Assembly: GCA_002788855.1 (NCBI GenBank)
Contig: PFSB01000006.1
Span: 5,467 to 69,466, forward strand
Direction: 5' to 3'
Source: Candidatus Roizmanbacteria bacterium CG_4_9_14_0_2_um_filter_38_17
Lineage (GTDB): Bacteria; Patescibacteriota; Microgenomatia; GCA-00278855
Length of the DNA: 64,000 nt
Shown: positions 1 through 64,000 of the stretch, in pieces
Layout: every line of letters begins with the position of its first letter
Numbering within the stretch: position 1 is the stretch's first letter
Made by a program: the position numbers and the translations under genes
The notes under the pieces: generated by a model
Database searches by the model: none
Seen by the model: only the letters and a program-made list of their open reading frames with translations
Told to the model about the DNA's origin: nothing

Positions 1-681
1 CCGTTGACACACGCAACGAATAAACATCTGTTGCCTGTCTATGACAAGCCGATGATTTTTTATCCCATACAGACGTTGGTAAATGCGGGGATTAAGGAGG
101 TTATGGTTGTAAGTTCTGGTCCACATGCTGGTCACTTTCTTAGAGTTCTTAAAAATGGACACGAGCTAGGGCTCAAGCATCTGGAATATGCTTATCAGGA
201 GAAACCAGATGGTGGAATAGCTGATGCATTGTCTTTGGCTGAAGACTTTGCGGAGAATGGCCCCTTGACCGTAATTTTAGGAGATAACACAACAGATGCA
301 GATATTTCAAAGCCGGTAAATGAATTTACAGACGGGGCTGTTGTTTTTTTAAAAGAAGTACCAGATCCCGAACGATATGGTGTTCCTCGGTTTGATGTTA
401 AGGATAAAGACACCATTGTAGAGATTATAGAGAAGCCCAAGGATCCACCTTCTAACTATTCAGTAACTGGATTGTATATCTATGATCGTGAAGTTTTTAA
501 CTTTATAAGAAACTGTAAGCCATCTAACAGGGGAGAATTGGAGATAACGGAGGTAAATAATGCCTATATCAAAGCAGGTAAGCTTAAATGGTCAGAGCTT
601 TCTGGTTACTGGTCGGATGCGGGGACATTTAAAAGCTTATATCAAGCAAATAGTTACTGGAAGAATAAGTCTAATGGATAA
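1..681 (+). CDS. rmlA: glucose-1-phosphate thymidylyltransferase (RmlA), 5'-truncated by window edge
   Basis: Translation has the LLPVYDKPMIFYP and EKPxxPxSNY motifs and overall RmlA-like sugar nucleotidyltransferase pattern. Window begins ~20 aa into the gene. Confidence 0.88.
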   Translation, partial: PLTHATNKHLLPVYDKPMIFYPIQTLVNAGIKEVMVVSSGPHAGHFLRVLKNGHELGLKHLEYAYQEKPDGGIADALSLAEDFAENGPLTVILGDNTTDADISKPVNEFTDGAVVFLKEVPDPERYGVPRFDVKDKDTIVEIIEKPKDPPSNYSVTGLYIYDREVFNFIRNCKPSNRGELEITEVNNAYIKAGKLKWSELSGYWSDAGTFKSLYQANSYWKNKSNG

Positions 682-1138
682 TACTAGTTCAGTTACAGAA
701 GTTAAAATAGAAGAAATCAAGAGGGTTTCGACCTTCGACGTCTCCTCCAAGGATAAAAATGGTTTTCTTATAGAGCTTCTTAAAGATGGAGAAAAGACAG
801 TTGCTTATTTAACTGCTGCCTCACCTGGTGCGTTTAAAGGTTATCATGAACACACTATTCGCGCCTCCCGCTATATCTGTCTTAAAGGAAAGATGAAGGT
901 CATACTGTACGTTGGCGGAGCCAATGGAGTACGTGAGGAGCATATTCTATCTTCAGATAATCCTCAGCGACTATTTATTCCTCCACATACTCCAACTGGG
1001 TTGGAGAATATCGGCGATGAAGAAGCGTGGCTTATTAATTTTCCAGACCCATTTTATGATCCAAGCCTAAAAGATGAGCAAATAGATTACACAAAAGAGG
1101 AGATGAAAAATATTAAAGGCAAGGCCTTTAATAAATAA
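674..1138 (+). CDS. cupin-fold NDP-sugar isomerase/epimerase, FdtA/WxcM-like (or RmlC-like)
   Basis: ATG at 674 overlaps the rmlA stop. The ~155 aa product has a cupin core (GYHEH...KMKVILYV) and an FdtA-like C-terminus (LFIPP...YDPxxDxIDY). The longer ORF call from 560 is probably an over-extension. Confidence 0.55.
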   Translation: MDNTSSVTEVKIEEIKRVSTFDVSSKDKNGFLIELLKDGEKTVAYLTAASPGAFKGYHEHTIRASRYICLKGKMKVILYVGGANGVREEHILSSDNPQRLFIPPHTPTGLENIGDEEAWLINFPDPFYDPSLKDEQIDYTKEEMKNIKGKAFNK

Positions 1139-1139
1139 T

Positions 1140-2135
1140 ATGAAATTACTTGTAACTGGCGGTGCAGGTTTTATAGGGTCAAACTTTATTCACTATTGGC
1201 TAAAAACTCATCCCGATGATCAGATAATTAATCTCGATAAGCTTACTTATGCTGGAAATTTGGCTAATCTAAAATCAGTTGAAAACAATCCTAATTACCA
1301 ATTTATTAAAGGAGATATTACAGATGCCCAAATTGTTGCAAAAGCAATGGGTGAGATAGATACTGTGGTCCATTTTGCTGCAGAGAGCCATGTAGATCGC
1401 TCAATTACTGGGCCAGCGGTATTTGTGCAGACTAATGTAGTGGGAACTCAGGTATTACTTGATGCTGCTGTAAAAGCGAAGATAAAACATTTCCATCATA
1501 TCTCGACAGATGAAGTATTTGGCTCATTAGAGCTAGGTGATAAATCAGAGTGGACGGAAAATTCACCTTACGCGCCTCGTAGTCCCTACTCCGCTTCTAA
1601 GGCAGCATCAGATCATCTAGTAAGAGCTTATCACGTGACTTATAATCTGCCCGTGACAATAACAAATTGTTCAAATAATTTTGGACCTTTCCACTATCCA
1701 GAAAAATTATTACCTCTAGCTATAACTAATATTTTAGAAGGTCGCCAAGTTCCAGTATATGGAGATGGACTATATGTAAGGGACTGGTTGTATGTCGCCG
1801 ACCACTGCCGGGCAATTGACGCAGTTCTTAATAGAGGAGAAGTTGGGGAAACGTATCTGGTTGGTGCGTACCACGACGAGATTAATAATCTAGATTTAAT
1901 CAAACTCGTTTTGAAGTTAATGGGGAAGTCTGAAGAAAAAATTGAATTTGTTAAGAACCGACCTGGCCACGATAGAAGATACGCATTTGACTGGAGTAAA
2001 ATTAAGAATGAACTAGATTGGAAGCCTAAATATGAGTTTGAAGAGGCGCTAAAGCTAACTATAGATTGGTATAAAAATAACGAAAATTGGTGGAAGCCTC
2101 TATTAACAACACCCGGTGTTAACACCGGGTGTTAA
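1140..2135 (+). CDS. rmlB: dTDP-glucose 4,6-dehydratase
   Basis: N-terminal TGGAGFIGSN Rossmann motif and YSASKAASD catalytic YxxxK; 331 aa, typical RmlB length. Confidence 0.93.
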   Translation: MKLLVTGGAGFIGSNFIHYWLKTHPDDQIINLDKLTYAGNLANLKSVENNPNYQFIKGDITDAQIVAKAMGEIDTVVHFAAESHVDRSITGPAVFVQTNVVGTQVLLDAAVKAKIKHFHHISTDEVFGSLELGDKSEWTENSPYAPRSPYSASKAASDHLVRAYHVTYNLPVTITNCSNNFGPFHYPEKLLPLAITNILEGRQVPVYGDGLYVRDWLYVADHCRAIDAVLNRGEVGETYLVGAYHDEINNLDLIKLVLKLMGKSEEKIEFVKNRPGHDRRYAFDWSKIKNELDWKPKYEFEEALKLTIDWYKNNENWWKPLLTTPGVNTGC

Positions 2136-2142
2136 TGTAAAA

Positions 2143-3012
2143 ATGAAGACTAAAATTCTCGGAACAGGACTATCTGGCTTGGTTGGAAGTAGAGTTGTTG
2201 AGTTGTTGCAAGATAAATATGACTTTGAAGATCTTAGTTTAGATACGGAAGTAGATATTACGGATATAGATCAGGTAGATGAAAGAATTGGAGCATCAGA
2301 CGCAAAGGTTGTGTTGCATATGGCTGCAATAACTAATGTTGATGCTTGTGAGAAAGAAAGAAATGACGGGGAAAATAGCTTAAGCTGGAGAGTAAACGTT
2401 ACTGGAACAGAAAATATAGTTAAAGCGGTCAAGGCAACTGGTAAGCGCATAATTCATATATCCACGGACTTTGTTTTTTCTGGCCTTGAGGATAGATATA
2501 CGGAAGAGTCTAAACCTAATCCTATTAACTGGTATGGTGAAACAAAGCTTAGGGCAGAAATGGTCGTTCAAGAAAAATTAACTGACTATGCCATATTGCG
2601 TCTATCTTTTCCTTACAGGGCTAAATTTGAGCGATCAGACGTGGTACGTTTCTTCCTAAATACACTAAAAGAAGGTAAATCGGTAGATGCTGTAAGTAAC
2701 TGGATGATCACACCAGGTTTTATAGATGATATGGCGAATGTGATTGAAGCATTTATTACTAATAATGAAGTGGGTATATTCCATAGCGTAGGATCAGACT
2801 CAATGACACCTTACGAAATGGCCACAGCCATTGCAGAATTGTTTGGATTTGACAAAACCCTGGTTCGCGCAGTAAAACTAGAGGATCTATTTCTCGGAAA
2901 GGCTCCCCGCCCGTTAAAGTTAGTTACAGATAATGGTAAAATAACTAGATTAGGTTTGCAGATGCAGACACTAGAAGATGGTCTTGGTATTATTAAGGAA
3001 CAATTAAAATGA
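2143..3012 (+). CDS. rmlD: dTDP-4-dehydrorhamnose reductase-like (RmlD family SDR)
   Basis: GTGLSGLVGSRV NAD-binding motif, STDFVFSG and YGETKL motifs of the RmlD family. The ORF extends to a GTG at 2116 inside the palindrome; ATG at 2143 is preferred. Confidence 0.72.
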   Translation: MKTKILGTGLSGLVGSRVVELLQDKYDFEDLSLDTEVDITDIDQVDERIGASDAKVVLHMAAITNVDACEKERNDGENSLSWRVNVTGTENIVKAVKATGKRIIHISTDFVFSGLEDRYTEESKPNPINWYGETKLRAEMVVQEKLTDYAILRLSFPYRAKFERSDVVRFFLNTLKEGKSVDAVSNWMITPGFIDDMANVIEAFITNNEVGIFHSVGSDSMTPYEMATAIAELFGFDKTLVRAVKLEDLFLGKAPRPLKLVTDNGKITRLGLQMQTLEDGLGIIKEQLK

Positions 3013-4304
3013 AATTAGCAGTTATTGGTCATGGTTATGTGGGTCTCGTTACAGCTACCGTATTTGCGGATTTAGGCAATGAGGTTATCTGTGTTGGGAG
3101 AACAAAAGCGAAAATTGATCAACTGAACAATGGAGTACCCACATTTTACGAACCTGGTTTAGAAGAGCTTCTAAAAAAGAACGTTCAGGCAAAACGAATA
3201 AGGTTTACATTGAACATGGAGGAAGGCGTGCCTGAAGCAGATGTGGTGTTTATAGCTGTAGGGACACCAAGTAAAGAAAATGGTGAAGCAGATTTAAGTC
3301 AGGTTTTTGCGGTAGCGGAAGATATTGGTAAACTTCTTTCTGGTCACACTGTCGTTGGTTGCAAGAGCACAGTTCCCGTAGGAACAAATTTTAAAGTAAG
3401 GAAAATATTGAAGAAGAATGCTAAGCCAGAAGCTCAGTATCAAATTGCATCTGTACCCGAATTTTTACGAGAGGGAACAGCAATATCTGACACTTTATAC
3501 CCTGATCGAGTAATTATTGGAACAGATTTTAAGCAAGCAGAAGACGTACTGATAAAATTGCATGACCCAATCGGAGGAGTGCGGGTCTTAACAGATATTG
3601 CCTCGGCTGAGCTTATTAAGTATGCTTCTAATTCGCTTTTAGCTACCAAAATATCTTTTGCTAACAGCATTGCTTTTGTAAGTGAGCTAGTTGGAGCGGA
3701 TGCAACAGAAGTTCTAAAAGGGGCAGGACTGGATGAGCGAATTGGAAAGCGCTTTTTGAATCCAGGACCTGGATATGGTGGAAGCTGTTTTCCTAAAGAT
3801 GTAAAGGCATTGATCTCTTTTTCAAAGAAAGCTGGTTATGATTTTAAGATTCTGGAGGCGGTTCACGAGGTAAATGAAGACGCGAAGAATCGAGTGGTTA
3901 AGAAAATTGAAGATATGCTTGGTTCACTAAAGGATAAAAGAATCGCCATTTTAGGATTAGCTTTTAAACCAGATACTGACGATATGCGTGATGCGCCGGC
4001 AATTCATGTTATATCTAAGTTGCTTAAAGAAGGAGCTAGTGTGATAGCTTTTGACCCCCAATCAGCTGAAAATGCAAAGAGAGTCTTGCCAGAAGCGACA
4101 ATTTATGCTAAAAATATCTTCTCAGCAGTTAAAAATGCTGATATAGTAGTAGTACTAACGGAATGGCGTGAGTTTTCTCAAGTGAGTCTGGCTAAGATAA
4201 AAGAGTTAGTTAGTCAGCCGAATATTGTAGATATGCGGAATGTTTTTAATCCAGCTGAAGCAAAGAAACTAGGGTTTAATTATATAGGTGTGGGCCGGAG
4301 GTAA
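3009..4304 (+). CDS. ugd: UDP-glucose 6-dehydrogenase (UDP-glucose/GDP-mannose dehydrogenase family)
   Basis: N-terminal IGHGYVGL NAD-binding motif and catalytic-Cys motif GGSCFPKD; 431 aa. ATGA overlap with the upstream gene. Confidence 0.9.
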   Translation: MKLAVIGHGYVGLVTATVFADLGNEVICVGRTKAKIDQLNNGVPTFYEPGLEELLKKNVQAKRIRFTLNMEEGVPEADVVFIAVGTPSKENGEADLSQVFAVAEDIGKLLSGHTVVGCKSTVPVGTNFKVRKILKKNAKPEAQYQIASVPEFLREGTAISDTLYPDRVIIGTDFKQAEDVLIKLHDPIGGVRVLTDIASAELIKYASNSLLATKISFANSIAFVSELVGADATEVLKGAGLDERIGKRFLNPGPGYGGSCFPKDVKALISFSKKAGYDFKILEAVHEVNEDAKNRVVKKIEDMLGSLKDKRIAILGLAFKPDTDDMRDAPAIHVISKLLKEGASVIAFDPQSAENAKRVLPEATIYAKNIFSAVKNADIVVVLTEWREFSQVSLAKIKELVSQPNIVDMRNVFNPAEAKKLGFNYIGVGRR

Positions 4305-4317
4305 TCCGTAGGTAGCA

Positions 4318-5280
4318 ATGAATAAAGCAAGAAAAGTTTTAATTACAGGAATTACAGGTTTTGCAGGTAGCCATCTTGCAGAGCTGTTGCTGGATAAAGG
4401 TTATGACGTAGTAGGTACAATTCGACCTAGAAGTAAAACCGAGCATATAGATCATATTAAGAATAAGCTTAAACTGTATGATGCGGATCTTTCTGATTCT
4501 CATAGTTTGCAGACAGTTTTTATGACGGTAAAGCCAGAGTATATCTTCCACTTAGCTGCACAGGCATTTGTGCCTACTTCCTGGAGTAGTCCAGCAACTA
4601 CGATGGAAATTAATGCGTCTGGTTCAATTCATTTGTTTGAAGCAATTAGACGCGCTAATATTGATCCCGTTGTGCAGATTGCGTGTTCTTCAGAGGAGTA
4701 TGGTTTGGTAAAACCCGATGAAGTGCCGATAACAGAAGAAAATCCACTTAGACCGCTTTCACCATATGCAGTTTCTAAGATAGCCATGGACTATCTTGGT
4801 TATCAGTATTTCAAAAGTTATGGCGTGAGAATTATTAGAACTCGTGGATTTAATCATACTGGCCCAAGACGCGGAGATGTCTATGTGTGTTCAACGTTTG
4901 CTAAGCAAATAGCTTTAATTGAAGCAGATAAACAGGGTCCAATAATGAAAGTTGGCAATATTGAATCATATCGTGATTTTACAGATGTGCGTGATATGGT
5001 AAAGGCGTATTTGTTAGCAGTAGAAAAGGGAGAGCCTGGAGAAGTGTACAACATTGCAACGGGTAAAACGTGGCAGATTAAGAAGGTGCTAGATATGTTA
5101 CTTGGTATGAGTAAAAAAGATATTAAGATTGAGGAAGATCCCGAGCGAATGAGACCATCGGATGTTGAAATCCTACAGGGCGATGCGACTAAATTTAAAA
5201 AGGCTACTGGCTGGGAGCCAAAGTATAAGTTTGAGCAAACACTAGAAGACCTACTTAATTACTGGCGGGAACGAGTGTGA
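4318..5280 (+). CDS. NAD-dependent NDP-sugar epimerase/dehydratase, GDP-4-keto-6-deoxy-D-mannose reductase (Rmd)-like
   Basis: ITGITGFAGSHLAE Rossmann motif, YAVSK catalytic motif and C-terminal pattern FNHTGP...RDFTDVRD...GEVYN...TGWEP resembling Rmd/GMD-family SDRs. No gmd is present in the window. Confidence 0.6.
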   Translation: MNKARKVLITGITGFAGSHLAELLLDKGYDVVGTIRPRSKTEHIDHIKNKLKLYDADLSDSHSLQTVFMTVKPEYIFHLAAQAFVPTSWSSPATTMEINASGSIHLFEAIRRANIDPVVQIACSSEEYGLVKPDEVPITEENPLRPLSPYAVSKIAMDYLGYQYFKSYGVRIIRTRGFNHTGPRRGDVYVCSTFAKQIALIEADKQGPIMKVGNIESYRDFTDVRDMVKAYLLAVEKGEPGEVYNIATGKTWQIKKVLDMLLGMSKKDIKIEEDPERMRPSDVEILQGDATKFKKATGWEPKYKFEQTLEDLLNYWRERV

Positions 5281-6380
5281 AAAAAAAACCGCGTGTAGTA
5301 TTTATCTTACCTACATATAACGAGGTTGATAATATTAGCTTAGTAATTGAGCAGCTCCAGAATGTCTTTACTTCTATTTCTAGTTATACTTTTTCAATTC
5401 TTGTAGTTGATGATAAATCACCTGATAATACAGCAGGAATTGTCAATAAGTTAGGAAAAAAGTACTCAAATATAGAGCTTATTACAGGGGAAAAACAAGG
5501 CCTGGGAATTGCATATATACGTGGTATGAAATATGCAGAATCCAAGCTTCACGCTGATATATTTTTTAGTATGGATTCAGATTTATCTCACGATCCTTCT
5601 TTAATACCTCAGTTTTTACGCAAGATTGAGCAAGGCTCAGATATTGTTGTTGGAGCTAGATATATACCAGGTGGGTCAATTCCAGCTGATTGGGCATGGC
5701 AGCGTAAGCTATTTTCGATATTTGGGAATTTAATAATTCGTTTTGGCCTCATGATTCCTTCCATTCATGATTGGAGTAGTGGATATAGGGCGATTAAGGT
5801 TGAAGTATTTAAGAACATAGTGGATGGTTTAGATAAGTATAAAGGCTACACATTTCAGATGGCATATTTACATAGAGCTCTTAATGCAAAGTACAAAGTT
5901 GGGGAAGTACCGTTAAATTTTGTAGATAGAAAGCACGGTGAGTCAAAATTCATTCCTCTTGAATATATCTCGAACGTGCTGTTGTATATCCTCTTAAATT
6001 CAAGTTTTGTAAAATTTGGAGTTGTTGGAGTTGTTGGTTTTACAGTTAACCTGATAGGGCTTGAAGTATTTTATCGATTGGGATTTCATCCTGGAATTGC
6101 AGCTGCATTTGGGGCAGAGTTTGCGATTGTTTCAAATTTTATGTTTAATAATTTTTGGAGTTTTTCACATAAGAGTATTAAGAGGGGCGACGGATTACGA
6201 ATGAAGTTTTTAAGGTTTAATGGAGTTGCTGTGGGGGCTATTGTGATTCAAGCTCTTATCGTTGGCATAGGCACCAACATGTTTGGAGTAGATACGAGGT
6301 TCCTATTTTTACTATTGTCTTTAATACTTATAGTTCCATATAGTTATGTTATGTATAACCGTATTATATGGAAAAGCTAA
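5277..6380 (+). CDS. polyprenol-phosphate sugar synthase: GT2 (Dpm1-like) domain fused to C-terminal GtrA-like membrane domain
   Basis: GTG start in a GTGA overlap. N-terminal LPTYNE...VVDDKSPDNT...DSDLSHDP GT-A/DPM1 pattern; C-terminal 4-TM segment with a GtrA-family signature (GVVGFTVNL...SNFMFNNFWSF). An A9 tract lies at codons 2-4. Confidence 0.82.
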   Translation: MKKKPRVVFILPTYNEVDNISLVIEQLQNVFTSISSYTFSILVVDDKSPDNTAGIVNKLGKKYSNIELITGEKQGLGIAYIRGMKYAESKLHADIFFSMDSDLSHDPSLIPQFLRKIEQGSDIVVGARYIPGGSIPADWAWQRKLFSIFGNLIIRFGLMIPSIHDWSSGYRAIKVEVFKNIVDGLDKYKGYTFQMAYLHRALNAKYKVGEVPLNFVDRKHGESKFIPLEYISNVLLYILLNSSFVKFGVVGVVGFTVNLIGLEVFYRLGFHPGIAAAFGAEFAIVSNFMFNNFWSFSHKSIKRGDGLRMKFLRFNGVAVGAIVIQALIVGIGTNMFGVDTRFLFLLLSLILIVPYSYVMYNRIIWKS

Positions 6381-6387
6381 TATAAGC

Positions 6388-7935
6388 ATGAGGGGTTTTG
6401 TTTATCGTCACTGGGGAACGATTGGTATTTTTGCTATTCTTTTCTTATCCGCTTATCTTCGTTTGTGGAACATAGGAGGTTACATGACCTTTTTAGGTGA
6501 TGAGGGGAGAGATGTTCTGGTGGTTAAGAGAATGATTGTAGACCATGATATTACTTTTTTGGGTCCAACAGCTTCTGTGGGAGGATTTTTCTTAGGTCCA
6601 ATCTATTATTATTTTATGGCTCCTTTCTTGTGGTTATGGAATCTTAATCCGGTTGGACCGGCTGTAATGGTAGCGCTATTTGGTGTGGCTACAATATATC
6701 TATTGTATCGAGTGGGAACTGATTTTGTGTCAAGATCTACTGGGTATATCGCGGCTTTGTTATATGCTATCGCGCCTCTTGTTGTTGCGCACTCGCGTTC
6801 GTCATGGAATCCTAACATTGTCCCTTTTTTTTCTTTGCTGTATATCTATTCACTGTGGAAAGCACAAGAGTCACGAAAGGTAAGGTGGTTGTTTGTAGCA
6901 GGGATTTCGTTTGGAGTAGGAATTCAGTTGCACTATCTCTTTCTATTCATGCTGCCTGTTTCATTAATATATCTCTATCTGTATCGGGAAAAAATGTTGT
7001 TTATAAAGTTACGTACCTTTGTTCTGGGTGTGATTCTTCCACTTATCCCGTTTATAGGATTTGAGTTTAAAAATAAACTTCCAAATACACAGACAATTTG
7101 GCACTATGTAACAACAGAAGGAGATGTGGGTCTGAGCTTATCTGGATCAATATTAACGATGAGAGACGTGTTGTTTCGTTCTTTTGCTAGAGTACTGTTT
7201 AACTTTCCTCCACCTGAACAGTTTTATAAGTACGAAGACTGGGTAATTACTGTCTGGAAAACTAGCGTTTGGTTAGTAGTTATTTTAAGCATATTTATGC
7301 TACTTAGATATGTCCGTATGCAGAAAAGTAAGCCCCATTTGCTAATGCTGTTGTGGATGGTATTTGGCTTGGGTCTATTTATGTTGTATCAAAAGAGTAT
7401 TTATGATTATTATTTTGTATTAGTTTTTCCCTTATTGTTTCTATTGGTTGCTAATTTATTGGTTGTGTTTTGGCAAAGGAAATTACTTAAGCCCATAGCT
7501 GCTATTGCATTGGCGCTATTAATCTGGATTAATTGGATGGGTCGACCATTTCAGTTTCCGCCTAATAATCAGTTTGATCAGGTATCGATGATTAGTCGCT
7601 CGATTTTTAATCATGCAGACGGTAAACCGTTTAACTTTGCGCTTATTACTGGTGGTAATTCAGACCATGCATATCGCTATTTATTTGAGATCTGGGGTAA
7701 TCCCTCAGTTACGATTGAATTCGATGAAGTTGACCCAGAGAGGAAGACTGTTACTGATCAGCTTTATGTGCTTTGCGAAACATTACCTTGTGAACCACTT
7801 GGTCATCCGTTATGGGAGATAGCTGGTTTTGGTAGGGCTCAAATTGATACGAGCTGGAAGGTTTCGTTTCTAGAAGTGTATAGACTTGTGCCGTATCAAG
7901 GAGAAGACTTTGCTACAGAGGATAATGTGCGATAA
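6388..7935 (+). CDS. polytopic membrane glycosyltransferase, GT-C fold candidate (DE-motif family, paralog of 15209 and 38765 genes)
   Basis: About 12 predicted TM segments. First extracytoplasmic loop carries FLGDEGRD (GT-C-like acidic motif). Paralogous to 15209..16474 and 38765..40243 through the first two helices. ORF call from 6346 overlaps the upstream gene; ATG 6388 is preferred. Confidence 0.5.
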   Translation: MRGFVYRHWGTIGIFAILFLSAYLRLWNIGGYMTFLGDEGRDVLVVKRMIVDHDITFLGPTASVGGFFLGPIYYYFMAPFLWLWNLNPVGPAVMVALFGVATIYLLYRVGTDFVSRSTGYIAALLYAIAPLVVAHSRSSWNPNIVPFFSLLYIYSLWKAQESRKVRWLFVAGISFGVGIQLHYLFLFMLPVSLIYLYLYREKMLFIKLRTFVLGVILPLIPFIGFEFKNKLPNTQTIWHYVTTEGDVGLSLSGSILTMRDVLFRSFARVLFNFPPPEQFYKYEDWVITVWKTSVWLVVILSIFMLLRYVRMQKSKPHLLMLLWMVFGLGLFMLYQKSIYDYYFVLVFPLLFLLVANLLVVFWQRKLLKPIAAIALALLIWINWMGRPFQFPPNNQFDQVSMISRSIFNHADGKPFNFALITGGNSDHAYRYLFEIWGNPSVTIEFDEVDPERKTVTDQLYVLCETLPCEPLGHPLWEIAGFGRAQIDTSWKVSFLEVYRLVPYQGEDFATEDNVR

Positions 7936-7944
7936 AATCAAGCT

Positions 7945-8703
7945 ATGCAACAAAAAGCGCCACAGTTATCGATTGTTATTCCTTGTTACAATGAAGAGCA
8001 GAATATTCGGTTTGGAGCTTTAGAAAAGGTAAACAATTATCTACAGAAGCAGACCCTATCCTGGGAAGTGTTGATAATTGATGACGGGTCACAAGATGCA
8101 ACTGCGGAGTTGGTACGGAAATACATAAAAAACAAGCCAAAATTCAAGCTAATTGAGCGAGTACATCAAGGTAAAGCACGTACAGTTGTTGCTGGTGTTA
8201 TGCGTGCAAAAGGTGACTATATACTGTTTTCTGATCTTGATGGATCTACGCCACTTGGCGAGGTAGAGAAGTTTTTACCATACTTTAGGAAAGGATACGA
8301 TATTGTAATTGGTTCGCGTAATCGCAAACGCGAAGGTGCGCCTTTTTTTAGAAGCTTAATGGGTCCTGGATTTGCGTTTATCCGCAGTAGTTTAATTGGT
8401 TTAAGCGATATTAACGATACTCAATGTGGTTTTAAGGCATTTAAGAAGGATGTAGCAATTACTCTTGTAAAAAAACTTAAGCTATATGGAGGTGACAAGG
8501 AGATTAAAGGGTCAAATGTTACTGCTGGATTTGACGTTGAGCTACTATTTATTGCCAGAAAGCTTGGATTTAAGATTAAAGAGGTTCAGGTTAAATGGCA
8601 CTATGTTGAGACGAGACGAGTAAGTCCTATTAGAGACTCCTGGAATGGGCTTAAGGACATTATGCGCATAAAATTATTTGATCTGCAGGGGAAATATCGT
8701 TAA
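7945..8703 (+). CDS. GT2 polyprenol-phosphate glycosyltransferase (Dpm1/Alg5-like)
   Basis: SIVIPCYNEE...IIDDGSQDAT...FSDLDGS...QCGFKAF motifs typical of dolichol/undecaprenol-phosphate hexose synthases. Confidence 0.8.
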   Translation: MQQKAPQLSIVIPCYNEEQNIRFGALEKVNNYLQKQTLSWEVLIIDDGSQDATAELVRKYIKNKPKFKLIERVHQGKARTVVAGVMRAKGDYILFSDLDGSTPLGEVEKFLPYFRKGYDIVIGSRNRKREGAPFFRSLMGPGFAFIRSSLIGLSDINDTQCGFKAFKKDVAITLVKKLKLYGGDKEIKGSNVTAGFDVELLFIARKLGFKIKEVQVKWHYVETRRVSPIRDSWNGLKDIMRIKLFDLQGKYR

Positions 8704-8706
8704 ACA

Positions 8707-9849
8707 ATGCGACCCGGAGTTAAGATCTTAGTTGCAAGTTATTTTATAACAGTTCTGCTGCTCTTTCTTTATTCCTTTACACAGATAGATCTAAATCTAA
8801 CACTCTCACGTGTGTCAATTTGGCAGGGCATACAGAAATGGTTTATGTATATTGGATATTATAAGCGCCCCTTGTCTACGGCTATATTTATTTTAATTCT
8901 TCTGGCACTATATACGCAATATACTTTATTCCTTCGGCTGTCCTTGTCTAAGTTTTTAAGTACGAAGCATCTATTTCATATTATTATCTTAACAGGGGTT
9001 GTGCTGCTTTTTTCTTTTCCTGCTTTTTCGCATGACATCTTTAACTATATGTTTAGTGCTAAAACAATTATTAAATATGGTCAGTTACCATACTTTGCTC
9101 CACCGATGAATTTTCCCGATGATCCATGGCTTAACTTTATGCGTTGGATACATATACCAGGAACCTACCCACCTCTCTGGATACTTTTGACCTTACCTAT
9201 GTATCTAATCAGCTTTAATAAAATTGTGCTACTCATAATTAATTTTAAGCTTCTGTCTGTAGCTGGATACCTGGGTTCAAGTTTTTTGATTGCAAAAATT
9301 ATGCAGCGGATAAATTATCGCTACTGGAAAGCGGCAGTAGTTTCTTTTGCGCTTAATCCACTTGTCATTATTGAGAGCTTAGTTAGTGGTCATAACGATG
9401 TGGTCATGGCATTTTGGATGTTGCTTTCGATATATCTCTGGCAGAAAAAAGAACGTCTCTTTGGTGTGTTTACACTTTCAATATCCGTGGGAATAAAATG
9501 GATGTCTGTCTTTTTGTTACCGCTTGCAGTGTTTGGACCTAGGAGACTATTATCCTTGGCATTGATGTTGTTGGGTTTGGGTTTGGTCTTAACAAGGCGA
9601 GAATTTTTGCCTTGGTACTGGATCTGGATTGCGCCGCTTATAAGTTTGAATGTAGACCGCAAATTTATCTTTATACCTGGGGTAGCTTTGTCTTTTGGAC
9701 TATTATTGCGTTATACCCCATTTCTTTATCTGGGGAACTGGGATCCGCCGGTGCCCACGATTAAATTCTGGGTTACTGTTATTCCATTGGTTACTTCAGC
9801 TATAATGGTTGTATTGTTTTATTATGTTCAAAGACATCCAAAAAAATAA
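8707..9849 (+). CDS. integral membrane protein, putative GT-C/GT87(DUF2029)-like glycosyltransferase (paralog of 54363 gene)
   Basis: Polytopic protein with conserved loop motif FSHDIFNY shared with paralog 54363..55487 (FSNDIFNY). Confidence 0.4.
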   Translation: MRPGVKILVASYFITVLLLFLYSFTQIDLNLTLSRVSIWQGIQKWFMYIGYYKRPLSTAIFILILLALYTQYTLFLRLSLSKFLSTKHLFHIIILTGVVLLFSFPAFSHDIFNYMFSAKTIIKYGQLPYFAPPMNFPDDPWLNFMRWIHIPGTYPPLWILLTLPMYLISFNKIVLLIINFKLLSVAGYLGSSFLIAKIMQRINYRYWKAAVVSFALNPLVIIESLVSGHNDVVMAFWMLLSIYLWQKKERLFGVFTLSISVGIKWMSVFLLPLAVFGPRRLLSLALMLLGLGLVLTRREFLPWYWIWIAPLISLNVDRKFIFIPGVALSFGLLLRYTPFLYLGNWDPPVPTIKFWVTVIPLVTSAIMVVLFYYVQRHPKK

Positions 9850-11332
9850 GACGTTTATTATAAGTATTGTTATTTTTCTGGTCTTGTATTTTGTTACACG
9901 ACTTATTAATTTAACAGCATTACCTATATTTACCGATGAGGCTATTTATATACGTTGGGCGCAGATTGCTAATCAAGATGCAAGTTGGCGATTTATCTCG
10001 CTAACTGACGGTAAACAACCTCTCTTTGTTTGGGGGGCCATGATAATGTTACGTTTTGTGAGTGATCCGGTCGTAGCTGGACGAGTAGTATCTGTATTTG
10101 CGGGAGCTGGGACACTAGTAGGAATTGGACTACTGGCTAGAGAACTTTTTAAGAATACGAGAACAGGTATAATCGCATCTTTCTTGTATTTAATCTATCC
10201 CTTTGGATTAATGTATGATCGAATGGCTCTCATGGATTCGATGGTGGCGATGTTTTCAGTTTGGTCACTGTATTTAGCTGTAATACTGGCTCGGCGTCCC
10301 AGATTGGATGTGTTGTTGTTGTTTGGCATGGTGCTGGGTGGAGCGACTCTGACTAAAACGAGCGGTTTCCTTAATATTTATCTGCTGCCAGTAACACTTT
10401 TACTATTTGATTGGCAAAAGAAAAATCGAAATATGCGACTTCTGACATGGTTTATATTTGCATTATTTGCGGTTTTTCTTTCCCAGGCATACTACAGTAT
10501 CCTGCGACTTTCACCTTGGTTTCATATGATAGCTCAGAAAGATACGACTTTTTTGTATACACTTACAGAGTGGAAAGAACATCCCTTCCGCTTTTTGTAT
10601 GGAAACCTAAGAGGAGAGCTTGATTGGGTTACACATTATATGACCTGGTCTCTTCTCCTACCAGTTATTGAAGCACTAGTTTTGTTCTGGAAAGAGACGA
10701 GGGTTAAGCTGTTACTTTTAATAATGTTTAGTGCTCCTTTGGTTGGATTGGCTCTATTTGGTAAAGTTCTTTATCCTCGTTTTGTCCTATTTATGACAAT
10801 GCCACTATTGGTTCTTGCAGCATGGAGCTTAAATTATATGACTGAGCGAATTAAACACAAAATGGTTCTAGTTCTGATATATGTGTTGTTGGTTAGCTAC
10901 TTAGTGTATTTTGACGCTAAGATATTGCTGAGTATTATTACGGCACCTTTGCCTAGATCTGACGCTGGTCAATATGTTAACGATTGGCCATCAGGTTGGG
11001 GAATTAGAGAGTCAGTGGACTTCTTAGCTAAAGAGGTTCAAGATAAAGAAATTACGGTGTTTACTGAGGGTAATTTTGGCTTATTACCGTATGGTATTGA
11101 GATTTATCTCGTAGATGATCCAAAACTTGAAATTATTGGAATGTGGCCTGTCCCAAGTGAATATACAGATCAGATGAAAGAAAAGATTGATCAAGAGCCA
11201 GTTTATTATATTTCGAATCGAGAGCAAGAGCTACCTTGGAAATGGAAAGCAGAGCTAATTGGTGAGTGGAATAAAGGCAGTAATACAACTCGCAAATTAA
11301 GGCTCTGGAAGCTTAAGGATAATGAATCGTAA
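9809..11332 (+). CDS. ArnT/PMT-like GT-C glycosyltransferase (COG1807-like)
   Basis: First loop has PIFTDEAIY (DE/DEx motif) followed by WRFISLTDGKQPL; 507 aa polytopic. Start could also be the ATG at 9824. Confidence 0.55.
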   Translation: MYCFIMFKDIQKNKTFIISIVIFLVLYFVTRLINLTALPIFTDEAIYIRWAQIANQDASWRFISLTDGKQPLFVWGAMIMLRFVSDPVVAGRVVSVFAGAGTLVGIGLLARELFKNTRTGIIASFLYLIYPFGLMYDRMALMDSMVAMFSVWSLYLAVILARRPRLDVLLLFGMVLGGATLTKTSGFLNIYLLPVTLLLFDWQKKNRNMRLLTWFIFALFAVFLSQAYYSILRLSPWFHMIAQKDTTFLYTLTEWKEHPFRFLYGNLRGELDWVTHYMTWSLLLPVIEALVLFWKETRVKLLLLIMFSAPLVGLALFGKVLYPRFVLFMTMPLLVLAAWSLNYMTERIKHKMVLVLIYVLLVSYLVYFDAKILLSIITAPLPRSDAGQYVNDWPSGWGIRESVDFLAKEVQDKEITVFTEGNFGLLPYGIEIYLVDDPKLEIIGMWPVPSEYTDQMKEKIDQEPVYYISNREQELPWKWKAELIGEWNKGSNTTRKLRLWKLKDNES

Positions 11333-12833
11333 GCAGTATTTCTTTTTAGCCTTTGTACTCATACTAGTAATTCCTCTTCTTCTGCCTTTGTTTAAAGTAG
11401 GATTTCCTGTTACGGACGATGCGGATTGGTTTATCATTCGTTTTACTGCTTTTTATCAAGCACTTTCTCAGGGGCATTTTCCTGTACGCTGGTTGGGTAG
11501 GCTGAACTTTAATTATGGTTATCCAGTTGCCAACTTTAATTATCCAGCATATATGTATGGGGCAGTGCTACCAAAGCTATTGGGATTTGGTTTTGTTACC
11601 TCCATTAAGTTAGTGCTAGGAGTTAGTGTAGCTTCTGCATCTGCATTTACCTATCTGTGGCTAAAGAGTATGTTTAACCGCACTTGCGCGCTTGTGGGAG
11701 CATTGGTATATGTTTATCATCCATATATCTTATTTGATCTTTATAGGAGAGGCTCCATAGGTGAGATTGTAGCTCTGGGGGTTGTGCCGTTTGTTCTTTG
11801 GTCAATTGAGCACAGAAGTAGGTTCTGGACAGCCATCGGCCTAGCTGCTCTAATAACATCTCATAATATTTTAGCTGTGTTATTTTTTCCAGCTTTAATA
11901 GTCTATATGTACATTCGTTCTAAATTTAGCAGAAGAGAGCTGATGCTAAATGTGCTTTTTGGATTAGGATTGTCAGCTTTTTTCTGGGTGCCAGCGATCT
12001 ATGACTTACAATATACAGTTTTTACTAGTACCACTGTTTCAGTATGGATGAATCATTTTGCTGATATTAAGCTGTTTGGATATCTAAATGTTGCGATTTT
12101 ATTGCTGTCCTTAGGAATTATCTTTAGATATCGTACTAAGCTGTCTATATTATCTTGGGGATTAGTGGCCCTTGGTCTTTTTCTTAGTACCTCATTAAGT
12201 AGTTTGGTTTGGACAGTGTTACCGGTAACCTTTGTTCAGTTTCCTTTTCGTATGCTTGCAGTTACGATACCCGGCTTAGCTTTGTTAGCTGCATATATTA
12301 ATGACAGATTACCAGGTAGATTAAGGAGAGGAGTGGGTGCTATATTGATAGTCTTATTATTAATAGTTGCCATTCCAGTATTGACAGCTGTAGAAATTGT
12401 AGATAAGGGAGAAGGATTTTATGCAACGAACGAATCATCATCAACGATAAAGAATGAATATATGCCGGTTTGGGTAGGGCAGGAGTTTATGGCTCACGCA
12501 GAGTACAAGGTTCAACTTATAGATGGTGGTGGAGAGATAATACCAATGCAGGAAAAGGGGCATCTAATAGAATTTATGGCAAATCTAGATGTTCCTAGTA
12601 TAGTAGAAATTAATTCAATATATTTTCCAGGTTGGATGGCTATCGAAGGTAGCGAAGAAATAGATATTCAGGTCTCAGAAAAAGGAACAATGAATATAGA
12701 GCTACCTGCAGGTCAGCATCGGGTTAAAGTAGTGTTCAAGGAAACAACACCACGAATGATTGCAGATCTTATTTCAGTTATTTCACTATTTGCATTAGCT
12801 GCATTGCAGTTTAAGTCATGGAAAGAAACTTAA
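11322..12833 (+). CDS. membrane protein, H/D-D-x3-H family GT-C candidate (paralog group B, 1 of 5)
   Basis: Conserved N-terminal loop VTDDADW...FPVRW...NYGYP...NFNYP and C-terminal YFPGW...Q/KHxV beta-rich domain. Shared with 12818, 27619, 51460 and 58325 genes. Confidence 0.5.
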   Translation: MNRKQYFFLAFVLILVIPLLLPLFKVGFPVTDDADWFIIRFTAFYQALSQGHFPVRWLGRLNFNYGYPVANFNYPAYMYGAVLPKLLGFGFVTSIKLVLGVSVASASAFTYLWLKSMFNRTCALVGALVYVYHPYILFDLYRRGSIGEIVALGVVPFVLWSIEHRSRFWTAIGLAALITSHNILAVLFFPALIVYMYIRSKFSRRELMLNVLFGLGLSAFFWVPAIYDLQYTVFTSTTVSVWMNHFADIKLFGYLNVAILLLSLGIIFRYRTKLSILSWGLVALGLFLSTSLSSLVWTVLPVTFVQFPFRMLAVTIPGLALLAAYINDRLPGRLRRGVGAILIVLLLIVAIPVLTAVEIVDKGEGFYATNESSSTIKNEYMPVWVGQEFMAHAEYKVQLIDGGGEIIPMQEKGHLIEFMANLDVPSIVEINSIYFPGWMAIEGSEEIDIQVSEKGTMNIELPAGQHRVKVVFKETTPRMIADLISVISLFALAALQFKSWKET

Positions 12834-14473
12834 CAAAATATATAGGTATTGTATTAGTATTGTTATCGTCTTTTTTTGCGATTAAATCCTTATTGGGATC
12901 TGGATATTTTCCAGTGCACGACAGTTTACAGGTCGAGCGAATTTATGAAATGGCAAGTGCAATAAAGGATGGTCAATTCCCAGTGCGTTGGGTGTACGAC
13001 TTGGGTTATGGTTATGGATACCCTTTGTTTAATTTTTATGGTCCTCTACCTTATTATATTGGGGCTTTTTTTAATATAGTTGGACTGAGCTTAGTAGTCT
13101 CTGCGAAGTTGATGTTTGGAATTGGTATCTTAATTTCAGGGATATCTATGTATCTATTGGGTAAAGAAATATGGGGGAAGGTAGGTGGTATTATTTCGGC
13201 TGTCTTATATGTATACCTACCCTATCACGCAGTTCAAATATACGTGCGTGGAGCAGTAGGGGAGTATTATGCCTATGCTTTATTACCGTTACTTGTGTTG
13301 AGTTTTTTGAAATTGAACAGCAAGCGGGTTGAAAAGTGGATCTTTATTGGTGGATTGACGTACTCGGGAATTATACTGTCGCACAATATCAGTGCGATGT
13401 TGATAACCATGCTTGTCCTTATATATATGTTTACTTATGGACTAATTGTTAGGCGTATAAACAAATCGCAAGTTACTGTATTATTAATAGGGTTATGCCT
13501 GTCTGCATTCTTCTGGATGCCGGCTGTTACGGAAAATAATTTTACTCAAGTTAATAAAGTAGTTGGTGGTGGTAGTTATTACGGTGATCATTTTGTGGAG
13601 CCGTGGCAGCTCTGGAGTTCTGTCTGGGGGTATGCTGGATCGGCACCTATGAGTGAGCAAGATGGAATGTCATTTAAGCTTGGTAAAGTGCACATAATAA
13701 CTGCTCTAGTGGCATTGGTATGGGTTTTATATAAGCGCGATAAGAAGTATTATCCTCTACTGGCTATTTTAACTTTGTTATTTATTGGCTCTGTGTTTAT
13801 GATGCTTCCAATCTCTAAAAATATCTGGGACAGGCTACCCCCTTTAAAATATGTGCAATTTCCTTGGCGTTTGTTAATGTATGCGGGTTTTGCCCTATCT
13901 GTAATAGCCGGAGGAGTTAGTATGGTGGTTCAAAAATATAGACTAGGGATGGTGCTGGTTGCGGTGATCTTTATATTAGTTACAGTAAATGTTCGAGCTT
14001 TACCCAAACTGGAATTATTACACTTTATGCCTAGTGAGTATTATTTATTAGACGATGAGGCAATAACTAGCGATCATAATTTGCGTTGGCTAAAGTCTGA
14101 AAAGTCAGATGAATACCTACCAAAATATTTCTTCCAGCCCCAGAGAGAAGAAGATATTTCATTAAGAAGAGTGAATTTTGATGCAGACATAACTGAAGAT
14201 CGATCAAATTTGCTTAAATTTAATATCACAGCTCTTGAAATTGCTGAAATATCAATGGATATAGCTTATTTTCCAGGTTGGAAAGGATATGTTGATGGAA
14301 AAGAGGTTCCTGTTAAAAGACTAACTCGTGGAATCAGTATTACTGTTCCAACTGGAGCTCATAATGTTATGTTAAGATTGGAAAATACTCCAGTCAGAAC
14401 ACTAGCAAATTTGACTTCAGTTATAAGCTTAGGAGTATTATTGGTCTTACTAGTTAAATATGCAAAATCATAA
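12818..14473 (+). CDS. membrane protein, H-D-x3-H family GT-C candidate (paralog group B, 2 of 5)
   Basis: FPVHDSLQVERIY...FPVRW...GYGYPLFNFYGPLPYY and C-terminal YFPGWKGYVDGKEV...GAHNV motifs. Confidence 0.5.
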   Translation: MERNLTKYIGIVLVLLSSFFAIKSLLGSGYFPVHDSLQVERIYEMASAIKDGQFPVRWVYDLGYGYGYPLFNFYGPLPYYIGAFFNIVGLSLVVSAKLMFGIGILISGISMYLLGKEIWGKVGGIISAVLYVYLPYHAVQIYVRGAVGEYYAYALLPLLVLSFLKLNSKRVEKWIFIGGLTYSGIILSHNISAMLITMLVLIYMFTYGLIVRRINKSQVTVLLIGLCLSAFFWMPAVTENNFTQVNKVVGGGSYYGDHFVEPWQLWSSVWGYAGSAPMSEQDGMSFKLGKVHIITALVALVWVLYKRDKKYYPLLAILTLLFIGSVFMMLPISKNIWDRLPPLKYVQFPWRLLMYAGFALSVIAGGVSMVVQKYRLGMVLVAVIFILVTVNVRALPKLELLHFMPSEYYLLDDEAITSDHNLRWLKSEKSDEYLPKYFFQPQREEDISLRRVNFDADITEDRSNLLKFNITALEIAEISMDIAYFPGWKGYVDGKEVPVKRLTRGISITVPTGAHNVMLRLENTPVRTLANLTSVISLGVLLVLLVKYAKS

Positions 14474-15203
14474 ACCTACTGTTGAAATAGTGTTACCTGT
14501 ATATAACGAAGAGGATGAGCTAGAAGCTCATACGCTTAAGCTTCGTAAGTTTGTAGATACTCAAACAAATTACAGCTGGGATATTACCATAGCTGACAAT
14601 GCCTCAAACGATAGCACGGCTTCTATTGGTGAGAAGTTAGCAAAAAAAAATGGTATTAATTACGTACGCATAGCCAAAAAAGGGAGAGGAAGAGCTGTTA
14701 AACAGCTCTGGCTTGAAAGCAAGGCAGATATAGTAATGTATATGGATATTGATTTATCTACAGATCTTAAGCATTTAACACCCCTAGTTAAGGCATTGAC
14801 GTCGGGTGCGGATATTGCGATTGGATCCCGTTTGCTGCCAGGTTCGGAAGTAGAAAAGCGCGAACTGAGACGAGAATTTATTTCTCGAGCATACAACCTA
14901 ATGATCAAGATCCTATTTATGACGCGTTTTTCGGATGCGCAGTGTGGATTTAAAGGTATGACAAAAAAGGCTACTATGGAGCTGATTCCTCATATAGAAG
15001 ATAATGACTGGTTTATGGATACAGAGCTTCTAGTCATTGCAGAAAAGAGTGGTTATAAGATATATGAAGAAGCTGTGCGTTGGGTAGATACTCCGGGTTC
15101 CACAGTTCGGGTACTGCCAACGGCAATGGGTGATATTAAGGGATTGGTTAGGTTATGGAAGACAAGACCTTGGAAGGTAATTAAAAAAATCAAATATTGT
15201 TAG
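14460..15203 (+). CDS. GT2 polyprenol-phosphate glycosyltransferase (Dpm1-like)
   Basis: LPVYNEEDEL...IADNASNDST...YMDIDLSTD...AQCGFKG motifs. Contains an in-frame A9 tract at 14642-14650. Confidence 0.8.
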   Translation: MQNHKPTVEIVLPVYNEEDELEAHTLKLRKFVDTQTNYSWDITIADNASNDSTASIGEKLAKKNGINYVRIAKKGRGRAVKQLWLESKADIVMYMDIDLSTDLKHLTPLVKALTSGADIAIGSRLLPGSEVEKRELRREFISRAYNLMIKILFMTRFSDAQCGFKGMTKKATMELIPHIEDNDWFMDTELLVIAEKSGYKIYEEAVRWVDTPGSTVRVLPTAMGDIKGLVRLWKTRPWKVIKKIKYC

Positions 15204-15208
15204 ACTAA

Positions 15209-16474
15209 ATGAATTTGCATAGACGTTTTAATAAGTATAAATATGGATTAATATTTCTTCTTTTAGCAGCTTTTCATATTTTTTTGCGTTTCTATGAGTT
15301 AGCTAAGCGTACGGAACTAGGCTGGGATCAGATGGATACAGCTTGGGCTGCTTTTAATCTTCTCGAAGGAAATAAATTATTAATAGAGGGAGTTCCAATA
15401 AAAGGCAATACATCTATGACAATGGGTCCGCTTTACTATTATTTAGCTGTTCCATTTTATAAGCTAACAAGCCTAGATCCAATTGCTGCAAGTATTTTTG
15501 CTGGAGTAGTCAGCATCGTAAGTATGTTTATTTTCTATTTAATATCTAAGAAAATCATGGGTAAGAAAGTTGCAAGTATAGCGCTAGCGATTTATGTATT
15601 TTCACCGATTATGGTTCAGTCAGAGCGAGTTCAAGCGGCTTATATCCTCATACCAATTATTTCGTATATAACTTTTTACTTTTTATATCGACTAGTAGTA
15701 AGTAAAAACAGTAAGTATTTAATCTGGCTTGCAGGGATTATTGGGTTTGGCTTTCACGTCCACTTTGTATCATTTTTCTATCCTTTTTTAGTTCTATTAA
15801 TGCTCCCATTTCTCCCGGATGTTAGAAAGGATTTATCCAAATATATTATATCTTTAATAATATTTCTGCTGTTTTTATCACCTATGCTCTATAGTGTATT
15901 TTTTAACTCGTCTGGTGGAGGTCAATTTCTTACATATTTTGGTACTTATTTTCACGGTTTTCACTTAAGAAGAGTCCTTCAAATTGCTCATGATGGATTT
16001 ATTAGTTTTGAGATGATTCTCCAATATAAGTTTTTTCCTCCACTGGTATATTTAGTACTACCCCTATTTGCTGGTATATATTATTTTACAAAGCCAAGCA
16101 AAAACTCATTATTATTGTCTTATCTAGCTATATTATGGGTTGTTATTCCGTGGTTATTTTTGTCTACCTATAGTGGAGAATTAACGCATTATTATTTTTC
16201 AGCTTCAAGGTACGTGGCGATATTAATAATCGCATATTTAATAAATTTTTTGCTTAATAGAGGCAATATAATTGTAAAATATGTGGTAGTGAGTTTTTGG
16301 GTCATATATATAATAAATAGTGTTCAGATATTTATTGGAGAACATGAAGGTAACTATATGCTAATTAAGGAGAAAACTGGGTTCTATGTAGATAGTGGCA
16401 AAGTGCTTGAATTCAAAGATAGAGATGCTGATTATTATTTCTACCATATAAAACAACTAAAAGCTAAAAAGTAG
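15209..16474 (+). CDS. polytopic membrane glycosyltransferase, GT-C candidate (DE-motif family paralog)
   Basis: GWDQMDTAWAA...MGPLYYYLAVPFY parallels the 6388 gene (LGDEGRD...GPIYYYFMAPF); ~11 TM. Confidence 0.45.
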   Translation: MNLHRRFNKYKYGLIFLLLAAFHIFLRFYELAKRTELGWDQMDTAWAAFNLLEGNKLLIEGVPIKGNTSMTMGPLYYYLAVPFYKLTSLDPIAASIFAGVVSIVSMFIFYLISKKIMGKKVASIALAIYVFSPIMVQSERVQAAYILIPIISYITFYFLYRLVVSKNSKYLIWLAGIIGFGFHVHFVSFFYPFLVLLMLPFLPDVRKDLSKYIISLIIFLLFLSPMLYSVFFNSSGGGQFLTYFGTYFHGFHLRRVLQIAHDGFISFEMILQYKFFPPLVYLVLPLFAGIYYFTKPSKNSLLLSYLAILWVVIPWLFLSTYSGELTHYYFSASRYVAILIIAYLINFLLNRGNIIVKYVVVSFWVIYIINSVQIFIGEHEGNYMLIKEKTGFYVDSGKVLEFKDRDADYYFYHIKQLKAKK

Positions 16475-16512
16475 CCACATGTGATTGTCCGGAAGCACAC
16501 AGGTTCAAATAT

Positions 16513-16540
16513 AAGTTCAAAGTAGTGATAAAATCAGTAC
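16513..16540 (+). promoter_or_regulatory. candidate sigma70-type promoter upstream of wzx-like gene
   Basis: One of the few real intergenic gaps (66 nt). TTCAAA, ~18 nt spacer, then TGATAAAAT (extended -10-like) ending ~8 nt before the ATG at 16541. Confidence 0.3.
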
Positions 16541-17995
16541 ATGGCTGAAATAGAGCTCCATGATGTCAAAAAAAGATCGGTTGCTGGTATTTTAGCTTTA
16601 ACCTCGCGAACAGGTCTACTGCAGCTTATATCTAGTGTTGGTTTCTTTTTATTGACGATTTATCTTGATCTGAGGTTATTCGGAGTATTTATCGTGGTGC
16701 AGGCAGCTTCTAGTTTTCTGAACTACTTTTCAGACATTGGCCTTGCTGGAGCATTAATTCAAAAGAAAGAGGCGTTAACTAAAGAAGATCTGGCAACGAC
16801 GTTTACAGTACAGCAGTTGATGGTATTGGGTGTTTCAACCATAGCTCTGCTGCTGTCTTCTTGGGTTGCCGGAATATATGGTCTTGATCAGCAAGGGGTA
16901 GTTCTATTTAGAGTGTTAGTTTTGGCATTTATTTTGTCATCGTTAAAGACAATTCCTTCTATTCTTCTAGAAAGAGATCTGAAGTTTAGTATATTGGTTA
17001 TTCCGCAGGTATTTGAGGTTGTCTCGTTTTATGTCATAGCGGTGTTATTAGCCTGGAAAGGGTTTGGGATTGAAAGCTTAACGTATGCGGTTTTAGGTAG
17101 AGCTATTGTTGGTTTGGTGATGATATATATTGTGTCACCCTGGATGCCGCGCTTTGGTATTAATTCAAAGGTTCTTAAGAAATTATTATCGTTTGGTATT
17201 CCTCTTCAGGCCAATAGTCTATTAGGACTTATAAAAGATGATTTATTTACGCTATATCTAGGGACTGTGTTGCCGCTTGAGCAGATTAGTTTAATTGGCT
17301 GGGCAAAGAAATGGGCAGATACACCATTGAGATTAATTATGGATAGTTTTATTCGAGTAACCTTTCCTACTTATTCTCGTCTGCAAGGTATGGCAGATAA
17401 GCTACGTAAGGGGATTAATAAGTCGATGTTTTTTTCTTCAATATTAATATTTCCGATGGCGATAGGACTTATATTACTGATGAAGCCATTAATATACGTA
17501 ATTCCTAAATATACTAAGTGGGAACCGGCACTTTTCTCTTTCTACTTGTTTGTTATTGCAGCGGTATTTGCTAGTATTTCAACTCCCTTAACTAATGCTT
17601 TAAATGCAGTTGGTAAAGTTACAGTAACATTAAAATTAATGATTCTCTGGACAGTGCTGACCTGGGGACTGGGTATACTATTAGTGAACATAATTGGGCT
17701 GGAAGGGGTGGCATTATCAGCAGTGTTGATTAGTCTTACTATCTATCTTGTAATTAAAGTTAGTAAGCAACATTTTACGTTTGATGTACTAGCTAATATT
17801 ACACCCGCATTATTATCTAGCATCGTGATGTTATTGGTTGGTCTGTTTTTACCAACTGCTCGTCACTATAGTATTGTTGGCTTAGTTAGCACGGGGTTAA
17901 TATTAATAGCTGTATATCTTATGATGCTGCGGTTGTTTTTTTGGGGTAAACTAAAGGCAGAGGTTGTGACTATAATTGGGATTATGAGGAGCTAA
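16541..17995 (+). CDS. Wzx-like oligo/polysaccharide flippase (MOP/PST family)
   Basis: 484 aa, ~12-14 TM. N-terminal region GILALTSRTGLLQLISSVGFFLL...FGVF...SDIGLAGALIQKKE is typical of polysaccharide biosynthesis protein/Wzx. Confidence 0.75.
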   Translation: MAEIELHDVKKRSVAGILALTSRTGLLQLISSVGFFLLTIYLDLRLFGVFIVVQAASSFLNYFSDIGLAGALIQKKEALTKEDLATTFTVQQLMVLGVSTIALLLSSWVAGIYGLDQQGVVLFRVLVLAFILSSLKTIPSILLERDLKFSILVIPQVFEVVSFYVIAVLLAWKGFGIESLTYAVLGRAIVGLVMIYIVSPWMPRFGINSKVLKKLLSFGIPLQANSLLGLIKDDLFTLYLGTVLPLEQISLIGWAKKWADTPLRLIMDSFIRVTFPTYSRLQGMADKLRKGINKSMFFSSILIFPMAIGLILLMKPLIYVIPKYTKWEPALFSFYLFVIAAVFASISTPLTNALNAVGKVTVTLKLMILWTVLTWGLGILLVNIIGLEGVALSAVLISLTIYLVIKVSKQHFTFDVLANITPALLSSIVMLLVGLFLPTARHYSIVGLVSTGLILIAVYLMMLRLFFWGKLKAEVVTIIGIMRS

Positions 17996-17996
17996 T

Positions 17997-18902
17997 ATGA
18001 ATAAAATATCAGTAGTTATTTCAGCTTACAATGAAGAAAAATTGCTTGAGGATTGTTTAAAATCTGTTACTTGGGCAGACCAGGTTATTGTTGTAGACAA
18101 TAACTCGACGGATGATACAGCCAAAATAGCCAAGAAGTATGCGGATGAAGTTTATTCTCGTCCTAATAACTTAATGCTCAATGTAAATAAGAATTATGGA
18201 TTTAGTAAAGCTACTGGTGATTGGATATTGAGCTTGGACGCTGATGAAAGAGCTACAGATGAGCTAAAAAAAGAGATTCTAAAAGAGTTACAAGTTACGA
18301 GTTACGAGTTACGAGGTGATGTTAGTGGTTACTGGATTCCCCGCAAGAACATTATTTTTGGTAAGTGGATACAACACACGGGTTGGTATCCAGACTACCA
18401 GCTAAGATTATTTCGTAGAGACAGAGGTAAGTTTGCCCAAAAGCATGTTCATGAGATGGTAGAGGTGAAAGGTAAAACAGAGCAGCTTAAAGGTCATATT
18501 CAGCACTATAACTACGAGACGGTAGACCAATTTTTTCAAAAGCTTTTGGTAGTGTATTCTCACAGCGAGGCAGATAATTTACTAAAGGATGGATATGTAT
18601 TTAACTGGAAGGACGCTATTATCATGCCGCTTCGTGAGTTTTTTAATCGTTATTTTGCGCATAAAGGATATCGTGATGGCTTACATGGGTTGATTTTATC
18701 TCTACTTATGAGTGTATATCATCTAGTGGTTTTTTTGAGATTATGGGAGCGCAAGAAGTATGTAGAGCAAGACGTTAACCTAGGTGAGGTTGCTTCGGAG
18801 GTTGGCGTGTATAGGCAAACATGGAAATATTGGGTGAAGCATGCAAAAGTTGATTTAGCTAATAACGGCGTTGCTAAGCTGGTAGCTAAATATTTTGGGT
18901 AA
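17997..18902 (+). CDS. GT2 family glycosyltransferase (soluble, WaaE/KdtX-like)
   Basis: ISVVISAYNEE...VIVVDNNSTDDT...LSLDADER motifs. Paralogous to the 20509 and 53133 genes. Contains an AGTTACR heptamer x4 repeat. Confidence 0.78.
   Translation: MNKISVVISAYNEEKLLEDCLKSVTWADQVIVVDNNSTDDTAKIAKKYADEVYSRPNNLMLNVNKNYGFSKATGDWILSLDADERATDELKKEILKELQVTSYELRGDVSGYWIPRKNIIFGKWIQHTGWYPDYQLRLFRRDRGKFAQKHVHEMVEVKGKTEQLKGHIQHYNYETVDQFFQKLLVVYSHSEADNLLKDGYVFNWKDAIIMPLREFFNRYFAHKGYRDGLHGLILSLLMSVYHLVVFLRLWERKKYVEQDVNLGEVASEVGVYRQTWKYWVKHAKVDLANNGVAKLVAKYFG
18287..18314 (+). repeat. heptanucleotide tandem repeat (GTTACAA)(GTTACGA)3 inside GT2 gene
   Basis: Read directly: ...gagttacaagttacgagttacgagttacgaggtg... 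Confidence 0.9.
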
Positions 18903-18908
18903 AGATAT

Positions 18909-19607
18909 ATGTCTAAATTTACATGGATAACTACATTTCTATCGGTAGTATTGGTATCTAACTTGGTGGTCCTGTATTATCTGAATTACCAGCTAAGAGA
19001 TGAACTTAATAAAGTTAAAGCAAGTTCTCAGGCTACTGTCAGTCAAGAAGTCGCTGAACCACTTCAAACGGTTAGTAGACCCACTCCAGATCCAGAAGCA
19101 GTAGCCTTTTATTCAGATTCTTGTAACCCGGCGTGCCAGGACCAGATTGATAATGTAAAAAAGGTCGTAGCTAGAATTACACCCCAGATAATAAAGGAAG
19201 CAGAAACTGCGGAGACTCAATCTTCAGCTACTAACAATGCAGCTAAGGAATACTCAGTTACTTTGGGTAAAGGAAGCTCTGATGCAAAGGACTGGGAAGA
19301 TGTACCAGGCGTAAATGCATATATAAATACCAATAACTATAGCGATATTAGCTTGGTTACATTCGAGGTGTCACTTAGAGTTCCTACGGCAAATGATGAG
19401 GTATTTGCACGGCTTTATAATGTAACAGACAGTGCGGCAGTTAAGTCTAGCGATGTAACAAGTGCCTATAATATAGATTCTATTCTATTACAGGCAAACA
19501 ATATTAATCTCAGTAGCGGGAATAAGCTGTATCAGCTTCAGATGAAAACTAGATTTGGGAGAGAATCATTAGCTGACTCTACTCGGATAAAGATATTTAC
19601 AAAATGA
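18909..19607 (+). CDS. hypothetical N-terminally anchored/secreted protein
   Basis: Single N-terminal TM (TWITTFLSVVLVSNLVVLYYL) followed by a Ser/Thr/Asn-rich hydrophilic domain with two Cys (CNPAC). No recognisable catalytic motif. Confidence 0.5.
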   Translation: MSKFTWITTFLSVVLVSNLVVLYYLNYQLRDELNKVKASSQATVSQEVAEPLQTVSRPTPDPEAVAFYSDSCNPACQDQIDNVKKVVARITPQIIKEAETAETQSSATNNAAKEYSVTLGKGSSDAKDWEDVPGVNAYINTNNYSDISLVTFEVSLRVPTANDEVFARLYNVTDSAAVKSSDVTSAYNIDSILLQANNINLSSGNKLYQLQMKTRFGRESLADSTRIKIFTK

Positions 19608-20521
19608 AGAGAGTCGCAATTATAATCGTAAACTACAATGGTTGGCAAGATACCATTGATTGTCTTAAGTCTATATCCCATCTCAATTTGCCAGATATTA
19701 AGTTACACACAGTTGTTATAGACAACGATTCCTCTAACGATTCGTATGATCAACTAACCGAATTTATTACCAAAGAAGAAGAATTAGTAAATGTTGAATT
19801 AGTTAAACTATCTAGTAACTTAGGGTTTAGCGGAGGAACTAACGTAGGCATTAAAAGTGCGATAGCACAAGACGATGACTACATCATGCTTTTAAACAAT
19901 GACACCACAGTAGACCTTGATCTAGTTACAGAGCTGGTAAAAGCAGCTAATAAGAAAGCAGGTATAGTGGTACCTAAAATATATTTTGCTAAGGGCTATG
20001 AATACCACAAGGGGCGATATACAAAAGCAGAGCAAGGTAAAGTTATCTGGTATGCGGGAGGACAGATAGACTGGAATAATATGTATGCCAGTCATCGCGG
20101 AGTGGATGAGGTAGACAAAGGGCAATACGACGTTAAAGAGCAGACAGAGTTTGCATCTGGATGCTGTATGTTGGTAAGTCGTGAGGTGTTTGAGGAAGTT
20201 GGCTATTTAGACGATGACCTCTTTTTATACCTAGAAGATCTAGATTTTTGTTTGCGTTCTATAAAAGAGGGATATGAGATAATTTATAAGCCCAAAGCTA
20301 TGGTTTGGCATAAGAATGCGTCTTCGTCAGATAAACCTGGATCTAAGTTGCATCAATACTATTTAACAAGAAACCGTTTAATAGTGGGAATGCGTTATGC
20401 TCCAATAAGAACCAGAGTAGCTCTACTTAAAGAAAGTCTTAAGTTTTTTCAAAAAGGTGGAGTTTTAAGAAAAGCAGTGCGAGATTATTACTTATACAAC
20501 TGGGGAAAATGGGAAAACTAA
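19604..20521 (+). CDS. GT2 family glycosyltransferase (rhamnosyl/hexosyltransferase-like, WbbL-type)
   Basis: IIIVNYNGWQDT...VIDNDSSNDS...LLNNDTTVD DXD-containing GT-A pattern. Confidence 0.75.
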   Translation: MKRVAIIIVNYNGWQDTIDCLKSISHLNLPDIKLHTVVIDNDSSNDSYDQLTEFITKEEELVNVELVKLSSNLGFSGGTNVGIKSAIAQDDDYIMLLNNDTTVDLDLVTELVKAANKKAGIVVPKIYFAKGYEYHKGRYTKAEQGKVIWYAGGQIDWNNMYASHRGVDEVDKGQYDVKEQTEFASGCCMLVSREVFEEVGYLDDDLFLYLEDLDFCLRSIKEGYEIIYKPKAMVWHKNASSSDKPGSKLHQYYLTRNRLIVGMRYAPIRTRVALLKESLKFFQKGGVLRKAVRDYYLYNWGKWEN

Positions 20522-21240
20522 GTGCCATAATTATTACTAGAAACGAAGAAAATAATATAGCTGATGTTATTAAAAACGTTAGCTTTGCAGACGAGGTTAT
20601 TGTTGTAGATAATTTATCAGCTGATAAAACAGTAGATATTGCAAAAAATGCGGGAGCTATTGTTTATAGTCAGAAGTTTAGTAATTTTGCCCAGCAAAGA
20701 GATTTTGCACATAATAAGGCAACAAAAAAATGGTTGCTTTATATTGATGCAGACGAAAGGTTGTCAAATGAGCTTGTGCAGGAAATTTCAAATATTCAAG
20801 ATGTGTATGGGGGATACATCTTAAGAAGAAGAAACTTTTATCTAGGTAAACATGAGTGGCCATTTATTGAGGAAATTCCAAGACTGTTTTTAAAAGCTAA
20901 ATTGCGAGGGTGGAGGGGAAAAATTCATGAGACCGCAATTTTTGAAGGAAAAATAGGAATTTTAAACTCCTATCTAAACCATTATACACATAAAAATTTA
21001 AGTTCAATGATTAAAAAAACGAACGAATGGTCGGATGTTGAAGCAGGGTTGTTATTTAAATCAGGTCATCCTCAGATGAGCTGGTGGAGGTTTTTAAGGA
21101 TAATGCTGACAAAATTCAGAGACTCTTATTTTATACAAGGAGGTTGGAAGGTTGGTGCCATCGGTTTTATCGAAAGCATGTATCAGGCTTATAGTTACTT
21201 TGTAGTTTATGCTAAATTATGGGAATTACAAAGAAAATAA
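20509..21240 (+). CDS. GT2 family glycosyltransferase (paralog of 17997 and 53133 genes)
   Basis: SAIIITRNEENNI...VIVVDNLSADKT...LYIDADERLS motifs. Confidence 0.78.
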   Translation: MGKLSAIIITRNEENNIADVIKNVSFADEVIVVDNLSADKTVDIAKNAGAIVYSQKFSNFAQQRDFAHNKATKKWLLYIDADERLSNELVQEISNIQDVYGGYILRRRNFYLGKHEWPFIEEIPRLFLKAKLRGWRGKIHETAIFEGKIGILNSYLNHYTHKNLSSMIKKTNEWSDVEAGLLFKSGHPQMSWWRFLRIMLTKFRDSYFIQGGWKVGAIGFIESMYQAYSYFVVYAKLWELQRK

Positions 21241-23489
21241 TTCGTAGATATTGGCCGGTTATATGGATTGTTGTTTTATGGCTAATATTTTCACAGCCGT
21301 ATTTACTTAAAGGTTTAGCACCTTTTCCATCGGGTTATCTGGTGAATTTTTTCTCTCCTTGGAATAATTATTTTGGATTTCCGTTTGGAAATAATGCGAT
21401 GCCAGATGTTATATCACAGCTCTATCCCTGGAAGACTGTTGTAATAGAAAGCTGGAAATTTGGCCAGATTCCGTTTTGGAATCCTTATCAGTTTGCGGGT
21501 AACCCTCAGTTAGCGAATGTTCAGTCAGCAGTATTTACACCGTTAAATATGCTCTTTTTTGTACTACCATTTGTCCATGCCTGGAGCATCTTAATTCTTC
21601 TGCAGCCGCTGCTTGCAGGATTATTTACTTATCTGTTTGTGCGTAAGCTGAAAGTGAGTAGAGCTGCAGCTGTATTAAGCGCCATATCATTTATGTTTGC
21701 TGGTTTCATAACGGTATGGATGGCTTATGGGACACTTGCTTACGCAATTCTATATTTTCCCCTTGTGCTTTATGGAATTGAACGCTATCGTAGCAAGCCA
21801 GATCTTGCTGCAAAGTTAATTGTTGTATTTAGTATTCCGCTATCACTATTTTCTGGACACTTTCAAACAAGTATTTACATGCTACTTGCTGGAGCTTCAT
21901 ATGGAGTGTATTCTTTTTGGCTAAATAAGAGAAAGCTTTTAAGTTTGTCGATGTTATTCTTAGTAGGTCTTATCATATCTCTGCCTCAGCTTATTCCAGC
22001 GATTCAGTTTTATCAGCAGTCTGTACGAAGTGGATTGTACGAAGTGGGAGAAGTTATTCCTTGGAGTTATCTAATAACTGTTCTAGCGCCAGATTTTTAT
22101 GGCAACCCGGTTACTCGTAATGATTGGTTTGGACACTACGCTGAGTGGTCGAGTTTTGCGGGAGTGATTCCGGTAATGTTGGCTATTTTTGTATTATTTT
22201 TGGATAGAAAATCTAGCAAAGTAAGGTTTTTTGGTGTGCTAGCAGCATTTTCCCTACTATTGGCTTACCAGACGCCCTTGATTGATCTGTTGGCTAAGCT
22301 GAAAATTCCTGTGCTGGCTACTAGTGCAGCGTCGCGCATTATTGTTTTATTTAGTTTTGGAATAGCGGTACTATCCGGATTTGGCTTAGACAGACTTATA
22401 GTGGTGTGGAGCAAGCATAGGATAACAAAAAAGATGATGCTTTTTTTTGGAGTGTGGATAGTTCTTGTAATTGGTGCATGGGGGATGCTTCTTAGTAATA
22501 ATCTTTTCTTTCTTGAGAAAGCTGGGATGCAAGAATTTTCTATAGCCAAACGCAATTTTATTCTTCCAACGTTTTTTATATTTAGTGGAATAGTAGTGAT
22601 ATTTTTAGGTTACTTCGTAAAGAAAGAAATATACATAAAGCTGTTGATACTAGGTTTGTTGGTTGTTGTTTCTTTTGATGTGCTTAGGTTTAGTACAAAA
22701 TGGATGCCGTTTGATCTAATAGAAAATATGTATCCAGAAAATGGGGCGCTTACATATTTACAAAAGAATGTTGGAAATTATAGAGTGTTTGGAAATTTTG
22801 GCAATGAAGGACAGACACCATTTAAACTTCAAGGAATTGAAGGATATGATCCGCTGTATGTTAGTCGCTATGGAGAGTTTGTTTCTGCAGCTGGTGATGG
22901 TCATCTTCGGGGTGTGGATCGATCAGTGGTTCTTATGAACAAAAATGGGGAGTATACAAAGAGTATGCTTGATCTACTGGGGGTTAAATATTACCTTCAG
23001 TCTAAAGGCGATGGGAGAAATATCTGGGTGTTTCCATTCTGGGAATATCCAGAAAGTTTTGGTTCAGCAGTTTGGAGTGATGAAAAATATGAGATCTATG
23101 AAAATACCACTGCGTACCCTAGAGCTTATGTAGTACATGACTATATCGTAGCAGATAGCGATCAGGAAGTTATAGATAGTATATTGGCCGATGATACAGA
23201 CTTAAGAGAAACAGCTATTCTCGAAGAGAAACCACAGGATGCCATAGAGCCGTGCAAAGGAGAAGACAAGGTAGCTATTGTTAACTATTCAGCCAATAGG
23301 ATCGAGCTTGATGTGTCTACGGATTGTCCAGGATTACTGTTCATGTCTGATAATTACTATCCGGGTTGGAATGTATATCTCGATGGAACTAAGTCGAATA
23401 TATATCGTGCAAATTATACGTTTAGAGCTGTGGTGGTCCCGGAAGGTGATCACAAGGTGATTTTTAAATATGAAAATTGGTATTTCTAG
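21219..23489 (+). CDS. YfhO-like GT-C membrane glycosyltransferase (paralog 1 of 4)
   Basis: 756 aa polytopic. N-terminal PFP...LYPWK...FWNPYQFAGNPQLANVQSAVFTPLN. C-terminal LSDNYYPGWNVYLDG...YRANYTFRAVVVPEGDHKVIFKYE, as in the Firmicute YfhO/GtlB family. Confidence 0.65.
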   Translation: MGITKKIIRRYWPVIWIVVLWLIFSQPYLLKGLAPFPSGYLVNFFSPWNNYFGFPFGNNAMPDVISQLYPWKTVVIESWKFGQIPFWNPYQFAGNPQLANVQSAVFTPLNMLFFVLPFVHAWSILILLQPLLAGLFTYLFVRKLKVSRAAAVLSAISFMFAGFITVWMAYGTLAYAILYFPLVLYGIERYRSKPDLAAKLIVVFSIPLSLFSGHFQTSIYMLLAGASYGVYSFWLNKRKLLSLSMLFLVGLIISLPQLIPAIQFYQQSVRSGLYEVGEVIPWSYLITVLAPDFYGNPVTRNDWFGHYAEWSSFAGVIPVMLAIFVLFLDRKSSKVRFFGVLAAFSLLLAYQTPLIDLLAKLKIPVLATSAASRIIVLFSFGIAVLSGFGLDRLIVVWSKHRITKKMMLFFGVWIVLVIGAWGMLLSNNLFFLEKAGMQEFSIAKRNFILPTFFIFSGIVVIFLGYFVKKEIYIKLLILGLLVVVSFDVLRFSTKWMPFDLIENMYPENGALTYLQKNVGNYRVFGNFGNEGQTPFKLQGIEGYDPLYVSRYGEFVSAAGDGHLRGVDRSVVLMNKNGEYTKSMLDLLGVKYYLQSKGDGRNIWVFPFWEYPESFGSAVWSDEKYEIYENTTAYPRAYVVHDYIVADSDQEVIDSILADDTDLRETAILEEKPQDAIEPCKGEDKVAIVNYSANRIELDVSTDCPGLLFMSDNYYPGWNVYLDGTKSNIYRANYTFRAVVVPEGDHKVIFKYENWYF

Positions 23490-24504
23490 TCCATATCTAG
23501 ATAGTCTAGCTGGGGGTGAGAGATATATGCTCACCATAGCTTCTTGTTTGTCAAAAAAGCATAGAGTTGATGTTTTCTGGCCAAACATGGATATTATTGA
23601 AAGGGCTAAAAAAAGATTCAATCTGGATCTAGACGGTGTTTCTGTTAACGCCTCGATGCAGATAGGTAAGATTAGTCGTATTAAGCATACTTTTAAATAC
23701 GATGTAATTATTTACCTTTCAGATGGTAGCGTCCCGATTAGCTTAGCTAAGCACAATATACTTCATTTTCAGGTTCCTTTCACAAGCGTAAACGGGAGGA
23801 GCTTATCTAACCAGCTTAAGCTTAAGAGATTTAATCATTTTGTCTGTAATTCAGAATTTACAAAAAAATATATAGATCAAGAATTTGCAGTAAATAGCAG
23901 TGTTATATATCCTCCAGTCAATACAACAGAGTTTAAGGCGGGTAAAAAACAGAATACTATCTTAACTGTGGGAAGATTTCATCCGCTCAAAAAGCAAGAT
24001 GTGCTTATAGATACCTTTATTTCCATACAAGAAAAGTTAGGTGATTGGCAATTTGTAATAGCTGGGGGATTACTTGAGCAAGACAAGAGTTATTACCAGG
24101 CGCTTGTGGCAAAGTGTGTGGGTAATAATATTAAGCTATTGCCTAATATCAGCCATGAGGATTTAACTCGGCTATATGAAGAGACTAAGATCTACTGGCA
24201 TGGAACGGGTTATGGTGAAAAAAACCCAGAGAATATGGAGCACTTTGGAATAACAACAGTTGAGGCAATGGCGTCTGGTTGTATTCCGGTAGCTTTCAAA
24301 GGCGGTGGACAGAAAGAAATTATTAATGACAAGATAGGTGGTTATCTCTGGGATACTACAGATGAGTTAGTAAAATATACACAAGAGCTAGCTGGTTCAA
24401 CTGAATTATGGGAAAAACTTTCAAAGCAATCAAAGCAAGATGCAGTAAAATATTCTGAGGCAGAATTTTGTAAAAATTGGCAGGAGCTAATAGAAAGGCT
24501 ATGA
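23470..24504 (+). CDS. GT4 family glycosyltransferase (GT-B, retaining)
   Basis: C-terminal GT4 signature VGRFHPLKKQD...ETKIYWHGTGYGE...FGITTVEAMASGCIPVA...GG..EII. Confidence 0.8.
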   Translation: MKIGISSPYLDSLAGGERYMLTIASCLSKKHRVDVFWPNMDIIERAKKRFNLDLDGVSVNASMQIGKISRIKHTFKYDVIIYLSDGSVPISLAKHNILHFQVPFTSVNGRSLSNQLKLKRFNHFVCNSEFTKKYIDQEFAVNSSVIYPPVNTTEFKAGKKQNTILTVGRFHPLKKQDVLIDTFISIQEKLGDWQFVIAGGLLEQDKSYYQALVAKCVGNNIKLLPNISHEDLTRLYEETKIYWHGTGYGEKNPENMEHFGITTVEAMASGCIPVAFKGGGQKEIINDKIGGYLWDTTDELVKYTQELAGSTELWEKLSKQSKQDAVKYSEAEFCKNWQELIERL

Positions 24505-26720
24505 AAAGATACTTATTCCCATTGCTATTAGGGTTAATAGTAGTAGTTTTTTTTGCAAAAACTATTTTTCAAGGATTATTGCCTATTCCAGCAGATACTA
24601 TAGTCGGCTTGTATCATCCATTTCGAGATGCTGTTTTTCAGGAATATCCTAACGGGATTCCTTACAAGAATTTTTTAATAACTGATCCAGTTCGTCAGCA
24701 GTATCCTTGGCGAGAATTAGCTGTGTCGATTATGAAACAAGGTGAGTTACCGCTTTGGAATCCATATCAATTTGCGGGTACTCCACTTCTTGGTAATCTA
24801 CAGTCAGCAGCCCTATATCCCTTGAATATATTGTACTGGTTAATGCCATTTCAAATGACGTGGACAGTGCTGGTTATACTACAGCCACTTCTTGCTTTGT
24901 TATTTATGTACCTATATCTAAAAGAAATGAAACTATTTAAGCTACCTGCGACATTTGGTGCTGTAATATTTGCTTTTAGTGGGTTTTTCGTTGCTTGGCT
25001 AGAGTGGAACACTATTTTACACGTAATTTTATGGTTGCCATTATTATTGCTGGCGCTTGAAAAACTAAGAGTTAAATTGAGTCTTCTTTGGAGTACTATT
25101 TTTATTTTTGCTCTTTCTTCAAGTTTTCTTGCAGGGCATTTACAGGTCTTCTTCTATGTATCTTTGGTTCTTATGGCTTATTTAGTTACTATTTTGTATA
25201 GAAGTAAATCTAAGGGTAAGTTGGTGTTGCTACTTTCTGCTCTTTGCTCACTGTTTGCTGTAGTAACGTCTCTACAGTGGATTCAATTTGTAAAATTTTA
25301 CCTGCAGTCAGCGCGTGAAATTGATCAAGTATTATGGCAAAAGGAAGGCTGGTTTATACCAGCTAAGCATCTAGTTCAGTTTTTTGCTCCAGATTTTTTT
25401 GGCAATCCAGCAACCTTGAATTACTGGGGAGTTTGGAATTATGGTGAATTTATTGGGTATGTAGGAATAGCCGGCTTTGTATTTGCCCTTCTTGCAATTA
25501 TATACAGGAGAGATAGGAAGACATTCTTCTATATTGGATTATTAATCGGATCTATATTATTTGCTACAAATAATGTTATTGCTCAGTTACCTTTTAGGAT
25601 GGGTTTGCCACTAATTGGAACTAGTCAGCCGACCAGATTATTGGCCATAGTAGATTTTTCATTAGCGGTGCTAGCTGCACTTGGACTAGATTATTTTTTA
25701 CGTAGACAGCTAAATATAAAAAAGATAAGCACAGTATTAGTATTGTTTTTGAGCTTATTTATTGCATTATGGATATATACTGATACAGGTAGTGTAGAGC
25801 TTGCAGTAGCAAAACGTAATTTAATTTTACCAACAGGACTATTTATTATTACTGTTATCTTATTACTTAGTGCAATAGCTAGTAGAAATAAAAAGATTTT
25901 TTTGTTTACTGTTTACTGTTTACTGTTTACTGTAGTCTTTGACCTATTTCGGTTTGGCTGGAAATTCACTCCTTTTGTAGCTAGTGACTATCTCTTTCCT
26001 TCTACCAAAACCATTGAGTTTTTGCAGGAGCAAGAGGGGGTGTTTAGAATTATGGCGGCTGATAGGCGAATCTTGCCATCGAACTTTTCAACTTTCTATA
26101 GATTACAGGATGTTGGAGGATACGACCCACTATATCTTAAGAATTATGGAGAATTGGTGAGTGCCTGGGAGAAGAATAAACCAGACGCTTCCTTATTAGA
26201 GTTTAATCGCATATTATCACCTCAAAACTATGAGAGTAAGTTAGCGGATTTATTGAATGTGAAGTACATTCTTAGTTTAGATGAGTTAAGTTCATCAAAG
26301 CTAGTAGAAGTCTTTTCTGAAGGGCAAACCAAGGTGTATGAAAATATAGAAGTTTATCCACGGGTCTTTTTGGTATCCTCAGTTTTAAAAGTCAATAGTA
26401 AACAAGAGGCTATTAATAAAATATTTGAAGAGGGTCTGGATCTAGGTACTCAAGCAGTTGTATATGAAGATCTTAAGCTGGCTAATACGCCCTTAGTCAG
26501 ATCTGAGAACGTAAAGCTACTTAGCTATAGCCCTAATTCAGTTGTGGCGGAGACTGTGACTGAAGAGGAGCACTTATTGGTATTGAGCGATGTATATTAC
26601 CCTGAATGGAGTGTTTTTGTCGATGGAGTTTCAAAGGATATCATTGAAGTAGATTATGCTTTGCGCGGTGTGGTTGTACCTTCTGGAAAGCATAAAGTTG
26701 AATTTAAGATTAGAATATAA
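24501..26720 (+). CDS. YfhO-like GT-C membrane glycosyltransferase (paralog 2 of 4)
   Basis: QYPWRE...LWNPYQFAGTPLLGNLQSAALYPLN N-terminal block; C-terminal LSDVYYPEWSVFVDG...GKHKVEFK. Contains the (GTTTACT)4 repeat. ATG 24501 (ATGA overlap) is preferred over the ORF call at 24477. Confidence 0.65.
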   Translation: MKRYLFPLLLGLIVVVFFAKTIFQGLLPIPADTIVGLYHPFRDAVFQEYPNGIPYKNFLITDPVRQQYPWRELAVSIMKQGELPLWNPYQFAGTPLLGNLQSAALYPLNILYWLMPFQMTWTVLVILQPLLALLFMYLYLKEMKLFKLPATFGAVIFAFSGFFVAWLEWNTILHVILWLPLLLLALEKLRVKLSLLWSTIFIFALSSSFLAGHLQVFFYVSLVLMAYLVTILYRSKSKGKLVLLLSALCSLFAVVTSLQWIQFVKFYLQSAREIDQVLWQKEGWFIPAKHLVQFFAPDFFGNPATLNYWGVWNYGEFIGYVGIAGFVFALLAIIYRRDRKTFFYIGLLIGSILFATNNVIAQLPFRMGLPLIGTSQPTRLLAIVDFSLAVLAALGLDYFLRRQLNIKKISTVLVLFLSLFIALWIYTDTGSVELAVAKRNLILPTGLFIITVILLLSAIASRNKKIFLFTVYCLLFTVVFDLFRFGWKFTPFVASDYLFPSTKTIEFLQEQEGVFRIMAADRRILPSNFSTFYRLQDVGGYDPLYLKNYGELVSAWEKNKPDASLLEFNRILSPQNYESKLADLLNVKYILSLDELSSSKLVEVFSEGQTKVYENIEVYPRVFLVSSVLKVNSKQEAINKIFEEGLDLGTQAVVYEDLKLANTPLVRSENVKLLSYSPNSVVAETVTEEEHLLVLSDVYYPEWSVFVDGVSKDIIEVDYALRGVVVPSGKHKVEFKIRI
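25904..25931 (+). repeat. perfect heptanucleotide tandem repeat (GTTTACT)4 preceded by a T7 tract, inside YfhO-like gene
   Basis: Read directly: gatttttttGTTTACTGTTTACTGTTTACTGTTTACTgtag. Unit length is not a multiple of 3. Confidence 0.95.
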
Positions 26721-26726
26721 TAAAGA

Positions 26727-27656
26727 ATGGCTAAATTAAAATCACTGGTCTCGATTGTTATTCCAAACTACAATGGTGAAGAATTACTTAAGCAGAATTT
26801 GCCGAAGATTGCTCAAGCAGCATTAGCATATGACAGTACTATTGAAATAATAGTAGTTGATGATGCTTCCATAGATAACTCTGTTACCCAAATTGAGAGC
26901 CAGCGTTCAAAAGTTAAAAACATAAAGCTAGTTAGGCACGAGAAAAATAGAGGATTTTCTGTTGCAGTAAATACTGGTGTTGCAAATGCTAGAGGAGATA
27001 TTGTTGTTTTACTTAATTCAGACGTTAGCCCGGAGTTTAATTTTCTAGAGCCACTAATATCCCATTTTACTGATGAGAAAATTTTTGCGGTTGGATGCCT
27101 AGACAAGAGCATCGAAGGAAATAAAACCATAGAGAGAGGTCGAGGTATTGGTTGGTGGGAAAGGGGGATGGTTGTGCATAAAAGAGGAGAAGTGAACAAG
27201 GCAGATACATTCTGGGTATCTGGTGGTTCAGGCGCGTTTCGTAAATATATCTGGGATAAGCTTGGAGGAATGGATGAGCTATATAAGCCATTCTACTGGG
27301 AAGATATTGATCTTTCTTACAGGGCTCGTAAAGCTGGGTATAAATTATTGTTTGAATCAAAGAGCGTGGTTACTCATGCTCACTCTGATGGAACAATTAA
27401 ATCTAATTTCAGCGATGAAGAAATTAAATCAATAGCTTATAGAAATCAGCTATTGTTTGTCTGGAAAAATATAACAGATCTGCAACTTACAATTAGTCAC
27501 ATAGTTTGGCTTCCCTATCACTTTTTAGCAACCATCGCGAGAGGCGATTTTGCATTTAGTTATGGCTTTGTACTGGCGCTATTTAGATTGGGAATTGTTA
27601 GTAGACAGAGAAGTAATTATGTATATAATGATAAAAAAATTCTTAACAAAACATAG
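26727..27656 (+). CDS. GT2 family glycosyltransferase
   Basis: VSIVIPNYNGEELL...IIVVDDASIDNS...VLLNSDV GT-A pattern. Confidence 0.78.
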   Translation: MAKLKSLVSIVIPNYNGEELLKQNLPKIAQAALAYDSTIEIIVVDDASIDNSVTQIESQRSKVKNIKLVRHEKNRGFSVAVNTGVANARGDIVVLLNSDVSPEFNFLEPLISHFTDEKIFAVGCLDKSIEGNKTIERGRGIGWWERGMVVHKRGEVNKADTFWVSGGSGAFRKYIWDKLGGMDELYKPFYWEDIDLSYRARKAGYKLLFESKSVVTHAHSDGTIKSNFSDEEIKSIAYRNQLLFVWKNITDLQLTISHIVWLPYHFLATIARGDFAFSYGFVLALFRLGIVSRQRSNYVYNDKKILNKT

Positions 27657-29289
27657 CTATTTACTCGGAGTTATAGTTCTTTCTATGCTGCCACTTTTAA
27701 GCTTGTTTATAACAGATAAGCTTGTCCATACCCATGATGGTCTGGTGCATTTGCCACGCATGGCTGCTTACTATAAAGCTCTCTTAGATGGACAAATACC
27801 ACCACGTTTTGCAGGGGATCTTAATTATGGATATGGTATGCCGCTATTTATTTTCATTTATCAATTTCCATATATAGTTTCATCACTATTGATAGCGCTC
27901 GGGAGTTCGTTGGTTGGAGCTTTTAAGGTAACCTTATCTTTGAGCTATATTTTTTCGGGTATATTCATGTGGTTATTTGCTAGGGAGTTTTTTAAGAGTG
28001 ACAAGAAAGCTCTATTGGTAACCGTTTTTTATCAGTTTAATACTTTTCGATTCGTTGAGCTTCTGGTTAGAGGAAGTTTTGGAGAAGTATATACGTATAC
28101 TTTTTTACCGTTAGTTTTATATGGCTTAGTTAGATTATTTAAAAAAATTAACTTTACCAATATTGTCTTAACCTCAGTAGCAGTAGCGCTCCTGATAATC
28201 TCGCATAACTCGGTCAGTTTGTTGTTTTTTGGTGTTGCAGTATTGTTCTTAATCTTATTTGGCAAAAATAAGAGAAATATTACTTGGGGAGCTGCTTCAC
28301 TTTTGCTTGGAATGGGTCTATCTGCGTACTACTGGGTGTCTGCGATGGCAGAGCATAAATATACGTATGGAGATCTATTTATGCAGAGTATATATCTGGA
28401 GCATTTCCCTCCATTTTTACAACTTCTTGTACCGAATCTTACAAATATACAGTTTCTCCAGACAGGGGGAATTGTAACCCAGCTGGGTTTAATGCAGTTG
28501 GTTGTGTTGTTTGTTGCGTTTGGGGTAGCTTACTCAGCATTAAAGAAAGGTAAGAAGCTTAGTAGAGTCATAGTCTTTGGATTTCTAATTGTATTTGGAG
28601 CACTATTTTTTATGCAGCCAGTGTCAAAGCCATTGTGGGAACGAATAAGCCTACTTCGCCAATTTCAGTTTCCTTGGCGTTTTCTTTCGCTAATGACTTT
28701 TGCTATTGCAATGATGGCGCCGGTTTTATTGAAATTTAGTGTTGTCAAAAATAAAGCTGTATACACTAGTATAATTTTATTGACTATTGTTACATCTGTC
28801 TATTACTGGTTGCCTAGCTTGGGTCTAGATACCATCAAGGAGGAGGGCTATTGGAATTTTCCTAAGACTACAACCTACTGGGGTGAAACAGATGTAATAT
28901 GGTCTGAGGGACCGGCAAGTTCTTACCCAGCTTCTCCGGTTGAGATAGTAGCGGGAGATGCTAGTGTCTCAAACTATGTTAAGAAATCTAATGTGCATAC
29001 ATATGTTGTTGAAGTCTCTCAGGAGAGTATGTTAGTTGATCATACGCAGTATTTTCCTGGTTGGAGGGTGCTAGTAGATGGAAAAAAAAGAGATATAGAA
29101 TTTCAAGATTTTAGCTGGAAGGGACAAATCACTTATAGTGTTCCCGAGGGTAAGCATAAAGTTGAAGTTAGATTTGGAGAGAGTAAGGTGAGGTATATAG
29201 CAGATATGATTACGGTCTTAAGTTTTGTTGTAATTATTATTGTTGGGATTTTTAGAAAGAAGGTTTTTAAATGGTTCGCAAAGAAATAA
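27619..29289 (+). CDS. membrane protein, H-D-x3-H family GT-C candidate (paralog group B, 3 of 5)
   Basis: LVHTHDGLVHLPRMA...IPPRF...NYGYGMPLFIFIYQFPY and C-terminal YFPGWRVLVDGKKRD...GKHKVEV. Start chosen at ATG 27619; the ORF call from TTG 27550 overlaps the upstream gene. Confidence 0.5.
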   Translation: MYIMIKKFLTKHSYLLGVIVLSMLPLLSLFITDKLVHTHDGLVHLPRMAAYYKALLDGQIPPRFAGDLNYGYGMPLFIFIYQFPYIVSSLLIALGSSLVGAFKVTLSLSYIFSGIFMWLFAREFFKSDKKALLVTVFYQFNTFRFVELLVRGSFGEVYTYTFLPLVLYGLVRLFKKINFTNIVLTSVAVALLIISHNSVSLLFFGVAVLFLILFGKNKRNITWGAASLLLGMGLSAYYWVSAMAEHKYTYGDLFMQSIYLEHFPPFLQLLVPNLTNIQFLQTGGIVTQLGLMQLVVLFVAFGVAYSALKKGKKLSRVIVFGFLIVFGALFFMQPVSKPLWERISLLRQFQFPWRFLSLMTFAIAMMAPVLLKFSVVKNKAVYTSIILLTIVTSVYYWLPSLGLDTIKEEGYWNFPKTTTYWGETDVIWSEGPASSYPASPVEIVAGDASVSNYVKKSNVHTYVVEVSQESMLVDHTQYFPGWRVLVDGKKRDIEFQDFSWKGQITYSVPEGKHKVEVRFGESKVRYIADMITVLSFVVIIIVGIFRKKVFKWFAKK

Positions 29290-31613
29290 TCTTAGCTCTA
29301 TTCCTATTTGGGGGGTTAGCTGCAATATTTTTCTATAAACTTATAGCATTAGGTCTCGTGCCTTTTCCTGGAGATCTATTAATAGCTGAGTATAATCCCT
29401 GGAGAAGGTATAGTTTCTTAGGATATGTTCCAGGATCATTTCCGACAAAGTTCCAGTACTTTGATACCCTAAAACAGCTATATCCCTGGAAGACATTTGT
29501 AGTTGACCAGTTGAAGCAAGGAGCAATTCCTCTCTGGAATCCCCATAATTTTTCTGGACAGCCACTGCTAGCTAATTTTCAATCGGCAGTTTTCTATCCT
29601 CTTAACATCTTTTACTTTATTTTTCCGCAGCTTTCTGCCTGGAGCTTGTTAGTTATGCTACAGCCCTTATTAGCTAACTGGTTTATGTATCTATATGCTA
29701 GAAAAGTAGGTTTAAAGGTTACAGGAGCAGTGTTAGCGAGTTTATCCTTTGCTTACTCTCAGTTTGCGATCGTGTGGCTTGAATACAACACTATTATTCA
29801 GGTTATGTTATGGTTGCCGCTTCTGCTTTTAGCAGTTGAGCATTTGCTGCAGAAAATGACAATCAGATGGATGTTCTTATTTGTGCTAGGTATAATATCT
29901 GCGCTTTTTGCGGGCCATATCCAGGTTTTAGGCTACGTATTGAGTTTTGTACTCATATACTCAATATATCGTGCAAAGTTACTGCATAAAATAAGAAGAT
30001 TTTGGTTTATAGCGTGGTTTATCGTCCTTTCAGTAGGCATTGGAGCAGTTCAGCTTTTGCCGGGTATTGAGTTAATAGGACTGTCTGCAAGGAGTATACT
30101 TGAATACAATTTTCTAGTAGACAAGATACTGGTTCAGCCCTATCAGCTTTTAATGCTATTTATTCCAGATATTTACGGAAACCCGGCTACAGCAAATTAT
30201 GTTATTTCTGATACATACATCGGTAAAGCCTTGTCCATAGGTTTTGTGGCAATATTGTTTGTATTAGTTTCATTTAGTCAGATTAGAAAATCTCACTTAG
30301 TAAGGCTTTATGCAGTAGTAGCGCTGGTGATAGGAATTATGCTTACTGCTAATCCTTTATCTAGAATTATTTATATGCTTCCACTACCTCTTATTTCGAG
30401 TAGCAGTCCAACTTTGATGGGTTTCATATTAGCATTTAGTTTAAGTATCTTGGCAGGTATGGGTTTAGATCACTGGCAAAAGAAACATTATAGATATGTA
30501 GTCCCAGCGATACTTATAGTAGGAGTGGCTTGGTTATTGTACTTCTCTGATGTGCTACCCATAAACAGGAGTAGTGTAATTTTGACCAGTTTGTTGTTAG
30601 TAGCAAGTTTGCCACTTCTATATATTTCAACACTAAAAGGAAAGATAGCTTATCTAGGAATATACGCACTTATATTTCTGCAATTTTCTGAGCGCTGGTA
30701 CTCATTTCGTAAATTTAATTCGTTTGTACCCAAGGAAGTGGTTTATCCGGATACAGAAATTGTAGATTTTCTTAAAGTAAATGCTGGTATAGATAGGGTT
30801 TGGGGATATGGTTCTGCAGCTATTGATGCCAATTTTGCAACACAGCTTAAGCTTTATTCACCCGAAGGATACGATCCGCTTTATCCACAAAGATATGGGG
30901 AGTTTATAGCGTTAACAAAGCAAGGAAAACTACAGCAAAAATTTGATCGCACCAACCGTACAGATGCAGTTATTGCCACAGCTTATAGTCTAGAGGATTT
31001 AAAAGAAAATGAATATCGTTTAAAAGTTCTTGATGTTCTGGGGGTTAAATATATCTTAGATAGAATAGATAACCCAAGTTATGTTAGTGAGTTTCCAAGT
31101 TACCGTCTTGAGCAGGTATATGATATTGACGGTTGGAAGATATTTGTTAACAAAATGGCGGTTCCCAGATTGCAGTTAGTCTTTGATTATCTAGTTTTTA
31201 ATTCTGCGACAGAGTTTGAGCAGCTCTTTTTTAGTGAAGACTATAGTCCACGAGAGACGGTGCTACTGGAGCAAGATCTTGATCTGGATTTTAGCTGTGA
31301 GGATAAGCAGTATAATCTAGAATTACTTGATTATCTGGCAAATGAAGTTGCGGTGCAGCTAGATACAAATTGTGAGGCAATACTTGTGTTATCAGATAAT
31401 TATTACCCAGGTTGGAATGCATACATAGATGGAGAGAAAACTAAGATTTATAGAGCAAACTATACATTTCGGGCAGTTGTTGTACCAGGTGGCAGCCATG
31501 AGATATATTTCAAGTACGAGCCGGATAGTTTTAGGTATGGTGTGATAATCAGTATAGCTAGTGTACTGATCATGGGTGTAACCATTATAATGATAAAAAG
31601 ACGTGAAAAATAA
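29271..31613 (+). CDS. YfhO-like GT-C membrane glycosyltransferase (paralog 3 of 4)
   Basis: LYPWKTFVVDQLKQGAIPLWNPHNFSGQPLLANFQSAVFYPLN; C-terminal LSDNYYPGWNAYIDGEKTKIYRANYTFRAVVVPGGSHEIYFKYEP. Confidence 0.65.
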   Translation: MVRKEIILALFLFGGLAAIFFYKLIALGLVPFPGDLLIAEYNPWRRYSFLGYVPGSFPTKFQYFDTLKQLYPWKTFVVDQLKQGAIPLWNPHNFSGQPLLANFQSAVFYPLNIFYFIFPQLSAWSLLVMLQPLLANWFMYLYARKVGLKVTGAVLASLSFAYSQFAIVWLEYNTIIQVMLWLPLLLLAVEHLLQKMTIRWMFLFVLGIISALFAGHIQVLGYVLSFVLIYSIYRAKLLHKIRRFWFIAWFIVLSVGIGAVQLLPGIELIGLSARSILEYNFLVDKILVQPYQLLMLFIPDIYGNPATANYVISDTYIGKALSIGFVAILFVLVSFSQIRKSHLVRLYAVVALVIGIMLTANPLSRIIYMLPLPLISSSSPTLMGFILAFSLSILAGMGLDHWQKKHYRYVVPAILIVGVAWLLYFSDVLPINRSSVILTSLLLVASLPLLYISTLKGKIAYLGIYALIFLQFSERWYSFRKFNSFVPKEVVYPDTEIVDFLKVNAGIDRVWGYGSAAIDANFATQLKLYSPEGYDPLYPQRYGEFIALTKQGKLQQKFDRTNRTDAVIATAYSLEDLKENEYRLKVLDVLGVKYILDRIDNPSYVSEFPSYRLEQVYDIDGWKIFVNKMAVPRLQLVFDYLVFNSATEFEQLFFSEDYSPRETVLLEQDLDLDFSCEDKQYNLELLDYLANEVAVQLDTNCEAILVLSDNYYPGWNAYIDGEKTKIYRANYTFRAVVVPGGSHEIYFKYEPDSFRYGVIISIASVLIMGVTIIMIKRREK

Positions 31614-33252
31614 AGTTACACTTTTAGTATTGGGGATAATATTGTTGCTGGGGATTGGTTTGAGAGTTTATAGAGTAACCGATGTTCCACCAGGAGTAAA
31701 TCGTGACGAAGCTTCGATAGGGTACAACGCGTATTCCTTGCTTCAGACAGGTAAAGATGAATATGGAGAGTTGTTACCTTTATCATTCCAATCATTTGGT
31801 GATTGGAAGCTTCCTTTATATATCTACCTAACTATTTTGCCTGTAAAAATGTTAGGTATGAATGAGCTGTCAGTCAGATTAGTATCTATACTTGCAGGAA
31901 GTACGTCAATAATATTGACCTGCTTGTTGGTAAAAAAGTTATTTAATAGAAAAAATTTAGCTTTGCTCTCTGCCTTACTTTTGGCAATATCTCCTTGGCA
32001 TCTGCACTTGTCTAGAGTAGAGTCAGAATCTAACTTGGCTGTTATGTTAGTTACTTTGGCGGTCTATTTTTTCTTTAAGGCACTGGGAGGCCAGCGCAAA
32101 CTTCTTATCTTATCTGGGTTAGGTTTTGCTCTTACATATTATAGCTATCATGGAAACCATCTCTTTACTAGTTTATTAGTGCTTACTATTTTGGGCTTAT
32201 TTTACAAAAGCATTCCTCGTACAAAAGTGTCTGTTGTTGCAGGGCTATTGTTTTTAGGGGCGGCGGGTTTTATTTTTAGTAAAACCTTATTTTCAGCTAA
32301 TACTACCAAGCTTTCCGGAATAAGTATATTTGGTGATCCCACAGTTGTTCATAGTCAAATAGAACAACCAAGAGTGCTGAATCATGATTCATCTTCTCTT
32401 ACAGCAAAAATTGCTCACAACCGTTTAGTTTTTGCTCTTGAGCGTTTTGGACAGAATTATTTAAATTCTTTTTCTCCTAGTTTTTTGTTTATTAACGGTG
32501 GATCTAATATGGCTCATAACATTCCAAATTTCGGAAATATGTATATTATAGAAGCTCCATTTTTATTATTAGGAGTTGTTTACTTAATAGGACGAGTTGC
32601 CAAGCAAGGAAAAAATAGAAAAAGATATGGGCTGGTTCTATTATGGCTACTAATTGCTCCTATAGCAGCAAGCATAACTAAGGACGCTCCCCACACTAAT
32701 CGTATGTTTGCTGTTTTTCCTGTAATGCCAATTATTACAGCTATGGGAATACTATATTTAATGGATACATTAAATAATAACATTCAGTTACGTAAAGTAA
32801 TACTCTTAACTCTAGTGGTGGGGTACAGCTTGAATATAATGCTATATTTTGAACGCTACTATGTTCATTTTCCTCAATCTACAGGGATAGAGTGGGGATA
32901 TGCGCATCATCAACTTGTTGATCTATTAGATAATGATGAGTATATGGATAAGCAGGTTATCATGTCTCAACCGGAAGCCTCGCCATATATATTTTTAGAT
33001 TTTTACTCAGAATATGATCCAGATTTGTACCAGAAAAAGGTAAATCGGTACGAGCCTACGGATGATGCATTTGTACACGTTAAGAGTTTTGGTAGATATG
33101 AGTTTCGTGAGATAAACTGGGCGGAAGATCTTGCAAGAAAGAACACTATATTAGTGGATATTCCAGCTAACGTGCCTGATTCAGTGGATGTGACTTCTTC
33201 AGTACTTCTTCCAAATAGTAGCTTAGGATTTGAAGTTGTTGTAACAGAATGA
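31603..33252 (+). CDS. PMT_2/ArnT-like GT-C glycosyltransferase (COG1807-like; paralog 1 of 4)
   Basis: GLRVYRVTDVPPGVNRDEASIGYNAYSLLQTGKDEYG...FGDWKLPLYIY...LPVKMLG. Conserved block shared with the 41438, 46874 and 48474 genes; RDE/WDE acidic motif in loop 1. Confidence 0.6.
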   Translation: MKNKVTLLVLGIILLLGIGLRVYRVTDVPPGVNRDEASIGYNAYSLLQTGKDEYGELLPLSFQSFGDWKLPLYIYLTILPVKMLGMNELSVRLVSILAGSTSIILTCLLVKKLFNRKNLALLSALLLAISPWHLHLSRVESESNLAVMLVTLAVYFFFKALGGQRKLLILSGLGFALTYYSYHGNHLFTSLLVLTILGLFYKSIPRTKVSVVAGLLFLGAAGFIFSKTLFSANTTKLSGISIFGDPTVVHSQIEQPRVLNHDSSSLTAKIAHNRLVFALERFGQNYLNSFSPSFLFINGGSNMAHNIPNFGNMYIIEAPFLLLGVVYLIGRVAKQGKNRKRYGLVLLWLLIAPIAASITKDAPHTNRMFAVFPVMPIITAMGILYLMDTLNNNIQLRKVILLTLVVGYSLNIMLYFERYYVHFPQSTGIEWGYAHHQLVDLLDNDEYMDKQVIMSQPEASPYIFLDFYSEYDPDLYQKKVNRYEPTDDAFVHVKSFGRYEFREINWAEDLARKNTILVDIPANVPDSVDVTSSVLLPNSSLGFEVVVTE

Positions 33253-34958
33253 GAAGCAAACTTATCATTGGAGTATTTGCTATTGTGTTTTCACTGACAA
33301 TGCTTCGAAGTGGCTGGTACTTAGAAAATGGTTATAGATTAATAGGAGTGAATGCGAGTGATGGTATCTGGAATTTAGCTCTTATTTCAGAACTTATGAA
33401 TAGTTTTCCACCTGAGCACCCGGGTTTTGCTGGAGAACTGCTTAAGGGTTATCATTTCTTTTACCATATACTCTTGGCTGGAATAGCTAAGGTGACAAGT
33501 ATTCCAACAACTAGTCTCTATTTTCACATATTTCCACTTATTATTTCGTATCTCTGGGGGTATGGTGTTTATAGGGTTGTAGTTAAGCTATATAAGAATA
33601 AAAAAGCTGGATTATGGTCAGCTTTCTTTTCTTTATTTGGCGGGAGTTTTGCATTCTTATTACCATTGGTCTGGAAGCAGGATTTGAGCATAAATAGTGG
33701 TTTTGGAATATGTCAGCCTCTGGGATGTTCACTAGTAAACCCCGCCTTTGCAAGTTCTATAGTTTTGGTTATCTGGTCATATTATTTCTTGATTGAGTAC
33801 CTACGGACTAATAAAAAGAAATGGGCGATTTGGCTAATAGTAGCTACTGGTATAAGCGTTGGCTTTAAGGTTTATGCAGGCATGATATTAATGGGAGCCT
33901 TGGCTGTTGCAGCTGTCTGGAGGGCTTGGTCACAGCGCAAGTTTGATTTGCTGATAATATTTGGTTTAGCATTGCTTATGGCTATGGCGGTATTCTTCCC
34001 TTTTAATGCTAATTATGGATTTCTTCTTTTTCAACCTTTGTGGCCACCACATATCACAATGCAGGGACCGCTAGGATTTACTAGGTGGAGAGTTTTGTGG
34101 GAGTTAGCCGAATATACGCATAACTGGTGGGGGATTATTAAATTGGAGATCTGGGCGAACGGGGTATTTTTCTTGGGAAACATGGGCACTAGGCTGCTGG
34201 CAATATTTGCACTAGGAACATTTATTAAGAGAGGTATTTTAAAAGTAGATGCGATTTTTTATCTGGCAATGTTGGGTGTTTCGTATTTAATTCCAATGTT
34301 TTTTCTCCAACCAGCAGGTGGAGTATTTAATATGGTACAGATGTATTGGTATTTCTTGTTCTTAGTATCTATTTTAGTCGGTCCAGGAATAGTTAGTCTA
34401 ATGAGTAAGGTTAATAACAGATTTTATAGAATATTAATTTATTTACTAATTGTTATTATCACTTTACCTTCCAGCGTAACTGATTTGCAGATTTTACTTA
34501 CTGACAAGGGTAGAGTTATAGATAATAGCCAATTGGAAGTTCTGGAGTTTTTTCGTGAGCATGGAGAATATAACCAGACCGTGCTTCAGTTGCCAGAGCT
34601 GCGGCAGAAATATACAAAAGAAGAATTATATGGATGGTTCACATCAAGATCTAGTGCTATTATTCCTTCTCTTGGGGGAAAGAGAGTATATGCAGTAAAT
34701 GAGGGTGTAACATTTCCAGATCTTGATATAAATAAGAGGTTGGCACTAATTATGCGGTTTTTGTTACCAGAAAAAGTATGTAATAAGACAAATTGGGATA
34801 AATTAGTATGTCAGGATGCTTTAAACGATGCTTATAATATGCTACAATCGGAGGATATACACTTTATTTATTCAAAAGAGGATAGGTTTTGGCTAGACTA
34901 TTGGGATAAAATAAACGTTGTCTATAAAGGTGAGGGGGGGAGTATATATGGTATCTAA
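33249..34958 (+). CDS. polytopic membrane protein, putative GT-C (paralog of 55468 gene)
   Basis: 569 aa, >12 TM. Loop motif FPPEHPGFAGE...YHFFYH parallels FPPELPFFASK...YHYLFD in 55468..57081. Confidence 0.4.
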   Translation: MRSKLIIGVFAIVFSLTMLRSGWYLENGYRLIGVNASDGIWNLALISELMNSFPPEHPGFAGELLKGYHFFYHILLAGIAKVTSIPTTSLYFHIFPLIISYLWGYGVYRVVVKLYKNKKAGLWSAFFSLFGGSFAFLLPLVWKQDLSINSGFGICQPLGCSLVNPAFASSIVLVIWSYYFLIEYLRTNKKKWAIWLIVATGISVGFKVYAGMILMGALAVAAVWRAWSQRKFDLLIIFGLALLMAMAVFFPFNANYGFLLFQPLWPPHITMQGPLGFTRWRVLWELAEYTHNWWGIIKLEIWANGVFFLGNMGTRLLAIFALGTFIKRGILKVDAIFYLAMLGVSYLIPMFFLQPAGGVFNMVQMYWYFLFLVSILVGPGIVSLMSKVNNRFYRILIYLLIVIITLPSSVTDLQILLTDKGRVIDNSQLEVLEFFREHGEYNQTVLQLPELRQKYTKEELYGWFTSRSSAIIPSLGGKRVYAVNEGVTFPDLDINKRLALIMRFLLPEKVCNKTNWDKLVCQDALNDAYNMLQSEDIHFIYSKEDRFWLDYWDKINVVYKGEGGSIYGI

Positions 34959-35610
34959 TCACGAAATTACACTAGATGATTTACAGGACATTTGGCAGCA
35001 ACCAGGGCCTGATTATTATCAGCGAGGAGTTAAGGAGAATATATTACAAAAGATTTGGCATTACGGTAAGCTGAGAGCTATTTTATCTTTGATAAATAAA
35101 TCCGATGTTAATCCTAGTGCTATATTAGACGTGGGTTGTGCTAGTGGTTGGTTTTTATCACAAATGGCTGTAAAGTATCCAAAGGCTAGTTGCACTGGAA
35201 TTGATGTATATAAAGATGGAGTTGAATATGGTAAGAAAAAATATAAAAAACTAAACCTAACTGTGAGTGATGCGCATAAGATGCCCTTTGAGAAGGATTC
35301 GTTCGATACTGTTGTTTGCGCAGAGGTGCTTGAGCACGTGGTTAACCCACGAGAGGTGCTAAAAGAAATAAGAAGAGTATTAAAAAAAGAAGGTGTAGCT
35401 GTTATTGAAATGGACACTGGTAACTTACTCTTTAAGCTAGTTTGGCACTGGTGGACTAATCTAAGACATGGAGTATGGGAGAATGCCCATATTCAAGAAT
35501 TTAATACAGAGATATTAAAGAACATGATTGAAGGTGAAGGGTTCAATATTGTGGAGCAAAAGTTTTTTAACTATACTATGGCGGTAGCATTTTTAGTTCA
35601 AAAGACATAA
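34948..35610 (+). CDS. class I SAM-dependent methyltransferase
   Basis: LDVGCASGWF (motif I), DTVVCAEVLEHV (motif II-like) and LKKEGVAVI. Strong RBS GAGGGGGGG 8 nt upstream of ATG 34948. Confidence 0.8.
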   Translation: MVSNHEITLDDLQDIWQQPGPDYYQRGVKENILQKIWHYGKLRAILSLINKSDVNPSAILDVGCASGWFLSQMAVKYPKASCTGIDVYKDGVEYGKKKYKKLNLTVSDAHKMPFEKDSFDTVVCAEVLEHVVNPREVLKEIRRVLKKEGVAVIEMDTGNLLFKLVWHWWTNLRHGVWENAHIQEFNTEILKNMIEGEGFNIVEQKFFNYTMAVAFLVQKT

Positions 35611-35611
35611 T

Positions 35612-38059
35612 TTGAAGATTAAAATACAGAGTGTCTTTGTGCTTATTTTACTGTCGGTACTATCGGTTTTCCTGTTTCGGAATTATTTCTTTAAGGGTCA
35701 GGTTCCCTTTCCATCAAATCTTTTGGTTGCATATCATTCTCCTTGGGCCGATTATGAGTGGGAGGGATATCCAAATGGACCTCCTAATAAACCGATTGGC
35801 TTTGATAACCTAAAACTTTTCTATCCGTTTCGTAAATTTACGACAGAACAGCTGGCGCAGGGCCACATTCCGCTCTGGAACCCGTATGTATTTTCTGGCA
35901 ATATACATTTAGCTACTTATCAGTCGGCCGTTTTATATCCTCTAAATGTTTTGTACTTTGTGTTACCTCAGATAGACGCTTGGTCGCTTTTGATTATTGC
36001 GCAGTCCATCATCGCAGGTATCTTTACATATCTTTTCTTAAAGAAATTATCGCTGTCATTTAAATCCAGTCTTTTTGGGGCAGTGTTATTTGCATATTCA
36101 GGTTGGATGACTGTATGGAGTCAGGAATCACTTGTAATTGAGCACACGGCGCTTTGGTTGCCGATGATCTTATATTCTATTGAAAGACTATTTAGTAAAT
36201 ACTCATATGCTAATTGGCTGCTTCTCGTGTTGGGGCTATCATTATCCATACTGGCGGGATTTCTACAGATGAGTATTTATAGTTTTACTATAGCAGGGTT
36301 GTGGATTTTGTATAGATGGAAAAATAAAGACCGTCGACAGCTAAAACAGCTATACCCATTTATCTTTGGTCTGCTGGTAGCGATTTTGCTGGTGGGTATT
36401 CATCTTGTTCCAGCTATTGAGGCATTTTTTGGTTCTCCTCGAGGACAGGTGGATGCAAAATTCTTATTTGATGATTACTTAGCGAAGCCGTGGCATCTAC
36501 TTACATTTTTAATTCCAGACTTCTGGGGTAACCCCGGAGCATACAATTATTTTGGAAAGGGTTTTTACCATGAAAGTGTGATCTATTTTGGGATACCTGG
36601 ATTTATGCTTGCCCTATATGCTTTGTTTAGTGAAAGTGTATCTTTAAAGATCAATAAGATGGCTTTTTTTAAGTGGGTAGGTATAACTGCTTTGTTGCTT
36701 GGGTTTTCACCAGTAGGATGGCTTCTATACTATTCAAGATTGCCAATATTATCTGTGATTATGCCTTCGCGTATATTTATTATTGCTGTCTTTTCTCTGT
36801 CTGTGTTGTCAGCCTATGGGATGGAAAAGTTTTTGAGCGAAAAATGGAATAAGAAAGTGTGGCTAGGAATTATCATGGTTTTTGCATCTATATTTGCTAT
36901 TTCCTGGGGGGTTATTGGATTGGCAAAAATGGCAAATATATCTGACTATGTCTATAAATGGTACTTTCCGTATTTAAAAGCTATTAATGATCCCTTTGGA
37001 AATTTTGCAACAGTTTCATATAGGAATACAATATTGTCTTCACTGCTTTTTGGTGTGACAGTTATTGGGATATTTATGGGAGGGATTAAGAAATATTCAA
37101 TAAGTAAATTATCTTATTATGTGCTAATTGTAATTTCTCTAGTATCATCTTTCTATTTTGCAAATAAGTATCTCTATTTTTCTGAGCGTAAATTTGTGTT
37201 TCCACAGGTTCCTGTTCTTACTAAGCTGCAAGAGATAGCAGGATTAAATAGAGTCTGGGGATATGGAAACGGATATATTGAGAAAAATATGCTTATGTAT
37301 TATGGTCTTTATTCACCCGAAGGTTACGATGCCTTATTTCCTCAAGAATATGGGGAATTACTATTCTCTCAGGAAGTACAAGGTTCAATCACTAAGCAAA
37401 TTCTTCGAACTGACGCTAATATTAGACAGGCATCTGAACATGAAGCAGTTCTAGGTAATCCGTATCGGACTAAGCTTCTATCTCTCTTGGGAGTTAAATA
37501 TATTCTAGAAGCAAAAGAGGGAGAAGGTAAGGACTGGAATACAACTGAAGAACGTTTCCCAGCTGAGAGTTTTAAACTAGAATGGGAGGATGACAAGTAT
37601 CGCATCTATCAAAACCTAGACTCACTACCTCGTTCATTTTTGGTTAATGACTATGTAGTACTAAAAGATAAACAAGAGATAGCAGACACGTTGTTTAGTG
37701 AAACCTTTGATCTATCCAAAACGGTAATTGTTGAAGAAGAGCTATCCTTTGACCGATCTCAAAACTGTGCTGTGGGCACATCAAAAATAACATCATATAC
37801 CCCTAATAGGGTAGAGATAGAAACAGATTCAAGGTGCCCAGCTATCCTGTTCTTATCTGATAACTACTATCCTGGTTGGAATGCATACATAGACGAAGAG
37901 AAAACTAAGATTTATAGGAGTGATTATAGTTTTAGAGCAGTAACAGTTCCTGAAGGAATACATAAAGTACAGTTTAAGTATGAGCCACTGTCGTTTAAAT
38001 TGGGTATCTTGCTAACTTCGCTTGGATTTATTTCTTTATTAGTTATAATTAGAAGGTGA
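35612..38059 (+). CDS. YfhO-like GT-C membrane glycosyltransferase (paralog 4 of 4)
   Basis: FYPFRKF...IPLWNPYVFSGNIHLATYQSAVLYPLN; C-terminal LSDNYYPGWNAYIDEEKTKIYRSDYSFRAVTVPEGIHKVQFKYEP; 815 aa. Confidence 0.65.
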   Translation: MKIKIQSVFVLILLSVLSVFLFRNYFFKGQVPFPSNLLVAYHSPWADYEWEGYPNGPPNKPIGFDNLKLFYPFRKFTTEQLAQGHIPLWNPYVFSGNIHLATYQSAVLYPLNVLYFVLPQIDAWSLLIIAQSIIAGIFTYLFLKKLSLSFKSSLFGAVLFAYSGWMTVWSQESLVIEHTALWLPMILYSIERLFSKYSYANWLLLVLGLSLSILAGFLQMSIYSFTIAGLWILYRWKNKDRRQLKQLYPFIFGLLVAILLVGIHLVPAIEAFFGSPRGQVDAKFLFDDYLAKPWHLLTFLIPDFWGNPGAYNYFGKGFYHESVIYFGIPGFMLALYALFSESVSLKINKMAFFKWVGITALLLGFSPVGWLLYYSRLPILSVIMPSRIFIIAVFSLSVLSAYGMEKFLSEKWNKKVWLGIIMVFASIFAISWGVIGLAKMANISDYVYKWYFPYLKAINDPFGNFATVSYRNTILSSLLFGVTVIGIFMGGIKKYSISKLSYYVLIVISLVSSFYFANKYLYFSERKFVFPQVPVLTKLQEIAGLNRVWGYGNGYIEKNMLMYYGLYSPEGYDALFPQEYGELLFSQEVQGSITKQILRTDANIRQASEHEAVLGNPYRTKLLSLLGVKYILEAKEGEGKDWNTTEERFPAESFKLEWEDDKYRIYQNLDSLPRSFLVNDYVVLKDKQEIADTLFSETFDLSKTVIVEEELSFDRSQNCAVGTSKITSYTPNRVEIETDSRCPAILFLSDNYYPGWNAYIDEEKTKIYRSDYSFRAVTVPEGIHKVQFKYEPLSFKLGILLTSLGFISLLVIIRR

Positions 38060-38772
38060 AAGTATCTATTATTGTTCCTGTATACAATGAAGAAAAGACG
38101 ATTTGTAAGGTTCTGTCGAGATTGCAAAAGTTAGGTAAACAAGACTTTAGTTATGAGATTATTGTAGTTGACGATGGATCTACTGATACTAGTGTATTGG
38201 AAATCAAAAAATCTAAATTACAAATTCCAAAGCTTAAAGTAGTATCTCATAGAAAAAATAAGGGGAAGGGGATGGCGGTGCGAACAGGTATTAAGCATGC
38301 AACGGGTGATTATGTAGTTATTCAGGATGCTGATCTGGAATACGATCCGCAAGATATACCTAGACTAGTTAAAGTCCTAGGCGTGGCTGGGGTTGATGTT
38401 GTATATGGCACAAGGTTGGATCGCTTGCCAAACTTGCGACGTGATGAGCGTGTTCCGCTTTTTCTATTACATTTTTTTGGTAACCGATTTCTAAGTTTAG
38501 TTACCAGTATACTTTATGGTCAGTGGATAACTGATATGGAAACCTGCTATAAGTTGTTTCCACGTAAGGCTCTTACAAATATTAGGCTTGAGGCGAAGGG
38601 GTTTGAGTTTGAGCCAGAGATAACGGCAAAGTTATTAAAAAAAGGTTTTCATATTTATGAAATACCTATTAAGACAAATCCACGAGGATATGACGATGGA
38701 AAGAAGCTTGATACTATTCGTGATGGAGTTCGCGCATTGTGGACGTTGATAAAATATCGAATATATGACTAA
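38056..38772 (+). CDS. GT2 polyprenol-phosphate glycosyltransferase (Dpm1-like)
   Basis: VSIIVPVYNEEKTI...IIVVDDGSTDTS...VIQDADLEYDP motifs; ATGA/GTGA-type overlap with the upstream gene. Confidence 0.8.
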   Translation: MKVSIIVPVYNEEKTICKVLSRLQKLGKQDFSYEIIVVDDGSTDTSVLEIKKSKLQIPKLKVVSHRKNKGKGMAVRTGIKHATGDYVVIQDADLEYDPQDIPRLVKVLGVAGVDVVYGTRLDRLPNLRRDERVPLFLLHFFGNRFLSLVTSILYGQWITDMETCYKLFPRKALTNIRLEAKGFEFEPEITAKLLKKGFHIYEIPIKTNPRGYDDGKKLDTIRDGVRALWTLIKYRIYD

Positions 38773-40243
38773 CATTATTAGAAAGTTGCGAAGGAATTGG
38801 TATTTGATATCTATTTTGTTGATTTTATTACTGGCGTTCTTCTTGCGATTTTATAATTTTGAGAGCCGTTGGGTGTTGGCTCAAGATCAATCTCATAATG
38901 CATTAGTAGCTCGGTACGCTTTGCAGACTGGACAGATTCCTCTTGTTGGTCCTTTTTCATCAGCTGGACCATTTCAGACTGGCGGTGAGTGGTATTGGTT
39001 GGTTATGATTTCGACAGCCATATATCCTTTTTCTGTGATTACTCCCTGGATTATGTCAGTTGTATTAAGTCTGGTGTTTGTTTTGTTAATACTACATGTG
39101 GGTCGTGAGCTAATAGATAGAAAATTTGGTTTGATACTTGGGATATTAGCTGCAGTTTCGACGACACAGCTTGAACAGCCAGCCAATTTAACAAACCAGT
39201 CTCCACAAGCATTTTTTAGCCTTATTGTGTTATGGATGAGTATTAAATATATTAGGAATAAGAGGAGTAAATATTTGTTTGTGCTTGGTTTATGCGCCAG
39301 CTTAGCTGCTACAGTACATTTACAAGGGGCAGCATTATTTGCAATACCGATCGTAACATTTCTTGTTGTGGGTTTGCCGAGTTTACGGTCTTTACTCTAT
39401 TTGGCGATTGGTTCATTTATTCCCTTAGTGCCTCTACTGATATTTGATTTGCAGAATGATTTTGTAAACAGCAAAGGTATATCAAGTTACTATTTAGTTG
39501 AGCAGTATAGAATATCATATGAGATGTTGGGAAGAAGGTGGTTGACCTATGTTTTGCAATTCTGGCCAGAACAGTGGTCTTACATTATAGGCGGTTTCTT
39601 AGCGTTTGGTTATATTGTTCCAGGACTGATAGTATTGGCAACTATATATAAAGCTGTTACGAAAAAGCTCAGTAAAGAATGGCTAGTAATGATTATATCA
39701 ACGGGTGTAATGATAGTAGCTCTGCGTTATGTTCGTACACCAATATTTACAAGTTATATTATGTTTCTTAATCCGTTTGTGATTATCCTAACAGGATGGA
39801 TTGTGTATTTAACATATAAGATTAAACCCTATTTAGCTGTTATTTTATTAATACTGATTGTTATTGGGAGTCTGTGGAATAGTAAGGCAGCATTGCAGGG
39901 TGGGCTAACTCATTCATATTATGAGTCTAAATATTGGGAGAAGGTGCTGGAAGAGAAATATCCAGGTCAAAAGTTTGCTATACACGATTATAAGTTTGAT
40001 ACTGATGGTCGCGCATCCTCTTTTGCATTAGTTCTTTTTGTAGATGGATTAGTTTCTGATGATGGGGTCAAAATTGGTGTAGCCAAGGGAGAGAATAAGT
40101 TGGGTATTGTTATCAATAAGAGTTTCGGGTATGTAATTGTAGATATTAATGAGGTTAAAGTAGAAGGAGATGACTGGGGATTTATTAATCCTAGTCGTCA
40201 TTATGATGCATCACAGAATTGGTATCAAAATAAATCCGACTGA
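38765..40243 (+). CDS. polytopic membrane glycosyltransferase, GT-C candidate (DE-motif family paralog)
   Basis: RFYNFESRWVLAQDQSHNALVA...GPFQTGGEWYWLVM parallels the 6388 and 15209 genes. Confidence 0.45.
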   Translation: MTNIIRKLRRNWYLISILLILLLAFFLRFYNFESRWVLAQDQSHNALVARYALQTGQIPLVGPFSSAGPFQTGGEWYWLVMISTAIYPFSVITPWIMSVVLSLVFVLLILHVGRELIDRKFGLILGILAAVSTTQLEQPANLTNQSPQAFFSLIVLWMSIKYIRNKRSKYLFVLGLCASLAATVHLQGAALFAIPIVTFLVVGLPSLRSLLYLAIGSFIPLVPLLIFDLQNDFVNSKGISSYYLVEQYRISYEMLGRRWLTYVLQFWPEQWSYIIGGFLAFGYIVPGLIVLATIYKAVTKKLSKEWLVMIISTGVMIVALRYVRTPIFTSYIMFLNPFVIILTGWIVYLTYKIKPYLAVILLILIVIGSLWNSKAALQGGLTHSYYESKYWEKVLEEKYPGQKFAIHDYKFDTDGRASSFALVLFVDGLVSDDGVKIGVAKGENKLGIVINKSFGYVIVDINEVKVEGDDWGFINPSRHYDASQNWYQNKSD

Positions 40244-41441
40244 TGATATGGGTGCGATAATATTATTTGCATTGGTTACCCCAGTTTTGATGACATATGG
40301 CTTGAGTACGGGAAATACTCCTTATTGGTTGTTTGGGCTTATTTTTCTTCTTTTGGGAATAAACCTGTTTTTACGTAAAGATAAACATAGAATAATACTT
40401 ACCTGGAGTGTGATTTTAATAACAGTCGGGTCAGTCTTTTTTTCATCTGTAATAGTTCGGTCTCAGGTTGCTCCAGTGCATGGTGTGCACGATATAATTT
40501 TGCAGCTTGAGGCGGCTACAAGGTATCTTACTAAAGGAGTAAATCCTTATGTAGCAGATTATTTTGGTACAGCACTTGAAGAGTGGTACTACTCGGATAC
40601 AGCTATCAATCCAGCGTTATACCATTTCGTGATGCCACCTTTTTATCTACTGTCGTTTATCCCTTTCTACTTCTTTGGTGCTCACTTTTTTAGTATTGTT
40701 GATGGTAGATTGCCGCTATTTTTTGCGTTTGTTGGAATTTTGTGGATATTGAATAAGATTGTTCCTAAAGAAGATAGAGCTCTTGCTTTGGGATTATTTG
40801 CATTTAATCCTGCAACCTTAAGCTTTTTTCTGGAAGGTAGGAGTGATATTCAGATGTTTTGGTGGTTGCTCCTCTCTTTGTATGTTCTGGGTCGTAAGCA
40901 ATTTGTTTGGTCCGGGATATTAATGGGGTTGGCTTTTGCTACTAAGCAGTCTGCTTGGCCTATATTTCCTCTTTATGTTGCATATCTGTATTTCTCTACA
41001 ACAAAATCTTCACTGATTAAGGGAGTTTTTTCGTTTACCGTTGCCTTTGGTTTAGTAACATTACCGTTTTTACTGTGGGATGCGCGAGCATTTTTTGATT
41101 CAACAATACTTTATTTAAATGGATCGCTGCCAACTAGTTATCCTATATCTGGTTACGGAATAGGAATGATGCTTAATCAGTTTGGATTAATAAAAGATCT
41201 ACAGGGGTACTTTCCATTCTGGATATACCAGTTGATATTTGGGCTACCCGTGTTAGTTTACTTGATCAATTATTTACGGAAAAAACCTACGGTGCGCAAT
41301 TTATTATTCTCCTATGGCATATTTCTCTTTGTTTTTTGGTATATGTCTCGATACTTTAATAATAGTCATGTAGGATTTTTAACATCTGTCTTTGTGGTGT
41401 CATATTTCTGGCCACAGGGTGGGGGGTCAAAAAAACAATGA
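40170..41441 (+). CDS. polytopic membrane protein, unknown (possible GT-C)
   Basis: ~11 TM, no soluble domain; true start probably near 40248 (MGAIILFALV...). Confidence 0.4.
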   Translation: MTGDLLILVVIMMHHRIGIKINPTDDMGAIILFALVTPVLMTYGLSTGNTPYWLFGLIFLLLGINLFLRKDKHRIILTWSVILITVGSVFFSSVIVRSQVAPVHGVHDIILQLEAATRYLTKGVNPYVADYFGTALEEWYYSDTAINPALYHFVMPPFYLLSFIPFYFFGAHFFSIVDGRLPLFFAFVGILWILNKIVPKEDRALALGLFAFNPATLSFFLEGRSDIQMFWWLLLSLYVLGRKQFVWSGILMGLAFATKQSAWPIFPLYVAYLYFSTTKSSLIKGVFSFTVAFGLVTLPFLLWDARAFFDSTILYLNGSLPTSYPISGYGIGMMLNQFGLIKDLQGYFPFWIYQLIFGLPVLVYLINYLRKKPTVRNLLFSYGIFLFVFWYMSRYFNNSHVGFLTSVFVVSYFWPQGGGSKKQ

Positions 41442-43147
41442 AGAACTGGATATTATTAGGATTAATAATCGTTCTGGCTTTGACTTTGCGTGTGGTGAAT
41501 TTGGGAGAAATACCTTCGTTTCATTCTGACGAAGTTGATTTTACCTACAATGCTTATTCTCTTCTGCTAACCGGTAGAGATCAATCGGGTAAACTACTAC
41601 CTCTAGCTACAACTTCAGTGGGTGATTTTAGGCCAGCGGCATACACCTATTTTGCAATATTACCTGTTAAATTGTTGGGTGCGACCGAGTTTGCTGGTAG
41701 GTTGCCATCAGCAATCTTAGGATCTCTATCTGTACTAGTTCTGTATTTATTGTCAAAAAGATTACTCAAGAGTCGAAGAGTTGGTTTTATTTCGTGTGTG
41801 CTATTGGGGTTTTCGTTTTGGCATATTAATCTTTCGAGGGAGGCAAGTGAAAAAGTTATGGCTATGTTTTTTGTTTTAGCTGGCTTGTTGTTTATGTATC
41901 GCTATGTAATCAAGACGAAATTAACAAATTTATTTCTTGCTTTTATTTTCTTGATGCTATCAATTCACTCGTACTATTCACCTCGTCCTTTTCTTCTTTT
42001 ATTATTACCGGTTGTGTATTTACTTTATCAGAAAGTTTTAAAGGGAAAGCAAAAAATAGTATTAGCAACAGCAATGGGGCTATTTATGTTAGCTATTTTA
42101 TATTTTACGTTTTTCTTTGGGCAGAGTAGCGAGAGAATAGGCCAGCTAAATATATTTAACCATCCATACACAGTTGCTTTATTGGGAGAGCAGATCCGTG
42201 AAGAAGGTAATACAGCTAATGTCTATGCAACTCGTTTTTATCATAATAAACTTGTAAACTTTGGATTCACTATTGGCCAGAACTATCTGGATTATTTTTC
42301 ACCTAGATATTTGTTTCTTCAAGGAGGTTTTCCAAATAGAGTTAAAATTCCAGCAGTAGGATTGCTTAATTTAGCTGAGTTGCCACTTCTTGTATACGGA
42401 ATATTTGCTCTAGCTCAGAGGTATTTTAAGTATAAAAATAAGGAAATATTGTTGGTATTTTTCTGGCTTGTGTTGGCTCCACTTTCGCCAGCTTTGACTT
42501 TTGATGAAATACCAAATGTGTACCGGACGCTGTTAATGTTGCCTCCTTTATTAATAATAATTGCTGCTGGGGTTAGTGAGTTAATACAGATGTTGGTTTC
42601 AGTTAGATGTGGGAAAGTCATTATTACTGTGGTAGCAATATTCTATTGCTGGAATTTATTATTCTTTATTCATCAATACCATACACATTTTGAGATACAT
42701 CAGTCACAGTATCGTAATTATGCACAAAAGGAGTTGGGGTTATTCTTAAAAGAAATAGAAGGTGAATATGAAACCATATACATTAGTAAGGGATACAGTG
42801 GTGCAGATCAAGTAATTCGTTATTATTTTGGATATAGTCCAGAACAGTATCAAGCAGAAGGCTCACCAAGGGATGAAGACTATGAGGGCTTTGGAAAAAT
42901 TGTCTATGTGCCTATGCCGTGTGCTTATCCAGAGCTTATTGGAAAAAAGATACCTCAGATAGGAAAAAACTATTTATATGTTAATCGGGCTGATTGTCAA
43001 CGTGAGTACGAGCAGTATCGAATATCAACAATTACATGGAGAGACAACTCACCTGCATATAGGGTAATTTCACCAGGCGTGCTATCTGAACATCCTGCTC
43101 TTGATGAGACCCAGTTGATGGAGGACGTAAAGAAGGAAGCAGAATAA
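41438..43147 (+). CDS. PMT_2/ArnT-like GT-C glycosyltransferase (paralog 2 of 4)
   Basis: LRVVNLGEIPSFHSDEVDFTYNAYSLLLTGRDQSGKLLPL...GDFRPAAYTYFAILPVKLLG. Confidence 0.6.
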   Translation: MKNWILLGLIIVLALTLRVVNLGEIPSFHSDEVDFTYNAYSLLLTGRDQSGKLLPLATTSVGDFRPAAYTYFAILPVKLLGATEFAGRLPSAILGSLSVLVLYLLSKRLLKSRRVGFISCVLLGFSFWHINLSREASEKVMAMFFVLAGLLFMYRYVIKTKLTNLFLAFIFLMLSIHSYYSPRPFLLLLLPVVYLLYQKVLKGKQKIVLATAMGLFMLAILYFTFFFGQSSERIGQLNIFNHPYTVALLGEQIREEGNTANVYATRFYHNKLVNFGFTIGQNYLDYFSPRYLFLQGGFPNRVKIPAVGLLNLAELPLLVYGIFALAQRYFKYKNKEILLVFFWLVLAPLSPALTFDEIPNVYRTLLMLPPLLIIIAAGVSELIQMLVSVRCGKVIITVVAIFYCWNLLFFIHQYHTHFEIHQSQYRNYAQKELGLFLKEIEGEYETIYISKGYSGADQVIRYYFGYSPEQYQAEGSPRDEDYEGFGKIVYVPMPCAYPELIGKKIPQIGKNYLYVNRADCQREYEQYRISTITWRDNSPAYRVISPGVLSEHPALDETQLMEDVKKEAE

Positions 43148-43825
43148 TGTATCTAGTACGTATTTGATTCCTTTCCAGCCACCGATGGATGAAGCCTCCT
43201 TAAAATAACGAACAGGAACAGGAGTTTCTCCTACTTTGAATCCATATGAAACCGCAGAAAAGATAAATTGTTGGTCAAATACGAAATTGTTTGAAAATCG
43301 CTGAAAAGGTATTACCTCTAAGGCTTTAGAAGAATAAGCTCGAAAACCGCTTAAGTGCTCTGAAAGATTCGTACCAAGGATTATATTAGCGATAGTTGTT
43401 AATATGCGATTTCCAAGGTATTTGATTGGTGGCATGCCTCCGGCGAGCGTCTCTTGACGTGTTCTGATTCTCGATCCTAGCATAACGTCGTATTCACCTT
43501 TAAGAATAGGTTCTACAAGTGCTGGTATTTTAGTTCCATCGTATTGGTAATCTGGGTGGAGCATGATTATTATGTCTGCATTGCTTTTTTGAGCTTCCCA
43601 ATAGCAAGTTTTTTGATTTCCTCCGTAGCCTACATTCTGCTTATGTACAAATGTTTTAATTCCTAGTTTTTTAGCTTCAATTGCTGTTCTATCTCCCGAG
43701 GCATCATCGACTAATATTATTTCGGAAATAAGATTTTTTGGTAAATCTTTAAATGTTTTTTCTAGAGTTTTCTCCGCGTAATATGCTGGCATTACAACAA
43801 CGATTTTGGGATTTGAGTCAGGCAT
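43082..43825 (-). CDS. GT2 polyprenol-phosphate glycosyltransferase (Dpm1-like), minus strand
   Basis: IVVVMPAYYAEKTL...ILVDDASGDRT...HPDYQYD motifs. Its 3' end overlaps the 3' end of the convergent 41438 gene by 66 nt. Confidence 0.78.
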   Translation of the reverse strand: MPDSNPKIVVVMPAYYAEKTLEKTFKDLPKNLISEIILVDDASGDRTAIEAKKLGIKTFVHKQNVGYGGNQKTCYWEAQKSNADIIIMLHPDYQYDGTKIPALVEPILKGEYDVMLGSRIRTRQETLAGGMPPIKYLGNRILTTIANIILGTNLSEHLSGFRAYSSKALEVIPFQRFSNNFVFDQQFIFSAVSYGFKVGETPVPVRYFKEASSIGGWKGIKYVLDTLFCFLLYVLHQLGLIKSRMFR

Positions 43826-43927
43826 AGTAATATCTATTATATCCTATTTCCTATCTTACTTGATTATGAGTGACTTAATACGTATCATGTCTTAATAATA
43901 TGAGATTATTATACCTCTTCATCTAAG

Positions 43928-45309
43928 ATGAAATACTATATTAATTATATAATTAAAAATCTGCACTATATATTCTTGCTTGGCTATACAGCTGCGGGGG
44001 TACTGGTTTCTCTGTTTAGATATTGGCAGTTTGAGACATTTTATTATGATTTTGGAATATATGATCAAGCCATCTGGAGAGTGTCTCGATTTCAGCCGCC
44101 TATAATCGACCATTTCGTTCGTACAGGTCAATGGATTTTTGCTGACCATTTTACTCCCAGTCTCTTTTTGCTTTCATCCTTGTATTGGATTACATCAAGA
44201 GCAGAAATTCAACTCATTGCTCAAGTTGTTGCTGTTAGTTTAAGTGGGTGGGTTTTATATAAGATTGGTATTAGTGTTTTGAAAGACCGGTTTATATCTT
44301 TTGCAATAATGGTTTCTTATCTACTATTTGTTGGTCTACAGAATGCGCTTATAACAGATATTCATCCGGATGTGTTTGCGACTTTACCATTTATGCTAAC
44401 GGTGTACTTGTTTGTACGTAATAAAAAGCGTTCTTACTACCTATGGTTACTAATATTTTTAGGTTTTAAGGAGAACTTTTTTTTTGGTAAGTGCTGGGCT
44501 GGCGATATTTATCTGGTTTGTGAATAAAAAATGGAGAAAAATAAGCTTAATAACCTTAGTAATACCATTATTATGGGGGTGGTTGAGTATTAAAATTATT
44601 ATTCCATATTTTGCAGGAGATTTGTACCAGTATGCTCCCACGGATTTGGGATCGATGCTGAGAGATTTAACTTTTCTAATTGATCATCCAATTAAACGCA
44701 AAACTTTATTTGATAGTTTTTTGAGTTTTGGATTCCTTCCTCTATTGTTTCCACCTGCGTATCCGCTTATATTACAAGACTTGAGTGTGAGATTTTTTCC
44801 ACAGTTTTCATATTTAAGGTGGGGGATGAGTATACATTATAGTGTACAACTTGCCGGGATAATGGGTGTGTCTAGTATCTATGCATGCTTAAGATTTGGT
44901 AAAAAAAGCTCGACTATATTACGGAATTGTGTTGGTTATTGTTGCATTATTTATGCACCAGTTTTATTTACATGGACCACTAGCACTTGCATATAATCGT
45001 GCATTTTATCTTCATACAAAAAACCTTCATTTTCTAGAGGAATTGGTAAATAAAGTGCCTAAAGATGCCTCTGTGATGACGCAGAACAATCTGGCTGTGC
45101 GTTTTACTCATCAGGATGTAATGCTCTTAAGAGATAACTATGAGGTTTATAATCCTGATTATATTGTTCTTGATCTAAGGGATGAGCAAAATCCTAATGT
45201 GTTTTTTGGGCTTAAAGATAAAGATAGCTTGCTAACTTTCTTGCTAAGAGATAAAAACTATGAGGCTATATTTCAGACTGAATATCAGTATGTCTTTCAA
45301 AAAAAGTAA
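43928..45309 (+). pseudogene. polytopic membrane protein gene split into three reading frames at T9 (44477-44485) and A7 (44901-44907) homopolymers
   Basis: Three consecutive same-strand ORFs (43928-44527, 44484-44996, 44896-45309) in frames 2, 0 and 1 abut exactly at homopolymer tracts. Concatenated they give a ~460 aa multi-TM protein with a C-terminal soluble domain. Confidence 0.55.
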
Positions 45310-45323
45310 GCCTTCTTAAGGCT
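45309..45323. terminator. weak bidirectional hairpin between convergent genes
   Basis: AGCCTTcttAAGGCT (6-bp stem) spans the stop codons of the convergent genes. It is preceded by A7 on plus (T7 for the minus transcript) and followed by GTTTATAT. Confidence 0.3.
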
Positions 45324-46902
45324 GTTTATATAGTAGTTCTTTAGCTTGCCCCCATTGTTTATCTGTTATCTCAGGTAGTTTCTGCTTATTTATATACAAG
45401 CAGGTGGGTTTGTCATCGGTTGAAATAAGCTGTTGGTATTCTTTGAGTATGTCTTTAGATAAAGATCCAAGAGCTATGCGTTCATCAGGACAAGATCCAT
45501 AGTAGAAATCTGGTGGATTATCTTTAAACATTTTCATGCGGGTGTTAGAGTACTTGGCAAAGTTAGGCATAGCTGAGGTATACCAAGAGTATTTATATGC
45601 CGATAGTCTTTGTGCCTGCCAGTAGATAAGATCGTCAAATCCGTCTAAGAAGAGAGTATCATCTGGATCTGAAAGAACCTTAACTACTTCTCCAACCTGC
45701 ATTTCGTTTCCAAAGTTGTTAACCAACATTTCATGTTGATTTAATTGCTCATGGATATAGGAACGTGGAGAGATAAGAATATAGCCAATAAGACTAATTA
45801 GTACTATTGCAAAAAGAGCAGTAATTTTATAGTTTTTATGTTGAAATTGATCTTGCAACATAAGGAAGATTGAGAATAGAAACACCCCAAGCCAAGGAGC
45901 CATGTGAAAAGCGCCGTAAAAAACATCTCCAGGCTCAACAAGTCGTAAATTTGCTAGTCCTAGAATCGCTAGTAGAGCTATAACGGATTTATACTGTTTT
46001 TGCTTAACTGTAATTATAAGCAAGACTACAAATACCCCGCTTAGTACTATTAGGGTATGTCTGAAAATGTTCCACTCACCGCTTAAAAAGATATATAGGG
46101 GATAAATAAATGACTTTATCATGTCTCTACCAAATTCAAAAAATCCTGTGTTGATGGTATATATGTTAAAGATATATTCTTGAACTGGATGAATTAGGAT
46201 AGTAGCAAGACTTAATAGTAAAAAAGTTATTAGTGAAATTTGTTTTACTTTAGAAAAAGGCTTACCAAGAACAATTAGACCAAAGCTTGCTAGAGTTGAT
46301 AGTAGAAAAGGAATACGCGTAAAGATAATAAACCAGCTACAAATAGCACTAACTACGTAATCTACTTTGTATATCTTCTTATTTTGATATTTATATATTA
46401 CAATCCCCACAAGATAAGCCAAGGGATAGACAATTAACCCCTCTCCTAAAAATCTCTCTCCAAACAAGTAGAATTTAAGTAGCTCATATAGAAACACAAA
46501 TCCTATGCCAAAAAAACCAAAACGAAGTAGTAGTAATAAGTTTGCGGTGAAACTAAAAAGAAGTACAAATTGACGATGGCGAAGTAGTAGTTCGAAAATA
46601 TTAGTAGGCTGAGTAAATAGCTGAATAAGATAACTAATGTAAGCCATTAGTGGCTGGTGATTAAAAAAGATTTGGGAGTACAATTGCTTGCCGTTTAAGA
46701 TGAAGTATCCGCCTAAGTAGTTAAAGCAGTCGTCAAAACAGCCAAATGCAGCAATTCTAGGGATATATAGTTTGTAAAGAAAAATGTACCAGGTAACCAA
46801 TATTAGCGTCACAATAACTAAATAAGGGAGTTTTTTTGTGTACATGATATGATTATAAGGTATATTCAAGGTTATGAGAAAGCTATTTGTACTTATATTC
46901 AT
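45316..46902 (-). CDS. polytopic membrane protein, unknown (possible GT-C), minus strand
   Basis: ~13 TM; start probably MYTKK near 46854, leaving ~20 nt to the divergent 46874 gene. Confidence 0.4.
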   Translation of the reverse strand: MNISTNSFLITLNIPYNHIMYTKKLPYLVIVTLILVTWYIFLYKLYIPRIAAFGCFDDCFNYLGGYFILNGKQLYSQIFFNHQPLMAYISYLIQLFTQPTNIFELLLRHRQFVLLFSFTANLLLLLRFGFFGIGFVFLYELLKFYLFGERFLGEGLIVYPLAYLVGIVIYKYQNKKIYKVDYVVSAICSWFIIFTRIPFLLSTLASFGLIVLGKPFSKVKQISLITFLLLSLATILIHPVQEYIFNIYTINTGFFEFGRDMIKSFIYPLYIFLSGEWNIFRHTLIVLSGVFVVLLIITVKQKQYKSVIALLAILGLANLRLVEPGDVFYGAFHMAPWLGVFLFSIFLMLQDQFQHKNYKITALFAIVLISLIGYILISPRSYIHEQLNQHEMLVNNFGNEMQVGEVVKVLSDPDDTLFLDGFDDLIYWQAQRLSAYKYSWYTSAMPNFAKYSNTRMKMFKDNPPDFYYGSCPDERIALGSLSKDILKEYQQLISTDDKPTCLYINKQKLPEITDKQWGQAKELLYKQP

Positions 46903-48481
46903 ACTGGGTCTTAGTTTACGGCTATATCAGCTGGGTTCAAATCCAGTGTCTTTGGCGTGGGATGAGGCTGCCTGGGGATATAATGCTTATTCCTTAGGGA
47001 TAGATGGTAGGGATGAGTTTGGTGCACTACTATCAATGAGTTACCTTGAGTCATTCGGAGACTTTAAGCCACCCTTATATGCGTATCTTACAGTGTTACC
47101 AGTTAAACTACTGGGCTTAAACGAACTAGCGACCCGAATTCCTTCAGCTGTTATCGGTAGCTTAACTATTATAGCTGTGTATTTTCTAACAAAAGAGATC
47201 TTTAGATCAAGTCAAAAAAGATCACACTATGCTTTAGCTACAAGTTTTCTTTTGGCCATAAGCCCTTGGCATATTAATTTATCCAGAGCAGCTTTTGAAG
47301 CCAACGTTGCTCAGCTGTTGATAATAATGGGAGTTTTCTTTTTTTTCTTCTTTATTAGAGGTAAACCGAAGTTACTAGTACTGTCTGCCTTGTTTTTTGT
47401 ATTTTCTTTGTATACCTTTAATACAGCGCGTGTTTTTGTACCCTTATTGGTTCTAGCATTAACTATATTTAATTACCGGATATTATTAAAATACCGAAGA
47501 TGGGTGTTAATAGCTACGGTTATTGGTATCTTAATTAGTATTCCATTGTTAAGATTTATGTTAACTCCTCAGTCGAAACTGCGTTATCACGAGGTGAATA
47601 TTTTTTCTGATGCGGGAGTTGTAGAGCTGGCAAATAGGGAAATAGCTAATGACGGAAATACGATTGTTTCGCGAGTGATACATAATCGCAGGTTTGGCTA
47701 TGCTCGATCATATATGAAGCACTACATGGATCACTTCAATCCAGAGTTTTTATTCATTAGGGGAGATGGAAACCCTAAGTTCTCAATACAGGATGTTGGT
47801 CAGCTGTATTTATGGGAGTTACCGTTCTTAGTTGGAGGAATACTACTGCTTATTAGAAAGAAAGAGGGAAATTGGTGGATTGTACCAGCATGGCTACTTT
47901 TGGGGATTCTGCCAGCAGCTACCGCACGTGAGACACCACATGCGTTGAGAATAGAGACGACTCTTCCTATGTGGCAGATTTTTACAGCGTATGGTTTGGT
48001 GACTTTAGTTTCTTGCGTGAAGCGTCAAAAGTTAAAGGTTGTTGCTATGAGTGTTATAGCTCTAGCAATTGCGGCAAATGGAACATACTACTTACATGGG
48101 TACTATAGACACTATCCAGTTGAGTATGCGCATGAGTGGCAGTATGGATACCAAGAGATGTTCGCGTATACAGAGCTTGTTAAAGGTAATTACGATAAGA
48201 TTATAGTTACAGAACTTCTAGGAAGACCGTATATCTACAATCTGTTCTATTCTAAGATAGATCCTAAATCATTTAGAGAACAAGCAATTGTTGAACGAGA
48301 GGCACTTGGATTCGTGACTGTTAAAGAATTTGATAAATATATTTTTACAAAAGAGCCAAGTAGATATATTGAAGGCAATCTACTTTATGTAAATATACCT
48401 ACTAATGTTCCTAAATCTGCTGTAGTTAAGAAGATTGTTGAGTTGCCTAATGGCAGTGGGGCATTTGTGATATATGAATAA
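46874..48481 (+). CDS. PMT_2/ArnT-like GT-C glycosyltransferase (paralog 3 of 4)
   Basis: LRLYQLGSNPVSLAWDEAAWGYNAYSLGIDGRDEFG...FGDFKPPLYAYLTVLPVKLLG. Confidence 0.6.
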   Translation: MRKLFVLIFILGLSLRLYQLGSNPVSLAWDEAAWGYNAYSLGIDGRDEFGALLSMSYLESFGDFKPPLYAYLTVLPVKLLGLNELATRIPSAVIGSLTIIAVYFLTKEIFRSSQKRSHYALATSFLLAISPWHINLSRAAFEANVAQLLIIMGVFFFFFFIRGKPKLLVLSALFFVFSLYTFNTARVFVPLLVLALTIFNYRILLKYRRWVLIATVIGILISIPLLRFMLTPQSKLRYHEVNIFSDAGVVELANREIANDGNTIVSRVIHNRRFGYARSYMKHYMDHFNPEFLFIRGDGNPKFSIQDVGQLYLWELPFLVGGILLLIRKKEGNWWIVPAWLLLGILPAATARETPHALRIETTLPMWQIFTAYGLVTLVSCVKRQKLKVVAMSVIALAIAANGTYYLHGYYRHYPVEYAHEWQYGYQEMFAYTELVKGNYDKIIVTELLGRPYIYNLFYSKIDPKSFREQAIVEREALGFVTVKEFDKYIFTKEPSRYIEGNLLYVNIPTNVPKSAVVKKIVELPNGSGAFVIYE

Positions 48482-50138
48482 AAGAATAGTTATATTGTTG
48501 GTTATTACAATAATCTCGGTATCGTTGCGGTTTTGGCAGCTAGGCCAGGTGCCACCGTCACCAGACTGGGATGAAGCAGCCTTGGGATATAACGCCTATT
48601 CAATATTGGAGACGGGTAGAGATGAGTATGGGACCTTATTGCCTGTGATTTTGCGTTCCTTTGATGATTATAAGCCAGCTTTATATGGGTACTTAGTAGT
48701 ATCATCGGTGGCGCTGTTTGGTCTTAATGTTTGGGCGGTGCGACTACCCTCTGCATTAATAGGATCTTTGACGGTAGTTATGTCGTATTTCTTGGTTATT
48801 GAGCTTTTCAGACTAGGAGGTAGACAGAAGCAGAGGAAGTTAGCTTATTTAACGGCATTTCTGTTGGCGATTAGCCCCTGGCATTTGCAGTTTTCGCGTA
48901 TAGCGTTTGAGTCTAACGTAGGATTAGCTTTTAACATATTTGCACTTTGGTCCTTTTTAGTAGGGTTGCGTAAACAGATGTTTTTATTTGTTTCAGCTAT
49001 ATTTTTTGCCTTAAGCTTGTATGTTTATCAGAGTGAGAAGGTTTTTGTACCGATGCTACTATTAGTTCTTTTAATAGTATTTTTTGAAAAACTATGGAAA
49101 ATAAAAGGGAAAGTGGTACTAGTTATTGGAGCTCTTCTAATATCTTCTGCTCCTTTTATATATGCAACATTTTCTAACCCAGATGCGCTACTTAGAGCAA
49201 AGGGAGTAAGCGTTTTTGCTGATCAAACACCCTTTTTGGAGACCACAGTAGAAAGACTTATCAGAGATAGGGAGTCTGGGGATTATCTAGGTGTGGTGTT
49301 GGATAATCGTCGAGTAAAATACTCGTTCGAGTTTGCTAAGGGATACTTGTCTCATTTTGATCTAAACTGGTTATTTATTGCTGGTGACCAACCACGTCAT
49401 CAGCCATCTGGTTTTGGGCATTTGTATCTTATGGAGCTACCGTTTATGCTGGCTGGTATTTATGGACTTGTATTTGGGAATTTTTCTCGTAGGACAAAAA
49501 AGCTAATATTTGCGTGGTTCCTCATAACTCCCTTACCCGCTGCTTTTACTACCGGAGTTCCACATCCAATCCGTACACTTAACTTCCTTCCCTTATTCCA
49601 GATATTTACTGCACTAGGATTATTAGTTTTTATAAAAACAATTTTCAATTTTCAATTTTCAATTTTCAATTTCAAGGTTAAATATTTAGTGTTCCTATTG
49701 AGTTTTTTATTTATAATATTCAATTTTCTGTACTATTTTAATCAGTATTTTGTTCAACAGAACTATTTCCTTTCCCAGGTTTGGCAGTATGGATATAAAG
49801 AGGTAGTTGTAGCTGTAGAGGAGGTACAGGATAAATATTCAACGATAGTCGTAACAAATAAGCCTCATCTTGATCAGTCATATATATTTTTCTTGTTTTA
49901 TACGAAGTATAATCCTGCTATGTATCAGGCGGGAGGAGGGACTGTTACAGGAGGATTTGCTGAAACACATACTGGTTTTGGTAAATATGATTTTAGACCA
50001 ATTAACTGGAATGAAGAAGTAAAAGACGGCAGTACATTATATATTGGAAGACCAGAAGATTTTCCAGGGGATGTCAAAGTACTAAAAGAGATTAATTTTC
50101 TCGATGGGACACCTGCTATAAAGATTGTGGAGGGTTAA
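48474..50138 (+). CDS. PMT_2/ArnT-like GT-C glycosyltransferase (paralog 4 of 4)
   Basis: LRFWQLGQVPPSPDWDEAALGYNAYSILETGRDEYG...FDDYKPALYGY. Contains the (CAATTTT)4 repeat. Confidence 0.6.
   Translation: MNKRIVILLVITIISVSLRFWQLGQVPPSPDWDEAALGYNAYSILETGRDEYGTLLPVILRSFDDYKPALYGYLVVSSVALFGLNVWAVRLPSALIGSLTVVMSYFLVIELFRLGGRQKQRKLAYLTAFLLAISPWHLQFSRIAFESNVGLAFNIFALWSFLVGLRKQMFLFVSAIFFALSLYVYQSEKVFVPMLLLVLLIVFFEKLWKIKGKVVLVIGALLISSAPFIYATFSNPDALLRAKGVSVFADQTPFLETTVERLIRDRESGDYLGVVLDNRRVKYSFEFAKGYLSHFDLNWLFIAGDQPRHQPSGFGHLYLMELPFMLAGIYGLVFGNFSRRTKKLIFAWFLITPLPAAFTTGVPHPIRTLNFLPLFQIFTALGLLVFIKTIFNFQFSIFNFKVKYLVFLLSFLFIIFNFLYYFNQYFVQQNYFLSQVWQYGYKEVVVAVEEVQDKYSTIVVTNKPHLDQSYIFFLFYTKYNPAMYQAGGGTVTGGFAETHTGFGKYDFRPINWNEEVKDGSTLYIGRPEDFPGDVKVLKEINFLDGTPAIKIVEG
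49639..49675 (+). repeat. heptanucleotide tandem repeat (CAATTTT)4 plus one degenerate copy (CAATTTC) inside PMT_2-like gene
   Basis: Read directly: aaaaCAATTTTCAATTTTCAATTTTCAATTTTCAATTTCaagg. Confidence 0.95.
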
Positions 50139-51438
50139 AAGTTTTATAGAAATCTTTTGGGACGTAGCTATTTAATAATATTTCTTCGTACTCGGGTAAA
50201 TCTTTGTATTTATCATAAATTTGATTTGTCCGTTTTTCAGTAACGGCAAATATAGTTCCATAATCACCTTTAATCTCTTGCTTGTTTCTGAGAAGATCGA
50301 AGAATACAAGGTTATACCAGATTGAAATACTGATTAATAAAACTAGGACTACTATGGAAGAGTATTTAATAGCCAAGTGCTTGTTTTTTATTAGCCAAGC
50401 AAATGCAGTTCCCAATAAAAGGGCTAAGAATGGGATGAGAGTTACAAAGTAATGCATGTGGGGAACTACTTTGGAAACGAAATAGATTGCTGGGAGCAAA
50501 ATACAGATCCAGACTAGAATTTTAAGCTTAGGGAACTGCTTTAGAAATAAGAACCCCCCTAGGGGAATTAATAGATATTCAAAATAGAAGATTCGACGGA
50601 GACTAAACAGAAGAGGGTAAGAATTTGCCATAGTTAACACATCCTCGCCTAGAATGAAGCGAAAACCACCTTGACTCATGATTTGTAGAGGTCGGAAAAA
50701 GAGAATAAGGTCATAGTTCTCACTAAATCTTTGACTAGCCGCAGTGTACGATGCACACGCAGGGCAGCTATTTCCTAGTTGGAATATAAGATAGGGTATT
50801 AATGGAAGTAGTCCAAGAACAATTCCTATAGCTGAATATTTAATACTAACTTTTCTCTGTTGCACAATAATAAGTAAGCTTACTATCGCTACAAAGTATA
50901 GACTTGGTTGGTGTAGTTGAATTAGTAGTAGAGAGATAAAAGCATAAAGAATCCAGTATCGTGGTTTTTTCTCTTTTACTATTTTGTGAACACTTAATAT
51001 TAATGGAACCATCAAAGGCAAAATGAAGTCCTGTGCCCAAACCTTACGAGAGTAAATAATTGCCCAGGGTGAGAGTGCAATGAATATGCAAGAAATTAAA
51101 GCAGATTTAAACCCATAATAGTGTCTATATACCAAGTATAATAAGCCAATGGTAACTGAATTTAATAGCCCAATCAGCAGTGAAACTATTTTGGGGTTTG
51201 TGCTAATTAAAGCGAACGGGAATAGGATATAATTTAGAAGTGGAGGGTTAACGATTCCAATGCTGGATATTGTTCCTCCAGGAGGCAATGAGTGGCCAAA
51301 TACGGGGCGAGCAGCAAGATAGAGGTTGATTGCTTCATCGCCTTTAAACTCTATTAAATCGAGATTAGTAATACGAAATATAGCAGCTACGAGAGATACA
51401 AAGAGAAAGCTGAGTAATATTTTGTATTTTTGCATCAT
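50116..51438 (-). CDS. ArnT-like GT-C glycosyltransferase candidate, minus strand
   Basis: Loop 1 EFKGDEAINLY (DE motif) after TM1; 440 aa, ~11 TM. 3' end overlaps the convergent 48474 gene by 23 nt. Confidence 0.5.
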   Translation of the reverse strand: MMQKYKILLSFLFVSLVAAIFRITNLDLIEFKGDEAINLYLAARPVFGHSLPPGGTISSIGIVNPPLLNYILFPFALISTNPKIVSLLIGLLNSVTIGLLYLVYRHYYGFKSALISCIFIALSPWAIIYSRKVWAQDFILPLMVPLILSVHKIVKEKKPRYWILYAFISLLLIQLHQPSLYFVAIVSLLIIVQQRKVSIKYSAIGIVLGLLPLIPYLIFQLGNSCPACASYTAASQRFSENYDLILFFRPLQIMSQGGFRFILGEDVLTMANSYPLLFSLRRIFYFEYLLIPLGGFLFLKQFPKLKILVWICILLPAIYFVSKVVPHMHYFVTLIPFLALLLGTAFAWLIKNKHLAIKYSSIVVLVLLISISIWYNLVFFDLLRNKQEIKGDYGTIFAVTEKRTNQIYDKYKDLPEYEEILLNSYVPKDFYKTFNPPQSL

Positions 51439-51459
51439 TAAAATGATAACATAGGCTAA

Positions 51460-53148
51460 ATGAAGAAAAATAGATCTATAATCTTACTACTAATATTTGC
51501 AATCCTTCCTCTGTTTAGCTTATTTCATTCTGGAATGTTTGTCGGACACGATACTCAACTACATGTTGCTAGAATTGCACACTTTTATAAAAGCCTAAAT
51601 GAAGGAATATTAATTCCTCGCTGGGGAGGGGATCTGAACTTAGGTTATGGACACCCAGCTTTTATATTTTATTATTCTCTGACATCCTATGTTGCTTCGG
51701 CGTTTCACTTTTTGGGCTTTTCACTCGTGTTTTCAACTAAGCTTGTGTACGGCCTAGGATTTATGGGTAGTGGCTTGGCAATGTATCTATGGGTGAGACA
51801 GTTATTTAGAGGTAAGGAGGGCCTGCCCGCCGATGAGGCGGGTTTGATTAGTGGGCTATTGTATATGTATGCACCGTATAGATTTGTTGATCTTTATATA
51901 AGAGGGGCAATTGGGGAAAACTTCTTTTTTATCTGGCCTCCTCTTGTACTATACTTTTTAACAAAACTACAAAGAGGTTATAAATTTAAGCATGTACTGG
52001 GAGCTTCTCTTTCACTCACTGCCTTGATTCTATCTCACAACGCCTCCAGTCTTATGTTTTTACCCTTTATTGGCCTATATGGACTGCTACTGGTTCAGAA
52101 AGCTAAGAATAAGATAATGTTTATCGCACACCAGCTATTAGTAGCTGGATTAGGTTTTGGAGTAAGTGCTTTCTTCTGGATACCTGCTTTGTTTGAGAGC
52201 AAGTACACACTGCAGAACGTTATTATGGGAGATGGGATATTTAAGCATTTTGAGCCTTTTTCAAGACTTCTTTATTCTCCTTGGAATCTAGGAGGGACTG
52301 GACAGTTTAGTATCCAGGTCGGAATTATCCAGTGGCTGGTTATGTTGTTAGTAACGTTTATGCTGTTAAAAAGATTCCGTGGTCTATCTTCTACCAAAGG
52401 TCCGGTAAATGATAAATTACTAGTTATTCTTTCATATATAACTTTCTGGGTTGCAATATTAATGATATTGCCTGCATCTAAGCCGGTCTATGAAATAATA
52501 ACCATCTTTAAGAAATTTCAGTTTCCTTGGAGATGGCTATCTTTAGCTATTTTTCCAGCAGCACTACTCTCTGGATATCTCGTACGTATTTTACCCAAAA
52601 AATACTCTTTATTTATTATCTATTGTTTATTGTTTACTGTTCCACTACTGACTGTTAATATGTGGAAGGTGCGTGACTATGACTATAGCCCAGATAGCTT
52701 CTATCTAGATGAGTATAAGGGAACCACTGATTCATCGGGAGAGAATTCACCAGTGTGGTCCATTAGATTTATGGAGCAAACGCCAAAAGCTAACATAGAG
52801 GTTGTTGAGGGTGAAGGTGAAGTACAGGATAAGAAACATAGCTCAATACTGCATGAGTATGAAGTAACGGCTGTAGACGACAAAGTTAGGGTACTTGATA
52901 ACACGCTGTATTTTCCAGGTTGGAGTGTGTATGTGGATGGGAGTAAGCTATTTCTGCATGATGTGTGGTGGCAGGATCCAAATTACAGAGGGCTTATTAC
53001 ATTTTTTGTTCAGAAGGGTCAGCATGAGATAATTGTTAAGTTTGAAAGAACAAAAATACGCTTATTAGCAGAGATTATTTCGCTGGTTAGTATCGGTCTG
53101 TTAGTTAGCTTACCAATGTTTTATAAAGTTCTATGGTCAAAAAAGTAA
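51460..53148 (+). CDS. membrane protein, H-D-x3-H family GT-C candidate (paralog group B, 4 of 5)
   Basis: MFVGHDTQLHVARIA...IPRWGGDLNLGYGHPAFIFYYSL; C-terminal YFPGWSVYVDGSK...GQHEIIVKFERTKIR. Confidence 0.5.
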   Translation: MKKNRSIILLLIFAILPLFSLFHSGMFVGHDTQLHVARIAHFYKSLNEGILIPRWGGDLNLGYGHPAFIFYYSLTSYVASAFHFLGFSLVFSTKLVYGLGFMGSGLAMYLWVRQLFRGKEGLPADEAGLISGLLYMYAPYRFVDLYIRGAIGENFFFIWPPLVLYFLTKLQRGYKFKHVLGASLSLTALILSHNASSLMFLPFIGLYGLLLVQKAKNKIMFIAHQLLVAGLGFGVSAFFWIPALFESKYTLQNVIMGDGIFKHFEPFSRLLYSPWNLGGTGQFSIQVGIIQWLVMLLVTFMLLKRFRGLSSTKGPVNDKLLVILSYITFWVAILMILPASKPVYEIITIFKKFQFPWRWLSLAIFPAALLSGYLVRILPKKYSLFIIYCLLFTVPLLTVNMWKVRDYDYSPDSFYLDEYKGTTDSSGENSPVWSIRFMEQTPKANIEVVEGEGEVQDKKHSSILHEYEVTAVDDKVRVLDNTLYFPGWSVYVDGSKLFLHDVWWQDPNYRGLITFFVQKGQHEIIVKFERTKIRLLAEIISLVSIGLLVSLPMFYKVLWSKK

Positions 53149-53894
53149 CTATATCTGTTGCAATTGCAGTCTATAATGAGGAGAGCAATCTAGCTAGGTG
53201 CTTGAAGTCTGTCAAAGACTGGGTGGATGAAATTGTGGTGGTTGATGGGGGGTCTAGTGATAAAACAGTAGAGATTGCTGAGTCATTTAATGCAATAGTT
53301 ATACATACAGATAATCCCCAGATATTTCATGTTAATAAGCAAAAAGCGATTGATGCGTGTAAGGGGATCTGGATATTGCAGCTAGACGCTGATGAGGTTG
53401 TCACAGCTGAACTTAAATCAGAAATATTAGAAAAAGTAGAAACAGGAGTAGATGGATACTGGATCCCGCGTAAAAATTATTTTTTAGGTCACTGGCTAAA
53501 AAAAGGAGGGGTATATCCTGAATATACGCTTCGATTATATCGAAATGGTAAAGGAAGATTGCCATGTAAAACAGTGCACGAACAGGCGCAAGTCGATGGG
53601 GAGGTGGGATATCTTAAAAGCGACCTGTTACACTACCCATACGCAAATTTTGCGGGGTATCTGGCAAAAGCAGAAGCATACACAAGTCTAACAGCCAGGC
53701 TATGGAAAGATCAGAGTATAAAGATAAATCCCATTACTACCATAAAGTATATGATTGCTATGCCTATCTATACTTTTTTTAACATCTATATTCGTCATTT
53801 GGGAGTGTTGGATTTATTTCCAGGTTTTGTCTGGGCGCTATACTCTGCGTTACATTTTCCCCAAGCATATATTAAACTCTGGAGAAATAAATGA
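53133..53894 (+). CDS. GT2 family glycosyltransferase (paralog of 17997 and 20509 genes)
   Basis: ISVAIAVYNEESNL...IVVVDGGSSDKT...LQLDADEVVT motifs. Confidence 0.78.
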   Translation: MVKKVTISVAIAVYNEESNLARCLKSVKDWVDEIVVVDGGSSDKTVEIAESFNAIVIHTDNPQIFHVNKQKAIDACKGIWILQLDADEVVTAELKSEILEKVETGVDGYWIPRKNYFLGHWLKKGGVYPEYTLRLYRNGKGRLPCKTVHEQAQVDGEVGYLKSDLLHYPYANFAGYLAKAEAYTSLTARLWKDQSIKINPITTIKYMIAMPIYTFFNIYIRHLGVLDLFPGFVWALYSALHFPQAYIKLWRNK

Positions 53895-54382
53895 AATATT
53901 TAGTCATTATACTCATCACGATATGCGCGATTATGCATAGCCCTGTTGCGTATGCCGCTGATTATATTCTTCCTTACCCTTCTTATATGCCTGGTCATAA
54001 GTTATATAAACTGGAGCAAATCTGGGACAGTGCTCAAAAATATTGGCATTTTGGAGATATTGTTAAATTCAAGTATTACCAGGGCTTAGCAGATAAGAAA
54101 TTGGTAGAGGCAAAGGTCTTATTTGAGCACGAGCAGTATCTGCTGGCAGTTGATGCAATTTGGATATCTAATGATAGCTTGGTTAAAGCAGGGGAACATC
54201 TTGGGATTGCAATTAAATCTGGTAAGCAACTAAGTAATAAAGCGGAAATTTATAAGCAAGCTTTAGATAAGCACAAAGAAGAAAGAATAAAACTGAGAGA
54301 GGAGTTGCCGGAAGTCATTATCTGGGAAGATGAAAATAATCCGCCGGTTATGCTAAATATATATGAAGAATTACGTATATAA
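53891..54382 (+). CDS. hypothetical secreted protein
   Basis: Signal peptide MKYLVIILITICAIMHSPVAYA followed by a ~140 aa hydrophilic domain; no recognisable motif. Confidence 0.5.
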   Translation: MKYLVIILITICAIMHSPVAYAADYILPYPSYMPGHKLYKLEQIWDSAQKYWHFGDIVKFKYYQGLADKKLVEAKVLFEHEQYLLAVDAIWISNDSLVKAGEHLGIAIKSGKQLSNKAEIYKQALDKHKEERIKLREELPEVIIWEDENNPPVMLNIYEELRI

Positions 54383-55487
54383 AATATACTTTCTCGTATT
54401 GATAGCTGTAGTTGTATTTAGCTACGGGTTTGTTGATATTAATTTTCCATACCAGAGCTTGGATTTTTTGCATTCTCTAGTCTACGAACAGCGAGTTCTT
54501 TCAACCACAATATATGTAGGTATTATTATGTCTATGTTTGTTATTTATGCTTTGTTGCTAAGTAAAGCAAAAAAGATAAATAGTAGTACTGTTTGGAAAC
54601 TAGTATGGCTCTCTGCGGGAATATTACTGCTTGCTTATCCTGCATTTTCAAATGATATTTTTAACTATATTGCTACAGCTAAGGTCACTTATTTGTATGG
54701 AGAAAATCCCTATTTGGTGATGCCGATAGAGATAGAGAACGAGCCGATGCTTATGTTTATGCATGCAGCAAATAAGTTTGCCTTGTATGGACTAAGCTGG
54801 ATTACATTATCTGCAATACCACATTTTCTTGGATTAAATAATTTACTTCTGACGATGCTCACATTTAAGCTGTTTATTGCTGCTTTTTATATCGGACTCT
54901 GTCTAGTGATCTGGAGATTATCTAGTAAAAATAAGTATTCGCTAATCTTTTTTGCATTAAATCCATTGGTTTTGTTAGAAACGTTTGTTGGGGTTCATAA
55001 CGATGTAGTTGCGATGTTTTTCGCTCTACTTTCGTACTATCTTTTACAAAAGAAGCGTTTGTTCCTCTCGCTCTTAATACTAGTAATATCTATATTTATT
55101 AAATACGCTACTATGTTTCTGCTACCTGTGTATATCTTTGCTTTTGTATTAACCTTAAAAAAGGAAAGCATAAACTGGGATAGGATCTGGAGTTGGTCGG
55201 CAATATCTATGTTTGCTATATTTATGCTTTCGCCACTTCGAGAAGAGATGTATTCGTGGTACTTTATCTGGCCAATTAGCTTTATTGCACTACTAAATTT
55301 CAAAAAAAGGTCTATTGGGCTAGTTACTACTGTATTTTCTTTTGGCTTGTTACTCAGATTCGTGCCATTTATTTATACTAGAGAGTGGGGAGGTATTACT
55401 CCACTGGTGAAAACGCTAGTAACGCTTGTTCCCCCTATTATTGCGCTTATTTATACATACTTGAGAAATGCAGTTAAAAAAACATAG
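54363..55487 (+). CDS. integral membrane protein, putative GT-C/GT87-like (paralog of 8707 gene)
   Basis: FSNDIFNYIATAKV...GENPY parallels FSHDIFNYMFSAKT...GQLPY of 8707..9849. Same length and TM layout. Confidence 0.4.
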   Translation: MKNYVYKIYFLVLIAVVVFSYGFVDINFPYQSLDFLHSLVYEQRVLSTTIYVGIIMSMFVIYALLLSKAKKINSSTVWKLVWLSAGILLLAYPAFSNDIFNYIATAKVTYLYGENPYLVMPIEIENEPMLMFMHAANKFALYGLSWITLSAIPHFLGLNNLLLTMLTFKLFIAAFYIGLCLVIWRLSSKNKYSLIFFALNPLVLLETFVGVHNDVVAMFFALLSYYLLQKKRLFLSLLILVISIFIKYATMFLLPVYIFAFVLTLKKESINWDRIWSWSAISMFAIFMLSPLREEMYSWYFIWPISFIALLNFKKRSIGLVTTVFSFGLLLRFVPFIYTREWGGITPLVKTLVTLVPPIIALIYTYLRNAVKKT

Positions 55488-57081
55488 GTTTGATCTGTTT
55501 TTACTACTTATGTTCGGATTATTTTCGTGGTGGCTGTTTGATAAATCATTTGGTTACGACGGGATTTCGAGTACATTTAGAATAGCACGTCATCAAGTTG
55601 GCGACTTTGCCCTTCATTTGTCTCTTATTCGTTCTTTTTCATGGGGGAACAATTTTCCACCGGAGCTTCCCTTTTTTGCCAGTAAGCCCTTACCATATCA
55701 CTATTTATTTGATTTATCAGTTGGGTTGCTTGAAAGAGCTGGAGTTAGAATAGATATGGCTTTTAACGGACTAAGTATTTTATTTTTTTCTGGTCTTTTA
55801 TTTCTCATATATAAACTACCTCAGGTAATTTTTACTAAAAGTAAATTGTTGGGTTTACTATCTTTAGCTCTATTTTTAGGTAATAGTAGTTTAACTTTTA
55901 TTACATATATTGTTCAGAACGGATTGTCTTTAGGTAAATTATGGTTACAGCCCGATTATTTACATATGGGCCCACTTGATGGATCTTTGATATCAACTTT
56001 TTTTACATTAAATGTGTATCTAAATCAGCGCCACCTTGTTGCTGGACTTTTCATGGTTCTATTTGTGATTTATTTATTATTGGTATCACACTCCAGGAAT
56101 GTCAACCTTGCACATTCCTGGAATGGGTTTAGGTTTATGCTTCTTTTAGGTGTGTTATTGGGAGTTTCGTCTTTAATTCATACACTGGTGATGGTTTCTG
56201 CGTCAATTTTTATTTTCGGATTTTTGGTGTTGGAGAAAAGGTTTCGTGAAATGCTAATTCTTCTTACGCCAGTGGTATTGATTCTGGGAATAAGAATTAT
56301 TCCGGTATTGGGTCAGAATCTAGGTCATGCTTGGATTAATCCTGGTTTTCATGCCGAAAAACCATTAACTTTATTTAATTTTGCTAAATATTGGTTTGTT
56401 AACTTGGGTGTCGGGACTTTAACAATACCTCTAGGATTTTATTTAGCAAACAGAAAGCAAAAAATACTGTTTATGGGCATAGGATTACTGTTTATTATTG
56501 GAAACATATTTCAGCTGGGATTTCGTATTGACCATAATCACAGCATATTTAATTTCGTATTTATATTTACTAATATGCTTAGTGCTTACTTCGTGTATAA
56601 AGTATGGCAAGGTGGAATTTTAAGAAAATTTGTTTCAATTGTTATTGTATTTTTGTTAACTATATCTGGATTGATTAACTTAATGGCTGTTAAAAATGAC
56701 TTTCATTTAGAAATTGCTGATGCACCAAAAGATATGCTTATAGCTTGGGTAAGAGACAATACTGCTCCTGATTCTGTGTTTTTGGCGCCAAGTGAACAAT
56801 TTGATCCAGTGACGCTAGCTGGACGTAAGAATTATTTAGGTAACAGCTATTATTTAGAAGTTATGGGTTATGATTATAGGGATCGAAAGAAAACTGTGCA
56901 AGATTATTTTGAAGCAGATAATATCACCATATTGGAACAGATAAAACAAAGCGGCATAGACTATGTATTGGTTCCAGTAGTACCTCTAGTTGATTTCAAA
57001 TATGAAGTATCGCCCCTGTTTTGGGAGGAAAATGTGAAACTTGTATATGAGGATAATAAACAGAGGCTGTATAAGCTATGA
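55468..57081 (+). CDS. polytopic membrane protein, putative GT-C (paralog of 33249 gene)
   Basis: See 33249. Contains the CATTCC(T)GGAATG palindromic motif at 56083-56125. Confidence 0.4.
   Translation: MQLKKHRFDLFLLLMFGLFSWWLFDKSFGYDGISSTFRIARHQVGDFALHLSLIRSFSWGNNFPPELPFFASKPLPYHYLFDLSVGLLERAGVRIDMAFNGLSILFFSGLLFLIYKLPQVIFTKSKLLGLLSLALFLGNSSLTFITYIVQNGLSLGKLWLQPDYLHMGPLDGSLISTFFTLNVYLNQRHLVAGLFMVLFVIYLLLVSHSRNVNLAHSWNGFRFMLLLGVLLGVSSLIHTLVMVSASIFIFGFLVLEKRFREMLILLTPVVLILGIRIIPVLGQNLGHAWINPGFHAEKPLTLFNFAKYWFVNLGVGTLTIPLGFYLANRKQKILFMGIGLLFIIGNIFQLGFRIDHNHSIFNFVFIFTNMLSAYFVYKVWQGGILRKFVSIVIVFLLTISGLINLMAVKNDFHLEIADAPKDMLIAWVRDNTAPDSVFLAPSEQFDPVTLAGRKNYLGNSYYLEVMGYDYRDRKKTVQDYFEADNITILEQIKQSGIDYVLVPVVPLVDFKYEVSPLFWEENVKLVYEDNKQRLYKL
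56083..56125. repeat. copy A of composite palindrome-containing short repeat (GTATCACAYTCCAGGAATGT / CTTGCACATTCCWGGAATG)
   Basis: 19/20 nt match to 58236-58255; contains inverted repeat CCAGGAATGT-N9-ACATTCCTGG. Confidence 0.7.
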
Positions 57082-58328
57082 AGTTTAAATTAGCGCCATT
57101 ATTAATATTTCTTACAGTTTTTATTGTCTATTTTGGGTTGGGGACAAAATGGACGTTTGAGTCATTATGGGCACTGGATTATTTCAATAATCTAGCGGAA
57201 TCACTATTACAAGGGAAATTGAATATTTCAGAACCAGGAAGTACTTATGACTTAGTGCTATTCCAGGGAGGTTGGTATCTGCCCTGGGGAGCTTTAGTGG
57301 GGTTGTTATTTATCCCCATGCAGTTAATAAAAGGGGGTTACGTTCCGTCTATATATTTAAATGTTCTTATATCGAGTTTGGATGTTGTATTGTTCTATCT
57401 GATTCTAAAGCGCTTTAGAAGAAGCTATTTTCCAGAGTTGGATAAAGTAGCTATCTGGCTAGCAACTGCTTTATTTGCATTTGGTACTACGCATTTTTAT
57501 GTTGGTACTTTGGGAAGCTCCTGGCATACAGATCAGATGATATCTAGTTTTTTTGGTACCGCTGGGATATATATGATTCTGCATGACAAGCGCGGGTTCA
57601 AAGATTATCTATTAGCAAGTATCTGTTTTAGCATCTCGCTTATAGGCAAAGGGACCATTATTATGTTGGGTACTTTGCCAGCGATACTTTATTTCTGGGA
57701 TTTGTATCAAGGTCAGATGAAATTTAAACTAGGTCGTTTTATATTGCTGATTATGCCTGTGGCATTATTTTCGGTTCTGTTTTTGTCTCATAATTATTTG
57801 CGATTTGGCGATCCTCTTGAATACGGTTATTCATATATTAAAGAAGCTCCATACTTAGAGCAGAGGAGGGTGGAACATGATGCTTTTTCGCTGAAGCATG
57901 TTTCTTATAATTTGCACTATATGTTACTTGAAGCACCGAGGTTTAGCTGGAATGAAGGGATTAAAATGGATATTAACTTAAAAGGTAACTCAATATTGTT
58001 ATTAACCCCCTCACTATTTTTTATGTTTCTAGCTCATCCGTTTCGTAGGTTTAAGAACAAGGAATTTAGAGCTGTGCTATCTGCCCTGTGGATAACGATG
58101 TTGTTTACTATTTTACCCAGTCTAATGGTCTATAGCACTGGCTGGATGCAGTTTGGCTATCGATACAGCTTGGATATAACTGCCATATTAGTTTTACTAT
58201 CTATTGTAGGCTTGCAAAGCACATTCCAGGAATGTGTATCACATTCCAGGAATGTGTCAATACTATATAGCTTAGGGATAATGGCAGCAGTATATATGCA
58301 CTACCTTGGAATCACAGCACTCCAATGA
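57078..58328 (+). CDS. polytopic membrane protein, unknown (possible GT-C)
   Basis: ~11 TM; C-terminal region carries tandem 20-nt palindromic repeats. Confidence 0.4.
   Translation: MKFKLAPLLIFLTVFIVYFGLGTKWTFESLWALDYFNNLAESLLQGKLNISEPGSTYDLVLFQGGWYLPWGALVGLLFIPMQLIKGGYVPSIYLNVLISSLDVVLFYLILKRFRRSYFPELDKVAIWLATALFAFGTTHFYVGTLGSSWHTDQMISSFFGTAGIYMILHDKRGFKDYLLASICFSISLIGKGTIIMLGTLPAILYFWDLYQGQMKFKLGRFILLIMPVALFSVLFLSHNYLRFGDPLEYGYSYIKEAPYLEQRRVEHDAFSLKHVSYNLHYMLLEAPRFSWNEGIKMDINLKGNSILLLTPSLFFMFLAHPFRRFKNKEFRAVLSALWITMLFTILPSLMVYSTGWMQFGYRYSLDITAILVLLSIVGLQSTFQECVSHSRNVSILYSLGIMAAVYMHYLGITALQ
58211..58260. repeat. copy B of composite repeat: tandem 20-mers CACATTCCAGGAATGTGT(AT/CA), each a 17-nt palindrome
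   Basis: Read directly: cttgcaaagCACATTCCAGGAATGTGTATCACATTCCAGGAATGTGTCAA. Confidence 0.85.
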
Positions 58329-59704
58329 AGCAAAAAATTATTAAATATTTTCCGCTTATCATTGTCTTACTTTTTGCTATTTTTGTATCAAGACATTTAT
58401 TATTACCCGGATTTGTTCCTACGCATGATGGGGAGTATCATATTATCCGTTTCTGGCAGTTTGATAAGGTTATACGCTCAGGTAACCTATTCCCGCTCTG
58501 GGCACCTGACCTGGATTTTGGTAAAGGTGTACCTATCTTCGCATACTTTTACCCACTGCCTAACTATATAGCTGAAGTATTTATTCTTCTGGGATTTTCG
58601 TATGTAAAAAGCCTGCATTTGGTATTGGCCAGTGGCTTAGTTTTCTCTGCAGTCTCTTTTTATCTATGGACTAGGACTTTATTTGGTCGATGGGCAGGGC
58701 TTGTGGGGGCAGTATTTTATACTTTGGCGCCTTATCATTTGGTCGATGTATTTGTGCGTGGTTCGGTTGGGGAAGTATGGTCGCTTGCACTAGCTCCTCT
58801 ATGTTTATTTTTTACAACCAAACTTGTAACTAATCGTAAGTATGTAGTGTTAAATAGTATATTCCTTTACCTGCTTTTGCTATCACACAATATATTAGGT
58901 CCTGTATTTTTTGTATTTTGCCTTGTCTATGGATTACTATTTTTACACAAAGCTAAAAAGACAAAACCCACTCCTGGAGTGGGTTTCTTGTTGTTGCTTA
59001 GCTATTTTCTGGGTTTTATTTTATCTTTGTATTTCTGGTTACCAATAATTTTAGATCGAAGCTATGTTACCGGACTTGAAACTGTAAATATTATTGATCA
59101 CTTTCCAGAAATTTATAAACTTATTTTTCCCTCCTGGGGTACGGGGTTTTCAGGGAGAGGATATAGTGCAGATCAAATGAGCTTTCAAATTGGAATTGCA
59201 CATATTCTTGCATTCGTGGCTGTGATATTGCTACTCATTAAAAAGAAACTCAAAAGCTCTCTAGTTAAGTATATGTTAATTTCTTTTCTTATCTCCGTAT
59301 GGTTAATGCTTGATGTTTCATCTTTTATTTGGCAAAAAATAACATGGATGAGCTATTTTCAGTTTCCCTGGAGGTTGTTGTCTGTGGTAATTATTACAAC
59401 TTCATTTATGGCTGGATATGTATCTCGTAGATCAAGAATTATTTCTGCTGTGCTGATAATTATGGCAGTATTATTATATTTACCCTATACTAGGCCGGTT
59501 GTTTATGAGCCAAGGGATGACTCATTTTATTTAAGTAATCCAACCTGGACAGAAGGTACAGCTACAACAGGGAATGTTTTTAGGGCTAAATCTGAAAGTA
59601 GAGATCAAATAAATAATTCTTTAGCAAGGACATCTGGGAGTATAATTTCGATAATTGGTTTGTTAACGTTAATACTAATTAAAGTTAAGAACAATGAAAT
59701 ATAA
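58325..59704 (+). CDS. membrane protein, H-D-x3-H family GT-C candidate (paralog group B, 5 of 5)
   Basis: FVPTHDGEYHIIRF...LFPLWAPDLDFGKGVPIFAYFYPLPNY. Confidence 0.5.
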   Translation: MKQKIIKYFPLIIVLLFAIFVSRHLLLPGFVPTHDGEYHIIRFWQFDKVIRSGNLFPLWAPDLDFGKGVPIFAYFYPLPNYIAEVFILLGFSYVKSLHLVLASGLVFSAVSFYLWTRTLFGRWAGLVGAVFYTLAPYHLVDVFVRGSVGEVWSLALAPLCLFFTTKLVTNRKYVVLNSIFLYLLLLSHNILGPVFFVFCLVYGLLFLHKAKKTKPTPGVGFLLLLSYFLGFILSLYFWLPIILDRSYVTGLETVNIIDHFPEIYKLIFPSWGTGFSGRGYSADQMSFQIGIAHILAFVAVILLLIKKKLKSSLVKYMLISFLISVWLMLDVSSFIWQKITWMSYFQFPWRLLSVVIITTSFMAGYVSRRSRIISAVLIIMAVLLYLPYTRPVVYEPRDDSFYLSNPTWTEGTATTGNVFRAKSESRDQINNSLARTSGSIISIIGLLTLILIKVKNNEI

Positions 59705-60794
59705 GATAATAACTGCTATTTTAATGCTGCTCATGCTAGCTGGTTTAATAAGGGAAATAAGCCAGATAAATTTTAGATCAGAGTATAAAACAGATGTTTA
59801 TAAAAAAGTATATGAACAGTCACAGTATAGGAACGGACAGGGGTTAATAGGGGATCATATAGTTTATCTATATGCGGCTGGCTCACTTATGGAGGGAGGA
59901 AATCCGCTTAAAATTAATCCTGAAGTTCCACCTCTAGGGGAATACATGATTGGGCTATCTATCTTGTTATTTAACAATCCTAATTACACTGTCGTTGCTG
60001 CATCAATTCTTATTCTTTTTGCTTTGTTTTTATTGGGTAATAAGCTGTATAAGAAGCCAGCGCTTGCTCTAATACCCGTCTCACTATTTGGACTGGAACG
60101 TCTGTTTTTGGATCAGCTTAAATTACCTCTTCTGGATATAATTCAATTACCGTTTATATTATTAGCCTTTTACTTTTTCTTTTGCTCAGTTACCACAAAT
60201 CAAAAACGATACTATTTAGCGACTGGTCTGGTGCTGGGATTTGTTATTGGTATTAAAGTTATGATTACGGGGGTTTTAATGGTTATTGCTTGGATGGTTT
60301 ACTTATTTATAGCTCGCAATTGGAGGAGTATCAGAGACTTAGTGTTTTTAACGTTACCAACAGCCTTTGCAGTTCTTGTAGTGTCTTATCTAAGAATATT
60401 TATCTATGGAGTTAGCTTCTGGTATTTTCTCTTAGTACAAAAATGGGTATTGTTGTATCAGCAAGGTAAGATTCAGTACCCTTTTTCTGCCTGGAAATTG
60501 CTTTTGTTTAACCAGTGGCAAGCTTGGTGGGGAGATTACAGTATTTTGCATACAGTAGATTGGCGCATAACCTGGCCTATTATTACTCTGATGAGCTTTT
60601 TCTTTATCTTGTATAAGCTGGTCAAAAAGGAGACTTGGAGTGAAATGGAGGGGATAATTACAGCATGGGTAGTAGTGTTTAGTGGTTTTATCTCACTAGG
60701 AACTATCAGCACGCGCCACCTTCTGCCTTTCTTGCCTTTTCTTTATTTGTTGAGCTTTAAATTCATCTATAGGTTTATAGATAAGCATAAGTGA
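59694..60794 (+). CDS. polytopic membrane protein, unknown
   Basis: 366 aa, ~9 TM, no soluble domain. Confidence 0.4.
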   Translation: MKYKIITAILMLLMLAGLIREISQINFRSEYKTDVYKKVYEQSQYRNGQGLIGDHIVYLYAAGSLMEGGNPLKINPEVPPLGEYMIGLSILLFNNPNYTVVAASILILFALFLLGNKLYKKPALALIPVSLFGLERLFLDQLKLPLLDIIQLPFILLAFYFFFCSVTTNQKRYYLATGLVLGFVIGIKVMITGVLMVIAWMVYLFIARNWRSIRDLVFLTLPTAFAVLVVSYLRIFIYGVSFWYFLLVQKWVLLYQQGKIQYPFSAWKLLLFNQWQAWWGDYSILHTVDWRITWPIITLMSFFFILYKLVKKETWSEMEGIITAWVVVFSGFISLGTISTRHLLPFLPFLYLLSFKFIYRFIDKHK

Positions 60795-60828
60795 GTATCT
60801 CCTCCCTATTTTTTGGTAAAATGAATGG

Positions 60829-61887
60829 ATGTCGAAGATTGCTATTTCTACATCTGCTTTAAAGACGGGTTACCGTTTTCAGGGCACAGGTAACTATATT
60901 AGCCATCTGGTAGATGGACTTAAAGAGTTAAACGACGGGAATAAATACTATCCGTATACGCAAGATGAAAAATGTCCTGCTGTAGACATTGTCCACATTC
61001 CTTACTTTTCGCCATTTATGGTAACTTTGCCTTATATAAAGCCGGCAAAAAAGCTTATAGTGACAGTTCATGATTTAACTCCTGTGGTTTATGATAACTT
61101 TTTCTCTGCCGGGGTTCGAGGAAAATATAATTGGTATCTACAGAAGTTTTTATTGAAGCACAATATTGACCATGTGTTGGCTGATTCAAGTTCTTCAAAA
61201 GATGAAGTCTTGAGTCACTTAAACCTTGAGAATGATAAGGTCTCGGTAGTATATCTAGCAGCGGACCGCAGGTATACTAAGCTACAGGATAAACCCAAGG
61301 TATTAGCAAATATGCAGAAGAAATACAATCTACCTGAGAAGTTTGTGCTTTATGTAGGCGATGTGCTCTGGAGTAAAAACCTACCGTCATTAATAGAGGC
61401 AGTTAAAGAGATTAACGTGACGCTTGTGTTAGTAGGCAAGCAGTTTGTCGACGAAGCAATCGATCTTGCTCATCCCTGGAATATTGATCTAGCTAAAGTG
61501 AGACAGGTTATAAAAGGAGATAGACGTTATATAACATTAGGATTTGTTCCAGATGAGGATCTAGTTGAGCTATACAATGTTGCTACGCTGTATTGTCAGC
61601 CTTCCCACAGCGAGGGATTTGGAATTCCGGTGTTAGAAGCAATGAGTTGTGGATGTCCTGTGGTTGTATCGGACGCAGGCTCTCTGCCAGAGGTAGCGGG
61701 TGAAGCAGGAGTATATGTAGATCCAGCGGACGTACGAAGCATTGCCGATGGGATTGGTGAACTATACTTTAATCAGAAAAAGAATGAAATACATAGAGTA
61801 AAAGCCCTAGAACAAGCACAGAAATTTAGCTGGGAAAAGACCGTAAACCAAACAGTTGCTATTTATAATAAATTAATAGATGCGTGA
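60829..61887 (+). CDS. GT4 family glycosyltransferase (GT-B)
   Basis: FVLYVGDVLWSKNLPSLIEA...EGFGIPVLEAMSCGCPVVVSDAGSLPEVAG GT4 signature; a TAAAAT -10-like element sits in the 34-nt upstream gap. Confidence 0.8.
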   Translation: MSKIAISTSALKTGYRFQGTGNYISHLVDGLKELNDGNKYYPYTQDEKCPAVDIVHIPYFSPFMVTLPYIKPAKKLIVTVHDLTPVVYDNFFSAGVRGKYNWYLQKFLLKHNIDHVLADSSSSKDEVLSHLNLENDKVSVVYLAADRRYTKLQDKPKVLANMQKKYNLPEKFVLYVGDVLWSKNLPSLIEAVKEINVTLVLVGKQFVDEAIDLAHPWNIDLAKVRQVIKGDRRYITLGFVPDEDLVELYNVATLYCQPSHSEGFGIPVLEAMSCGCPVVVSDAGSLPEVAGEAGVYVDPADVRSIADGIGELYFNQKKNEIHRVKALEQAQKFSWEKTVNQTVAIYNKLIDA

Positions 61888-63142
61888 AAGACTTCATAGG
61901 AGCCTAGCTAACCCTCTACTAACTGGAAGTTTTCTGGTTAGCGTGGGACTTACTGTTGGTAACATATTTAATTATCTCTACCATGTAAGCATGGGTAGAA
62001 TGCTTACCCCAGCACATTACGGCGTGCTGACGGCTTTAATTTCTTTTATGAGTATCTTTGGTGTGTTTGCCGCAACAATGACAACAGTTGTGGCTAAATT
62101 TGTCTCTAAGTATAGGGTACAGGATAATAGTAGTGATATTGCTCATCTACTTAGACAGCTAATTAGACGTATCGGGTTGCTAGTATTGGTGGTGGTTGTT
62201 TTATCACAGTTTATTGTTGCACCAATTGCGTCTTTCTTGCACATAGAAGATGGTATTTTAATTAATCTAACAATCGTAGGAATATTACTTGCCATATTGG
62301 TTGCAATTAACAGTGGGGCGTTACAAGGGCTTTTGAAGTTTAAAATTATGGCGCTCTTTGGAGCCAGTGGAAGCATTTTGCGGCTGGTACTGGCATTGAC
62401 ACTTGTATATTTAGGTTTTGGGTTAAGGGGTGCGGCAGTTGGTTTTTTTCTCGCATATCTTATTCCATATTTACTAACTTTTTTCCCACTTGGTAGTTAT
62501 ATTTTTCGGAAAGAAAGCCGTAAACAGATTCAATATGGACCTCTTATAAAATATTCGCTACCTTCATTCGTAGCCCTGGTTGGCTTAAGTATGCTTTTGA
62601 GTATGGATATTATTTTAGTAAAGCATTTTTTCACAGATACTGATGCAGGTCGCTATTCAGCTCTTTCGGTGATAGGAAGAGTTATCTTTTTTGCCACTAG
62701 TTCAATTAGTATGGTTATGTTTCCCATCATTGCGGGCAAGTTTGAGCAAGGAAAAGATCATACTAAGACATTTTTAGTGAGTCTATTATTGGTTTTTGGA
62801 GCTGGCTCGTTTGCGACTCTTGTGTACTTTATATTTCCACAGGCTTTAATTCAGCTGTTCTATAACAATCCAAGCTATCTTGTGGAGATGCATAATCTGG
62901 GTCTAATGGGATTATTCTTTTTTATATATAGCTTAGTGGCGCTTTTTATCCAGTATTATCTGTCTATTTCGCGCACGAAAATAGTGTTAACTTCTGTAGT
63001 AGCTAGCATATTGCAGGTGATATTGATCTGGAATTTTCACATAAGCCTAAGACACGTTATAATATCTTCAATAACCGCTGAGGGCCTACTATTAATATTG
63101 CTAGTAGGATACTATCTAGTTAGGGTTCATAATGAAAAATAA
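61880..63142 (+). CDS. Wzx-like oligosaccharide flippase (MOP superfamily)
   Basis: 420 aa, 12+ TM; N-terminal LLTGSFLVSVGLTVGNIFNYLYHVSMGRMLTPAHYG typical of PST/Wzx family proteins. Confidence 0.7.
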   Translation: MRERLHRSLANPLLTGSFLVSVGLTVGNIFNYLYHVSMGRMLTPAHYGVLTALISFMSIFGVFAATMTTVVAKFVSKYRVQDNSSDIAHLLRQLIRRIGLLVLVVVVLSQFIVAPIASFLHIEDGILINLTIVGILLAILVAINSGALQGLLKFKIMALFGASGSILRLVLALTLVYLGFGLRGAAVGFFLAYLIPYLLTFFPLGSYIFRKESRKQIQYGPLIKYSLPSFVALVGLSMLLSMDIILVKHFFTDTDAGRYSALSVIGRVIFFATSSISMVMFPIIAGKFEQGKDHTKTFLVSLLLVFGAGSFATLVYFIFPQALIQLFYNNPSYLVEMHNLGLMGLFFFIYSLVALFIQYYLSISRTKIVLTSVVASILQVILIWNFHISLRHVIISSITAEGLLLILLVGYYLVRVHNEK

Positions 63143-63929
63143 CAAACTCTCCATTATTGTCCCAGCCTATCGACAAGGTGATACTTTAGTTAAGAACATA
63201 CGAAAAATTACATCTGTTCTTGAAGAAGTAGCGCCAAATGCCTATGAGGTTATTGTTGTTGAAGATGGTAAACTAGATAATTCGTTTGAGTTATTAGAAA
63301 AGGCGAATATTCCTCACGTTAAAATAGCAGGTTACGGCAGTAATCATGGTAAAGGTTACGCTGTCCGTTATGGTATGGCGCGAAGTACAGGTGATATTAT
63401 TGGCTTTATTGATGCTGGTGCGGATTTAGATCCAAAGGGGCTAAAGATACTTCTTGTGCATATGGAGTGGTATGGGGCAGATATTATCGTGGGAAGTAAG
63501 TGGCATCCTGTTTCTAGGGTAAAGTATCCTTGGTGGAGAAAAATTATTTCTAAAGTATATGGACTCTATGTAAAACTTCTTTTTGGACTAGATATTAGCG
63601 ATACTCAGTTAGGTATGAAGTTTTTTCGTAGAGAAGTACTGGAGAAAGTACTTCCAAGGTTGTTAGTAAAGAAGTATGCAATGGATATTGAGCTTCTAGC
63701 AGTGGCAAACAGGGTAGGATTTACCCGGATTTATGAAGCGCCAATAGAGCTTGATTGGAGCCAAATAGATAGTCAGATCTCAAAGAATATATATAGGTCG
63801 ATCTGGGATATGGCTTTGGATACGCTTGCCGTATTCTATAGACTTAAGATCCTTCATTACTATGATGATTCTAGTAAGCGCAAATGGCGTTATGATAAAG
63901 ATCTTCAAATGAAGGTAAATATAGGATGA
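63132..63929 (+). CDS. GT2 polyprenol-phosphate glycosyltransferase (Dpm1-like)
   Basis: LSIIVPAYRQGDTL...VIVVEDGKLDNS...GFIDAGADLDP motifs. Confidence 0.75.
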   Translation: MKNNKLSIIVPAYRQGDTLVKNIRKITSVLEEVAPNAYEVIVVEDGKLDNSFELLEKANIPHVKIAGYGSNHGKGYAVRYGMARSTGDIIGFIDAGADLDPKGLKILLVHMEWYGADIIVGSKWHPVSRVKYPWWRKIISKVYGLYVKLLFGLDISDTQLGMKFFRREVLEKVLPRLLVKKYAMDIELLAVANRVGFTRIYEAPIELDWSQIDSQISKNIYRSIWDMALDTLAVFYRLKILHYYDDSSKRKWRYDKDLQMKVNIG

Positions 63930-64000
63930 AGGTTCATTTCATAATCTTGATGTTTGTGATTTGGAGGGTTAGTCTTGAGTTCTGGCGATGGGTTGGTGAG
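63926..64000 (+). CDS. 5' end of a further membrane protein gene running off the window
   Basis: ATG at 63926 in an ATGA overlap with the preceding stop; translation MKVHFIILMFVIWRVSLEFWRW is hydrophobic. Confidence 0.35.
   Translation, partial: MKVHFIILMFVIWRVSLEFWRWVGE

Follow-up and report, generated by a model that had tools for sequence, protein, structure and literature searches.

Among described heptanucleotide systems, neuO of E. coli K1 encodes the CUS-3 phage O-acetyltransferase and contains a 5'-AAGACTC-3' VNTR that ranges from 3 to 53 copies and is OFF in 65.6% of 64 genomes, with length mixtures of 93/2/5% within one culture, measurable mixtures of 20/21/22, and with a longer repeat region reported to give higher catalytic activity (PMC13001214). 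In Haemophilus influenzae, tetranucleotide repeats occur in LPS glycosyltransferases and heptanucleotide tracts in the hmw1A and hmw2A promoters, and there are intragenic heptanucleotide tracts as well, including (AATTTTG)14; these contingency tracts comprise 8-38 units, are polymorphic among strains and often OFF, and are confined to surface and restriction genes. A broader class is formed by the heptameric SSRs which, according to PMC4692102 (citing Mrazek 2007), are over-represented in many bacterial genomes and for which a polymerase-footprint slippage hypothesis has been put forward. Its examples include the cyanobacterial STRR heptamers and GGGNATC of Xanthomonas and Nostoc, which as described in such sources are mostly intergenic and G-rich. 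A literature search returned no reports of CPR/Patescibacteria with phase variation or SSRs.

The tract considered here, from a Microgenomates (CPR) bacterium, lies in a glycosylation island, since essentially all genes of the window (the whole 64-kb stretch of DNA that was analysed) are glycosylation-related. The gene that contains it, and the elements within that gene, are as follows.

48474..50138, forward strand: intact GT-C glycosyltransferase gene, 554 aa (Pfam PMT_2; AF2 model matching ArnT, AglB/PglB/STT3, ALG and Pmt4)
49617..49718, forward strand: hypervariable segment, residues 382-415 (alignments, AF2 model)
49639..49672, forward strand: perfect heptanucleotide tract (CAATTTT)x4 + CAATTT (direct reading and TRF)
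49667..49673, forward strand: terminal unit CAATTTC, whose AAT TTC codons align with the tract 3' edge in orthologues
49679..49681, forward strand: TAA reached after +1 or -2 units, protein ending ...FQFQG (in-silico copy change)
49687..49689, forward strand: TAG reached after -1 or +2 units, protein ending ...SISRLNI (in-silico copy change)

A preliminary description had named the host as a PMT_2-like GT-C gene, and this is confirmed by a match of the 554-aa protein to PMT_2 (PF13231) with E=3.8e-10 and 40.7 bits against a curated cut-off of 26.1, and by its AF2 model (pLDDT 85.7), which shows several TM helices in a GT-C fold, followed by a soluble domain at the C-terminus, and which Foldseek matches to AglB, ArnT, PglB, STT3, ALG12/9 and Pmt4 with E values down to 2e-8 (TM-score against ArnT 0.55). 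Homologues of the protein carry the NCBI name GT39 family. The first extracytoplasmic loop holds DWDE at residues 31-34, of which D31, D33 and E34 are invariant in alignments of 14 and of 40 sequences, and this corresponds to the conserved acidic, putatively catalytic motif of the GT-C class. The PMT_2 match, the fold, the acidic first-loop motif and the C-terminal soluble domain are thus all shared with the GT-C enzymes ArnT, PglB/AglB/STT3, PMT and ALG, whereas the host gene differs from these named enzymes in being one of about a dozen paralogues in the 64-kb island.

Direct reading gives the context ATAAAAA-(CAATTTT)x4-CAATTT-C-AAGG, and TRF reports period 7, 4.9 (4.86) copies and 100% matches for 49639-49672. 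An exhaustive scan of the window for perfect tandem repeats (units of 2-12 nt, at least 3 copies, at least 14 nt) found only three, all of period 7, at 18293-18315, 25903-25933 and 49639-49672. With imperfect repeats also counted, the window holds 4 period-7 segments and 0 for periods 4-6 and 8-12, the other three being the following.

18283..18318, forward strand: sister tract (AGTTACG)x3.3 with a degenerate copy before it, in frame in the GT2 gene 17997-18902
25903..25933, forward strand: sister tract (TGTTTAC)x4.4, in frame in the YfhO-family gene 24477-26720
52609..52641, forward strand: decayed period-7 tract of TTTATTG/TTTACTG units, peptide LFIIYCLLFTV, 86% lag-7 identity, in the PTPS_related membrane-protein gene 51460-53148

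When the window was simulated 300 times with an order-3 Markov model, the expectation was 0.003 7-mer x3 repeats per window, and 0 of the 300 had any period 4-12 repeat reaching 28 nt. The repeat at 49639-49672 is real and not a chance product, and the perfect 7-mer x4 tract of the preliminary description, separate from the other two, holds on direct reading, TRF, scan and simulation alike. The same account took the terminal CAATTTC for a degenerate fifth copy and a fossil of past repeat-number change, which is partly right. In this unit the period is kept by 6 of 7 bases and ended by the final C. The AAT TTC codons that it contains have their homologue in the 3' edge of older same-site tracts in orthologues (AAATTTC/AAATATC-type), so that they are an anchor or seed passed down from a previous tract and need not represent a mutated extra copy.

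The tract starts 1165 nt into the intact 1665-nt ORF (70% of the ORF) and is in frame, encoding residues 389-401 as (T)IFNFQFSIFNF(K), with the unit read in all three phases. In the AF2 model the hypervariable segment starts at the end of the penultimate TM helix, crosses a loop of low confidence and reaches into the last TM helix, with the tract at the end of helix 369-391 and in loop 392-401, the lowest-pLDDT block in this region of the model. The closest relative, of 87% aa identity, is only 28-57% identical in residues 382-415 against about 90% in the flanks, and has no tract but a completely different, shorter segment at the site. A plain +21-nt insertion relative to it was considered and ruled out, as the ~100 nt around the tract are non-homologous to the relative's locus (L227). 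Orthologues have alleles of two lengths here, a short one of 27 aa and a long one of 34 aa, 7 aa apart, and carry at the same site tracts or decayed tracts with units AAATATC, AAATTTC or CAATTTT, so that length and sequence at the locus vary among related organisms as they do for heptameric SSRs.

With a 7-nt unit inside an ORF, a change of one unit shifts the frame, and the in-silico copy changes bear out the claim that slippage would frameshift the gene. Copy numbers of 1, 4 and 7 keep the frame, and 2, 3, 5, 6 and 8 break it: with 3 or 6 copies the protein ends at residue 402 or 409 via the TAG at 49687-49689, and with 2, 5 or 8 copies at 397, 404 or 411 via the TAA at 49679-49681, the stops of both off frames lying 7-17 nt downstream. 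Like neuO, the gene has a heptanucleotide repeat within the open reading frame of an enzyme that modifies surface polysaccharides; it is translated at only one copy class modulo 3, and the unit is read in all three phases to give a heptad peptide. A unit found in relatives (AAAACTC, peptide KTQNSKL) is one base apart from that of neuO. It differs in that the neuO repeat is at the 5' end of the ORF, long, highly variable and often OFF, whereas here 4.9 copies sit at 70% of the ORF, are invariant and have no OFF alleles. The likeness to the H. influenzae contingency loci is that an SSR unit that is not a multiple of 3 lies in glycosyltransferase genes, where slippage shifts the frame, and intragenic heptanucleotide tracts are shared too, but the great length, strain polymorphism, frequent OFF states and confinement to surface or restriction genes of those loci are not seen here.

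The preliminary description named the lack of copy-number variation as what would refute it, and at the consensus level, where minority lengths may go unseen, this is the result: no variation was found in about 20 assemblies or in strain variants. All full-length assemblies of the population (~20 contigs) have 4 copies, so that the number is not polymorphic among close strains as at a contingency locus; 5 contigs obtained from different samples are 100% identical in the DNA of the tract locus, and 4 copies are also retained in strain variants of the sister YfhO gene. Intact forms of the three proteins with tracts are found on 17-21 contigs, compared with 14-23 for tract-free neighbours. The protein collection contained no truncated or +/-7-aa variants of the tract proteins, and querying it with the C-terminal 181 aa gave no 100%-identity match to a fragment starting at the tract. 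A flank-anchored variable-gap DNA scan of metagenome contigs gave 0 matches; the pattern works on the window and the fetched loci, but the source contig is apparently absent from that collection, which makes this zero uninformative. Contigs from three assemblies end at all three tracts (L012 at 49666, L018 at 25932, L022 at 18293 and L017 at 25969), which could mean within-sample length heterogeneity. As evidence for it these ends are ambiguous, as tract k-mers also occur on other contigs of the same metagenome (Ga0210057_1010873 and Ga0210057_1070244) and shared tract 31-mers explain the k=31 cases equally well.

A comparison set of 80 related genomes/loci (1.38 Mb) contained 47 perfect tracts of period 7, against 4, 10, 2, 0 and 1 for periods 3, 4, 5, 6 and 8, and 93 imperfect repeats of period 7, against 18, 8, 3, 2, 2 and 0 for periods 4, 5, 6, 8, 9 and 10-12. 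The set consists almost only of glycosylation genes and so cannot show enrichment in glycosyltransferases; a test for such enrichment within it was dropped, its non-GT ORFs being epimerases, methyltransferases and flippases of glycosylation clusters. Copy numbers in the window and the 80 loci range from 3 to 5.6 (13 tracts with 3.x copies, 27 with 4.x and 5 with 5.x) and are mostly 4.1-4.9. All 38 clearly intragenic tracts of the relatives are in frame, or 41 of 41 with those of the window, where a contingency locus would have both ON and OFF alleles among genomes. Three apparent OFF alleles (L028, L034 and L068) were rejected, as their tracts reach from the stop codon of galE into the beginning of the following gene, and the two genes are separate in all relatives.

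An unbiased metagenome scan found in-frame (CAATTTT)4.0-5.1 in genes for Leu/Ile-RS, ArgRS, RNase HII, the CCA-adding enzyme, PolX, RibF, MraY (twice), TsaD, MurB, RibD and prepilin peptidase, which is not the concentration in surface genes and avoidance of housekeeping genes that marks contingency loci. In patescibacterial TsaD, tracts occupy two or more loop sites, and the TsaD tract grows out of native AAT TTT (N F) codons. The coding sequences of Microgenomates/Patescibacteria are full of period-7 tracts and contain almost no other period. This strong excess of one unit length over the others and over chance, at many loci per genome, is that of the heptameric SSRs; the tracts here differ from those of the accounts cited above in being AT-rich, almost all in coding sequence, always in frame, of ~4.5 copies, from CPR, and present in essential genes too. 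Over-representation of period 7 in bacteria is already known.

On this evidence the tract is, on balance, probably an in-frame heptanucleotide SSR arising from a bias of replication slippage towards period 7 that is shared by the whole lineage. A dedicated on/off switch of a glycosyltransferase is probably not what it is, because the tract class is lineage-wide, occurs in essential genes too, is never seen OFF and is invariant in ~20 assemblies. The ~4.1-4.9 copies correspond to a seed of 1.x copies plus 3 units (+21 nt, +7 aa), and the sites are tolerant ones, namely the N-terminus, inter-helix loops and TM segments. Slippage by 7 nt would be unusually frequent in these genomes, with selection retaining only changes of +/-3 units; that 3 units are gained in one step is our assumption. 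Changes of +/-1 or +/-2 units would have to arise too, and in this gene would cost the protein its last TM helix and its C-terminal domain (residues 402-553); null frameshift variants of this kind would be transient, purged by-products and not selected bet-hedging. The frameshift variants are likely a by-product of slippage, with no demonstrated switch.

A true contingency locus, in which a hypermutable switch turns the GT-C enzyme ON at 1, 4 or 7 copies and otherwise OFF, is nevertheless suggested by the unit length and the nearby off-frame stops, by the presence of tracts in three transferase families of one island, by same-site and post-ATG tracts in orthologues and paralogues of other species, by the contig ends that coincide with all three tracts, by the persistence of perfect tracts in diverged orthologues, which implies ongoing slippage, and by the heptanucleotide switches known in surface-glycan modification genes (neuO and the H. 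influenzae loci). We regard it as unlikely, given that 0 of 41 intragenic tracts are OFF at 3-5.6 copies, where neuO is 66% OFF at 3-53 copies, that variation is absent from about 20 assemblies and across strain variants, that switching would be lethal in the essential single-copy genes with the same tract type, and that 4.9 copies is short beside known switches. The association with three GTs is uninformative because random placement among the genes of this window would give the same result. The extension by which this tract, with those of the GT2 and YfhO genes, would make the surface glycans combinatorially diverse, for instance as a defence against phages or for host attachment of episymbiotic CPR, is likewise improbable, and the genome-level strategy of stochastic glycosyltransferase switching that had been proposed is not supported: the window is all glycosylation, copy number is 4 throughout, the 38 of 38 intragenic tracts of the relatives are in frame, and housekeeping genes have tracts as well.

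Other evidence sits less easily with the slippage-bias reading. Tract cores of 25-33 nt are identical between orthologues of only 51-80% nt identity, while the codons on either side show synonymous differences, and the tracts draw on a restricted vocabulary of units, with 44 coincident unit pairs among 50 tracts against 2.2-8.5 expected and with GAAATTG and AATTTTC found in unrelated gene families. No simple neutral birth-and-decay model predicts these two features, which count against the preferred explanation, and together with the presence or absence of the TsaD tract, which does not follow the tree, they speak for a sequence-specific element, in which it is the nucleotide sequence of heptamer tracts that is written or kept up, whether through a dedicated mechanism inserting a limited set of heptamers (templated or reiterative insertion) or as functional DNA or RNA, such that slippage and frame selection were not the whole story. 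Such an element is nonetheless quite unlikely in our judgement, as the units are widely different overall (28 necklaces), tracts seem to grow from native local codons, part of the unit coincidences come from orthology, and no associated enzyme or motif was found; further, each base of the unit falls on every one of the three codon positions, depending on the copy, so that homogenisation plus protein constraint could explain the conservation. Selection on the FNFQFSI heptad as a loop or TM-helix extension, with the DNA periodicity incidental, would agree with the long (34 aa) allele being kept in several orthologues after the DNA repeat had decayed and with the activity reported for longer neuO repeat regions (PMC13001214), but it is very improbable when the closest relative has an entirely different segment, the peptide varies among orthologues, the loop is of low model confidence, and peptide-level selection does not preserve exact nucleotide periodicity. 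As for an artefact of assembly or sequencing, contigs do sometimes break at tracts, though this is no specific support, and the identical sequence in independent JGI, NCBI, ENA and Logan assemblies effectively refutes it, leaving it next to no probability.

If the tract were a true switch, phase variation by a contingency locus would have its first evidence in uncultivated CPR bacteria, and the tract would indicate surface-glycan bet-hedging in episymbionts. The evidence instead favours a mutational signature, a period-7 slippage bias that adds 7-aa blocks to proteins throughout reduced genomes and bears on the origin of many lineage-specific insertions in CPR proteins; in annotation, period-7 tracts should accordingly not be taken automatically as phase-variation loci. 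The identical tract DNA in diverged orthologues and the restricted unit vocabulary deserve genome-wide attention. A bolder proposal, which we offer tentatively and consider doubtful, is that Patescibacteria/Microgenomates possess an active heptanucleotide-specific expansion-contraction in +/-21-nt steps, which would write a small 7-nt vocabulary into tolerant loops, those of essential proteins included, and keep it perfect across species, and which in paralogous glycosylation islands would yield low-rate reversible transferase knock-outs, the first SSR-type phase variation in CPR.

Two observations on the placement of the tracts count against the slippage-bias explanation. In glycosylation clusters the tracts sit in transferases and not in the sugar-nucleotide enzymes. 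Finally, four tracts in relatives follow the start codon immediately, some relatives having them at nt 2-7 of the ORF, and a tract directly after the ATG is the classical anatomy of phase-variable genes.

Direct reading of the window at 49639-49672 gave ATAAAAA-(CAATTTT)x4-CAATTT-C-AAGG, and TRF scored this tract at 100% matches, 4.9 copies and period 7. An exhaustive scan for perfect repeats (units of 2-12 nt, at least three copies) recovered three tandem repeats in the 64 kb, each of period 7, and an imperfect-repeat scan added one decayed tract and no segment at any other period:

18293-18315: sister tract of period 7, in a GT2 gene
25903-25933: sister tract of period 7, in a YfhO-family gene
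49639-49672, + strand: window tract of period 7, in the PMT_2 GT-C ORF 48474-50138
52609-52641: decayed period-7 tract, from the imperfect-repeat scan

For periods of 4-12, 0 of 300 Markov-3 simulations of the window produced a repeat of 28 nt or more, and the expectation for 7-mers in three copies was 0.003 per window. The direct reading, TRF and the simulations confirm the tract of the preliminary description as real, statistically striking and beyond chance.

The host ORF (48474-50138, +) is intact and encodes 554 residues with the tract in frame. Pfam assigns it to PMT_2, and its confident AlphaFold model (pLDDT 85.7) matches the GT-C enzymes ArnT, AglB/PglB/STT3, ALG9/12 and Pmt4; its product is identical to a deposited hypothetical protein from Candidatus Roizmanbacteria / Microgenomates, and most homologues come from Levybacteria. 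In the model, the residues that the tract encodes (389-401) form the end of a TM helix (369-391) and a low-confidence loop. The earlier claim that slippage shifts the frame is correct in silico: 1, 4 and 7 copies are in frame, 2, 5 or 8 run into TAA at 49679-49681, and 3 or 6 into TAG at 49687-49689, with a like outcome for both sister tracts. Judging from the model, an off-frame variant would lack residues 402-430, which make up the last TM helix, and 441-553, the C-terminal domain.

Copy-number variation was looked for at assembly level and did not appear among about 20 assemblies. Across 7.6 kb the window sequence recurs with 100% identity on five contigs, which come from different JGI and NCBI samples, and the 554-residue gene was recovered every time through look-ups with tract-free neighbours. 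The three tract-bearing proteins are intact on 17-21 contigs, compared with 14-23 for 10 tract-free neighbours, and the protein collection contained no truncated or +/-7-aa variants. Four copies are also kept among strain variants of the YfhO gene, whose 5' half is mosaic. The mosaic half was confirmed in the protein variants P0150, P0152 and P0155, and a contig of a second strain (L019, ERZ27293400) is 100% identical to the window until the start of this gene, with identity falling to 86-91% at about 24470-24997, where the contig stops. Contigs from three assemblies stop exactly at the three tracts, which is ambiguous as a sign of length heterogeneity; other contigs of the same metagenome carry identical (CAATTTT)>=4 tracts, and k-mers shared with these at least account for the k=31 breaks.

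The proposal that the three tracts reflect a genome-level strategy of stochastic glycosyltransferase switching finds no support in their location, since the entire window is one giant + strand glycosylation island (about 12 PMT_2 GT-C, 5 YfhO and 4 PTPS_related membrane-protein genes, more than 10 GT2, 2-3 GT4, flippases and sugar-nucleotide enzymes), so that any three randomly placed tracts would hit such genes. The island also holds MptA/B-like and Dpy19-like proteins, with rmlA/B/D-like and UDP-glucose dehydrogenase genes at its 5' end. The proposal is further undercut by metagenome contigs: an unbiased search of these for (CAATTTT)x4 returned at least 120 stretches. Among the matches listed, the tract in prokaryote-like contigs is in frame, has 4.0-5.1 copies and encodes (N)FQFSIFNFQ; glycosyltransferases are about 3 of the 19 carriers, which include Leu/Ile-tRNA and arginyl-tRNA synthetases, RNase HII, CCA-adding enzyme, PolX, RibF, MraY, TsaD, MurB, RibD and prepilin peptidase. 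A device for turning genes off cannot account for tracts in genes that are essential and single-copy. The 707 kb of such contigs among the matches listed hold 49 additional heptamer tracts, and several unrelated lineages seem to be prone to heptamer repeats at the level of the genome. Contigs such as L131, L144, L207 and L220 carry many tracts with other units at GC 0.3 to 0.65, and some contigs selected in this way look eukaryotic or cyanobacterial.

The same periodicity dominates 1.38 Mb of DNA from 80 other genomes, taken from the surroundings of orthologues with 48-57% aa identity. These loci, which contain almost exclusively glycosylation genes, hold 47 perfect tracts of period 7 (4, 10, 2, 0 and 1 at periods 3, 4, 5, 6 and 8) and 93 imperfect segments of period 7 (at most 18 at each other period), with the tract-bearing ORFs encoding GT-C, GT2, GT4, YfhO and PTPS_related proteins. 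Copy numbers, the window included, cluster at 4.1-4.9, and all 41 clearly intragenic tracts are in frame (38 in the 80 loci, 3 in the window). Three apparent OFF cases were rejected as galE/next-gene junctions. At these junctions (L028 20543-20573, L068 14929-14959, L034 16708-16728) AATTCAA or CTCAAAA tracts span the last galE codons and stop and end right at the ATG of a downstream small membrane-protein gene, where gain or loss of units would affect both the C-terminus of GalE and the spacing ahead of the next start codon. An AAAACTC unit (peptide KTQNSKL; L031 12046, L044 5917, L034 16708) is one base off AAGACTC, the unit of neuO, the E. coli K1 O-acetyltransferase gene.

Recurrent tract sites in the GT-C ORF are immediately behind the ATG and about 21% and 71% of the way along. 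In GT-C or related genes, the tracts that lie 2-7 nt past the ATG (L035 11649, L049 7117, L061 9927, L075 9505) read MKTENRKQKTENR, MKSQISNLKSQ and MKKFSIFNFQFS, and this position is the classical one for phase-variable repeats. The 71% site is that of the window tract; orthologues carry perfect or decayed tracts there (QKISNIKYKISNIQIKY and similar) and fall into length classes of 27 and 34 aa, a difference of exactly three units. The suggestion that the degenerate fifth unit is a fossil of past repeat-number change was partly vindicated, in that AAT TTC at the tract's 3' end is homologous to the edge of older AAATTTC/AAATATC tracts in orthologues. A tract is absent from the closest relative of the gene (L227), which is 87% identical in aa and 84% in nt. 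Aligned with it, 49617-49718 is a sharply bounded stretch of about 100 nt at 28-57% identity between flanks at about 90%, and resembles a cassette that was replaced or scrambled locally.

In our view the window tract is probably a product of a period-7 slippage bias that runs through the lineage, and has survived as an in-frame allele. At an insertion-tolerant site, a seed of 1.x copies would grow by +21 nt (three units, +7 aa), only in-frame alleles from such gains would persist, and the site would alternate between short and long alleles as the lineage evolves. Alleles one or two units longer or shorter would have to arise too and would inactivate the GT-C enzyme; there was no sign of their appreciable frequency or of selection for them. 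An adaptive, switching interpretation is not supported, and it appears unlikely that dispensable transferase paralogues genuinely phase-vary at a low rate. In neuO, the proven heptanucleotide switch, copy number ranges over 3-53, 65.6% of 64 genomes have the gene OFF, and lengths within a single culture were mixed at 93/2/5% (PMC13001214), whereas the tracts here have 3-5.6 copies and 0 of 41 are OFF. The heptanucleotide loci of H. influenzae, with 6-38 units, are polymorphic, in contrast to the invariance seen here in about 20 assemblies. In the literature we found no link between CPR bacteria and phase variation.

A sequence-specific mechanism or nucleotide-level function behind the tracts is, in our judgment, very unlikely, although tract DNA is identical in orthologues with just 51-80% overall identity. 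In tsaD of Patescibacteria (L172, L223, L224, L225), where homologues have tract-derived insertions at several loop sites, tracts at two such sites share 31-33 nt of identical DNA between orthologues of 75-80% nt identity, neighbouring codons differ synonymously, and presence or absence is discordant with the tree. Likewise, GAAATTG repeats at about nt 350-380 of five GT-C genes that are 51-69% nt-identical (L025, L027, L035, L048, L086) share 25 nt (core GAA ATT GGA AAT TGG AAA TTG GAA, peptide LEIGNWKLE) beside synonymously differing codons; the unit also occurs in a GT2 (L025 18305) and a GT4 gene (L053 13624). The unit vocabulary is restricted, as 50 tracts (L023-L102 and the window) reduce to 28 necklaces; coincident pairs number 44, where the background frequencies of heptamers or seeds would predict 2.2-8.5. 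Homogenisation through repeated contraction and expansion could explain these patterns. The protein adds a constraint of its own, since each base of a unit falls at all three codon positions in one copy or another.

PMC4692102 describes heptameric SSRs as over-represented in many bacterial genomes and offers a polymerase-footprint slippage hypothesis; the window tract belongs to this class, here coding, in frame and in a CPR bacterium. Its interest is moderate to low as a lone tract and greater as part of the lineage-wide pattern.

Other repeats in the window include a GC-rich, hairpin-like GGGCCTGCCCGCC-GATGA-GGCGGG at 51818-51842 within a PTPS_related gene (genome GC 36%), exactly after which contigs of two JGI assemblies (L004, L005) stop. 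A perfect 17-nt palindrome, CACATTCCAGGAATGTG, occurs twice at 58220-58257 with 3 nt between, near the 3' end of ORF 57078-58328, and tandem palindromic 13-mers, AACACCCGGTGTT / AACACCGGGTGTT, lie at 2108-2135, where ORFs 1140-2135 and 2116-3012 meet.
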